Of a stretch of 64,000 nt of DNA, positions 1 through 64,000 are shown in pieces. The DNA is from Trichosphaerium sp. ATCC 40318. Taxonomy: Eukaryota > Protista > Tubulinea. The translations under genes and the position numbers were made by a program. The DNA lies in the NCBI GenBank assembly GCA_038496445.1, contig JALMLS010000379.1, positions 1-64,000 of the forward strand. The letters run 5' to 3'. How positions within the stretch are numbered: the stretch's first letter is position 1; each line of letters begins with the position of its first letter. Under the pieces are notes generated by a model. It had not been told where the DNA came from and searched no databases. It was given only the letters and a program-made list of their open reading frames with translations.

Positions 1-4643
<4,643 letters not shown>

Positions 4644-5584
4644 AATACACAATTTAGGTTTACTAACACAATGCAATAAACATTTATGTAACTGTTTTAA
4701 CGCTTTTTTTTTTTCGTTTTTGGCTTTTCTTGTTGACCATCATTGAACAAGGGTTACTGACTTTCAAATAAAACAAGCCAAAAACAAAAATACAGAAAGC
4801 GAAAGAAGTAACTTCTAGTTTATTGCAAAAGGTTAACACTTATTCAGTAAACCAAACAAAATCTCCAAATCGGTACTATGGCTATTTGTGTCCTAGTTGG
4901 CTTTAGTTCATTATCTTCCAAGTGCCCAAAAGTTTCATTCTTGATTGAACAAGGCGCTTTACTCACACCCGTTAGATTGTAAGTTACTGTTGAGTTGAAA
5001 ATAAATAGATTTTGAATGAACCTTGTATTTCATAACCGCTGGAATAGAAGCTGCTTTGCAAACATAGATTCTAATATTTAAACGCTAGTGCTTCTCACTT
5101 TCCACACTAATCACATCATTGGTTTTAAGTACTATTCAAGAAATCGATAGCTTCAGAGGCTACATGTGAGATTCTCATTAGATTTTGTCCACAAGAGTGG
5201 AAGGAGTGAAAAAAAGTTAAGGGGTCTGTTTCGAAAATTGCCAAAAAAAAAATCAATCATGTGATTGAAACTATTCTCAATTACATTCGGAAAAAGTCGC
5301 TCAAGCAATAGATAGGTAGTTTTTTGTTGCATAGAACGTATTTTAAGCGATCAAGACATCCAACTGGCGCATTATTAAAGATATTGCACGACACAAAAAG
5401 TTAAAAAATCTTGAAAGTGTTTCACTCTCTTCTACGTAAGGAAACAATGCGTAGAGCACCAACAGCATCCAGAGAATGTTTTTCGTCGATATTCACAGTG
5501 ATGGGAAGTTTATTGACTCGATGTACATCACGTCAAAGCTTGTCAAAAGGCACTTTACATCCTCCACTAAGGAAGAAAACCAAT

Positions 5585-6992
5585 ATGAGCTACAAGAAAC
5601 CCTCTTCTGATTCTAGTACGTCACAATACCACGTGACCTTCAACAGTTCTATTTCGCTTACAACATTTAGACAATAACACAAAGTCTATCCCATACGGAC
5701 GGGCAGGGCCCAGTGGATCGCCACACATAGCTTGTGCGTACTTTTTGAATTCGTTTTTTACCAGTTTCATCAACAGCTTCGTTAACGGTTTTAGTTAACG
5801 AGCCACCAGAGCCACGAAGAACGGCTAACTGCTCTCCTGAACCAAAGTACGTAGAGTAAATCAACTACTTTTTATTTTATTTTACACCGTCACTTGTTTT
5901 TGACGTCATAAAAAAAATAAAAATCTCCTTTGCTTACAATTTGCTATAGAGCGTCACCGACAATAGATAATGTGGACCTCTCCAACCACATATTTAAGAG
6001 TACGTTTTTTATGTTTTGTGTTCACGTTGCTAATACCAACTTAGTAAACTGCGAGCAGCAAACAGAAGAACCTGAACAGCTGCTTGATTTTGAGTACGTT
6101 TTCAGACTTTTTTTTTCACCTAAACTGCGCTCTAACGACTTTCTCAGTCTACCAGAGCGTAAAATGGTTTTAGATAGGAACGGTAATCGCTCTGCCGGCG
6201 ATTGGAAACACATAGGGCAGTTAAATGCATCGGTTTTTAATAAAGCCACACGGTTGCTCTGCCACTTGATTCGTCATGTGGTAGAGCAAAGCGCTATCAA
6301 GGTATCTTGGAGAGGCGCATACAGCGAAATACGAGACCTTCCAGGCTGGAGGGCGTTTTTCGAAAACAATTGGACGGAGTTCTATACCTTGCTCGGCTTG
6401 AACACGGTCGAAAGAGAAGAGCTTGATTACTGCCTTTACCGACTAGTGGAGAACAGGCATATGGTTGCACACGACGGTCAAAAACCGTTAAAAAAAGTGT
6501 CTGGTTTTAAGTTTGCAACGAGTATGACTGATTCATTCTATTTTGTAAGGAGAAGTTTCAAAATAATAACTGGTAAAGTGCCAGCAGAAGCAGAAACATC
6601 TCGACTCTTCATCGGTTCGTACATTCAACAAACAGTTGTTTTTGTTCCTTTTTTTTTCTTGTTTTTCAACGCTAACTCTATATGTAGACTGTATGAGAGA
6701 TATGCTCGAAGAATTCAACTTCTTGATGGAGAATAGAGAGGGTTTTTACACAGAAACCGAGGTGCAACAAATTGTTTGTGAACACCAAATAGAAAATGAA
6801 GCACTTCGAGCAGAAAACAGAAAACTGCAACTAGAAAATAAGCTCTTGAGGAGGTTGGTGGACATCCCAGAAAAGAAAGAAAACAAAAGAAAGAGGGAGA
6901 AGGACGAAGAAGATGAAGAAGACAGTAATGAAGACAAGGACTTAATTGAACATCATCCAAAAAAAAAACAGCGAAAGTCACCATTAAACTGA
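5585..6992 (+). CDS. Hypothetical protein with HEPN-like RxxxxH motif, coiled coil and acidic/basic (NLS-like) tail; 5 introns
   Basis: Exons join in frame from ATG 5585 (MSYKKPSSDS) through GT-AG introns. RHMVAH at 6455-6472; C-terminus ENEALRAENRKLQLEN...PKKKQRK. Confidence 0.6.
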
Positions 6993-7801
6993 CTTTAATT
7001 AACTCTTCTCTAAAACCTTTTTCAATATAAAACTTGTACAGTAATTGACTTAAATAGAATAAATATAATTAGATTAGTTAGATTTCGTAAGTCTACTATT
7101 GACAGCTTTTTTTGAGTAACGAAACACTATTTTGGTCTTTTCGTGTTTTTAGCTTCTATTTGTTAGGTGTTAAGTCTTATCCTCACCCTAAGTTCAACCA
7201 AACATCTTACCTTTCTCACCAAGCGATGGAGACTGTGGGTGCAGGTATCTAAAGTTCACTACTACCAAACGATATAATCCTTTTCTGACAAGCGTAGCAC
7301 GTGCAATTAGCCAAAGTCGTATGCTTTCTTTGGTTTGTTACATTAAAGGTTGTATTGCCTCCAAGAGTTTACATTATATAACGGTGCGGAGATGTGAAAT
7401 CATAAAGACGTATCGCACATGACCGTAGAAAACAGGAATCTAAACACTCAAACTTATTTTGACGAACTGCTTGGCGCTACTGAAAACATAGTTTGAACAC
7501 CCACATGCTCACAAATAATTTAGTGTCTTGTTTCAGTCAGCAATAACGTTCCAACAATAACAAGCTAATTTTTACTTTAGAATGCTCTTAAAGTAGCACG
7601 GTACTGTCAAAGGACTCCATCAATTTAAACTGTGAAAGAGATCCGTTATAACAGAGGGATAACGTATGATTTAAAAATACAACCAAATCTGTTAGCACAT
7701 TCTGCTTTTCTAATGTCATCATCGTTAAGGCACTACCGGGAAGGTATTATTATTGTACTTTGCTTTTTACAGATTTTCGAGCATAACATGCAACATAACT
7801 T

Positions 7802-9452
7802 TTATATAGTGGCTATTCTGTCGTTTAAGAACTTATCCTTTACAACATCTATAACTTGACTCATTTTTGTGGTATCCAAAGCGCTAAATTAAACACGTCA
7901 ATAATCATAATCAGTACCATTATCTCATGTACCAAGTTGCGTGACAATGTATTAAGTGCCTATCACGCCTCTTTACACAGCCTAGAACCTTCACTTCAAT
8001 CAACTGCAAGGCTATAAAATGTTGTAAGCAAATCTTTTGAGATGGTTTGGTTTTTTTCGCTTACCTTCTAAAGTTGATGGTTCTTTGGGTACAGTGGGGT
8101 ATTGCTTCATAAATTTTGAAGCCCCTCGAGTTGTTTTAAGCCTTTTACTCAGTATATCAACCTTGTTTAAGAATACAACCATTGGTTTGTTCTACAAAGA
8201 GAAACCTTGTCAGAAAGCAAAAAAAACGTTTCCTGTCTCATACGTACATGAAAGACAGGCATGTTGGCGTGTTCTTTCCATAGATTTAATGCAGTATTTA
8301 ATTTTGTACTAGTTTTATCTTCTGGATCTTTAACATCATACTCATCAACAGCAATAATAAAAATGACAGCCATGACATGGTTAAAAAAGTGAAGCCTGTT
8401 TTTGTATACATTAAAAAAAAGTCAAACCAGCTTCGCAAGCGTACCATTTCCTTCTTTCTGTACGTTGTCCACCGACGTCTACGATATGCCACATGTGTTT
8501 GCCCACAGAGCATCTAGTCTCAACCACGCCAGTAGTGCTTTGTCGAGCTTGTAAAATATCTGCGTGGCTAGGCTGGTATCTAAAAAATAAAACTTAGATA
8601 TTTTGAAAAACTTTCTTGTATCTTGCTACATACGTTTCTCTAGTAATACTAATTGCTTTGTTCATCAAATGAGATACATTATGCATAAAAGTAAATTGAT
8701 TCTGTTCCCAATAAGTAAGCACTAAAGTGAGGATTAATCAACTGCGTAAAAACGACTCAAATTGCTGTGATAGTAACCTTTTTCGTTCTTCCAAAGCTTG
8801 GATATATCCTTCCCAAGTTCGGGGGATATTTCAGAGTTATATGGATTTAATTTCATCATAGAATCGAGTAATTTAAGCAACTCCTCGTCGTCTCCCTGGT
8901 AAAAAAAAATCGATCAGAAAAAAACGTTACATGGCACGTGACAACAAAAAAAAGTTTCAAATTTAGTTCACAAAAAATACCTCGTATTGGTCCAAAAATC
9001 TGGCGGATAAATATTTAGCACTCTCTATGAGGTTCTTTTGTATTACAGTCCTATATAAAACGATTCAGTTTTTATTTAGAAGGAGAAAGGTCCGACCTAA
9101 AGTTAGCCATTTCGGCATCTGAAAATGAACCATAAAGAGTCTGTATTTGCTTACGAATAGTCTGAAGGTATATATTAGTGGTAAACAAGGCGTAATCGGA
9201 AGTACCGATTTACCAGAACCAGAGATGCCCAACAGGAGTAAATCCAAGTTCCACTTACGCTCCTAGAGCCATTGTAATTACGGTAGTGTATCGTTTAAAA
9301 TAAAACAATAAAACAACCCACAAAAACGACAAATTGGGCACGGTTGATGAAGAAATACATATGGCACGTGATATTACCTCTTTCGCACGTTTTATCATAT
9401 CATCAGCGTATGCACGAGGCCTTGCATTAGCTATACAAGCTACTTGACCCAT
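7802..9452 (-). CDS. Heterotrimeric G-protein alpha subunit with atypical P-loop
   Basis: MGQVAC N-terminus (myristoyl/palmitoyl-like), LLLLGISGSGKS, ARQSTTG, DVGGQRTERRKW, FLNKVD and TCALD motifs across exons. Confidence 0.92.
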
Positions 9453-9871
9453 TGAACGATACAAACAGACTAAATAACGTAACTCGTGCGTCGGACTAAA
9501 AGTACATTAATTTTTTTCCGAAAAACAAACTCCGAACGTTTTGGGGTTAAGGATGGAACAAAATATCACAAACAGCAAATTTTATAACGGACTAGATAAA
9601 GTTCAAAAAGGGCAAAAATAAAACTGCCAGAAAGGAATGAGCAGTTTTAGAATGTTTTGTTCAAATTGTCTCCACGTGTTCCTGTTTAAAACCTGCGAGC
9701 ATACGTACACCGCTTATGCCAGAGAAACATACCACTTTAAGAAGGTGTAGTTATCGAGTTTTTATATTTTCTAGAGATCCGTCCTCGCCCCAAAAATAAA
9801 GCTTTACGCACAGGTATGTTCTCAAGGCTTGTAACGCCAAAAGAGGAAGAAATGACCAATCTCTTGGATTT

Positions 9872-11290
9872 CTATAGAAATAAACCACTGCTTGATACCA
9901 AAAGTGCTCTGTAATAAACGATTACAAATGTACTGTTGAAAAAATGTGGTGCCTTTGCGATGACTTCTTTGCAGAGCTTGATAGTAAGGCTTTTTTCCAT
10001 TTGTATTGTGGATATGCCAAAGAAAGAGAATAGGCAAGGTTATTTAATACAACACCTCCACCAAACTCATGACGCATTTGGTTCTGAGCAAGTCTGTACC
10101 AATCATCTGGGTTCTTAACATTTAATTTTGTAGCAACACTATTTATAAAAGCCTTGACATTAATATCACTCTTCCATGCATTCCTACTGACGCGTCCTTT
10201 GAACCAAAATCAATGAGTGGTTTTAATAAAGACGATAGTATGTACTGAATCCATTAAATCGCCAAAAGGTCCATTCTACGTTTGTATACACTGAGGATAA
10301 TAAGGCAGCAAGAGAATAATCGCAATGACTTTTTTGTTGTTAATTCGGATGTTTCGGTTCAAGACTCACCTCAGAACAACACGACCGCCTTCTATTGTTT
10401 CTATTTGTTCCCTACTAACGCTGTACCAGTCTTCTAGCGTTGTGAGACCCATGTGTTCTTCTACCTAAAGGAGAATATTAATATTCTTTTCGTAATCAGA
10501 TAACAAGCATACATTGTGAACAAACTTTGTCTTATTCTTTTGTAATGACCAGCGACTTGGTAATGGTTGTCTGGTTTGCTTTGATGAAACTGAAATGTAT
10601 CTATTAGTCAATGTTATTTGTTTCAAAAGAGCTTACTGAATCGGGATGGCGACCAATTATAATCAGGATAAAAATCGTTTAAAAACTTTTGAACAGAACC
10701 ATACTGCCTACATAAAAATTAGCTCAAGTCTCGTACCTATGAATTTACCCAACCAACCCAGATCCTCCAACACTTCGCATTTGAGTGTTTGTTATACGAT
10801 ACCAATCTTTCATATCACGAATTCTTAGTGACTGTTTAACCTAAAAAAAATGGGTGAATCTTCTAAAAAGAACTGTTGTGACATACCGACTCAACAAAGG
10901 CTTCTTGGTTATCTCTTGACTGCCAAAACCTTTGAGGAACTTTCTTAAAATACCATGGTATCCAATTATACTGAGGGTATACTTCAGATAGCATAGCGTG
11001 TAAACTACCATCGTAGAATCTAGAAAAAAAATACATAAGACCAAGTTGCAACGAATCATTAGAAGTCGTACGCAAGCACTTGCTTGCCACCCACAGCAAT
11101 CACCTCTAAGCCATTTACACCATACCAATCTTCTAAACGTTGAATACCAAGGGCTGTCTCAATCTAGAAAAGCTACTATTAAACAACCGAAAAACACAAA
11201 AAGAAAAGTACAAATATGGAAAAGCACGTGCTTGTTTGATTGTGGCCAAACGCTGCAAAGGAAGTCTCTCACGCGATCGTCTAACGGCAG
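9872..11290 (-). CDS. Hypothetical W-rich repeat protein (LGI..LEDWY.V...GG / YP.Y.W.PW.F..VP..FW repeats); 5' end unresolved
   Basis: Repeated units IETALGIQRLEDWYGV, VYPQYNWIPWYFKKVPQRFW, LNVKNPDDWY, AYPQYKW and KKSSQR in minus-strand exons. Confidence 0.6.
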
Positions 11291-11767
11291 CTAAATACAC
11301 ATTATTTCATGCCTAAGTTGGATAGCACGCACAAAAGTGATTTGAAAGGCGTTGTTTACGAAAACTTGTCTCGTTACTGTCACTACTGTTTTAGCATGAG
11401 GAACGATAACCATTAGATGTCTTACGTGTGATAGGCTCGCTTGGCAGCTCGTTGTACGAGTTTATAGCGAACAGAGCATTGTGTATAAGTATTAGGCTTA
11501 GAGCGAACGCATATAGCGCCTAGATGATTATTAAGGTGTATACGCATAGTAAAGCAATAAACGGAATTATTTGCTCAAAATCGGTGATAACTGATTCTTC
11601 CAGCAAGAAACACGCACACGTATGTCTGTTACAGCGCACAATCATCTCTCAGTTAACGTTACTTCAATAAAGAACAAACAAGACTTTTCAAAAACTTTTG
11701 TTTTACTGTTGGGTGATAAAAATAACAGTATTCAAAGTAGTCTCCTGTTGGAGCTGGCAGCATGACT

Positions 11768-14699
11768 TTACGCCTTTGATTGCTTTAACTCATTCTGTAC
11801 CCAGTTTTCAAGGCCTCCTGTAATTACTAACGCCTGTACAGCTTGTCCCAAAGGTGCAAAAGGAAATTTGTTATCGCCAATCTCAATGACAGAGTTTTCA
11901 AAATCGACAACAGATTTTTCTGCCAATCTTCGTGTCAAAACGTTTTCGGAATCTCCATAAGTCTTACGCATATGCTCAATTACCTCAGGTGATTCTATGC
12001 AAATAAAGCCATTATTCCAAGCGTTTCTGCGGTAGGTTTCACTGAAGGAACCGGCAATTACAAGAGGTATGCCTACATTAGATAAATAAAAGTTTAAGGT
12101 TTTTTGGTCGTACCTTTATGTTTAAGTGCGGTTACAGCCTGCTCTCTTGAACTTCCTGTACCAAAGTTGAAGCCCGAAACAACAAGATCTCCTGATTTTA
12201 CTATAGACGCGAAGTCTTTATCATAGTTTTCCATAACTACTTTGGCTTGCTCCTCTACATGTAAATTAAAATAAATCAATTAGGTATAAGTCGCTTCATG
12301 CCTGCTGTAATTTGTTCGTTGTACGTGTACTTTCCAGGGTATATTCCGTCAGTGTTGAGGTTATCCTGATCACATATTACTAGAGGTGCTTCAAGCCGTT
12401 TTGGGAAGCTACAAACAAAGTTAAAAACCATCTAAAACAGCTAAGTATTGTTTACCCTTCAAGTATATTGACAGCTGCGCTTGATTGTGACTTTATCTAT
12501 TAAAGATCAATTAGTACTCTAAAGCAAAGATGCTTGAGTCTTGCCTCGTTTTTCTCAATTGAGTAATCTAATGGAATACTATCATGATCTTGAGCTCCAC
12601 TGATGTATCCTTTGATTGCTGAAGCTGCCACGACCTCTGGAGATGCCAAGTATGCTTGAGCATTTCTACAATGTTACAATAAGTAAAGTAAAACTATACA
12701 TAACGAATGAATTACCTGGAACCCATACGACCTTTAAAATTTCTGTTTGTAGCTGAGATACCAACTTCGCCATCTCTTAGCAAAAAGTTATGCCAGAGCT
12801 CTATGGCTTCTAGAAATTTACGCACTCAAGAAGGCCCTTTCCCAGTCCAATGCAAGGACCACATCCAGGAGGAAGTGGATTGGCACCTGAAGCCAGTAAG
12901 GCTTGCCAATCGCCAGCCAATTGTGAGTCTCTTTCGACTATTTCAACAATTAATTAACTCAAAAAAGATCAGAGTTTACCTTCGCTAGATGCTGCTGCAA
13001 TGTATAGTTCGACATGCTCAGCAACCTTGTTACCTAATTGTATGTTACTAATGCGATTAATACCTTTGGTCAAATGGTACCCTTCAATATTTCTGCAGCA
13101 CGTGCTAAATCCTCTTTTCGTGAATTAACACAACTAGATATAAACTTAGCAACCATATCGTTGTGCGTATGTTAATACCTGACAATGTACGCCTTGTTTA
13201 TCTTGATCTTTTTTTCTTGTACTTCGGATACAGATGTCATAACTTTCACGTGATTTGGTCCTGACACATGTGGCCTTACAGTAGCCTACCAAGACGTTAA
13301 AAAATTGTTTCACTGATTTCAAACAAACGCTGTACCAAGTTAAGTTTTAATGTCTTGTTGTATGGAGCGCCCTCATCTGGAGTTAATTTATCCTTAAGCT
13401 CGCTCAATTCTTTTATAGTTTCGTTGTTATATCTTGGGTGACCATCACGTAAAACACGCTACAAGATAATTAAAAAAAGTTGCAGATTATGAAAATAACT
13501 TCACCTTTCTGTTTTCAACCCAAGCCAAGGTAGCATCATCAACAGGAAACAATCCAGCCATGGCCCCCTACTTGTAAATGAGCGCTATGTTATATAACGG
13601 CGCACCGCACCCACTCAGTCGTCATGTTAGCAATAGTTAGTCTATCGTCAATTGAAAGGCATTTGACACCTTCGCCAACAAATTCAACAGCATGGTTAAG
13701 TACTTCATCCTGAAGGATTTGTAAGACATGAGGCATAGTATTACTATTACACATACCTTATTGAATAAGCCGCACAAAGTGATAATAACATCTTTCCCTG
13801 ACACACCAGGAGCGAGCTTGTTTGTTAATTCGACTACATAAAACATTAATAATGTAATGTTAACAATAATAACTCGCCTCTAGCGACAGGTGGTACTGCC
13901 CACCACGTCTGCTCAGTGGCCCAAATACCTGCAGCATCGGTACGCACTACAGGAGTACCAAGACATCCCAAACTAATCATTATAAATCATAAGCCGTAAA
14001 TGAAGTTTGGACCTACCCTCCATACATATTGGAATGAGAATCAGAACCTACAACAAGACTTCCTGTAGCATTCAAATTAGCATTGCATGTCATTAGAATA
14101 CGTACCAGGGAAGGCATAACCTTCTTCGCACATTACTTGGTGACCAATACCTCTACCAGCAGGGTAAAAGTCTATGCCGTGCTAGTGGAGCACAAGTCAC
14201 ATTCAGAAGTTAAATAACAAAACCGTACTTGTTTCGAGAACTTTTCAATAGATGCGTATTTCGCTATGTTTTGATCGGATTTGTTTTGTACGTCGTGGTC
14301 AAGGGCAAATACAGGTTGTTTGGAGTTTGAAACTGTAATAGGGAACGAAAGCTCTCTACCAATAGCCAAAAACTTTTTCATTACCGCTGCCGTATCTGTG
14401 ACGTTTATAATAAGCGCCTGCACTTCGAAAATATTATTTGACACGTACTGTCGTGCGTCATTACATGTTTTGGCTTTATTTGGACATAAGAGCCAGGTGT
14501 GATGTCTCCAGAACCTACCGAGTATCGTTCTACAATCTTTTCTACCTACAACTTTATAAGCACCTAGAAAACACTTAATTCGTGTGCCAACCATTGTTTT
14601 AGGGCGTTGATTCTGCGTAGACAGTGTTCTTTCACAATTATACTTGTGAGCTGTGCCTATCCTTATCCTCAAAGCGCGGTTCGCGCGTATTGCAAGCAT
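11768..14699 (-). CDS. LYS4: Homoaconitase (alpha-aminoadipate lysine pathway), mitochondrial presequence
   Basis: Aconitase-family motifs [59 protein letters not shown], and fused small-subunit motifs [14 protein letters not shown] and [13 protein letters not shown]. Arg-rich N-terminus. Confidence 0.92.
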
Positions 14700-15693
14700 C
14701 CTGGTCGCTGTATAGGCTGGTAAACAATATGTAGGGACCTGAGGTCTAAAGCAGTCAAAATACTACTTACGTTTTGGGAACAACATGCTGTAGCAACTAT
14801 GGCACGATAAAATGCGTAAATTAGAAGTGTCAAAAAGTATGTGAACGCTTTGTACATTGGATGCCTAAAACCTTTTTGTCTGTAAGGTACGTCGTAGATA
14901 TTGGTTAAAAGAACCGTTTATTAAGTAGCGCTGACATAGTTATAACGCGTCAAGGTACATCACATTGTCTTGTTTTGTATTGTCATTCATTCCAGTCAAA
15001 TTACAATTACTGCTAACATCACAAGTCACAACATGTGAGGATTTTATGCATTCTCCTTTTGCGCAGGGAACGTCTATAGCGTTGCAAAGATCTTAAAGGC
15101 ATTGAACAAGAGCTTTTGATACATTCACAAAGAAGAATTGTACTCATGATTCCTTTTTTTCTGGTATTTTATGACGGCTTGTAACGCTTTGCCAATTAGG
15201 GGCACAAGGTTTTCGCTCTTGTGCTGATACAACATTGCATTTAAACGGCCAAAATTAAATCGTGTGGTGATTTCTACACCATTTCCAATAGGCCAAGGTT
15301 GCGCAGCGCGAGCGATTTTAGGGGACAACCTTAAAATGGGCAAAACGGAGTAACTGAGGACTCCACGCAAAAAATATCGTGGCGCTTGAGTTGCGTTGCA
15401 ACTATGACTTGGAGCACCCAGTCATAGTTGGTGACGCAACGGTTACTCCTTCTGCTATAATTGCTCCGTTTTTGTGGTCTTAAAAGTCTGCTTTTTGGTA
15501 CAACCTTCCATTATCATCAACTTTGCTAGTAGCTACCTAATACGTGCGAATGGCGCCTAATTTTGAGTCTGAAAGGTCAGCGGAACGTAGTTACGATAAG
15601 CTCGCTGCTTTTGACAAAAGACCTTGTATGTACTGTAAAGTAATTTTACGCTGCGTTGTTTACAAGAGATGTGAAGTTTTTTTTGTGAGTTTT

Positions 15694-15725
15694 TTTGGCG
15701 CACTTTTTTGTTTTTTCGCGCCAAA
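15694..15725 (+). promoter_or_regulatory. E2F-binding sites in RB promoter/5' leader
   Basis: TTTGGCGC (15694-15701) and the overlapping double site TTTCGCGCCAAA (15714-15725), 66 bp before the RB ATG. Confidence 0.7.
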
Positions 15726-15791
15726 CCGCAACACTCATTTTCAAACGGCCACAATAAAATTCTCCACAACGTGTTACCTGTTGGGCATAAA

Positions 15792-18700
15792 ATGGCAGAA
15801 AACGAACAAACGAAGGAATCCCACAAGATCGAACTACAGTTCTTTGAGAACGTCTCAAAAGCTCTTAATGTGGACGCTGATACACATAGTAAAGCGAGTG
15901 AGCTTCTGAACAGGTTTTTAGAGCGCCAAACCACCAAAGTAAGCCGTTATTCCTTTCACACTCTTACATTTACGTAAAGAAACCTCAATTGGCGAAAATC
16001 TGGGCAATTTGTGCTCTATACGTAGTAGCGAGCAAATCATTACCAGGTAGCAGTTCTGTGCCATCTTATGTCTCCTTATCCCAACTACTGCGAGAAGCAG
16101 ACGTGAAGTACGCAAAAAAAAGCTTGTATTACACATTTATTTAACCGTGTTTGTTTCCTAGACTAATAGACTTCTTCACACCGCTTAAAAATTTCATGGA
16201 GGTACTTGGCCTCCCACAAAAATGCGTACAATTGGTTCAGAACCTAGAAAAAAAGTTCATGGTTATGAAGATACTATTTTCGAAATACGAGCAGGTTTAC
16301 AACACGCTTTTCATCAAGGTTACTGGTAAGTGTGAAACCCCAAAACAGAACCAAAAAAAAAAAAAAAAAGAAAATTGGCTCACGAGTTTCTAGGTTTATC
16401 CGGCGCTAAGACGAAGAGGCGTACACCATCACAAAAATCATTCGCGTTCGGCTGGTATTTATTCCTCATCACGAGAGGTACAGCAAGCGTGACTTTTGGG
16501 TTTTTTGTATTTTTTTTTGAAAATAGCATGACGCTGTTTTATTCTATTTTTTAACGTGTAAATCTCGTTATTGTGGTTCAAGAGTGCTTACATTATTTTT
16601 TTGAAAGGGAAACTTTTAAAAAACCCGCCAGACCTCATAGAATGTCTCCACTTGCTTCTGTGTTGTCTGGAATTCTCATTGGCTCATATGAAAGAGAACT
16701 TACGGTTACAGCCGCTTACAACACTTTTGAGTGCGTTTTTTTTTCTTTTTTCAAATAATATCACCTAACGCAGTTTAGATAACAAATCTACCACCGCTTT
16801 ACACTATGTATGTACTAAAACTATGAGAGGAGTAAATTATACACAAGTTGCTGTTATAAAGAATAGATTATTTATACCTCTAATGAAGCAGGTATGTGTG
16901 CGCAGAGTTCAAGCGTTTTTGATTGAAACAAATTAGCAATTTTCTTTTTTTTTTTTTTTTTTCGCTTTTTTTTTCCTTGTTTAGGAGTCAAACTCATCGT
17001 TCTTCTTTCTGTAGTTATGCGAATTGGGCTTTATTCAGTTTAATAAAATGGGACGTCCTCCATTGGCGTTATCCAAGAATGATTTTTTTCTTGGTGGTTG
17101 TATGGATAATTTCCTGGATGCAAACTATAGTAAACTAGATAAGGAATATGAAATAATGCATTTTGGATCATGCGATTTTGATGAACGTCTATTCATTAGG
17201 TGCGCCTTTCTATTTACCTTCGCCTACTTTATGGACTAGCGGTTGACTTGTGATTTAGTTATAATATGCAGTTGGCTTCACCTACAAAACGATATACTTC
17301 TTCGGTACACTTTTGACTTTTTAGTCTATTTTCGGATAAAACAAACAAAATACAAATTTCTTTTTTTGGATTTGTTCGATTTTGGTCTTTTTTTTTACCT
17401 GAACTTACGATCTGTTAGCGCCCTAATGCTCCATTGTCTCCAATTAGTGGTGCTGTGGAGAGTGTAAACTGGCTAACAAAACTTCTTTCGAAGCGACCTG
17501 ATAAAGCTAGTGATATCGCACTTACGTTTTTTAAAGCGTGTGCTACAAGTCCACAGAAACAAATTGAAGAGCGTGTGGAAACTTTGTTGTGTATGTGCTT
17601 TTACCCTGCTTTATTTTTCTTATTTCATGATAGCGTCAATTACATTCCAATCTCAGGAAGCTCTTAGAAAGACATTAGCTAGAAAATTGTATTTTTTGTA
17701 CGAACTTGTTTTTTTTTCTTGGGTTATCGTGTTGACTTACACTTTGTTTTAGGTTGCTTGAAGAAATTCTTCTCGGAGAGCAAAAGCGTCTCAAACAAGT
17801 AAGCAATGACACTATTTACTACTATCTTAGCTAACGCTTACGTCTTATTAGCATAACTTTACTACACTTCTCAATCATGATAAATTTCATCGGTCGTTGT
17901 TGGCTGGTTGTTTAGAAATTGTCATTTCTTCCTACAAAATCCTTCACATGGGATTCCCACAAGTTAGTAATAAGTTTGGTATAACACCATTCGATTTTTG
18001 CAAGATAATAGAATGTGTGGTTAAGCATACTCCTGACGACGTATCCTCATTGATAGCTTTTTAAATTTTTTTTTGCTTGAAATTTATATTTTAATGTATT
18101 AATGTTCCTTGACTTACTAAGATGCCTCGTCCAATTGTAAAAGATCTTGTAAGGATAGAAGAGAGTATATTAGAGTTTCATGCCTGGAAAGCAGATTCAC
18201 CATTATTTACATACCTTGATGGGCCACAACAAGAATACCTTAATAGTAAACTTGAAGGTATGTTTTTTTTTTGCTTTTTTTTTCTTGTTACTAATAACAC
18301 CTTCTAGAAACTGGAACTCCTAAAAAACCTACGCTATCTGCTTGTGAGGTATTCAGCACGCCCAAAAAGGCTAAGAATATCCCTACACCTCGTAAAAATA
18401 GAAATCTGTCAATTGAGTTATTTTTCAGAAAAGGTGTGTTTCTATAGTCCTTTGTTTACTCCTTTTATTAACTGTTTTGTCTTTCTAAAGTATCTCACTT
18501 GGCTTCATTACGTATAAGAAAACTTGCTGCTGACTTACAACTAGAACCACACGATATTAGACAGGTACATTTCTTATTTATTTTCTTCTCTTTTTTCTTT
18601 TTTTTTTTGGTCATATTTTCCTTTTTTAGTTTGGACTCTAGTCTCCTTACTCTTTGCTTGTAGATTGAATATGCGTTTTTATACATTTTAACACAAAAGA

Positions 18701-19607
18701 CGGAGATTGTAAAGAATAGACATATTGATCAAATTATAATGTGCTGCCTTTATGGTATAGCAAAAGTGAATCAAATTGATCTATTATTCAAAGGCATTGT
18801 ACAGAAATACCTTGAACAACCACAAGCAACGCGAAAGGTAAACCTACCATACTTTTTTTGTTAGAATGCGGGCTTTTATTCTAAGATCCCTGCTTAGGTG
18901 TACACAAACGTTCTTTTGAATGATGGTGTTGAAGGCGATATTATTAAATTTTACAATACAGTTTTTGTAAAACAACTTGAGGGATTTCTCATGAAGTTTC
19001 AAAACGGAACACCTGCGCGACGTCAAGAGTACGTAGTCTTTATTTATAGTACAAGATCTAAACTTCTCTAGACTTGACGCAAACGGACCTAGAACACCAT
19101 TTAAATCACCTCAAAAAATATCTAACTTGTGGGTCTCGCCGCTTAAACGAGGTGCGTTCATCCTTCCTTTTTGCTCTGGTTAGTATTTATACTTATGCGA
19201 TGTATACAGGTGGTCATATTAGAACTCCTTTGAGTCTGCGTTATAAGATTGGAAATCCAAAAACCGCATTTTATCAGATCGGTGTTTCTCCAAAAAGAGA
19301 GCTGAAGACAATAAACACAAAGCTCATGAGCCCTGGAGCGCGTAGGCGTATTAATTTCGATAGTGCTGCGCAACCAGAATCCCCTACAAGTAATCGGTTA
19401 AAGCGTAAACTAACAGAGGAAGAGGTTGTGTTTACAGATGCAATCCAAGTACGTCCCATTTTTTCGTGAGCTTTGAAAGTCATGTTTTATTTTCCCTTCT
19501 TTTCCTCCAGATTTTAACCTTTTTCTCTGTAGAACTTGCGTAATAGTACAGATGTTGTAGTTCCAGCTGCGAAGAGAGCTAGAAGCGAGTCACAGCAATC
19601 AGCGTGA
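15792..19607 (+). CDS. RB: Retinoblastoma-family pocket protein
   Basis: N-domain (YVSLSQLLR, FAFGWYLF), pocket A (FHRSLLAGCLEIV, FDFCKIIECVV, RIEESILEFHAW), pocket B (NRHIDQIIMCCLYGIAKV, GDIIKFYNTVFV), and many SP/TP CDK sites. Confidence 0.93.
18041..18121 (+). other. U12-type (minor) GT-AG intron in RB
   Basis: Donor GTATCCTC and branch site TTCCTTGAC close to the AG. Removal joins KHTPDD|MPRPIVK in frame. Confidence 0.8.
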
Positions 19608-20496
19608 TCGTTTTAACGGTTCCCCTTTCGAAGGTTTTTTGGTAACACAAACTATTTGAATCTATTAAAATGCCGCCACTAATGTTAGGTAAAAAAAAGT
19701 GTGCTGGTAGTGTAATTTTAAGTTGTAAATGTAACTATAACAATGTAAAGAACCCAAATGGCTATAGTGTAGTAGTTTTTGCCTGGTAGTACTTCTACAA
19801 AACCAGAACCCTTTGTACAAAAATCTTAGCGACTAGCTCTGACCTTTTCTGCTTTTTATTTTATTTGGTTTTGTCAGCCACTGGTTAACCAAACGTCGTC
19901 TTCTTAAACGAGGTTGTTAGAAACTAAGGTGGCCTTGGTATAAGGGCGTATTTCGTTTTGTAAAACGTGTTGCGAACCAGATCTGCTGAAAATATCTATT
20001 TCACGCCTTAGCATTTGCAGGCGATCAATACCTCATAGCAGCGATGTGGACAAAAATAGGGTTGTAGTAAAGTCTAAGGAGTATACCAGCACTAACTATA
20101 TGCTCCAAATTGGATTATCAGGTGTTTCGGTTGGCTCAACGTGATTTTTCGAAGATGAGTGTAACGGCACGTACCATTTTTTTTATGCTCTCTTGCATAT
20201 CTATGAGCGTAGAAGATTTCGTAGAGTGACCAACAACGTCGTTTGTACGAACTAATTTGAAATAGGATGAACTACTAAAACCACGTATTAGACACTTGTG
20301 TATACACTATATACGATATGGACGCTTTCTGTGCTCATTGTAGCAGTACTCAAATCATCGGTAAGTATTCTTGTTGCAAACTTGCAAAAAACAAAACGAC
20401 ACTGAAAGAGTTACATTGTTTACTATTGTACATTTAGGTTTTTTTTTACATTTTTTTGTTGGTTTGCCAAAGTCGAAGTTCGGTAGAGTTAATTAA

Positions 20497-20781
20497 TCAA
20501 GCTCTAGGCGCCAATGGTAGCTTCAATGGAGTTCCAAAGTATATAGGCTGCATGGGAGACCACTGTGATTCGGTTTCAACGCGTTCGGCTGATGTGGCGC
20601 TTGGCAGAAGGTTATTTTGTTCCTCGTACGTTGGAACGAACTCTATGCGCTTCTTGAAAGTAACAACAGATACCCGTGCTTGTACAATCTCGGTATTGGT
20701 CGATCTCTTCGTTGATCGTCTCAATAGTCGGTTGTATGAGCATCTGGTAAAGTTGCGGATCGATTTAATAATGGTTGACAT
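20497..20781 (-). CDS. Small intronless ORF (94 aa) with possible PP1-docking motif
   Basis: ATG-initiated ORF divergent from the kinase; contains VVTFKKRIEFVPTY. Confidence 0.45.
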   Translation of the reverse strand: MSTIIKSIRNFTRCSYNRLLRRSTKRSTNTEIVQARVSVVTFKKRIEFVPTYEEQNNLLPSATSAERVETESQWSPMQPIYFGTPLKLPLAPRA

Positions 20782-21312
20782 GCTGCGCTTCTCAAGATTT
20801 TTTAATTTAGTGTTGGTAAGTTCCTCCTGCTGTTGAAAATTCGCTTTTTTGGACTATTTTTACGTATTAGGATCTTTCTAACGCTAGTCGCTACCCACTA
20901 TCGCGTATTATTGAAGTCAAAAGAGGCTTCTCTGTAGGACGGTAAAAAATAAAAAAAACCCAAGTTTCGCGTTTTTTCTGATGTCTATTAAATTTCTCAT
21001 GTTGCACGTAGTTTGGCTTCTCTTAGCCTTCTCACGCGACATCACCATAATTATCGTAATTTACGAAGTACTAGATCGGGTTTTGAGGGTTTTTTAAAAT
21101 TAGCGAAAAAGTCTGTCGTTTTCGTCATGTGCACTTTCCTTTTTTGACTTTTTTGACCCGTTAGCTCCGGAAATACTTCTAAACTCATTTCTATGTCGAT
21201 TAAGAGGTAATCAGGTTTGAAATTCTCAAGTTTTTTTGAAAAAACACGACCGAGTTTTGCGCCTTTTAGTAACAATTATTTGGTTCACGAGCTTCGCACT
21301 TCTTTATTCGAC

Positions 21313-22307
21313 ATGGCCAGATTACTCAAATCCTTTTCACGCTCTACTCGGTCTTTCTTCAACGCTGTTATCGGCAGGACTCCTAAACAAGGTATTAAAG
21401 TCAAAAAGTCGAAACTGGGCGAAGGCACTTGTGGCTCTGTGTTTAAAGCACACGACAGGACAAGTGGGGCAAAGCTCGCTGCAAAAGTAGTTAATTCTAC
21501 TGGAAAGAGCAGAGCTCGTTGTAGAACCATGGTTAGAGTACTGGTACGTCCTCATTTCTTGATTTACTGAAACGGTTTTTTTGTTTCTACTTATTGCAGC
21601 AATTCAACTCGTTTTTCTAACTCTATTGCTATTAGAAAACAGAATTCGAGCTATCTAGAGTTGTATCATGCGAAAACATACTCGAGCCGGTGGATTTTAT
21701 CGAAAATGGTAGCGACGCTGCGTTGGTAACACCAAGAGCACTTTGCGATGCTGAGCATTTAGAAAACTTGGAAGAAGAGGCTATTGCTACTATTGTGAAG
21801 GCCACACTGAATGCAGTATTTAAACTGCACAGTGCCGGTATTATTCACCGTGATATCAAAGCAGAAAACGTCCTTATCACCAGAGACTATGTCCCTAAAT
21901 TAACCGACTTTGGAATTGCAAGTTACATCACTGACATCGAAGGATATACACTATTTGATGGCACCTTTGGGTTCGTTCCACCTACTGTTAAAGAACTTGG
22001 TTATACCGAAGCAAGCGACATTTATGCTATTGGTATGATGGCTATACAACTAGCTATGGACTCTGATGAGAGTTTACCTACGATGGAAAACGACAAAGAC
22101 ATTTTTGAAGAAAGTGGAAGAATGGCCAAAAAAGCCTATCAAGTATTTATTGATAAACAATGGGTTAGCAAAGACTTTGTGGAATTTGTCGATCTATGCT
22201 TGGACCTTACATATTCACCTTCTGCGGAAGATTTGATGGGCCTCCCATTTATATCAAACGCTCTTAGTACTGAAGATTTCAAAAAAGAAGTGAAGAAGAG
22301 TATTTGA
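21313..22307 (+). CDS. Ser/Thr protein kinase (STE-like), one intron
   Basis: LGEGTCGSVFKA, AAK, HRDIKAEN, TDFG, DIYAIG. The APE motif is degenerate (VPPT). Confidence 0.88.
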
Positions 22308-22954
22308 ATTTCTACAACATAACCTTTGTACATACTTTCTTTGTAACATAGCACTTGTATTATAAAAAAATAGCACTCACTCTTGTGTCGTTGTTCAGTG
22401 CCCAACATATGATTTATTTACTCTATGCTCGTTTTAATTGCAGCTGGTCTCAGCAAAAGACGTGGTGACCTCTTTGCTACAACAATTCTACCACATCCAT
22501 ACAAGTGGAGAGGAATTGTTGTTTGCTATTTGATGGTGCTTACGAGTGTGCAACTGTGAATAAATTTAAGCAGCGTAATCGGCTGTACTTAGTTGTATTG
22601 ATATTATATGTCAAACTGCAGCTGCGTTCTTACAATCATTGGTACCTTGTTTATTTCTTAACTATACAACTAGCTGTGCCAGTAGACTTCATCCATGAAT
22701 CCAATGTTAGGAACTTCGAAAAGCAACAATATGACTGGTAGTACAATATCATTATGATGTTCTTCGTCTTCCTTTGTTTTACATAGAGTGACAACATTGT
22801 CGTAGTTGTAAAACAAAACTGAGAAGTGGTTTTACCACCTTATGTTCCTTGTGTTTGTAAAAAAAGGGCAAAGATAACTGAACTATTTGGTCTTATGTTG
22901 CGTGTTCTATTGTACATTTTTGTTTCTTATCAGACTGCTAAGACATGAATATTG

Positions 22955-23347
22955 TTACACTGCACTTTGTTGTGCTTCGTGTGAAACACTTATTGGTCCA
23001 TTTTCAAGTAGAGGAGAGTTGATATTCTTAGAACCACGGCTTCCTTTAGTTCTTGTAACGAAGAAGACGACAACAACTACAATGAACATAACGACGCCGA
23101 AAAAAGCCATCAGTGTAACAACAGCAATAAAAAAAGGCTCTTGGTTATCACCAGCATCATCATTAGACGGTTGTTGCTGTTCATTAACATCACCCGACAC
23201 TTTAATTTTAGGGTCATCTTCTTGTGATGAGTGGCTTTGTTTTGTTGATTGGGTTGACGTCGTTAACGCTTTTGAAGTTCTAGTTTGTTCACTCTTTGCT
23301 TTGACATTTACCACGAATGCTAACAGCATCATCGCCACGAGAACCAC
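22955..23347 (-). CDS. Small type-I membrane protein
   Basis: Signal peptide-like N-terminus, S/T/Q-rich stalk, long hydrophobic segment, short tail containing SPLL. Confidence 0.55.
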   Translation of the reverse strand: MVLVAMMLLAFVVNVKAKSEQTRTSKALTTSTQSTKQSHSSQEDDPKIKVSGDVNEQQQPSNDDAGDNQEPFFIAVVTLMAFFGVVMFIVVVVVFFVTRTKGSRGSKNINSPLLENGPISVSHEAQQSAV

Positions 23348-24121
23348 TCTCTATTTAATAAGTGAGTTTCATGACGAGTTTAAACAAGTATGAGCGGTTT
23401 TTAGCGAAATTAAAAGCGTTATGTTTAAACGTACAGTGCTGGGCATGTGTGTTTAACTTGTACAGTTGATAGACGTCTTGCTGCTTTCTTTTGACTATTG
23501 CGGAGAATTTGTTTAAAGTGAGTTGTGTTGCACAGTTTACTATTTTACTGAAATGAACTATTTTGATTTTGTTCACGGCCAAAAGGTTTGCCCTGACAGA
23601 AAAAAAAAAAAGTTCAACTTGAGAATAGCTCCATCCAAAGGTCTAAAAGCTCTAATCTAAGCTACAACGTTTACCCTGACAGAATCTTCAGCTTGAGCTA
23701 AGCCCGGCTAAAAGGTTTGCCCTGCCTAGAGGTTAACTGTTCCAGCAGTTGATTAGCTTGTTACAAAGGATCTTAACTTGCTAACGCGACATGATGAAAA
23801 TTGTTTGAACACAAATTATGTAATGCTCATCGGAACCAGTACTACTGAGGAATGACTTCCGTTACTATAGCTAAGGAACTGGCAGAGGTCTGGTGTGTGA
23901 AGGAAGGTAGCTTTGAGTAACACATTATACGATGGCTATCAAAGAATCAAGAAAGCCTATCGGCTATCACACGGCTACCATTCGCAGAAAATACTTAAAA
24001 ACGAGCAAAGAGCCTGTAAGGAAGTTACTATACTGAACTTGAGGCTGGCTAAAGACTGCACAGCAAGTAGCTTAACCGTGAGTCGTTAAGTATTACGTCT
24101 CCACACCACACGCTGAAATTC

Positions 24122-25453
24122 ATGAGTACTTTAGCCATTTCTCTTGAACAGGTGATAAGATACTATAATGAACACCATACGGAGTCATACAGCAAAATAA
24201 AGAAAGAACTACATCAAACGTTTATTAAACAAGTTGAAAGTATTCTAAATAACTCTAACACAAGTCTAATGCAACAAATCGATAAGCTTCTACTCCAACA
24301 CGTTGTTTCTGCCACAATGGGCGCTCCAACAAGCGAACACAGAGAGTACGCTAGTATCCAGTAAAACCCCAAAAATTGGCTACATTTCAAACTCTGTATG
24401 TTGTTTTGTTTTAATTGTTTGACTCATAGAGATCACGTGACAAACAAAGAACCAACCCTTGTAAGTATTCCTACAGAGGTTTTATCTATTATTTTACATC
24501 ACACAGAATCAAAATCAAGGTTTTCTGCAGCTCAGTCATGTCGTTTAATGGCAAATGTCATTCATGATGTTGTTGGTTATAAACGACTAAAAATATCAAC
24601 CATTTCAGATATTTTGAAGATTATCAAGTACAAAGGAGTAATGAAGTACAGCATAATTAGATTATGTGGGAGTATTCAAAATACATATTTTTCACTACTA
24701 TCTGGATGTTGTCACATCAAAATGTCAAGTAGACACAGCAGTCATATAACTGATGTTGATCTTAAAAACATGTCAGGTGTTAAACTCATTCACCTTCAAA
24801 ACAATCAACATATAACTGATGAAGGAATCAAAGCACTTGCTGGCGTTCACACTATAGATCTTCAAGGTACAAATATTACAGATGAAGGTGTCAAAGCGCT
24901 TAAAGGTGTTCATAAAATTTACCTGAGTGATTGCAAGTATGTAACAGATGAAGGAATCAAAGAACTTGCTGGTGTTCATACTATCGATCTTGAGGATTGT
25001 GAAAAGATATCAGATGAAGGAGTGAAGGCACTGAAGGGAGTTCACACCATTAATCTGTCCAACACCTCAGTGACAGATGAAAGCATTGTTGAGTTGAAAG
25101 GTGTTCACACAATTAGTCTTCGTAATTGTGAGAACATATCAGATGAAGGTGTCAAGGCACTGAAAGGTGTTCATAATATTAACCTCTGCCAGTGTTTTAA
25201 TATTTCAGATGAAGGCATCATGGCACTAAAAGGTGTTCATACGATTGATCTTTCGTGTACTGAAGCAACAAATGCATGTATGAGAAGCCTCAGAGGTGTT
25301 CATAGTATTAACCTTAGTCAGTGTCAGGACATATCAGATGAGGGTATTAAAGAACTAAAAGGAGTTCATACCATTGATCTTTGGAATACCTCGGTGACAC
25401 AGTACACCATTAAAGAACTTACTGGTGCTGTTAAAATTAATAGTAGATGGTAA
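24122..25453 (+). CDS. F-box-like plus leucine-rich repeat protein (copy A); single intron 24346-24429
   Basis: LVSIPTEVLSIIL F-box-like motif; about 10 repeats of ITDEGIKALxGVHTIDL. Confidence 0.85.
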
Positions 25454-25811
25454 CGGCTAGAAAACGGAAGTCAACTCTTTGACATACACAATAAACAAGT
25501 TAGTTTTAGCGACTTGACGGTGGCAAGCTAGAAGGAGAGTATAAAGCCTTTCATAGAAATGGTCAATTACAAACCATGGTACATTATAAGGCTGGTAACC
25601 GTGATGGAGATTCAAGTGTTGGTCAACGTGGAACTTTGCTCAAGCATTGTATGTTTGTCAATGACGTGTGCAACAACCTATTGTGAGAGCACATACAAAG
25701 AAGATGAAAAGCCAAAAACGTCTTAATCGCATTGTGAACCAATAAACCAATAGTTTTTTCTAGGAAGTCATAACTGTGTGACGCTGAAATTTTTTTATTT
25801 TTTTCCTGATA

Positions 25812-27305
25812 CTAGTAGTATGTTCCGTTATAACCATTCAAGCATTCTTCTATGAAAAATACATAATAGTCAACTGGTTGAGCACGTACATCAAGCAATG
25901 TATGCACATTTGAACTGAGACAATGTACATCAATAGCAAAAAGAGCAGGTCTTAGCAAGTTGAGACCTTCACTTGTTAGGTGTTCACAATTGCTGACACC
26001 AATGGTATGAACACCCATTAGTGCTTTGATGCCTTCATCTGTAACTGAAGTACCCTTAAGGTTGATAGCATAAACTCCTGCAAGTGCTTTTAAACCTTCA
26101 TCTGTCACTGCAGTACCCGAGAGATCAATGATATGGACACCTCTTAGTGCTTTGATACCTTCATCTGTTATTGACGTATTTCCAACATTAATAACCCTAA
26201 CACCTGCCATGGCTTTGATGCCCTCGTCTGTCACTCCTGTTCTATTGACATAAATAGTATGAACGCCTTTCAGTGTTTTAATACCTTTATCGGTAACTTC
26301 AGTGCCTGACAGAACAATTCTATTATCTCCCTTTAATACCATAACACCGTCATCTGTTACTGAAGTACAGGAAAGGTCAATATCGTGAACACCTTGCAAT
26401 GATTTGATACCTTCATCTGTTATATTTTCGCACTCTCTGAGGTTTATAGTATGAACTCCAGCAAGTGCTTTGATTCCATCATCTGTCACTGTAGTCCGAG
26501 AGAGGTCAATAGTATGTATACCGCACAGTCCCTTGATACCTTCATCTGTAATGTGCTTACAACGTGTGAGGTTTATGGAATGGATACCTGCAAGTGCCTT
26601 CAGGTCATGATCATTTATAACACTACTTTTCTTATGCAACTCAGCTGTACTTCTAAGGAAGTTTGTATCAAGGTTGTTACACCCAGACAATAGTGAATAT
26701 AGAGAATTGTTTTCAACATTCAAAACTATTTTTGTGTTGTTCATGGCACCCTTGTACTGTCTGACCTTTAAGATATCTGGGAGGTCATAAATATACACCT
26801 CTTTGTATCCTACAACATCGTGGATGATATCAGACATCAACTGACATGACTGAGCAATAGCAAATCTCTGTTTTGCATCTGTATGATGCAAAATAGTTGA
26901 AATAACTTCTGGAGGAAAACTAAGTATATTTGGCGTGTTGTGTTGTATTGTTTGTGCTCTTATTGATCATCTTTAGTAAAGCGAGTGTATAGTGAGTACG
27001 TACTGTCGTGTTTGCTTGAGATTTGGTAACACCATGTCTTCTGAAAGCGTTGAGCGTTGTTTTAGCATAGTTGCGCCCCTGGAAAGTACTTCGGGGCGTA
27101 TGGTTGCACTAACGGCTGTATCGATGCTTTTGGATAGATATTTATCAAGTTGTTGTACAAGGCTCGTATTTGAAATGTTTAAGATTGTTTTAAGTCGTTC
27201 TACGAATATTTCAGGTTGCTTTGCAATAATTTTATTGAATTCGTCTTTGTGGTTCTTCCTGTAGTATGTGATCGCTTGATCAACTGAAACACAAGGTAAA
27301 TACAT
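25812..27305 (-). CDS. F-box-like plus leucine-rich repeat protein (copy B), convergent paralog
   Basis: Exon 1 (26973-27305 ORF) is homologous to 24122-24345 (QAITYY...ILNISNTSLVQQLDK). ILSFPPEVISTIL motif and the same LRR unit. Confidence 0.85.
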
Positions 27306-27624
27306 GATTTAACAAGGTTAACGGATAGACCTTTGAGTACAAATTAAGTAATCGCGTATTCTTTGTTAAGGCACTCAAGATTTTTGACTTTCGATTTTTT
27401 TTGTGTTGATCATAAGGATTTACTACAAAATTTAAGTGACAAAGTCATTCAAGTTTAACACATTTTAGATTCAAGTTAATAAAGAACACGTTGTATATTA
27501 AGACCCACGTAAAGTATCTACATCAATTTTACAGTACAAAGGTTTATTTTAACATTGTGAGTTCCAATTCAGGTTTAAACTTGTGGCCACATACAGTCTA
27601 TGTTCGCTCTGTTTTTTTTGCTTG

Positions 27625-30091
27625 CTAGGGTGCTTTTAGTTTTGGGTCCCTGACAGGATTAATCAGCTTGGCAAGTCCCTTTGGTTCATTTTGATGATGG
27701 TTCTCAACAATCGCTGCAAAAGCACCAACTTCGCTTACTAGTACTGTACGTTTAGCTGGGTCTTTTACTTCGAGAGCATGTTCTTTTGCATTTCTTTCCA
27801 TTTCACGTGCAAAATCAGTTTTAAGGATTGCTAATAATTTTAAATGATACTTACCAAACCATTTATACATATAGTGTGATCCATTCTAGATAAAACAATG
27901 TCAGTACAAGATTATGTTCCAAAGTGTTAACGTTTTGAGAAAAAAATAGGAAAAATTGTTTTGGTCCGTACTCTGATAAATGGTACAAGAATTGTTGCTG
28001 TAATTGGGTGTGGGTCCGTATTAACTACACGAGCTGCCCAAGTCCATAATCTGTGTATTGAATGAGGATGATTTCTGCCAAAATGTAAAACAGAAAAAGC
28101 TGTAAAAACAGCTATAGTCCCAGCCATTCTTTTCTTATACTTTAGAATAGTTTCGTTCTTTTTATACTTGAGATGCTTCATCTTAAAATCTTCTTCATCC
28201 ATGCCATCACTAAACCAAAAAAACAATGGGTCAGAACTAACACAAAGAAAAAAAGTTTTTTCGAAAGTACAAAAAAAAAAAAAAGAAAAAAGAAAAAAAG
28301 CGTTTGATGTCTGTCTATAAATGTACACTCATCAAACCATACTAGGTGTCTTTTTAGTTCTTTTTTTATCTCGTTTAACCAATTGATTTTTTTGGTGCGA
28401 AACGTTCTGGATTGTTTGGTCTAAAATAAAAAATCACAGACGTACGGTTTTATCGGATACAAAGGAACGGTGTAAGGACATATATCATAATAAGCACCCA
28501 TTAGAACCCTTCCAAATGCTTGAGCAAGTTTGTTTCCTGAAGCATTTTGTATTACTCCTTGATAAGTAAGTAAAGCAACTGCTGCATAAGCAAATGCAAA
28601 CTCAGGTTTTGCTGTTGTTTGTTGAGCACCCTTTCCAATAACACCGACACTAACTCTGTACATGATACATTTAATAAGCATAGCATCTTGTTTAGCGTCT
28701 AGTATAATATCTATTAACCTCTGAGCGGCAATTTTAACCTTATCAAGTTGTATATGAACAGTTGAAAGGATTGTAAGAATAGCGCCAAGAGCAGCTGTTC
28801 TACGTGGATCTTTTTGTTCTTTTAACTTATTCTCGGCTTCCAGGCACTTTGTGAATGAATGCGTGAATGCTCTGTAACTGCTTGCTGCCCCAGATGCAAG
28901 AGTTTTCTTTGAAAATATGTGAGATATTGTCATTGGACGATAAGTAATAAAAACTGCTTCGAGTCCGAATAATTAAAAAAAGCTAAAAACAATACAAATT
29001 TTTTATCAGAAAAATGTTCACTTACTTTCAATCGTTCTATGTCAGCTTTACTATTCAAGAGGTAAATATGGACGTATTAAATATATTAACATCTTACCGT
29101 TCCTTGTAAAAGTCTGTCACCGCTATTTTGTCCGATTTTCTACAAACTGCATTAGCAAAGAAAAACTGAAACAAAAAAATCATAAGTTTTTTGCATTGTC
29201 TTAATAAACTATACACCAAACATTATAATATGCTTAGTATAGTATACTATAATATACAGTGTACGTATTAACATATGAAATTGGATAGTACAAATCGTTA
29301 AAACTGAACGACATTTTCAACGAAAAAAAATTCTGCGTTCCAAAAAAAAGATGTACATTTTTTCAGCTGCCTCTTTTGCTTTTCTTTCTTGTTCTGTATG
29401 TTGCGCAAGCTGTTGCTGTTTTATCCGATCTTCGATAGCTTTCTTTTCATCCACTGCCTTTTGTATCTCTTCTTGTTTAATGGCTTTAATCCTCGCCGTT
29501 TCCTCTTTCTAATTTTTTGAAGAAAATAAATTAGTTCAAAGTCTTTCTACAAGCCGCTCAAAGTGGCATAGAAATACATAGATGAAGTTGGTTTAACAAG
29601 TGTAATCTCTTGTTATGCGTCATTCTACCACGCTTATTTTCAAAGCATGATTTCACATGTCAAATGAGATAAGGTGCGTACTTCAAACTCTTCATAAAAT
29701 TTGAAAACGGAGCTTAAACTTTGTTGGGTCTTTTGTTTTATAATTTGCGATATTTCTGTATGTACAGGTCAGTTTCTAACGGTAGGAGGTTATTCGTACG
29801 TGTTTCTTGAACTTTGTTAAGTTCGTGAATGTCAGTATGCGGTTTGCCTATCGGATTTTCACGAGCCCACACCTATACAAGGGTTATTCTTCGATTCTTA
29901 GGCGTTTCTTTTTGGTTTCGTACGCGCTCTTCTAATTTTATGTTTTTGAGCTCCCTAGCTGCTCTTTCACGCGCAGTAGCTTCAAAACGGTCCTTATTAC
30001 AAAATTTAGCGCCAAATGTTTCAGAAACTGCCATACTTGTTCCCGCACGCTTGCGTTCACGCTCATCATCGCGGCCGTATAATTTGACCAC
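27625..30091 (-). CDS. GLE1: mRNA export factor/nucleoporin GLE1-like; last exon uncertain
   Basis: Charged coiled-coil N-half; AFAYAAV, CPYTVP, KRMAG, LWTWAARVVN motifs of the GLE1 domain. Confidence 0.75.
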
Positions 30092-30517
30092 ACATCCATT
30101 TGATAATTATCTCAACCTCCTTTTTGCTTCCCAAAAGGGTTACAAAACTTACTTGAGCTACTGAATATCACTATGATTTGAAATTTTAACGGTATTGGCT
30201 TAAGACAAGAATAGTAGAATTCACGTAACCCAACAAGCGCACAAGCTATTTCCTACCGTCGCCCGTATAGACGCTATTGTATCAGCATCACAGAAAAGCC
30301 ACAAACTTAAGAACGCTCTGAGACTTTTTGTAAAACAGCGAGTTTTCAAAGTACATACAGAAAATAAACACGTCAGCACAGATGGAAGCTCTGTATTTGC
30401 AGTCCTACTATGCGCTATTACTACACAACCCTGCTTTTTCAATATTTCTAGGAGTTATCAAAGTACGCGTTTAGTGTACAAAATACAGTTCCTGTTCTTG
30501 CTAATCAATGGAAGGTT

Positions 30518-31406
30518 ATGGATACTACGTGTAAAATCACGAAACTAAGACGACGTGGGAACAACCCGCAATACACAGCAGTAAGCGCAGCGATTACTGT
30601 GCTCCTTCTAGTTATAGCTGGTTCGCGTTTACACAATTGTTTGTTTCAAACTGACGTATTGCAGCCAAAACAGCTCGTGAAGCTCTATTGATTGGCGGAA
30701 TGTTGTCATGGGCTCAAAATAACTTGATTTTACCAATGACATTTGGCGTAAGGTATGACGCAATTTCGGAATACGCTTTTCGCGTACTTACTCTTTCACA
30801 ATAGTCTCCTGACGCACATGTTCTTACGGGACGTTTGTAACAATAGGCTTGTTCAGGTAACTTTCTTTAACTCCATTTCTAGCTAAAACCCCTCTGTAGG
30901 TGCTATTGACTGCACTTTGCACTTTAAAAAGCTCTGCAACGATGGTAACAGCATTCTACAAGGTCAGTTTGGCGTACTTTATCAAAACCTTTCTTTTGAC
31001 GTTTAAAACAGGCTCAGCAGATAGAAGCCGCATTAATTCCCTCCATTTGTACGTTGCATTATTCAAAAACTTCCGTTAACGGTATTTCAGTTATTGCAAC
31101 TATTTGGGGATGTTCTAGGCATCTAACACTTCGCATCCAAGACTTGACAATGTCAGTAAATCCTGGACCATGGAAATCTTCGTATGTTTTGCTTTTCTGC
31201 CTCATTCTTCTCACAGCTATTGTAGGAGCTTCTATGCATCGTGTACTGGTGCAATAGTATTAGGTATTGCCCATGCACTAAATGGAGTATCTAAAGAACA
31301 AGGTGTTGTGGTGTCATCAATTGTTTTTTGCACGGCTAAGTTTGTATTGTCGTGGCTTGAATTTCGAAACACGAAACCAAGCGAAGGAAAAAAGAAGACG
31401 GACTAA
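30518..31406 (+). CDS. Hypothetical multi-pass membrane protein
   Basis: In-frame GT-AG exon joins from ATG 30518; several hydrophobic segments; ends EGKKKTD. Confidence 0.5.
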
Positions 31407-31903
31407 ACCTTAACTGAACTAGAACATATGATAAAACAGATGTAATTACACAATGATCTGATCAGAGATGAACGGAGATCATAAACGACGAGAAAGAGAC
31501 TGAGCAAGAAGTACTTATACCAACAAAACAACTAATAAAAGGAGAATAAATGAGGATTTGACTACTGTGTCTGGAAAATGACGTACTGAATAGCATACAT
31601 AACAATGTGAAGAGTCCTTTGAGATACAACTTGGTATTGGGATTTGAACACCTTCATCACGTGTTTTCGCTGTTTCAGAGAAGGTTTGCCAACAAGAGAG
31701 TCCAGGCTGTAAGCAATCAAAAATAGATCCACGAAAGACGCAAGTCCTGCTTGGTGCCCTCCCTATAACGCGGTTGTAACCTCGCACAAAAAAAAAGAAA
31801 AACATGAAAATATTTTGTACTGCTTTTTGTTTTTCAATGAAAGTAAAAACCGAAAAAATAAGCTTACTAACCATAAAACGTACTAACAACACAAAATACA
31901 ACC

Positions 31904-33856
31904 ATGGCTGAACCACAATCAATACAAAAACAAGATCAGACAGCTACTGGTACGTTTAATCAAGTACGAGCTGTTTTAATCTGAAATCATGATAGAAGAG
32001 CTAAAAGACTTTTTACTTGCCACACACAAAGAATACGATGTGTTCCCGACAGCGGAAGTACCAACTGCTCATTTTTGCGCCTCTCTACATGCTCCAACAT
32101 TTGCCGAAGACGCCAGAGCTGACGTGGATATCTGCGCTGTAGTAGATAGAAGCGGTTCTATGGGCGTAAAGAAAATGAAGCTTGTTAAAGAAACGTTAAA
32201 CTTCGTTTCTACGCAACTAACCAAGGCTGATTCGTTTGGCGTCGTTAGTTTCGACACTGGCGTCAGAACAGACATGGAGCTTGTGAAAATGACTCCAAGC
32301 AATAAGGTATGCATTTTTACAACTACGGCTATCTTTAGCCGTTAACGCCAAAGTTAACGTTCAAATAAACTAAAATACATCACAACCAACTCGTTCCTTT
32401 AGACAACGCTCAAACGTAAAGTCAGCCAAATAAAGGCAGGGTCTAGTACAAATTTAAGCGGTGGCCTTTTTAAAGGCTTAGAGGAACTAAAAGGTACGTA
32501 TTACAAAGATCTTGAGACGCCAAAGAAAATGGTTTATTTATTTCCTCTTTTTAGCAACAAAAGTTCAAAACAAAGTACGAAGTGTTTGGCTTCTAACTGA
32601 TGGTCTTGCAAACCACGGTATCTCTAAATCGCCTGCACTTGTAAAAGCACTTAAAACAAAGCTCGAAGAGCAAATGAATGCTCAAGTATTCACGTTTGGT
32701 TATGGTGATGACCACGACGAAAAAATGTTGAGGTACGAAAGTAGTTTCACTGAAAATATCTTCTTGTCTTTTGCTGATTTCTGACTTTTCTTTCAAAATA
32801 GGGAACTCGCACAAGCTGCAAATGGAATGTACTACTATGTAGAGAATCCAGATGATATCGCATCAAGTTTTGCTGACTGTTTGGGCGGTTTATTATCTGT
32901 CTGCGCACAGAATATTAAAATGTCTATCATACCTGAGAATGGCTGTAAAGTCAAGAAAATAATGGGTAAAATCAAGGTACGAAATGATATTTTTTTTGCT
33001 CGCTGTGAGTGTAGCCAAGAAGTCAAAGTTATTTCGCTGAAACAAAAAAACATTGTTGAGGATGTTTTTCTTTGTTCTTATGTTTGTCTTTTAGACTGAA
33101 GTCAAAGACGGTGTACACACGCTAGACTTAGGAGATATGTATAGTGAAGAACGAAGGAACGTAGTAGCTCAATTTGAGCTTCCTGCTTGTGGCGAATCAG
33201 GTACGATAACACAATTTAAGAAAAATATTCTGTTTTTTTTTCAATTACATCAATTGACTGTTTTTGCAGAGGAGTTTGTTGTAGCCACATACAAAACCGA
33301 GTTCTTTAACGTTATGTCTTGTGTAAATGCTGTTATTGAACAAAAAGTTGTTATCAAGCGTAAGTCTGAGTTACCAAAGGAACAAACAAGAGATTACTTT
33401 ATGGATGTTCAAATCAACAGGTTTGTTTTTTCTTTTGTTGTGTTTGACTCTCGCTTACCCCTTTTAGAATCATATCATCTGATGCCATGGAAGAAGGTCA
33501 AGTCGTTGGAAAATCCGATCTCAAGAAAGCACAGGGCATAGTTGATGCAGCAATCAAATGTAAGTATAATTTTATACTACCTCTTTGGCTGGAAATGTTG
33601 TTGACTTACTTGTTTATTTATAGATGTCAAAGAATCGATTTCTGCTTCTGATGCGTTGTGTATTGAAATGATAGAAGATCTTGAAGAGATTCGTGCTGAT
33701 ATGAAAGACAGAGTAACGTATAAAAACAAAGCAAGCAAAAAGATGCAATCAAAGGCTATGAAGCATCGTAGAGAACGTGGGTGTGGTGATAGAGCAGGAA
33801 GAGGTGGTTATGCCATCTCAAAGAAAGCTGAATATCACGATAAGGCTAATCAATAA
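31904..33856 (+). CDS. von Willebrand factor A domain protein
   Basis: MIDAS motif VVDRSGSM, GSTNLSGGL, LLTDGLAN, TFGYG, FADCLGGLLSV and DMYSEERR. Confidence 0.88.
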
Positions 33857-34230
33857 AAGATTAAGGTGTAAAAATTAAAAAAAAATACCAACTAGTTAAC
33901 ATAAAGATAGTCGCGTTAAATAAAAAAAGAATCTTTACCATGATGAACATCCCTATCCCGTCATCTTGTTTTCTTTCAATAGATACACTGAGCTCTAAAT
34001 AAAGCTGCAAGAATAAAACGATCTTTATCATACTATTTTCAATGCCAAAACTGACACATTGTGGACCTTTTTTTTTTAATTCTGGCCTCGTTTTACACAT
34101 CGCGTGATTCTCCTGCCGTTGTTATTGTTGCCAAGCAGGAAACTTCCGACGTTGGATTCTGACTCACCATAGTCAAAATAACACGAATGGTATCTTTTTA
34201 ACGCTATTTATTGATACAAGCTGTATGGTA

Positions 34231-36790
34231 TTAGTGTTTACGATTAGTTTTGACAATGCCTGGCGTTGGTCCAACAACGTCAATCATAACGTTAAGCAAG
34301 CAAGGTTTCTTACAAGATAAGGCCTTTGGTAGCATCTCAGTTAAAGTTTCTGGAGTATGAGCAAAGAAACCCTAAATGATAAAGTTATCTCATATAATTC
34401 TCATTAATTTCTAGTTCGTACAACTCCACCAAAGCTCTCCATGATTTTCTCATATCTTGACTCCGGCATCAAAGCAGTTGCTGGTATTGTTTCTAAATCA
34501 TCTAAAGACTCCAGACCACTATAATTTAGTCAGTAAATAACACAAGTTTATGAACAAAAGTAGTGGCTGCCAACAAGTGTACCTATAAATACCATTGTTG
34601 TTAATGACAATAATTGTTATTGGAAGTTTGTATCGGCACATAACTTCTATTTCCATGCCTACAAAATGACTGTTTTAACAAACAAGCAAAGCGACAATAG
34701 TTTATTCTTACCACAGAACCCAAATGAAGAGTCTCCTTGTATACTCACTACCTTTCTATCAGGATGAGCAAAAGCAGCTGCAATGGAGTAGCCAAGACCT
34801 AGTTGAGAAGGTTACTAAAGAATTCGAATCGTTTGTAATGTATGGCGTACCTAGTCCCATTGTGGCCATTGTACCAGCGTCTAGACGGCTTCTAGGCGTA
34901 TAGTTTGGAATGACAACGCGACCAGTGATAAAGTTAAGGAGATTTAAATCAAGGAAGAAAAATTAAAGCTTTGAATGTTGGTGACATTAAAGGATATATG
35001 TCCATTGTGTTGGCACCCTCGTTTACTAGTATGACATCCCTTGGTAATTGTTTTCTTATTGTATCTAGCACATAATGGTATTTCATTGGTACACTAGAAT
35101 CAGCGCATTGTTTAGCTACACGTCCACGGTTTTGATCCCTCTTGGCAGCTACAAAAAAACGTTAGATACAAAATAGCCTTGGGTTGGGTCATACCGAGAG
35201 CTTTCCACCATTCGCCGTCTTTATCAAGTTTGACGATGTTGTCAGTTTTCTTATTTAATTGAGATATAATACTCGTTATATAACCGGGTAAATAAAGTGC
35301 TGAAGCCCTATTTGTTGACATTTCTTCTAAACTAATATCGATTTGAATAATTTTTACATCAGGGTTGAATCTTGGTGATTCTCCAAATCCAAACATCCAA
35401 TTCAATCTAGCTCCGGCTAATAGAATAACATCAGCTTCCCTTAAGGCAAGAGATCTAGCAGGACCCACTAAAATAATAAAATAAGGGAGATGGAGAGTCA
35501 GTATCGAAGAAGAGATAAAAACAAAAGTAATGTTGCTAACCAGAAAGAGGATGATCGTCAGGTATGAGACCTTTACCCATTGGTGAAGGTAAGAACGGCA
35601 TGTTTCTTGATTCGACAAATGTTGTCAACTCTTTTTCAGCTCTAATGGATATTATTATTAGCAAGTCTATTAGAAACGAAACATGTTACATACCTTGCAA
35701 AAGCAGCACCTTTGCCGAAGATTAGAAGAGGTTTTTTGGCGGATGAAAGGAGCTCCAAAGCCTATCGTTGTCTTATTTAATCATTGCAAACACAAGTACA
35801 CGATTTAGGTTACCTTTGAGATATCTGATTCTGAAGCAACTGGTTTGGGACAAGGAGGACATTTATCTAAAATTTTAATTCCATCTTTGGGAGTTGAAAG
35901 AAGTGCATCTCTCTTGATTTTGTCTTAGAACCGATAACATTTAAATATAACAGTAAAATACGTACTGTAATTTCTATATAAGAACCTCCAGGTCTTCCAT
36001 AGGTTGCTATTAAAATGTTACAAGACCGTTAAAAACAACGATAATGTTAACGTTTTCGCTGAATTCATACCTTTGCGAACAGCTTGCTCAATATAGTATG
36101 GTGCGTGGTTGATATCTGTAATGCGCATAGCATACTTGCAATAAGGTCTAGAGCCTTCTATTTGGTTTGCCTCCTATACAAAGGCAATAGTATTAAAATC
36201 CATTGTAAACAAGTCATTCAAAAATCTCAAGCAATGTCATTTCATGTACGTACTTGAAAAGCTCCTGCGTTTACTCTATGAGAACTACATGCTGCACTTA
36301 TAAGCAGCATTGGCCAGCAATTAGCAGTAGCGTTGTATAACCCAGGAAGAGCGTGGAGCATGCCTAACAAGTTTAGTATTTAAAGTACATCAAACGGCTT
36401 TTTATATCTCTAAAGCACTATTCTACGCGTTTACCAAACGGTTGGTGCGTTGTTTGTTCAAATGTCAAAAAAAAAAATGTACCAGGTCCAGCAACTGTCA
36501 AACAACACGCTAAGGTTTCAGTGAGGTATCCCATTATGCTTGCTGCGTAACTTGCAGCCTTAGTTGTTAGCTATAGTACTCAAGTTTTAGAAATACACAC
36601 CTGTTCATTTCTCATTGCCACAAACGTTATATCTTCCTTCTGCATAGCGGCAGCAAGTGGAGTAACGGGTACACCAACGATTCCAAATACATATTTTACT
36701 CCTTGTGCTTTTAAGCTCTACAATCTCTGTCAGGCTTTGAAAGAGCTTAATGCCGCGAAGTACCTTAGAAATAAGCGTAAAAGAGTCCAT
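34231..36790 (-). CDS. HACL1: 2-hydroxyacyl-CoA lyase / oxalyl-CoA decarboxylase family (TPP enzyme); exact C-terminus uncertain
   Basis: [73 protein letters not shown]...NNNG. Confidence 0.92.
34925..34997 (-). other. U12-type AT-AC intron in HACL1
   Basis: Minus strand reads ATATCCTTT...TCCTTAAC-TTTATC-AC. Removal restores the conserved EGANTMDI|GR. Confidence 0.92.
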
Positions 36791-36875
36791 TGTGCAATAG
36801 TACAACAACTTTTCTGAGAGAGCGTTAAGTCACTTGGGAAATGTAAGTTGGTTGAGTACAAAAATTAGCATCACG

Positions 36876-38149
36876 ATGAAGGTCACACTTTGCTTGCTTG
36901 TTTTAGTTGTTTGCGTTGCAGCAAAAGACTGCCCGTTCTCTGAGGGTTGTCCATTTTCCAGCGGTCGTACGCTGGTGAGATTATTACTGAATGCTAACTG
37001 TGTTTTAGAGGCCGAAAGCGCTAAAGAGGGTTGTCCATTCTCTGAGGGTTGCCCATTCTCTTCATCGCCTGGAAAAGTGTACCAAACTGTTGGCGCTAGA
37101 ATTGGGTGCGTGACAAGGCTAAAATATCAAACCTAACCCATAAAAATAGCTACCCAGCACCTGCATGGACTGCCGAAGCCGTTCAAGACGGTAAATTCGT
37201 TGAGTTATCCAACGCAGACTTCTTAGGTAAGCGAAAAGTTTTTTATTTATCAACCAACTCATACGTAATCAAGGTAAATGGCTCGTACTCTTCTTCTACC
37301 CTCTCGACTTCACGTACGCAAGTTTTTCACGTTCACAGGCTTATAAACCACTATTATTTCCCGAAACTGCGTTGAAATACTCATGAGGTTATAGATTCGT
37401 ATGCCCAACCGAATTGATTGCGTTCAGCGACAGAATTGATGATTTCCGTGCAAAAGGCGTTGAAGTAGTCGCCGCTTCCGTAGACAGCAAATTGTGCGTT
37501 GTTTTAAAGAGATTACAACGCTCCTAATTTACATCTTTAAAGCACCCATTTGGCTTGGATCAACACTCCTCGTATCAAAGGTGGATTAGGCTCCCTCAAA
37601 ATCCCTCTTGTTGAAGATATCACAAGAGATATGGCAAAATCTTACGGTACAATTTTTTTAGAGCATTTTTTTTTCTTTTTTTGTATTATTGCCTCTACTT
37701 TGTCCGTAATTATGAAAATGATGTACTCACTATAATAGGCGCTCTTTACAGAGACAGTGGTCATACCCTCCGCGCTCTTTTCATCATTGGTACGTAATAA
37801 GAAACTTTTTATGGATTTTTTTTTGCCACGTGTCACATTTCTAATTATTGTATTAACTGCTTGCTAGATCCTGAAGGTATTGTACGCCAAGTCACCATGA
37901 ACGATCCGCCAATTGGTAGAAGCGTAGACGAAACTATTAGGTACTATCCGATCACCACTCTTGACAAAAAAATAAACTTTTGTTTTTGGAAATATCTCGA
38001 GTTTTTTTTAACATTAGTAAAGGCTTGTCACCGCGCTCCAATTCACTGACGAACACGGAGAAGTATGCCCAGCTGACTGGAAACCAGGTGATCCAACTAT
38101 CAAGCCTGATCCAATCAAGAAGTTCGAATACTTCAGCGAGCACGCATAA
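36876..38149 (+). CDS. Secretory-pathway typical 2-Cys peroxiredoxin (Prx4-like)
   Basis: Signal peptide; [31 protein letters not shown] and the C-terminal YF motif. Confidence 0.92.
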
Positions 38150-38290
38150 GTCCCATAGAAACCAAACCAAAAAGAAATCAAGAACAAAATAAATCGATTT
38201 CGATAAGAAATAAAATATGCTTGTTTGACAAAAGGTTCTTTTATTTGACAAGACTTATCACTGAGAGAAAGGGCAATCGCTTGTTGAATT

Positions 38291-39105
38291 TTATTGCTTC
38301 TTAGGGAAGGTTATTACGCCTACAACGTGAAGATTTTCTACGTCTAAACTCTCTAGGATCGAAGCAGCGATAGTACCACGCCATCTTGATAAAAAGTCAG
38401 CTAACAAACTGATATCGCTGGAGGTACTCATAGAAAAATTATAACCGTACCCTGTCCTACAATGAATGAAAACCTTATTCGGTTTAACGGCTTTTAGTTC
38501 GTTAATTTTTTCTTTCAATTGTGGTAATGGAATGTGAGTAGAGCCAGGCAAACGCTCAGTGTTGAACTCTTTTTCCATTCTGATATCAAGTAGTACATCT
38601 TGAGCTCCTAGAATGACTTCTTCCTGAGTAACGAAAGGGAAGGATGATGTAGCATCTGTCCAAGCAGTTATACCGCCTTTAAGAAAGCCTATACAGCATT
38701 AACAAGGTAACAAAGAAAATAAAACTTGACGAAAAGTTTTGCTCACCTTTGACACATTTTTCAGCACCAATCTTAGTTAGAGCTTCAAGAGACTCTTTCT
38801 CTTTCCCTTCCTTGGAAACGATAACGTATGAGGCTGAAGTGTCGACTACTTTAGGTGCCCAAGGGATGAACTTCTCATGTAGTTCGACGCATAAGCTGTT
38901 AGGTATGTGGCTTGCTGCAAAGTCTCTTGGTGATCTTGATAAATGTTAGATTGGAAAGATAAGGAATGTTTTGTTATTTGCATGCGTTTTGGAAGCGAAA
39001 GAGCCAGTTTTGCGAGTAGAATACGTACCTCATATCAAGAACTGTTGCGCCTTCTCCTACGAGTTTTTTAAGTTCTTCTACTGTTACGTATGATACTTGT
39101 GCCAT
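38291..39105 (-). CDS. Tandem rhodanese-domain protein
   Basis: LDMRSPRDFAASHIPNS, FLKGGITAW, LDIRMEKEF...HIPL and active loop HCRTG. Confidence 0.8.
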
Positions 39106-39560
39106 TGTGTTGATAGTTTGAGGTGTATTAAAATGATTTTTAAGCCAGTAAGCAATACGGAACTATAAACTCCGTACCTAATTCCGAAAATAGTCTGCAG
39201 CGCGTTTATTCAATGTGTAATTGGCGCTTACGAACTTTAGGTGGTTAAGTTGGCACATAATTGTGGAAAAACTAGTTTCCCCTAAGGCCTTTCATGGCAT
39301 ACCAAACAAAACTTTGCAATATCGTTAGGCACCACCAACAAATGTCTTTTGTGGCGCTTGTAGTTTCTTCAGTCTGTCACTGTTTGTATTTGATTTTATG
39401 GACCGCACGTGACAGGTTTTTAAAGTATGTTGTGGCATGCAGCAGTATTCGTTTGGAGCCTCTGTTTTAAAGTATTTAGCGGACTGGCGTTTGAAGCACA
39501 TGTGATTCACAACCGCTTGTGGTTAACGTTTCGTTGGTTTACTAGAAGGAGCATCAAATC

Positions 39561-41045
39561 ATGGCACAGGTGCGTAGTATTACCTCTTACTAGGTGTGTA
39601 GTAATAAAAGAATGCAGGATTCTACGCACTGGAAGGTAGAAGGTCCATCAACAGCTGGGCCTATGGAAATCATAAGATATAAGCTCATGGCAGAAGATGA
39701 TAGAGGTTATAGTAAAAATGTTACAGACCGCGTCGAAGCGAGCTTATCTGGCCCTACGACTGAACATGTACGTCTTCAATACAAAATAAGAGGCACTAGC
39801 GCTACAAACGTCTTTTCTAATCTTTGTTTTTTGACAATGTTACAGCTTATTCGTTCTTGTAGGCTAACGTACATAACCAAGGAAACGGGACTTTTGTTGT
39901 AGGTAAGGAGGAAAAAAAAACTACAAAACGAAAAATTCTGTAAATAATCGTCTGCTTTAGAAGCGCAACCACGCCAGAGAGGTGTTTATTCACTGGTAGT
40001 TACCGTTGATGGTAAAGAAGTATTTGGAAGAGGACGCTTAAACATTACTATCGGTGATGCACCAAGTACGAGAGGGTTTTTTTTTTTCTTCACACGTGAC
40101 TGAGAATTTTTTTTTTTTAATTTTAACTAGCGTCTACGAAACATATACATTTCAGCATGGAAGGACATGGTCTGGTATGGTTATTCTCTAAATAAGAGAG
40201 GGAAGACTTATTTTTTTTGTGCTTTAGGCCCAAGCACGTATTGGTAAATCGGTGTCTTTTACAATGGACGTACAAGGTGAGTTGCGTTTTATTTCTATTA
40301 CGAGATATTCTTAACTTGATTTTAGAGGGCGGTCGACCTTATGACGTTAATGAAAGCGAACTGTCAATCAACATTGGTTCTGGCGCAAGACAGTTCAGAG
40401 CTAATGTAATGAGAATTGGTTCTGGTAAATATAACGTTGAATACGTCCCTCAATTTGCAGGTAACTCCAGCGTTAGAAAGAAAAGAATATTAATACTGTA
40501 TAGGAACATACGACATTGATGTCATATATGATGGTAAAAGCGTATTGACGTCTCCAGGAAATGTTGTTTTCTCCGACTGTACGTCAATATTGTTTTGAGT
40601 ATTTAGATTTTTTTTGGCTTATTCTTTTCCTTGTTAGTTGCTAGTTCCAAATCATGCATCATGGACGCGCCATCCCGCGTTAACTCGAATTCCATGTCTC
40701 AATTTCTAGTACAAGCAAAGAACCAGCAAGGCCTAAATGTGAAAATTGGAGGTGACAAGTTCGAAGTAAACGTTCGTGGACCAAAGGAGGTACATTCAAT
40801 TTAAATTACTTTTTTTTTGATAACTTTCTTTCTAGCCTCGTTCCTTGGAGGTTAAAGATCATGGTACTGGTCAGTATACTGTATCTTTCTTGTTACCCGA
40901 AAGAGGTACTTTTTTTTCTGCAAGTTTTTTAGTCACGTGTTTCGTTTTATTAAGTTAACTTAATTTTTTAGGCGACTACACCTTTACTCTTAAAGTTGAT
41001 GGACGAACACTTGACCAAGGCACAAGAACTATTACCGCAGTATAA
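39561..41045 (+). CDS. Filamin/ABP120 Ig-repeat protein (no actin-binding domain seen)
   Basis: GKYNVEYVPQFAG, GGDKFEVNVRGP, VKDHGTGQYTVSF and GDYTFTL repeats. Confidence 0.8.
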
Positions 41046-41417
41046 GTACCTCGTTTCCGAAAATAAATTGTTTTTGCCTTCAGCTAGTCCTAAGATTGTA
41101 CCATTGCATTGATGTGTTGTGGAACGCACTAGAACCTGAAATTTCAAACAAGATACTCTGTGTTTGTATTTATGCTTTTTTTTCCCCTCGTGAATTTTCA
41201 TGACAGAGTGAAAAGTTTTTGTGACACTTTTTATGAATAGTACTTTTGATTTCCCTTGGTAATAACCAACTTGTCGATACGTTGTCCATCACAGCGCTCA
41301 AACATGGCGCTTTTTGAGGCGAAGCATTGAAGTGAATCTTAGGTACAAGTCTATGTCGGTAGTTTAAGTCAACTAACCGATTCTTGTGTTTCAAACTACT
41401 TGATTTAAACTTCAAGC

Positions 41418-43612
41418 ATGTGTATGTTTCAACTCACACTATGTACCTTTTTTTATTTTGTACTACAGGCTGGAGGTAATAACTGTTTCCCCCTCTTTTG
41501 TTAGCGTAGCTAAGGGGTCACATAGGTCAGCCTCTCATAGGGAGAATAGTTGAGAGCGACACTACTGGCTTTTGCGAACATTCCAAAATAATAGCTCCAA
41601 ACGACACCTCAAAGTCAGCAATAATACTTGTTCCTCCTGTATTTAGAGATCGTGCGTACTTTCCTAAGTGTTATCGTGATTTTTATGTTATTTTCTACAG
41701 CTGATGACTTCTATCGCGATACCGATAACGTGGTTGTATCGAAGATAGTACTCACAGTATCAAATAAGGCTTCAGGGCCTGTATCTGGCTCAGTACACGA
41801 AATGATAACACCATGGTCTCCTAGTATGGACTGGGACTATTTCCCAAATAATACCGGTCCAGGCACGTGATTTTAAGATTTTTACATTTAGTTTGAAAGG
41901 TTGCCAATAAAATTGTGAACTTTCTTACTACCAAATATAAACATTTCCAAAACCTTTAAATATGACGCTAAACAGTAAGCAGTTGCGGGTATTGACTTTG
42001 TAGAGTCGCCTGTAGCGACGTACGAGGGATATACTGCAGGCGATGAGATTGAGATCGACATAACAAAAAGCATGCAAGCGTGGACGCAAAATGCCACGAC
42101 AAAAAACGAAGGGTTTTTAGTACAGACAAGTACAAATTTTACTTATTCATTTGTGATTGGAGTAATTATTAAGTCTAATCTAATTGTTCAGATGGGGGAA
42201 ACGCTGTTGATGACTTTTATTTATGCGACCCAATTAAACCTGACTTGTTTCTGTTTACGAACACGTCGAGATTCAACTTCATAGCGAACTTATACCATGA
42301 CCCACGTATGTAAAAAGACTCTTTTGTGGATCATTTTGACTTCACTTAAAAAGCTTTTTCCTGACGCTTCACGTGATTGTTTTTCTTTCTAACTTTTTTC
42401 CTAGTTGGCCAATCGCCATACCCACGTCCTGTTATCGCTTATACACGTTTTTGTGCTTTTATCGAAGGAGACCCAATAATAGGTTTGGTTATCGCTGACG
42501 CACTTGGGAAGGGAGACTTGTTTGTTAATGGAGAAATAGTTGATATGAAACTTGTATCACCCATCCCAAACACTATATGTACGTCAATTAGATTACTTAA
42601 TTTGTTATTTACTTTATTCTTTCTTGTTAGTTGGAGCTTGTATTACAGTACCTCCTGGACTTAATGCAAGTAGGATTGAGCTGTTTATAAAGTACGAATA
42701 CACAATTTATGCTACTCAACACTTCTTAGATCTACTGTTTTCGTGATTATGGATGACCTTGAATACTCGAGCTTACTTCCAAATGAAATTGGTAAGAATT
42801 GATAGGATGCAGGACTTTGTGTGTTTATTTTTGGATTAGGTTGTGAGAAATTTGAATGTGACAATCAAACAGTTGTGGTAAATGGAACTTTGGAAGGTGA
42901 GATTCTAAATGCAAGTACAATAGTGATTCAGAATGATGTTATCATCTTGGGAAGTTTAACTGTTGCTGGTGCGTGGATTTGTTTTCTTGTTTCTGTCTCA
43001 TTTGTTTATTTAAGGATCAATTACACTTGATGCAAACTCATCTTTATTGACAACACAAGGTTCTTTGTCAGCAACGGGTGGTATCAAAGTGATATTGGAT
43101 GATAGTAAAACATATTTTGATGGTGAAGAAGTCACTCGTGTGATTGCTACAGACCTTGAAGTAAACATAATTGTACTTTGCTGCTATTTACTCTTTAATT
43201 AGAACACAACAGTAGAACTTATTGGAGGAAATACACCTGTACGCTAAATTCTGATTCTGTTATATTTCTTGATTGGTGGTTCTCGTTAACCCTCATTTTC
43301 TTGTTTAGAAACCATGTCAAGTACTCCAATCAAAAGTAATAGCAACATCAGAAGGCTTTGCATTTGTTGTGTCACTCAACAATGACCCATGTCAAGTAAA
43401 TTCAGCATCTGATAATGATCAAGTAAACTATGCTGTAATCATGTCTTGTACCGCTGCAGGCATTATATTGATAGCAATCATTGTTACAGCCAGTATGTAT
43501 ATTGTCCGGTGCGTCATTTACTGGAAAAGTAGATTACTGATTTATCCCTTTTAGACAATACAAGCGAGGACGATTTTTGACTCGAACCATAACTACATCT
43601 GAAAGTATTTAA
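41418..43612 (+). CDS. DNRLRE-like type-I membrane protein family, copy 1
   Basis: Signal peptide, SKIVLTV...HEMITPW...IDITKSMQAW...NEGFLV, Cys-containing stalk, TM segment and short tail RQYKRG. Confidence 0.7.
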
Positions 43613-43829
43613 TAAATGACCAAACATTAATAAAAAAAAATCTATCTTACAGTACCAAACAAAAAGCACGTGACTTTGCTTTTGTTATTGTGAAGAGTAG
43701 TCTATGTTCATACAGACCTATAAAAAACCTTGATATTTCATTTTTAAACGGTTATTTGAATCCATTGCGAGTTGTTTAAGTCTGCCTTCTAAAAAAGATT
43801 CCTTTGCTCCAAACTTGATTTAACAGTCA

Positions 43830-46215
43830 ATGAGTATGTTTCAACTCTTTACGCTATTCTTCGTTTTGTTTGTTGTATTGCAGGTCGAAGGTAAAATGTT
43901 GTTACATTCCTTATTGACACCAAGCAACGCTTCAAAGTCGTCAATCATTCTTCTCCCACCTGTATTTAGAGGCCGTGCGTGTTTCCATCAAAGTGGCAAA
44001 GTTGTTTTTAATACAATCAGGTACAACTCAGATGCTGGAAACATCTCTGACGACTTTTATTTGTGCGACAAAGAACATCAGCCCTACTTGTTTATTTTAG
44101 GGAATGGCTCAATATTAGACTTCATAGCAAACACGTACCATGATCCACGTATGTAAAAATAATACTGTTACATTTACACTTGTTTTCCTTAGCACTTCAA
44201 AAAGCACTTAAAAAGCACATGATAAAACGGACGCTTCACATCTAGTTTATTTTTGCAGTTGGCCAATTTCCATACCCTCCTCCTTATTGTGCGTTACATG
44301 CAGATCAAAAGATTGTACTGCAAATGTACATAATGATGTGACATACAACAACAATGAATGTCACAACAACACAACAACAAAGTGACACAACAACACAACA
44401 AGCTGACGACAGTGGACAAGTGCACAGTATGGCAAAATCTAATAATAGTACTACTCAATAAAAAGAACAAAGTTCGCTGTTCTCAAACTTTGAACCAGAA
44501 AAATCAATCCACACGCCAGATAAGCCAGAAAAAAAGACGTACGTTTGAGTTTGTGCGTTTTGGTAGTTTTCACTCACATGTTATTTTAGGCTGCACTTTT
44601 ATCCTCGAAGGTACACCACACACAAAGATAATGCTAATTTGATTAGTTTAGCGGAAAAGGCTACTCTGGATTTGTGAATAAGTGCAGTTTTTTTAATGTC
44701 ATGGAGTAATATTTTCTGATTCTCAGACCATTGTGAGCTTTTACTGCACACAATGTGTACATATTTCTGAAGGCTGTGTTAAAATTGTACTGTTGTACAT
44801 TTTGTCGTCAGCTTGTTGTGTTGTTGTGTCACTTTGTTGTTGTGTTATTGTGACATTTCATTATTGTGTTGTTGTATGTCGTGTCATTCTGTGTATCTTG
44901 CAGTGCAATCTTTTGATCTGCATGTAACGCACAATATATTGCTTGTACACGTTTCTGCGTGTTTCTAGAAGGAGACCCATTTCTGCTGAAGCTATCCTTG
45001 ACGTAATCGATATGGGAGACTTGTTAGTTAATGGACAAATAGTTGATACTACAATTGTACCACCCATCTTGGACAGTATAAGTACCTCAATCAGATTACT
45101 CAATTTGTCATTTATTCTTCTTATTAGTTGGAGTTTGTATTACAGTACCTCCTGGACTTAATGCAAGTAGGATTGACCTGTTTATAAAGTACGAATAAAC
45201 AATATATACTACTAACACTATTTCTACAAAAAACTTTATTGCTGTACTGTCTTACAGTTTAACACTATTTAGATCTAGTGTTGTAGTAATCATTGATGAC
45301 CTTGAATACTCGAGCTTACTTCCAAATGAAATTGGTAATGAAATATTACGTCGCATGACATGGTTTATTTTTGGAATAGGTTGTGAGAAATTTGAATGTC
45401 AATCAAACAGTTGTAGTAAATGGAACTATGGAAGGTAAAATTTTCAATGCAAGTACAATAGTGATTCAGAATGATGTTATCATCTTGGGAAATTTAACTG
45501 TTAATGGTGCGTGGATTCACCGCTATTTTTTAGGTATCTCGTTCTTGTTTCATTCTCATTTGTTTTGTTTAAGGATCAATTACACTTGATGCAAACTCAT
45601 CGTTATTGACAACACAAGGTTCCTTATCAGCAACGGACAGCATAAAAGTATTATTGGATGATAGCAAAACATATTATGATGGTGAAGAAGTTACTCGTGT
45701 GATTGCTACAGACCTCAAAGTAAGCACATAGACTATTACAATATTTTTACATTTAATTCACTTAATTAGAACACGACCATAGAACTTATTGGAGGAAGGT
45801 CACCTGTACGCTAAACCTTTCTTTATATATTGTATTGTAGCGCTTCTTGTTAAATCTTATTTTGTTGTTTAGAAACCATGTCAAGAACTCCAATCAAAAA
45901 TAATACCCACGTCGGAAGGCTTTGCATTTGTTGTATCACTCAACAACGATCCATGTCACGAAAACTCTTCTGATCACGTAAACTATGCTATTGTCTTGTC
46001 TTGTATTGCTGTTGGAGTTATAGTTATAGCTGTCATTGTCGCTGTCGTCATGTATGCTATCCAGTACGTCATTTTACAATCAAAGTCGTTAAATCCTCAT
46101 TTATTCTAGACAAAACAAGAGAGGACGATTTTCCATTCAAAGCTTTATGACAACTACTGAGGACGTACTTTGCAATAATGAAAACATCACAACAAACGGC
46201 TCTAAACATCGCTAG
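43830..46215 (+). pseudogene. Family copy 2, pseudogene
   Basis: Central exons deleted, MITE inserted in an exon, TAC>TAA near 45196 and a 2-nt deletion near 45398 relative to copy 1. Confidence 0.8.
44287..44934. mobile_element. Non-autonomous TIR element (Tc1/mariner-type MITE), 648 bp, TA target duplication
   Basis: Ends TTGTGCGTTACATGCAGATCAAAAGATTG / CAATCTTTTGATCTGCATGTAACGCACAA, with imperfect TIRs of ~130 bp. TA at 44285-86 and 44935-36. Excision restores the codons P-P-Y-I-A seen in paralogs. Confidence 0.92.
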
Positions 46216-46523
46216 CTCATAAAATCTATCAAATAAATTGTCTTGTTTTGTAACTTCAAATCAGGAGATGGTTACACTATCACGTTAGTACTTATCAAAC
46301 AATTCAAATACAATTATTTTCTCTTATGTCTGTTTACTGAAAAATAATGTTTTGTGCATTCTTTGAATGATAAAGCTTGCAACAACAAAGTTACAAAATA
46401 TTAAAACAAATTCCACACTCTAGAGATGGGAATAATAATGCTATTTACAAAAACCCCCAAAATGTGTCATTCTCTGTATCTTGTATCTTTTTTTTCTTGG
46501 TTTTTTCTTCCTTTTACCTTGCT

Positions 46524-49500
46524 TTATCTAGAACTACGAAGATTTTTTTCTCCTTCAACATCAGTAGTTGTTGCCTTTACTCGCTTTTTTCTACTCGATT
46601 TGTCCTTCTTCTTTGCGGCTTTCTTATCAGCTTTAGATGGCTTATCCTTCGTTCTCTTCTTCTTTGGCGTTCCTACAAACAAGTTTAAACATAATTCATC
46701 CGTAATACTCAAAAAAGCCCTTTACAAGCTCTGATAGCTTACCTCGGACTTCAGATGATAGAGATTTAGACGATTTGCTTTTCTTTGGTGATTTTATATT
46801 CGATCTAGAGGATTTACTCTTAGGTGAAGACTTAGAAGGTTCACTACTGTTAATCGATATTTTAGGCGGTTTAGTCTTTGCTTGAGCTTTTGATTGACCA
46901 TCACCTCCCTTTGCTTTAACCTCTCCTCTCATTTTTTTGCGGGAAGGCTTCTTTTCTGACTTTGGTTTGTCTGATTTTGCTTTATCGCTAGTTTTATCCG
47001 CTTTATCGCTTGTTTTATCCGCTTTACCAATACTATCTGACTTATCACTGCTTTTAGCGCTCTTTGATCCATCTTTTGCGCTGGAAATACTCTCTGCTGT
47101 AACAAACTCATCTGATTTTGATGTACTTTTGCTACAACAACATTAGGGCATGCTTAGCGTGATTTTGGGGTTTTTGTAGAATTCTACCTTCCGCCTTCTC
47201 TTGCCCAATCAATAGGTTCCTCGCCGACATCTCCTTCAGCCCATGAAGCAGATGCAGTAGAATCAGAAACAGTAACAGCGTCTACAGACGAGTTGCTTTG
47301 GTTTGTAAGCGCTAGACTCGTTTCTGCACCAGGGTGTATCCCATTACGGTCCTGTGCAGAAGATTCTGAACTCATTGTAGATGACTCGGAAGGCTACAAC
47401 GCAAAAAAGTATAAGCAATCTACAAGATCAAAGTATTGTTCCAGGATATACCTCAGAGGATGATGATGATGTTGTAGCGAGCGCTTTTGGTACAATAGGA
47501 GCTTTTTTTTCAAATGGGAATTTAAAGTCAGTAACGACGCCATCTTGCATCGCATACTTTATCGCATAGTAACAAAATAAAAATTGTTCCTTTAGGTAAG
47601 CGCGTAAGTAAAATCATCTACGCGGACATTATTCATACCCTCTGTGTGATAGAATTCGCACGTTGTGCGCGAATGTTTGATAGTGCTTCCTTTAAATTAA
47701 GATTTTTAAGGTCTGGGTTTGTTTCCGCTCGTAATTTTTTCAAAAAAGTATTAATTAAAATATACGTTCCAGTCCTACCAATACCAGCGCTAGTTATAAT
47801 AAGCATGTTATAAATACTATAATCAAATTACCTGCAATGCACCACATACGGACGCGGCCTACAAAAGCCATTAGACACAAAAAAATACAAATCACGAAAA
47901 CGACGACTAAAAAAGAATACAAAAAAAACGCACTTGGCAGCCTTATCTCTTGCTCGCCTCTTGGCAAGTAATTTATCAACATACCCATCTACTTCTTCCA
48001 TCATTGTCAACAAGGAAGAAGGATCTCCTGGTACGCCTAAGAGCAGTTAGAAAGAAATCACAACAACCCAAACCAAAAGGGACTTACCGTGATCTGGCCA
48101 ACCAACATAGTGATATTGTATAACCTTTCTCGTTTTTCCGTTCTTAAATTACTGTGAAAAAATACACAAAGGCATTTAAAAGGTGCTAACTACCTTTTCT
48201 ATTGTGAAATGTCGGGTTTTCCATTCTCCGCTTGAATGCGTTTCTTTTGAATCTAATGTTACTGTAATATCTCCATATGATTTTTCAACACGAACAGGCC
48301 AATATTGATGCGCTTTAATCTATATTGTACCGTTATTTTAAAGAATTTCAAAAAAAAAATAAAAAGCAACCTTCTTAGTAGGACCTTCTTCTAATCGCGT
48401 CAACATTATTACAACAGGCATATGATACCGCCAAATCATTCTAAAAAAGAAGATTACAAAAGCATACAAAAAACAGAAAATCGATATCGACAACAAACTG
48501 ACATAATCGCTTTTTGCTCAAAACAAAAAAAAAACAAAGAAAGCAATAAATTAATAGCACGCTCTACATACCGCCAAAAATCATAAAACGTCCCAGGAAG
48601 TGGTCCTTGTGTTGCTACGTATAATTTCTCGCTATCTTCATGGATACCCTGTAGCATTGAGAGCGGTTAATAACAAAAAAAAAATGATGATGAAGAAATC
48701 CTGCAAAACAAAAAAAAAAAATAAAAGAATTCGTATGAGATTTATTCAACGAAACTTTAAAGTAAGGAGTGAGAGTATGTATATTTTGCATAGCGTTGTG
48801 GTTATCAAAAATAATCTTGTATTTCAAGCGTGATTCTATCGACTAGAAGGGAGCTTTTATCGTATTTATGGCAACAAAACCTGAAAAAAAAAAATATGGA
48901 AGCCTGTGTTTGTTTTAAAGGCGTAGAAAGTTAACATTGTAATTTTTGCGTGTACCGATACGTAGTTTCCGTTAATGTAATCAGAGTTAGGATCTCCACC
49001 TAGTTTAGGTAATTTCACGCGCGTTGATTCGACTATACGGAGGGTTAGTATAATTAGTCTATTAAGATATTATGCTCTTTTTTTTGTTTTATATTCTTAA
49101 TTTTGAGCGCTTAAAGTGCCAAGTACCTGCTAGAATGCCTGTGTACCGGTTTTTATCAAGGTTCTCTTTTTTAAGAGATGCTGCATAATTTGATTCTTTA
49201 AACGACTCTGCCCGCTTTGATTGCTCCATTTGTAATTGCTACAGATAAAAACATAAATTTCTGAGCCAGGCTTTTTTGTTTACTTGCCTGCCATTGGGCT
49301 GTATACTCTTTGAGCCTGGGATTAGCATTATCTTGCTCCTCTTCGCTTGAGCTGGAAGAACTAGACTCTTTACCGTTAACCACGCCCATTTTTCTTTAAA
49401 TTAAATAATTATAACACCAGAGCAACGTCAATGCTTAGCGCATATATTTTCGTAAAGGATGAATGCTTCAGTTTTTTTGAATAACCAAAAAATGGGCGAA

Positions 49501-49561
49501 AAAAGAAGACTCACATCTATACTTACCCTATCTTCTTCGTTGAGGCTCGTGGCGCGGCCAT
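46524..49561 (-). CDS. Classical protein tyrosine phosphatase with long S/K/D-rich C-terminal tail
   Basis: KNRY, DYINGNY, YVATQGP, DFWRM, WPDHGVP and spliced VHCSAGIGRTG. Upstream micro-exon MAAPRASTKKIG joins in frame. Confidence 0.9.
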
Positions 49562-49809
49562 GGTGTGAAACAAGCAAAAAGAAATAAAAAGACTGTGACA
49601 CGTACAATGAGGTTGTTTCCTAAATGTTGACACTTAAGCATATTTCCTTACGTGCAGAACGGAGGGTACATCATGACGCTTTGCGTACTTGTTCGGTTCT
49701 ACGCTCAACCAATGCGTTGGGGCAACTACACAACAGTCCAGTGTACAAAAGTGGCGCACAAGGCCAACGCTCCTTAAATTATAGCTGCAAACTTCATCAC
49801 AGCAAAGCA

Positions 49810-51211
49810 ATGTCTCTCGAAGCAACTGAATTTGGTACGGATGATCCACGCATGGGGAAGATAATCAAAGAGGGCACGTACAAGTTACACAATACAAGTT
49901 TAATAAAAAACCGTTAGGAATGGGTGGTGACGTTGTATTTGTTGGTTTTCCACACGATGAAGGCGTCCGACGAAACGGTGGCCGTGTTGGCGCAAAAGAA
50001 GGGCCAAATGTTGTTAGAGGGTTTGTACCGAATTCCACTACGCTCTATATAACACTAGTAGCTTTGTACAGAAGATTGGGACTGTCGTAAACCCAGAATA
50101 CAAAATAGACCTGAGGTAACAACACAACGATCGTTTTTGCCCTAGTGCTTACTATGTGAACTAGAACAATATCTGTGAGCGACAGTGGCAATATAAAATG
50201 CGAAACAAGCTTAGAGGACGCACATTCAGCATTGACAGAGCGTGTTTCAACCATTTTAAAACAAGGTAAAAGCCCGAAAATTATTTTTTGGTTTGTTCTG
50301 CTTCTGTTTTCTAATTCCCTTAATTTTAGGGCGCATTGCATTCATTGTTGGTGGTGGCAACGATCAGTCATATCCTAACGCTAAAGCAATGCTTCAGTCT
50401 CTCAAAGGGTACATTTATTTTGTAGTTGGAAACGTTGTACTCACCGATTTCACAGAACGGTGGGTGTCATCAATATAGATGCACACTTGGATGTTAGACC
50501 AAAAAAAGAGGGAAAAGTACACTCTGGATCTCCTTTTCGTTTACTACTCGAAGATGGTAAGTAACAAATATGAGTTTAAAAGGTGTAAAATGTTGACTTT
50601 TTTAAATTCGTAGATGAAATGAAAACTCGTGGCACGTTTTGTGAGTTTGGCGCACAAGGTAGCCAGTGTAGTACAATTCATTGGAATTATGTTTTATCTC
50701 ATAAAAATGCTTCAATAGCCGGTTTTAATAGCCTGAGAGTACGATTTTAGTATACTTGTTTTCTTGTTAACAAAATTTTTCTAGAAGAGTTCAACAAGTG
50801 TTTTGGATGCGTTCAAGAACGAGGAATGTATGAAAAAGGATAATGTTTTTGTATCGTTCGATATTGATTCTATTAATGGCGCAGACTGTCCGGTATGAAG
50901 CTTTTGTAAAACTTGTTGATTTTTTCACGTTTTTTTTTCTGTGCATGCCACTCTCATCTTTTTTGCTTTTAGGGCGTTAGTTGTCCAGCAAACGTTGGAT
51001 TCTCATCTCAGGAAGCGCTAGATATTTGTTTTGCTGCTGGTTCGAACCCAAAGGTACGCGTTGAAGAGTCTTGGAAGCAAGTTAATAAATAATTGATTAG
51101 GTTCGATTGATGGATGTTTCTGAGTTTAACCCTACTGTTGAATCATATAGAACTGGTAGATTGGTTGCTCAGATGTTCTACCACTTTCTTCTTGGTGTTG
51201 CTTCACGCTAA
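49810..51211 (+). CDS. hutG: Formimidoylglutamase (arginase/ureohydrolase family)
   Basis: [52 protein letters not shown]...PGVS. Confidence 0.88.
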
Positions 51212-51404
51212 CACTCCGCTGTTGTAGTTATAAGGGTCGGTGCTCTAAAGCAACATAGACCATTAATAGACGCTTACAATAAAAACAAAAAGTACAACAT
51301 AGTCGTCATTGGGAGTTGAATAATTACGTACTTCTTGCAAAACAAGAAATTTATTTATTTATTTATTTGATAAGTGCAACGAGCTACTGCGGTTTTATCT
51401 GGAC

Positions 51405-53549
51405 CTACTGATCAAATGTACTTGAATCAGCAGTTTTCATAATGGTTTGAATGGAAAATCGTCCTCGCTTGTGTTGTCTAAGGAGATAAAAATGTTAATA
51501 CTATGTATGGAGAGAATGACGTACCGGACAATATACATAATGACTGCAACAATGATTGCTATGAATACAATGCCTGCAGCGGTACAAGACATGATTACAG
51601 CATAGTTTACTTGATCATTATCAGATGCTGAATTTACTTGACATGGGTCATTGTTGAGTGACACAACAAATGCAAAGCCTTCCGATGTTGGTATTATGTC
51701 TGATTGGAGTTCTTGACATGATTTCTAAGCAAGAAAATAATGGTTAATACTACAAGAAATATAACAGAATCAGAATTTAGCGTACAGGTGTATTTCCTCC
51801 AATAAGTTCTACTGTTGTGTTCTAATTAATGGAGTAAATAGCAACAAAGTACAATAACGTTTACTTCAAGGTCTGTAGCAATTACACGAGTGACTTCTTC
51901 ACCATCATAATATGTTTTACTATCATCCAATAATACTTTTATACCGTTATTTACTGACAAAGAACCTTGTGTTGTCAATAAAGATGAGTTTGCATCAAGT
52001 GTAATTGATCCTTAAATAAGAACGATGAGAAAAAACCAAGAAGAACTAAAAAAAACAGCTCACCATCAACAGTTAAATTCCCCATGATGATAACATCATT
52101 CTGAATCACTATTGTACTAGCGTTAAGAATCCCACCTTCCATGGTACCGTTTACTATGACTGTTTGATTGTCACATTCAAATTTCTCACAACCTAATCCA
52201 AAAATAAACACACGAAGTCCTACATCCTTTACCAATTTCATTTGGAAGTAATCTTGTATATTCAAGGTCATCAATAATAACTATTGCGCTAGATCTAAGC
52301 TATATTACACACATTGTAAAACTGTTCAGTCGTACACAACATTTAGGTCAATCCTACTTGCATTAAGTCCAGGAGGTATTGTAATACAAGCTCCAACTAA
52401 CAAGAAACAAGAAGTAAATATGAAGCATTGATTTAGTTATGTGACGAACGTATACTGCCAGGAATGGGTGATACAATTCTCGTATCAACTCTATGTCCAT
52501 TTACTAACAAATCTCCAAGCTCGAGCGCTGTAGTGATAGCAAAAGCTATTATGGGGTCTCCTTCTATAAAAACACAAAACCTTGTATAAGCGATATAAGG
52601 AGGTGGGTAGGGAAATTGGCCAACTACGGAGAAAGTCAAAAAAACAATCACGTGCAAAGAAAGTAGTTTAACTTACTTTGTTTGTCTAAAAATGGCGAGA
52701 AAACGAAAGATTTTATGGTAACGTACAAGGGTCTTGGTATGTGTTTGCTAAGAAGTCGAATATTGATGTGTTCGCAAAAATAAACAAATCAGGTTGCTGC
52801 TCAACTGGTTCACACAAATAAAAGTCGTCAGCGGCATTTGAATCTATGTAGTAAATGTTACTATAAGCGCTTATGAAAAATATGCTGTGTTGTACTTGTT
52901 TGTATTAAAAACCCTTCATTTCGAGTAGTGGCGTTTCGATTCCACTTCTGCATGATTTTTGTTATGTCGATTTCTATATCATCGCCTGCAGTGTAGCCGT
53001 TGTACGTAGCTACAGGCGATTCTACAAAGTCAACACCAGCAACTAAATGTTCATCAGATTTACAAGGGAGAGTTGAAGGTATTTTTAGAGCTATAAATCA
53101 CGTGCCTGGACCGGTATTATTCGGAAAATAGTCCCAGTCCATCCCACGAAACCATGGTGTTTTCATTTCGTGTATTGATCCTGATATCGGTTCTGAGGTC
53201 TTATTTGACACTGTGAGTATTAACTTGGATACAACCACGTTATGCGTCTCCCGGGGAAAGTCACCAGCTTTGAAAAATAAACATACAATCACGTGAACAC
53301 TTAGGAAAGTACGTACGATCTCTAAATACAGGCGGAACAAGTACTATTGATGCCTTTGAAGTGTCGTTTGGAGGTACTAATATGGAATGATCGCAAAACC
53401 CTCTCGTTTCACTTTCAACAACTCTCCCTTCAAGAGATTGACCTAAGCGCCCTTTAAACCAACGCAAAACAGGGAAAAAACTATATACCTCCGATCTGCC
53501 ATACAAGAAACAAAAAGGTGAATAGTATAGCGAGTTGAAACGCAAACAT
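51405..53549 (-). CDS. DNRLRE-like type-I membrane protein family, copy 3
   Basis: Same exon structure as copy 1; C-terminal half nearly identical to copy 1. Confidence 0.7.
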
Positions 53550-54217
53550 ACTTGAAGTGTCAATCCCGTTGGAAAGGTACTAATTTAGAAAGAGCTGACT
53601 TAAAATACTGTAACTACTGCACCAAAATCAGTAATGTGTGTTAGCTTATTTGTTTAGATATACTTGAAAGGCGTGTGATATCTTCGTACCTTAGATTGAC
53701 TTATATCGTGAATGTACGTAATAAAAGAATAGTTCTACAATTAACTTACATTTGATCTAGATATTACAGAAAAAAAGATTTTGTGATCTTCTGAAAATGC
53801 TGTTTGCGTGAGCACATTGTTTTTTCGGGCAAATAACTACCCCGACATCTGAAACCAAAATTTACTGGTTAATATGTAACACTTCCAAGGTTTAGCGGTG
53901 GAAAGAAACGGTCCTTTCTTCAGTTTTTTTTTGACAGCATAAAATAGTATTTAATTTTACTGCGTTTAAGGACAGTATCGTAAAACAACATCGGCAAGTA
54001 GCACTTCTATACAAATGGCAGATTAGTGGTAGCACGTGCTTGATTAGCAATTCAAAAAGGTAGGTTACAATTCAAAAATCCTGATACAAGATAAACTGCT
54101 GAGGAAAGTCATAAATCCTGAAAATCTTGTTTATGAAACGTCATAGCGACAAGCACAACCAAAACCTTCAATACAACATTGCATAATTGTCTAGCTAATT
54201 GTACTTCTGCCATGTTG

Positions 54218-56310
54218 TTACTCGTGAGTCATAATAACTCTCGGAGATGAGAATTTCCCTCGTTTGTACTGTCTATAGATAAATGAGCGCAGTACCGTTG
54301 GCAATAGCAGCGTACTGAAAGGTATACATAATGGATGCAATGACAGTGGCTATAACAACAACTCCTACAGCGATACATGGAATGATTATAGAAAAGTTTA
54401 CTTGACTTGACGCTGAGTTTACTTGACATTGAGCTTCGGAAAGTGATACAACAAATGCAAATCCTTTTGAGGTGTGTATTATTTTAGATTGCAGTTCTTG
54501 ACATGATTTCTAAACAAAGGTCATTTGAATCACAAAAATGATAAAAAAATACAGGGTTTGGCGTACATGTGATCTTCCTCCAATAAATTCTACTGTAGTG
54601 TTCTATAAACAATAAATATATTAAGATTGCAAGTTTGTACTTACTCTGAGATCTTTGGCAATCACGCGACTGACTTCCTCTCCATTGTGATATGTTGTGT
54701 TATTTAATATCACTATGATACCATTTGTTGCTGACAAAGAACCTTGTGTTGTCAATAAAGATGAGTTCGCATCAAGTGTAATTGATCCTTAAATAAACAA
54801 ATGAGAAAAAACAAGAAAACAAATCCACGCACCATCAACAGTTAAATTTCCCAAGATGATAACATCATTCTGAATCACTATTGTACTTGCGCCTAGAATC
54901 TCGCCTTCCATGGTTCCATTTATTACAACTATTTCTTTATCACATTTAAATTTAGTGCAAGCTAAACCAGTTAAAACAGCATTTCTTGGCTTTGTTCAAT
55001 ACCAATTTCTTTTGGAAGAAGTGTAGTGTACTCAAGATCCTTCATTATTACACTCAATGCGTTATCGTTTGATCTACAACATGTTGATTAGTTATACTGT
55101 ATTTACCAACACCAGGTTGTACGCAAATGTAACATCTATACTGCTTGAGTTAATCCCAGGAGGTACTGTAAGACAAACTCCAACTAATATGTACTTAGTA
55201 AGTGCAAAGTATAGCGTCAAACCTAAACTATCTAGGATGCCAGGAGTAGTTACAGTATCAACAGCATGCCCGTTTATCAGCACCCCAGTTATGTTGAGTG
55301 TCTTTTCAGAATCAGGTATTAAAAACTCTATCAATGGGCTTCTTTCTAAGAAAGCACAAAGCCGTGTATATGCGATAAAAGGTGGTGTGTAGGGTAACTG
55401 ACCAACTACATAATAGAGTTAAAAAAAACAATCACGTGATTATTGACCAAATATTTATAAATAGAACTTGTACAGAAAACAAAAGATAACAATTCTATTT
55501 CCTATTCACGTGCGTGGGTCGTGGTATGCATTAGCTTTTAAGTCAAATGGTGTACTGGCTAGCAAGTACAATCTAGGCTTGCTTGAAATTGGATCACACA
55601 AATAAACGTCATCAAGAACATTTCCTACATCTGAGCATTGTTAGCGGCTGCAATCTAGAGATAAAAAACCCTTCATTGCCAGTATTGCCGTTTTGATTCC
55701 ACTTTTTCATGCTTTGCGTTACATCTATTTTAATCTCATCTCCTGCAGTATAACCCTCGTACGTAGCTACAGGCGATTCTACAAAGTCAACACCAGCAAC
55801 TAAATATTCATTTTAGCTTTGTTTGTTTACTACTTTCGCACTAGCGTTTACGATTTACGCAAGATAACATTAAAATCACGTGCCTGGGCCGGTGTTGTTT
55901 GGAAAATAGTCCCAGTTCATCCCACGAAACCAAGGTGTTATCATTTCGTGTATTGATCCTGAAACTTGGCCTATAGTCGTATTTGATACAGTGAGAGTCA
56001 GTTCAGACACCGCTACAGTAAAAACGGGAGGGAAATCCCCCGCTGTAATAAAGTAAATTATCATATCTCACAGATAGCGTACCAGATCTAAATAAGGGCC
56101 GTACTAGTATCATCGATGGCCTTGAGGTGTTATTTGGTGGCACTATTCTGGAATGCATGCAAAAGTCATAACTGAACGTGTAAAATAGGCTCGCTACTAT
56201 GGGCTGCCCTGCAATACAAATAACTTTTTAGTGCTTTACAACGAGAAACAAATTAGGCTTTACCTTCAACTAGCGACGAAATCAACAAGATTAGGCTTTA
56301 CCTTCAACTT
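54218..56310 (-). pseudogene. Family copy 4, probable pseudogene
   Basis: No ATG found in the signal-peptide exon, where a 20-nt duplication ATTAGGCTTTACCTTCAACT lies at ~56252 and ~56289. The donor after NEGF is deleted (~55660). Confidence 0.6.
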
Positions 56311-56455
56311 TTAACGGAATTCTTGACAATATAACGATGCGACTTAAAATCAGGTGACTTAGCTCTATTTTAAAGGAAACTTGTTCTTACAGAATTACTC
56401 ATATCTAATTTACAAACACCATTACCAAATACGTTTTAATGTCCAGTTTTCTTCG

Positions 56456-58556
56456 TTATTCATGTGCTACCATAACTCTTGGAACTGCGTATTTTTCACG
56501 TTTGTACCTCCTATTTTAGAAATTAATCATTTTGTTAGGTGTAAACTACGTACTGAACAGAATACATGATGACAGCAACAATTACAGCTAGGACTACAAC
56601 ACCCACAGCCGCACAAGATATGATAATGGCGTTACTTGCTATAGATGATTCTGTATTTACTTGGCATGGGTCACTGTTGAGTGATACCACAAATACAAAT
56701 CGTTCTGAGATAGGTACTATTTTAGATTGAAGTTCTTGGCATGATTTCTAAACCAAGTTACAAAAGGGTCAATGGTGACAAAGGCCAAAAACGAAGATAC
56801 ACAAATAGCAAGCTTGTACGTACAGGCGATTGCCCTCCAATAAATTCTACAGTAGTGTTCTATTTCTTAGTATTAGTAGGTAAATAATAACTATGGTTGG
56901 TATACTTGTAAATTGGTGGCTATCACGACAGCAACTTCTTCACCATCGTAATACGTTCTATTATCCAATAACACTTTTATATTGTCTGTTGCTGATAAGG
57001 AACCTTGTGTTGTCAATAAAGAGGAGTTTGCATCAAGTGTAATTGATCCTTAAACAAAACAAATGAGAAAAAAAACAAGAAAACAAATCCACGCACCATC
57101 AACAGTTAAATTCCCCATGATGACAACATCATTCTGAATCACTATTGTACTTGCGTCTATAATCTTTCCTTCCATAGTTCCATTTACTACGACTGTTTGA
57201 TTGTCACACTCAAATTTCGCACAACCTAACGCAAACAATTACAAATGCCTCTTCTGCCACAATTTTTCAATACCAATTTCGTTTGGAAGTAATCTTGTGT
57301 ATGAAATATCAGTAAAGAGTAAGCTCAATACTTCATCATCAGAACTAAGAAAACAACGATTAGTTGGTTATAAAAACCCAACACCCCGTACGCTACAGTC
57401 AAGTCTACCCTACTTGTGTTAAGCCCAGGAGGTACCGTCAGACAAAATCCAACTAGATAAATGTTAGAAAAAAATACGTCATCCTCTCAACGAACCTACA
57501 GTGCCATCTATGGGCGGCACCCTATTAATTTCAACACTACGTCCGTCTACTAATAGCGTATCAAGCATAATAAGGTCTTCAGCCACTACTTGTATGATCA
57601 CATTTCCTTGAATGAAAACACAAAGCCGTGTATATGCAATAAAAGGAGGTGTGTAGGGAAATTGGCCAACTACGATAGAATATACACAATTAACATAACC
57701 AAAAATCACGTGGTAGTTTTGTTTCAAAGGGTGTTTTAAATTCAACACGTACGTGGGTCGTGGTATGAGTCTGCTGTGAAAGTATAAAAAGTGTTGGCTA
57801 GTACAAACAGTTTCGGTCTAGGTGGCGGGTCGCACAAATGAATGTCATCAAGAACGTTGCTTGTATCTTCATTACTGTTAGCGATAATTTCATGCTTGTA
57901 TTTATGTGTACTTGATTGTATTAAAAAACCTTCATTGCCAGTATTGCCGTTTTGATTCCACTTTTTCATACTTTGTGTTACGTCTATTTTAATCTCATTT
58001 CCTGCAGTATAACCCTCGTACGTAGCTACAGGCGATTCTACAAAGTCAACACCTGCGACTAAATATTCATTTTAGCTTGTTGTTTACTACTTTCGTACTA
58101 GCGTTTACGATTTACGCAAGATAACATTTAAAATCACGTGCCTGGACCGGTGTTGTTTGGAAAATAGTCCCAGTTCATCCCATTGGACCATGGTGTTATC
58201 ATTTCGTGTATTGATCCTGAAACTTGGCCTATAGTCGTATTTGATACAGTGAGAGTCAGTTCAGATACTGCTACAGTATATAAAGCAGGGAAGTCATCAG
58301 CTATGAAAACATTATCATCTACACTTGGATACACTACGTACATTTTCTAAATACGGGTGCTACTAGTACTGTAGATGGCATCGAGGCGTTGTTCGGTGGT
58401 ACTATTCTTGAATGCGTACAAAAGTTGACGCTATCGCTATGAATGACTCTCCCTAAGAAAGACTGCCCTAAGATGAATAAATTATGGCTAAGAGAAACAT
58501 TCGCTACCTTGAACTAGCGACGAAACCAAAATGAGGTATGCTATGAGTTCAACCAT
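56456..58556 (-). CDS. DNRLRE-like type-I membrane protein family, copy 5
   Basis: MVELIAYLILVSSLVQG signal, same exon series, TM segment and tail RYKREKYAVPR. Confidence 0.7.
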
Positions 58557-60107
58557 AATAGAAAGCATTGCTCACGTGCGTATGTTTTTCATAAAACGTA
58601 GTTGACTGTAGTTGTGTGTCTTTTTCAACACGTGATTTGACGTTATTTGCTTAACTAGTACGTAAAAATGTACCATCCATACGAGAATGGGAAAAGCTGG
58701 ATGTCGGGAAAATCTGGAAATCTGGAAGGAAAATGCAAGTGCTTTTTCTCCCCACACCAACAAATTTGAGGCCTCAGTCGCCAGACGCAGGCTATAGCAA
58801 CCTGGCCCTATAGGAAGATTATGTGGTATAATTCAACGTTAAGCCGCTTGAATTACCTTCGGGTGATTCACTCCGCTTAAGGCAATGGCATACAACTGTT
58901 CACACAAAGACAAATGTTCGAATGGTACACTCAACTTTTTTACAAAGAGCGCAGAACGGCACAGATTTGAAAGAAATGCGTCTGGATAGGTTTAAACGTT
59001 ACGCGCTATATCACTATGAGCTATGTTCAAAAATACTATCCACAACATCCCTATTCCTTGTCTGTATTCACACGAGCAGATAATATAAAGAAAATAACGT
59101 ACATTCCTTGTGCGGTTTCACGAGAATGAGTCTATACTCTATGCACTACTACTACGCGCATAGAGTACTACTATAACAATTAGAGAGCCAGCAGTGGAGT
59201 TTTAAGCAAAATGGGAAATAAAAACATTAATAGCTTCTTTGGAGTTATTTATGTGAGAACCCAGGGAAGGGCCTTACTGAAAGCGAACTGGACCATTTAC
59301 TCGCTTGCATTTATTGTCTCTGCTAAAACAAAACCGTTTTTTCGGTTAGTTTTCGGCATCATTTCCTTTTTTAGGCGTGTTTCTGAAAATTGGTTTTCGT
59401 ATATTCTGAGTGGCACTAATATAACTTTTCAACAATGATTAAAGCACTTCTAGGTTATGCGCTATACTGTCTATAGCCTAGGCTATAAACCTTCATGGGG
59501 AATAGTTATGCCTTGTGGCGTATCGAAGAGTGCTGGCAAAATTGTTTCTCTGGGTCAACAAGGTGTTACTTCCGTGGCTGTTTACAGAGCGCTTGTACCT
59601 AGAAAAGAACGGCGTTATATACATATGCTCATTGAAAGCTAGTTGGACTAAGACAGTTGATCTTCATGTCCATCAAAATGCGCTGACTGTTGGCAACATG
59701 TGCTATAGAACAATTTTAGTTCTTTTCATTGTAATATAAGTACTAGATTGTATGCCCTCAGTGAGCGTATATGTACATGACTATGATGTCAGAAATAACC
59801 ACAAGTTCATAGAAAGTCTTAGTGCCCCTACTTTTTACAGTGGATCTCGTTCACTTAGTTGTTGTGCACTTTGAACCAAATAAAAGCAACCTTTCTCCCA
59901 AATTTATGGCATCTTATTTTACTGTACCTTGTTTGTCTAAAAGTTGCGCAATTATAGTTATGGGTATAGTTTTCAAGCTTAACTTTCTAATCTATCTCCT
60001 CACTTGGAAACTGTACTGTATAAACTGCACTGGTTTTATTTACAACGCAACTCTGCTTAAACTCTGTTTGCATGATTGCAGAGTTACAATTGAGTTTGTA
60101 GTATTAT

Positions 60108-61092
60108 TTAAACATTCATTAAACACACTAGACAAAAGCATATAAGCCAGCAATAAGCGAAACAACTTCTTGGTTGGGAAGTGCTAGTACTTGGTGTAAT
60201 AGAAGGTTGTTGTGCTGTAGGTTCTTGGCTTGGTGATATTGGTGTAGCAGTTGCTGGAGGTAGTCCCGTTGTTGGCGTTGTGGTTGTTGGCATTGTCATA
60301 GGTGACAGTGTCGTTGGGGGTAGCATCGTAGGTGATAATGTAGTTGGTGGCAATGTTGTGGGTGGTGTTGTAGGTGGCAAAGTTGTTGGTACAGGTTCGT
60401 ATACAAATATACTAGTATAGAGACCTTGTAATGAAGAATTTGGTGGATACGTAAACCTGAGGTAAACAAGGATTAACAATTATTAGAGGTTCTTATTTTA
60501 CTTACTTGAATGTAGTTGAGTTGAATTCTACATCAATAGGGGTTTGTTAAGTTAGATGATTTGAGATAAAACCTACAAGAATAATTTAGGAAAGTATAGC
60601 CTCAAAAACTTGGATAACAGCTTTTTCTTTGTAGCACCTATACTGCTTCCTTTTAAACTTTGTTTTCAAAATGACAGTGTAATAACGTTTGCTTATGTGC
60701 GAAATTTGATATCAATTTTTTGTCAAAGTATAGTGTTTGGAGTGCTTGAGTGAGACAAGACATGAAAATCTTTGAAATCAAGTTTTACCTGTTACTACTG
60801 GTTGTTCCATAACGCAAGTCATAACATACGGTGAGCCATTTGTACTTGATCCTCTTACGCTGTTTACTTACTTTACTTTACTTTTATTTGGTTGTGATGA
60901 CGATCCGATTAAATTAAAGTTGTTAATTTACGAACTCGCACTTGCCTTCATCGCCCACGCCTTTAGTTGAGGTCAATAAAAGGCAGTGTAACAAAAATAG
61001 CCAGCAGAGCCTAGTTCTTAAATTAAGAACGTACTGAGCGATAACACTAGCGTGGCAAATAGACATAAAGTAATCCAAAGCGCTTTAGCCAT
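60108..61092 (-). pseudogene. Secreted mucin-like (TTLPP repeat) gene, probably degenerate
   Basis: Signal-peptide exon MAKALWITLCLFATLVLSL at 61092 and a T/P-rich exon at 60150-60460. The intervening exons could not be joined without stops. Confidence 0.35.
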
Positions 61093-61389
61093 TTTGTAGT
61101 TTTTGGCAACGAAATATGTCTTGTTAAGTTACATCCTGCGACTTATGCTTACCACTAACAGAACTCACGTCGTGTTCTACGTGTTGCAAGTGTAGTTTTA
61201 TTTTAGGCGCAGGAGATTCACTTGGATGGTACATGGTACCAGTGAGCGTTAGTAAGTCGTATAAACCAAAAGACATAGCGAAAAATCGAATGATAATTTT
61301 TTTATTTTCATAGTTTGTTGCTGTTAAGTCTTTGAGTTGACGCCAACAAGAACCTCTAGTGATACTACTAAGAACTTTAGGTATGTATC

Positions 61390-63884
61390 CTAAGCTGATC
61401 TTTGTTGGTTCAATTGATCTTTAGTTAACCACATGCCATGGAAACCAAACGGTACACGTTGTGGTAATGCAACACGTGATACAAGTGATAAGTCTTTTGC
61501 ATCGTATATGACAGACTCTGAGTTATTCTTTGCAGAATCATAAACAAATCCTATCAAATAGCCCTAAAATACAATTAATGAAGAAAACAACTTTCTATCT
61601 GGAGCTCAAAATCCAAAAGAAAAAAAGAAAGAAAAAAGAAGGCCTTTTTTTTTTAGGTTGACGTACATCATCTTCGTCTTTTGCACCGTCTTTAGGAACG
61701 AAACTGAATTCTCCACCAAATCTTCCGTCGCCATGGTAAAGCGTAGAACACGCTAGTAAAAGGTAAGTCTTTCATAAAAGAATCATTGTAAGTACTCTTT
61801 TTTTCTACATCTATTTTTGCTACACCTTGGAAATTGTCGATTTTTGGTGAAGCGGCTTTCCACATAGAGTATAAATACCTGTATATTAAATAAGAAAATC
61901 ATATTTATACACCAGCCTTGGCCATTAAGACCAGCAAGCAGTACAGATAAAGTGTTCCAAAACAAAACAAAAACAACAATAGTGCAACATTAGCAAGCTT
62001 GTCGCTAGCATACCTTGACTTGTAACCCATATACTCGGTGTTAATGACAGGAAATTCATATGTACTACCGTCATTTGCGTAGTCTACAGGACCTTCAGTC
62101 ACCTTCTTTGTCTTCAAGTCGAAAGTCCACAAATAGTTTTTGGCCACTTTTGTTTCAGATTTTAATTTGCCACTCATATCGACTGTAAAAAGGACCCAAT
62201 GAGCAAATGTTATTACAAAGCTATAAAAATATCGTACTGTTATCGTGTCTTACACCATAAAGCAATATTTTATCTCTACAGTACCAGTCAAATCAAACGT
62301 AACATATTTTCAAAATTTTCAGAAAATAATACCCTTCCTCCCATGCATTTGCAACATGGAATACATAACAGGTATCAGCTTCAAACCACATTACTTCATC
62401 AAGAGACTACATAACGGCATAAGTAAAAATAAAGACACTTGCCAAGTGGCACGTGCTAGTCACGCGGCACAAGTATATATTCTTCCTTTGATGTACTTTT
62501 TACTTTAAAAGCGTACCTTGGCGTGTCTAGGAAGAATAGCAAATCTTGACTTTCTCTCTTCGTTGAACACAAAGAACTTCTTATCCGATGGTCTGAACTC
62601 CAAAGGTAAATCCATGATTATAGAATAATTCTCTGTAATAGCCATATCGTGCATCTAAAAGTAAAAAGTTATTTTTTCAACAAAGTAAGTTTGCACGTGT
62701 AGCCTTCTTAGAAGGTATCTAAACGTACCATAACTGGTATTTGAATATCCAAGTCAAGAGGCTTTTCTGATAGCTTGCCATCGCTTGAGACTGTACGATA
62801 TTGTACGTACGGCTTCTTTGCAAGGCTGTAGCCCTATTTTGTTTTGTTATTTATCAGTACAGTGAGTCATGAGTGCGTACAAAGAATATCATTTCACCGG
62901 TTTTACGGTCGACTTTAGGGTGAGCCGTAAAGTTATGCTTGAGCTCACCATCGTAGTCATACTTTTTAATAGTATCGAGAGTCTGGGCAGTGACCCAATG
63001 AGGTTGACTCTAAAAATAAAACGAAACTTAGAATTTAAAGTTCAGTGAGTTTAGGTAAACGTACACCCTCCATAAGTGCCATCATACGCCTGTCATGGTA
63101 AATAAGAGCTGTATTAGCTGTATCCTCTAGAAATAAAATGAGTACAAAGAGAACCCGAGACCTAACAAAAAGAAAATGAGAAAAAAACAAGCGTACTGGA
63201 ATAAGGATCTCTGCCACCAAAGAGAGCCAAGTATGCTTTTGAAGCCATAAAGTATCCGAAACCTCTTTAATAGACCCATTAAAGATGATCATAGATACGC
63301 AGATGGTAGACGTACAGCGCTGTTTTCAAAGTTGTGAAAGAAAGGAAATACTGTTTTCCCACACGCTCTTCGTATTTATGGTCATCTGTTTGAACATAAC
63401 TAGAATGGAATGAGGTGATTAGAAGGTTTAAAGCGTGCACAACGAGTTTGGAAAACGTACCGATTTTTGTAACTAACGTTACCGTTTTGAATGCGTACGC
63501 CATGAAGCATACCATCACCTAGGTTTGGCTTGGTTAGTTTAAATAACGGCATAAGCTGTTATGCCTTCAAACCAATGATAATGCCTAAAAGTAGCATTAG
63601 ACGCGGTTTAATGTATGTCAGCGTACTTTTTATCATAGAACATGGGATTTGAACCGTTACCTACGAGAAAACGTAAACAGGTATGCAATAAGCTATTCTA
63701 CGCACGGACGAACATTCCATCAATATCTTTGGGGACTTCTCCTACACCAAGCGTAAGAAAGTCACCGTTTGCGATTTAATTATCTAGTATGTACGAACGT
63801 GCCTTCAATAACACTGAGGTTAGTAGCATCAATCTCCTTGTGTACAGGGGCGAAGTTGCCAGACGTAAACCTTTCAACTGACAT
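61390..63884 (-). CDS. Carotenoid cleavage oxygenase (RPE65/CCD family)
   Basis: [62 protein letters not shown] and RVPFGFHG (four Fe-binding His). Confidence 0.93.
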
Positions 63885-64000
63885 GCTTGCGTTGTGAACA
63901 GATGTAGACAATAAACATGAAACTTTTACGGAGAATTAAGTCACCACAGTCCGTAAGAAATCCTGCGTTTAATAACTTAACGACTCTTAAGTCAGATAGT

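What the first reader, a model, noticed from the sequence alone, without database searches (positions are those of the whole stretch)
34925..34997. AT-AC minor-spliceosome (U12) intron in HACL1
Seen: a 73-nt minus-strand interruption starting ATATCCTTT, with TCCTTAAC just before a terminal AC. Removing it restores the conserved [10 protein letters not shown] motif, and I found no GT-AG alternative that does. Established: these are the U11-recognised donor and U12 branch consensus. Inference: this compact protist keeps a functional minor spliceosome, which many protist lineages have lost; GT-AG-only annotation would mis-model this gene.
Basis: partly seen in the sequence, partly recalled or inferred. 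Interest (0 to 1): 0.8.

Follow-up and report, generated by a model that had tools for sequence, protein, structure and literature searches.

The report
Real U12-type AT-AC intron in HACL1
A 73-base interruption in a 2-hydroxyacyl-CoA lyase gene is a genuine minor-spliceosome (U12-type) AT-AC intron that is removed in RNA, a correct but ordinary find because such introns are already known in many eukaryotes.

Summary
On the minus strand, 34997..34925 begins ATATCCTTT, carries TCCTTAAC with its branch adenosines 10-11 nt from the 3' end, and ends in AC. Removing it joins ...NEGANTMD-I|[18 protein letters not shown], which aligns without gaps to 13 HACL/oxalyl-CoA decarboxylase homologues. It is intron 11 of 15 in a 546-aa gene; the other 14 are short GT-AG introns.

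One transcript contig from a public run joins 34924 to 34998 exactly. Its anchor is only 24 nt, there is no microhomology at the joint, and no contig covers the intron. Contigs from three runs also splice out seven of the 14 GT-AG introns.

Frame-keeping GT-AG alternatives exist, but they delete invariant residues.

A second U12-type intron (GT-AG subtype, 18041-18121) splits an RB_A domain in the same window. Donor, branch site and 3' site together occur twice, against 0.12 expected.

No minor snRNA lies in this window. Unchecked first-stage notes report 23 U12-related items elsewhere in this genome, including U12 and U4atac-like genes.

The intron position is absent from six orthologues (mollusc, fish, two fungi, two dictyostelids). 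A HACL1 tree places the organism with Amoebozoa, where U12 introns are already documented.

Verdict: real, correctly interpreted, and a new member of a known kind.

The parts
34925..34997 (-). U12-type AT-AC intron, 73 nt, phase 2, between codon positions 2 and 3 of Ile389. It is intron 11 of 15.
   Evidence: Sequence; gene model; joint 34924/34998 in a transcript contig of run X1.
34989..34997 (-). 5' splice site ATATCCTTT, a perfect match to the U12-type donor consensus [A/G]TATCCTT.
   Evidence: the consensus is as quoted in Larue et al..
34933..34940 (-). Branch-point sequence TCCTTAAC. Its adenosines lie at -11 and -10 from the 3' end of the intron, and only TTTATC separates the motif from the terminal AC.
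34948..34956 (-). A second, upstream branch-site-like element, TTCCTTGAT, with its A at about -25. Which of the two elements is used is not known.
34998..35148 (-). Upstream exon 11, ending ...[11 protein letters not shown] plus the first two bases (AT) of the split Ile389 codon.
   Evidence: Contigs of X1 and X7 cover it with 0 differences.
34851..34924 (-). Downstream exon 12, beginning with the T that completes the Ile389 codon, then [24 protein letters not shown].
   Evidence: 24 nt of the X1 contig lie on 34901-34924.
34231..36790 (-). HACL1-like (HACL/oxalyl-CoA decarboxylase family) gene. It has 16 exons and encodes 546 aa. Fourteen of its 15 introns are GT-AG introns of 42-119 nt.
   Evidence: Gene model; Pfam TPP_enzyme_N and TPP_enzyme_M on single exons; PDB relatives; 47-53% identity over the full length to HACL1 proteins; seven of the 14 GT-AG introns are spliced out in contigs.
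18041..18121 (+). Second U12-type intron in the window, of the GT-AG subtype: GTATCCTC...TTCCTTGAC, with 9 nt after the branch A up to and including the terminal AG. It lies in an RB pocket A domain.
   Evidence: Sequence. The flanking exons match Pfam RB_A profile positions 105-163 and 165-195.

Best explanation
The 73-nt segment 34997..34925 on the minus strand is a U12-type (minor-spliceosome) AT-AC intron in a 2-hydroxyacyl-CoA lyase gene. By analogy with the well-studied system, U11 would pair with the donor ATATCCTTT and U12 with the branch site TCCTTAAC, bulging an adenosine 10-11 nt from the 3' AC. U4atac/U6atac.U5 would then catalyse removal, joining AT|T into the Ile389 codon of the conserved [11 protein letters not shown] motif. 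What is shown here: the sequence signals, the restoration of the frame and motif, and the removal of the segment in RNA at exactly these boundaries. What is inferred: which snRNPs do the work.
For: The donor matches the consensus perfectly and the branch motif sits at the canonical short distance from AC, with no polypyrimidine tract. Splicing gives a gap-free alignment to 13 homologues across the site. Unspliced, the frame hits stop codons. A contig of run X1 (depth 2.3) joins 34924/34998, skipping 73 nt, with GT..AT on the + strand (AT..AC on the minus strand), no shared letters at the joint and zero depth inside the intron. Contigs of X1, X4 and X7 also splice seven of the 14 GT-AG introns, which shows they derive from mature RNA. 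The combined signal occurs twice in the window against 0.12 expected. The second instance interrupts RB_A exactly between profile positions 163 and 165. The phase is 2, in line with the known bias of U12 introns away from phase 0.
Against: The RNA support is a single low-depth assembled contig. Its 24-nt anchor on the downstream exon is shorter than the 31 nt the tool asks for before a record counts as bridging. No U11, U12, U4atac or U6atac gene is in the window, and none was checked by me elsewhere in the genome. Dependence on the minor spliceosome is inferred from sequence signals only.
Confidence: 0.93

Rival explanations
1. It is an AT-AC intron removed by the major (U2-type) spliceosome, as a small class of AT-AC introns is.
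For: The terminal dinucleotides alone do not decide the class. No minor snRNA was verified by me.
Against: The donor is ATATCCTTT and the branch site TCCTTAAC, 10-11 nt from the 3' end. These are the U11 and U12 pairing motifs, not the degenerate U1/U2-type signals. Six of the 14 GT-AG introns carry a strict CTRAY branch-like motif 12-34 nt upstream of AG and others only near-matches; this intron has none. A second intron with the same motif pair lies in the window.
Confidence: 0.03
2. The gene is really spliced at a nearby GT-AG pair (34985..34892 or 34985..34889, or 35016..34881), and the AT-AC reading is a coincidence.
For: These GT-AG pairs keep an open frame.
Against: They delete 7 to 21 residues, including the invariant G-R and P-R of ...MDIGRxxxxxxxPRxRLDAG, which is gap-free in all 13 homologues. 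The transcript contig uses 34924/34998.
Confidence: 0.02
3. The joint is an artefact: reverse-transcriptase template switching, contig mis-assembly, or a genome with and without a 73-nt insertion.
For: There is only one contig, at depth 2.3, with a 24-nt anchor, and the run type is only guessed to be RNA.
Against: No letters are shared at the joint (both = 0), and template switching needs such microhomology. The boundaries coincide to the base with consensus splice signals and with frame restoration. The contigs of the same gene laid from X1, X4 and X7 skip seven of its GT-AG introns.
Confidence: 0.02

Closest known systems
Canonical U12-type AT-AC introns of animals, plants, Acanthamoeba and early-diverging fungi
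   Same: The donor is /ATATCCTT. The branch site is TCCTTAAC close to the 3' end with no polypyrimidine tract. The termini are AT-AC and the phase is non-zero. The intron is a rare minority among GT-AG introns of the same gene (1 of 15).
   Different: It is very short (73 nt), in keeping with the 42-119 nt introns of this gene. It sits in HACL1 at a position where none of six sampled orthologues has any intron, so it is not one of the widely conserved ancient U12 positions as far as sampled.
Physarum polycephalum expanded minor-intron system (Larue, Elias and Roy, bioRxiv 10.1101/2020.10.12.336362)
   Same: It is a probable amoebozoan host. The introns are short. Unchecked first-stage notes report many U12-type introns in this genome.
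   Different: Physarum U12 introns use a derived TTTGA branch motif. Only 20 of 3,648 perfect-donor introns there have the classic CCTT[G/A]AC. Both U12-type introns in this window carry the classic motif. No TA-flanked inverted-repeat signature and no repeated copy of the intron was seen.
Protostelium aurantium and Pelomyxa schiedti minor introns (Larue and Roy 2023, PMC10639083)
   Same: These are Amoebozoa with 265 and 90 predicted minor introns. They show that such introns are already catalogued in this supergroup.
   Different: Whether the window comes from either species, or from one already in that survey, could not be determined.

Membership tests
U12-type (minor-spliceosome) intron | 5' splice site matching [A/G]TATCCTT from intron position +1 | tested here: met
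   ATATCCTTT at 34997-34989.
U12-type (minor-spliceosome) intron | Branch-point sequence TCCTT[A/G]AC close to the 3' splice site, with no polypyrimidine tract | tested here: met
   TCCTTAAC at 34940-34933, with the adenosines at -11 and -10. Only TTTATC lies between the motif and the terminal AC.
U12-type (minor-spliceosome) intron | Terminal dinucleotides AT-AC or GT-AG | tested here: met
   AT at 34997-34996 and AC at 34926-34925.
U12-type (minor-spliceosome) intron | Removed from RNA at exactly these boundaries | tested here: met
   One X1 transcript contig joins 34924/34998. Its anchor is 24 nt and there is no coverage inside the intron. The support is thin and raw reads were not available.
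U12-type (minor-spliceosome) intron | Splicing depends on U11, U12 and U4atac/U6atac snRNPs present in the organism | not testable with these tools
   No snRNA was found in the window at the gathering threshold or at E<=1. U12 and U4atac-like genes elsewhere in the genome are reported only in unchecked first-stage notes, and there are no notes for U11 or U6atac.
HACL1 / oxalyl-CoA decarboxylase family (ThDP enzymes) | Three-domain ThDP architecture (TPP_enzyme_N, M and C) with full-length similarity to HACL/OXC | tested here: met
   Pfam N and M domains match single exons. PDB HACL/OXC chains match with E values from 6.5e-19. The 546-aa product aligns end to end at 47-53% identity to proteins carrying all three domains.
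HACL1 / oxalyl-CoA decarboxylase family (ThDP enzymes) | Eukaryotic HACL1 orthology rather than bacterial OXC | tested here: inconclusive
   In the tree, the window protein falls in a 100/99 clade with dictyostelid HACL proteins and EukProt transcriptome proteins. Identity to bacterial proteins is just as high, about 50-53%. The C-terminus ...KTNRKH is not an obvious peroxisomal PTS1.

The most novel reading that the evidence does not exclude
The intron is a lineage-specific gain, not an ancient relic. On this reading it would belong to a genome-wide expansion of U12-type introns in an amoebozoan that, unlike Physarum, kept the canonical branch site and U12 pairing. That would be a second, independent and mechanistically different case of minor-intron proliferation.
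Probability: 0.15. Interest if true: 0.65.

Novelty: new member of a known kind. Interest (0 to 1): 0.25.

Why it matters
For annotation, a gene finder restricted to GT-AG or GC-AG would truncate this gene or delete part of the ThDP-enzyme core motif. AT-AC sites therefore need to be allowed for this genome. For biology, the spliced junction and a second U12-type intron 17 kb away show that this short-intron, probably amoebozoan, organism uses minor-type splice signals. This adds one data point to the patchy distribution of the minor spliceosome among protists. The position is not shared with six orthologues, so it could bear on minor-intron gain versus loss, but only in a genome-wide analysis. 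On its own, the intron is a routine instance of a well-described class.

Tried and rejected
- **snRNA search in the window:** Rfam at gathering and at E<=1 gave only a chance FuFi-1 match.
- **Single-motif enrichment:** counts of the donor alone and the branch site alone are at chance level. This window does not show a high U12 density.
- **Other candidate U12 introns:** 5384..5206 (ATATCTTT...CCCCTTAAC...AC) has no coding frame on either side. The regions at 9546 and 44893-45018 did not look like introns in coding sequence.
- **Physarum as the source:** rejected, because both U12-type introns here have the classic branch motif, which is nearly absent in Physarum.
- **Mobile-element origin:** the intron is not repeated elsewhere in the window.
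- **Public annotation of this gene:** the window's own protein did not appear in three homologue searches, so the mis-modelling claim could not be tested.
- **Orthologue loci that gave nothing:** the nearest full-length representatives turned out to be intronless metagenomic or transcript contigs, or had no DNA on record. The Lingula locus stopped before the motif.
- **Protein atlas search:** it gave only bacterial fragment clusters.
- **Paper search:** 'HACL1' with 'minor intron' found no paper.
- **Species name:** it could not be determined, because run and organism names are coded.

Full report
**Observation.** Read on the minus strand, the window shows ...GTAAACGAGGGTGCCAACACAATGGACAT|ATATCCTTTAATG...AAATCTCCTTAACTTTATCAC|TGGTCGCGTTGTC.... 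The interruption is 34997..34925, 73 nt. It begins with ATATCCTTT and contains TCCTTAAC at 34940-34933, so the two adenosines lie at -11 and -10 counted from the last intron base. It ends in AC, with only TTTATC between the branch motif and that AC. A second branch-like element, TTCCTTGAT, lies further upstream at 34956-34948.

**Gene context.** I built the gene model from the sequence and from the joints seen in transcript contigs. The CDS runs from 36790 to 34231 on the minus strand, with 16 exons and a 546-aa product. The 15 introns are 42-119 nt long. Fourteen are GT-AG with donors such as GTACG, GTATG or GTAAG. Six of these carry a strict CTRAY branch-like motif 12-34 nt upstream of the AG, and several others carry near-matches. 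The AT-AC segment is intron 11, phase 2, and splits the Ile389 codon (AT|T).

Single exons hit Pfam TPP_enzyme_N and TPP_enzyme_M and PDB chains of 2-hydroxyacyl-CoA lyase/synthase and oxalyl-CoA decarboxylase. The whole product aligns end to end at 47-53% identity with HACL1-type proteins. The name HACL1-like is therefore justified at family level. The C-terminus (...KTNRKH) is not an obvious PTS1.

**Is it an intron, and at these boundaries?** Left in, the segment reads ...[20 protein letters not shown] and then hits a stop codon. Removed at AT/AC, the product reads [34 protein letters not shown]. This aligns without a single gap to 13 homologues from animals, fungi, dictyostelids, a ciliate, a bacterium and unnamed protist transcriptomes.

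I enumerated every GT/GC-AG and AT-AC pair between the two flanking introns that keeps the frame open. GT-AG alternatives do exist (34985..34892, 34985..34889, 35016..34881). Each removes 7 to 21 residues, including the invariant Gly-Arg and Pro-Arg of the motif.

**RNA evidence.** Only Logan contigs were available, and the run and organism names are coded. I laid four runs on 34150-36850. One contig of run X1 (200 nt, depth 2.3, no differences over its 151 nt on exon 11) joins 34924 to 34998. It skips exactly 73 nt, with ends GT..AT on the + strand, which is AT..AC on the gene's strand. No letters are shared across the joint, which argues against template switching. The depth bins show no coverage inside the intron.

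Contigs of X1, X4 and X7 also skip seven of the 14 GT-AG introns, at 34372-34421, 34519-34582, 34659-34711, 34799-34850, 35149-35194, 36559-36600 and 36718-36763. The contigs therefore come from spliced RNA of this species or a very close strain. The weak point is that there is only one contig, and it has 24 nt on the downstream exon. That is below the 31 nt the tool recommends before a record counts as bridging.

**Chance.** The donor octamer alone (4 seen, 3.94 expected) and the branch octamer alone (4 seen, 4.17 expected) are at background level. The ordered combination of donor, 20-300 nt, CCTT[AG]AC, 5-14 nt and A[CG] occurs twice, against 0.12 expected in first-order Markov simulations. 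Only 1 of 300 simulations reached two. Both instances sit at positions where removal restores a conserved protein domain.

**Second U12-type intron.** The other instance is 18041-18121 on the + strand: GTATCCTCATTG...GTTCCTTGACTTACTAAG, with the branch A at -10. It contains an in-frame stop. Its flanking exons match Pfam RB_A at profile positions 105-163 and 165-195, so it is a true intron, of the GT-AG U12 subtype by its signals. It had been noted separately by a first-stage reader. I could not lay reads on it.

**Minor spliceosome components.** Nothing in this window matches any snRNA family at the gathering threshold or at E<=1. Earlier first-stage notes on the same genome mention a U12 snRNA gene with an intron, a U4atac-like RNA, and 23 U12-related items, including 'very high density' claims. 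There are no notes on U11 or U6atac. These notes are unchecked, and I could not read those pieces. They are leads, not evidence. In this window the density is modest: 1 of 15 introns in HACL1 and two U12-type introns in 64 kb.

**Which organism?** The name is hidden. A maximum-likelihood tree of 42 HACL/OXC proteins places the window's protein in a clade supported at 100/99. That clade holds all seven named dictyostelid sequences and several EukProt transcriptome proteins, and the window's sister is one of those transcriptome proteins at 98/95. The best identity to anything is 53%.

This points to Amoebozoa, but it rests on a single gene. Physarum polycephalum is unlikely. Its U12 introns use a derived TTTGA branch motif, and the classic motif occurs in only 20 of 3,648 perfect-donor introns, whereas both U12-type introns here carry the classic motif. 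Minor introns are already documented in Amoebozoa: Physarum with more than 20,000, Protostelium aurantium with 265 and Pelomyxa schiedti with 90. The supergroup is a known home of this system.

**Intron position in orthologues.** I fetched genomic loci and mapped the exons. The motif region is uninterrupted in six orthologues:
- Lottia gigantea (exon INNMIP...HLPRHR)
- Betta splendens (exon covering aa 356-407)
- Mucor saturninus (its single intron lies at aa 221/222)
- Entrophospora sp.
- Dictyostelium purpureum (its single intron lies at aa 158/159)
- Tieghemostelium lacteum (intronless)

As far as sampled, this is not one of the deeply conserved U12 positions. Gain in this lineage and loss elsewhere cannot be told apart without closer relatives. 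The proteins closest to the window exist only as transcripts. The intron has no other copy in the window and no terminal inverted repeat of the kind proposed for Physarum.

**Verdict.** This is a bona fide U12-type AT-AC intron, removed in RNA at the predicted junction, in an organism that has at least one more U12-type intron nearby. It is a new instance of a thoroughly known class in a supergroup where that class is already catalogued. Its main practical value is for gene modelling. A broader story about minor-intron abundance in this genome may exist, but it has to be established genome-wide, not from this locus.

Noticed in passing
window 18041-18121 (+): A U12-type intron of the GT-AG subtype (GTATCCTC...TTCCTTGAC, branch A at -10) splits an RB pocket A domain exactly between Pfam RB_A profile positions 163 and 165. 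No RNA check was possible.
   Followed up: partly
window 34231-36790 (-): The HACL1-like protein groups at 100/99 support with dictyostelid and unnamed EukProt transcriptome proteins, which suggests an amoebozoan source. It is no more than 53% identical to anything in the databases, and its own protein was not found there. Its C-terminus, ...KTNRKH, lacks an obvious PTS1.
   Followed up: partly
window 34207-34659 and 35104-35430 compared with run X1 contigs: X1 transcript contigs differ from the window at several bases (for example 34246, 34316, 34624, 35238-35241 and 35274) and by one inserted T after 34221. X4 and X7 contigs are nearly identical to the window. This looks like strain or allele variation among the public samples.
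   Followed up: no
L004:7311-9296 (Lottia gigantea HACL1 locus): About 20 tandem copies of a 63-78-nt exon-like segment encoding VDICVEE...GLVGNI (aa 298-319) lie between two exons of the Lottia gene.
   Followed up: no
L002:835-2624 (Entrophospora sp. HACL locus): The 802-aa annotated product contains an internal duplication. Residues about 88-350 match two adjacent stretches of DNA at about 98% identity. This is either a tandem partial duplication or an assembly or annotation artefact.
   Followed up: no
window 24398-25453 (+) and 25812-26891 (-): Two long intron-free ORFs, convergently oriented, of 351 and 359 aa. Both carry LRR_6-type leucine-rich repeats.
   Followed up: no
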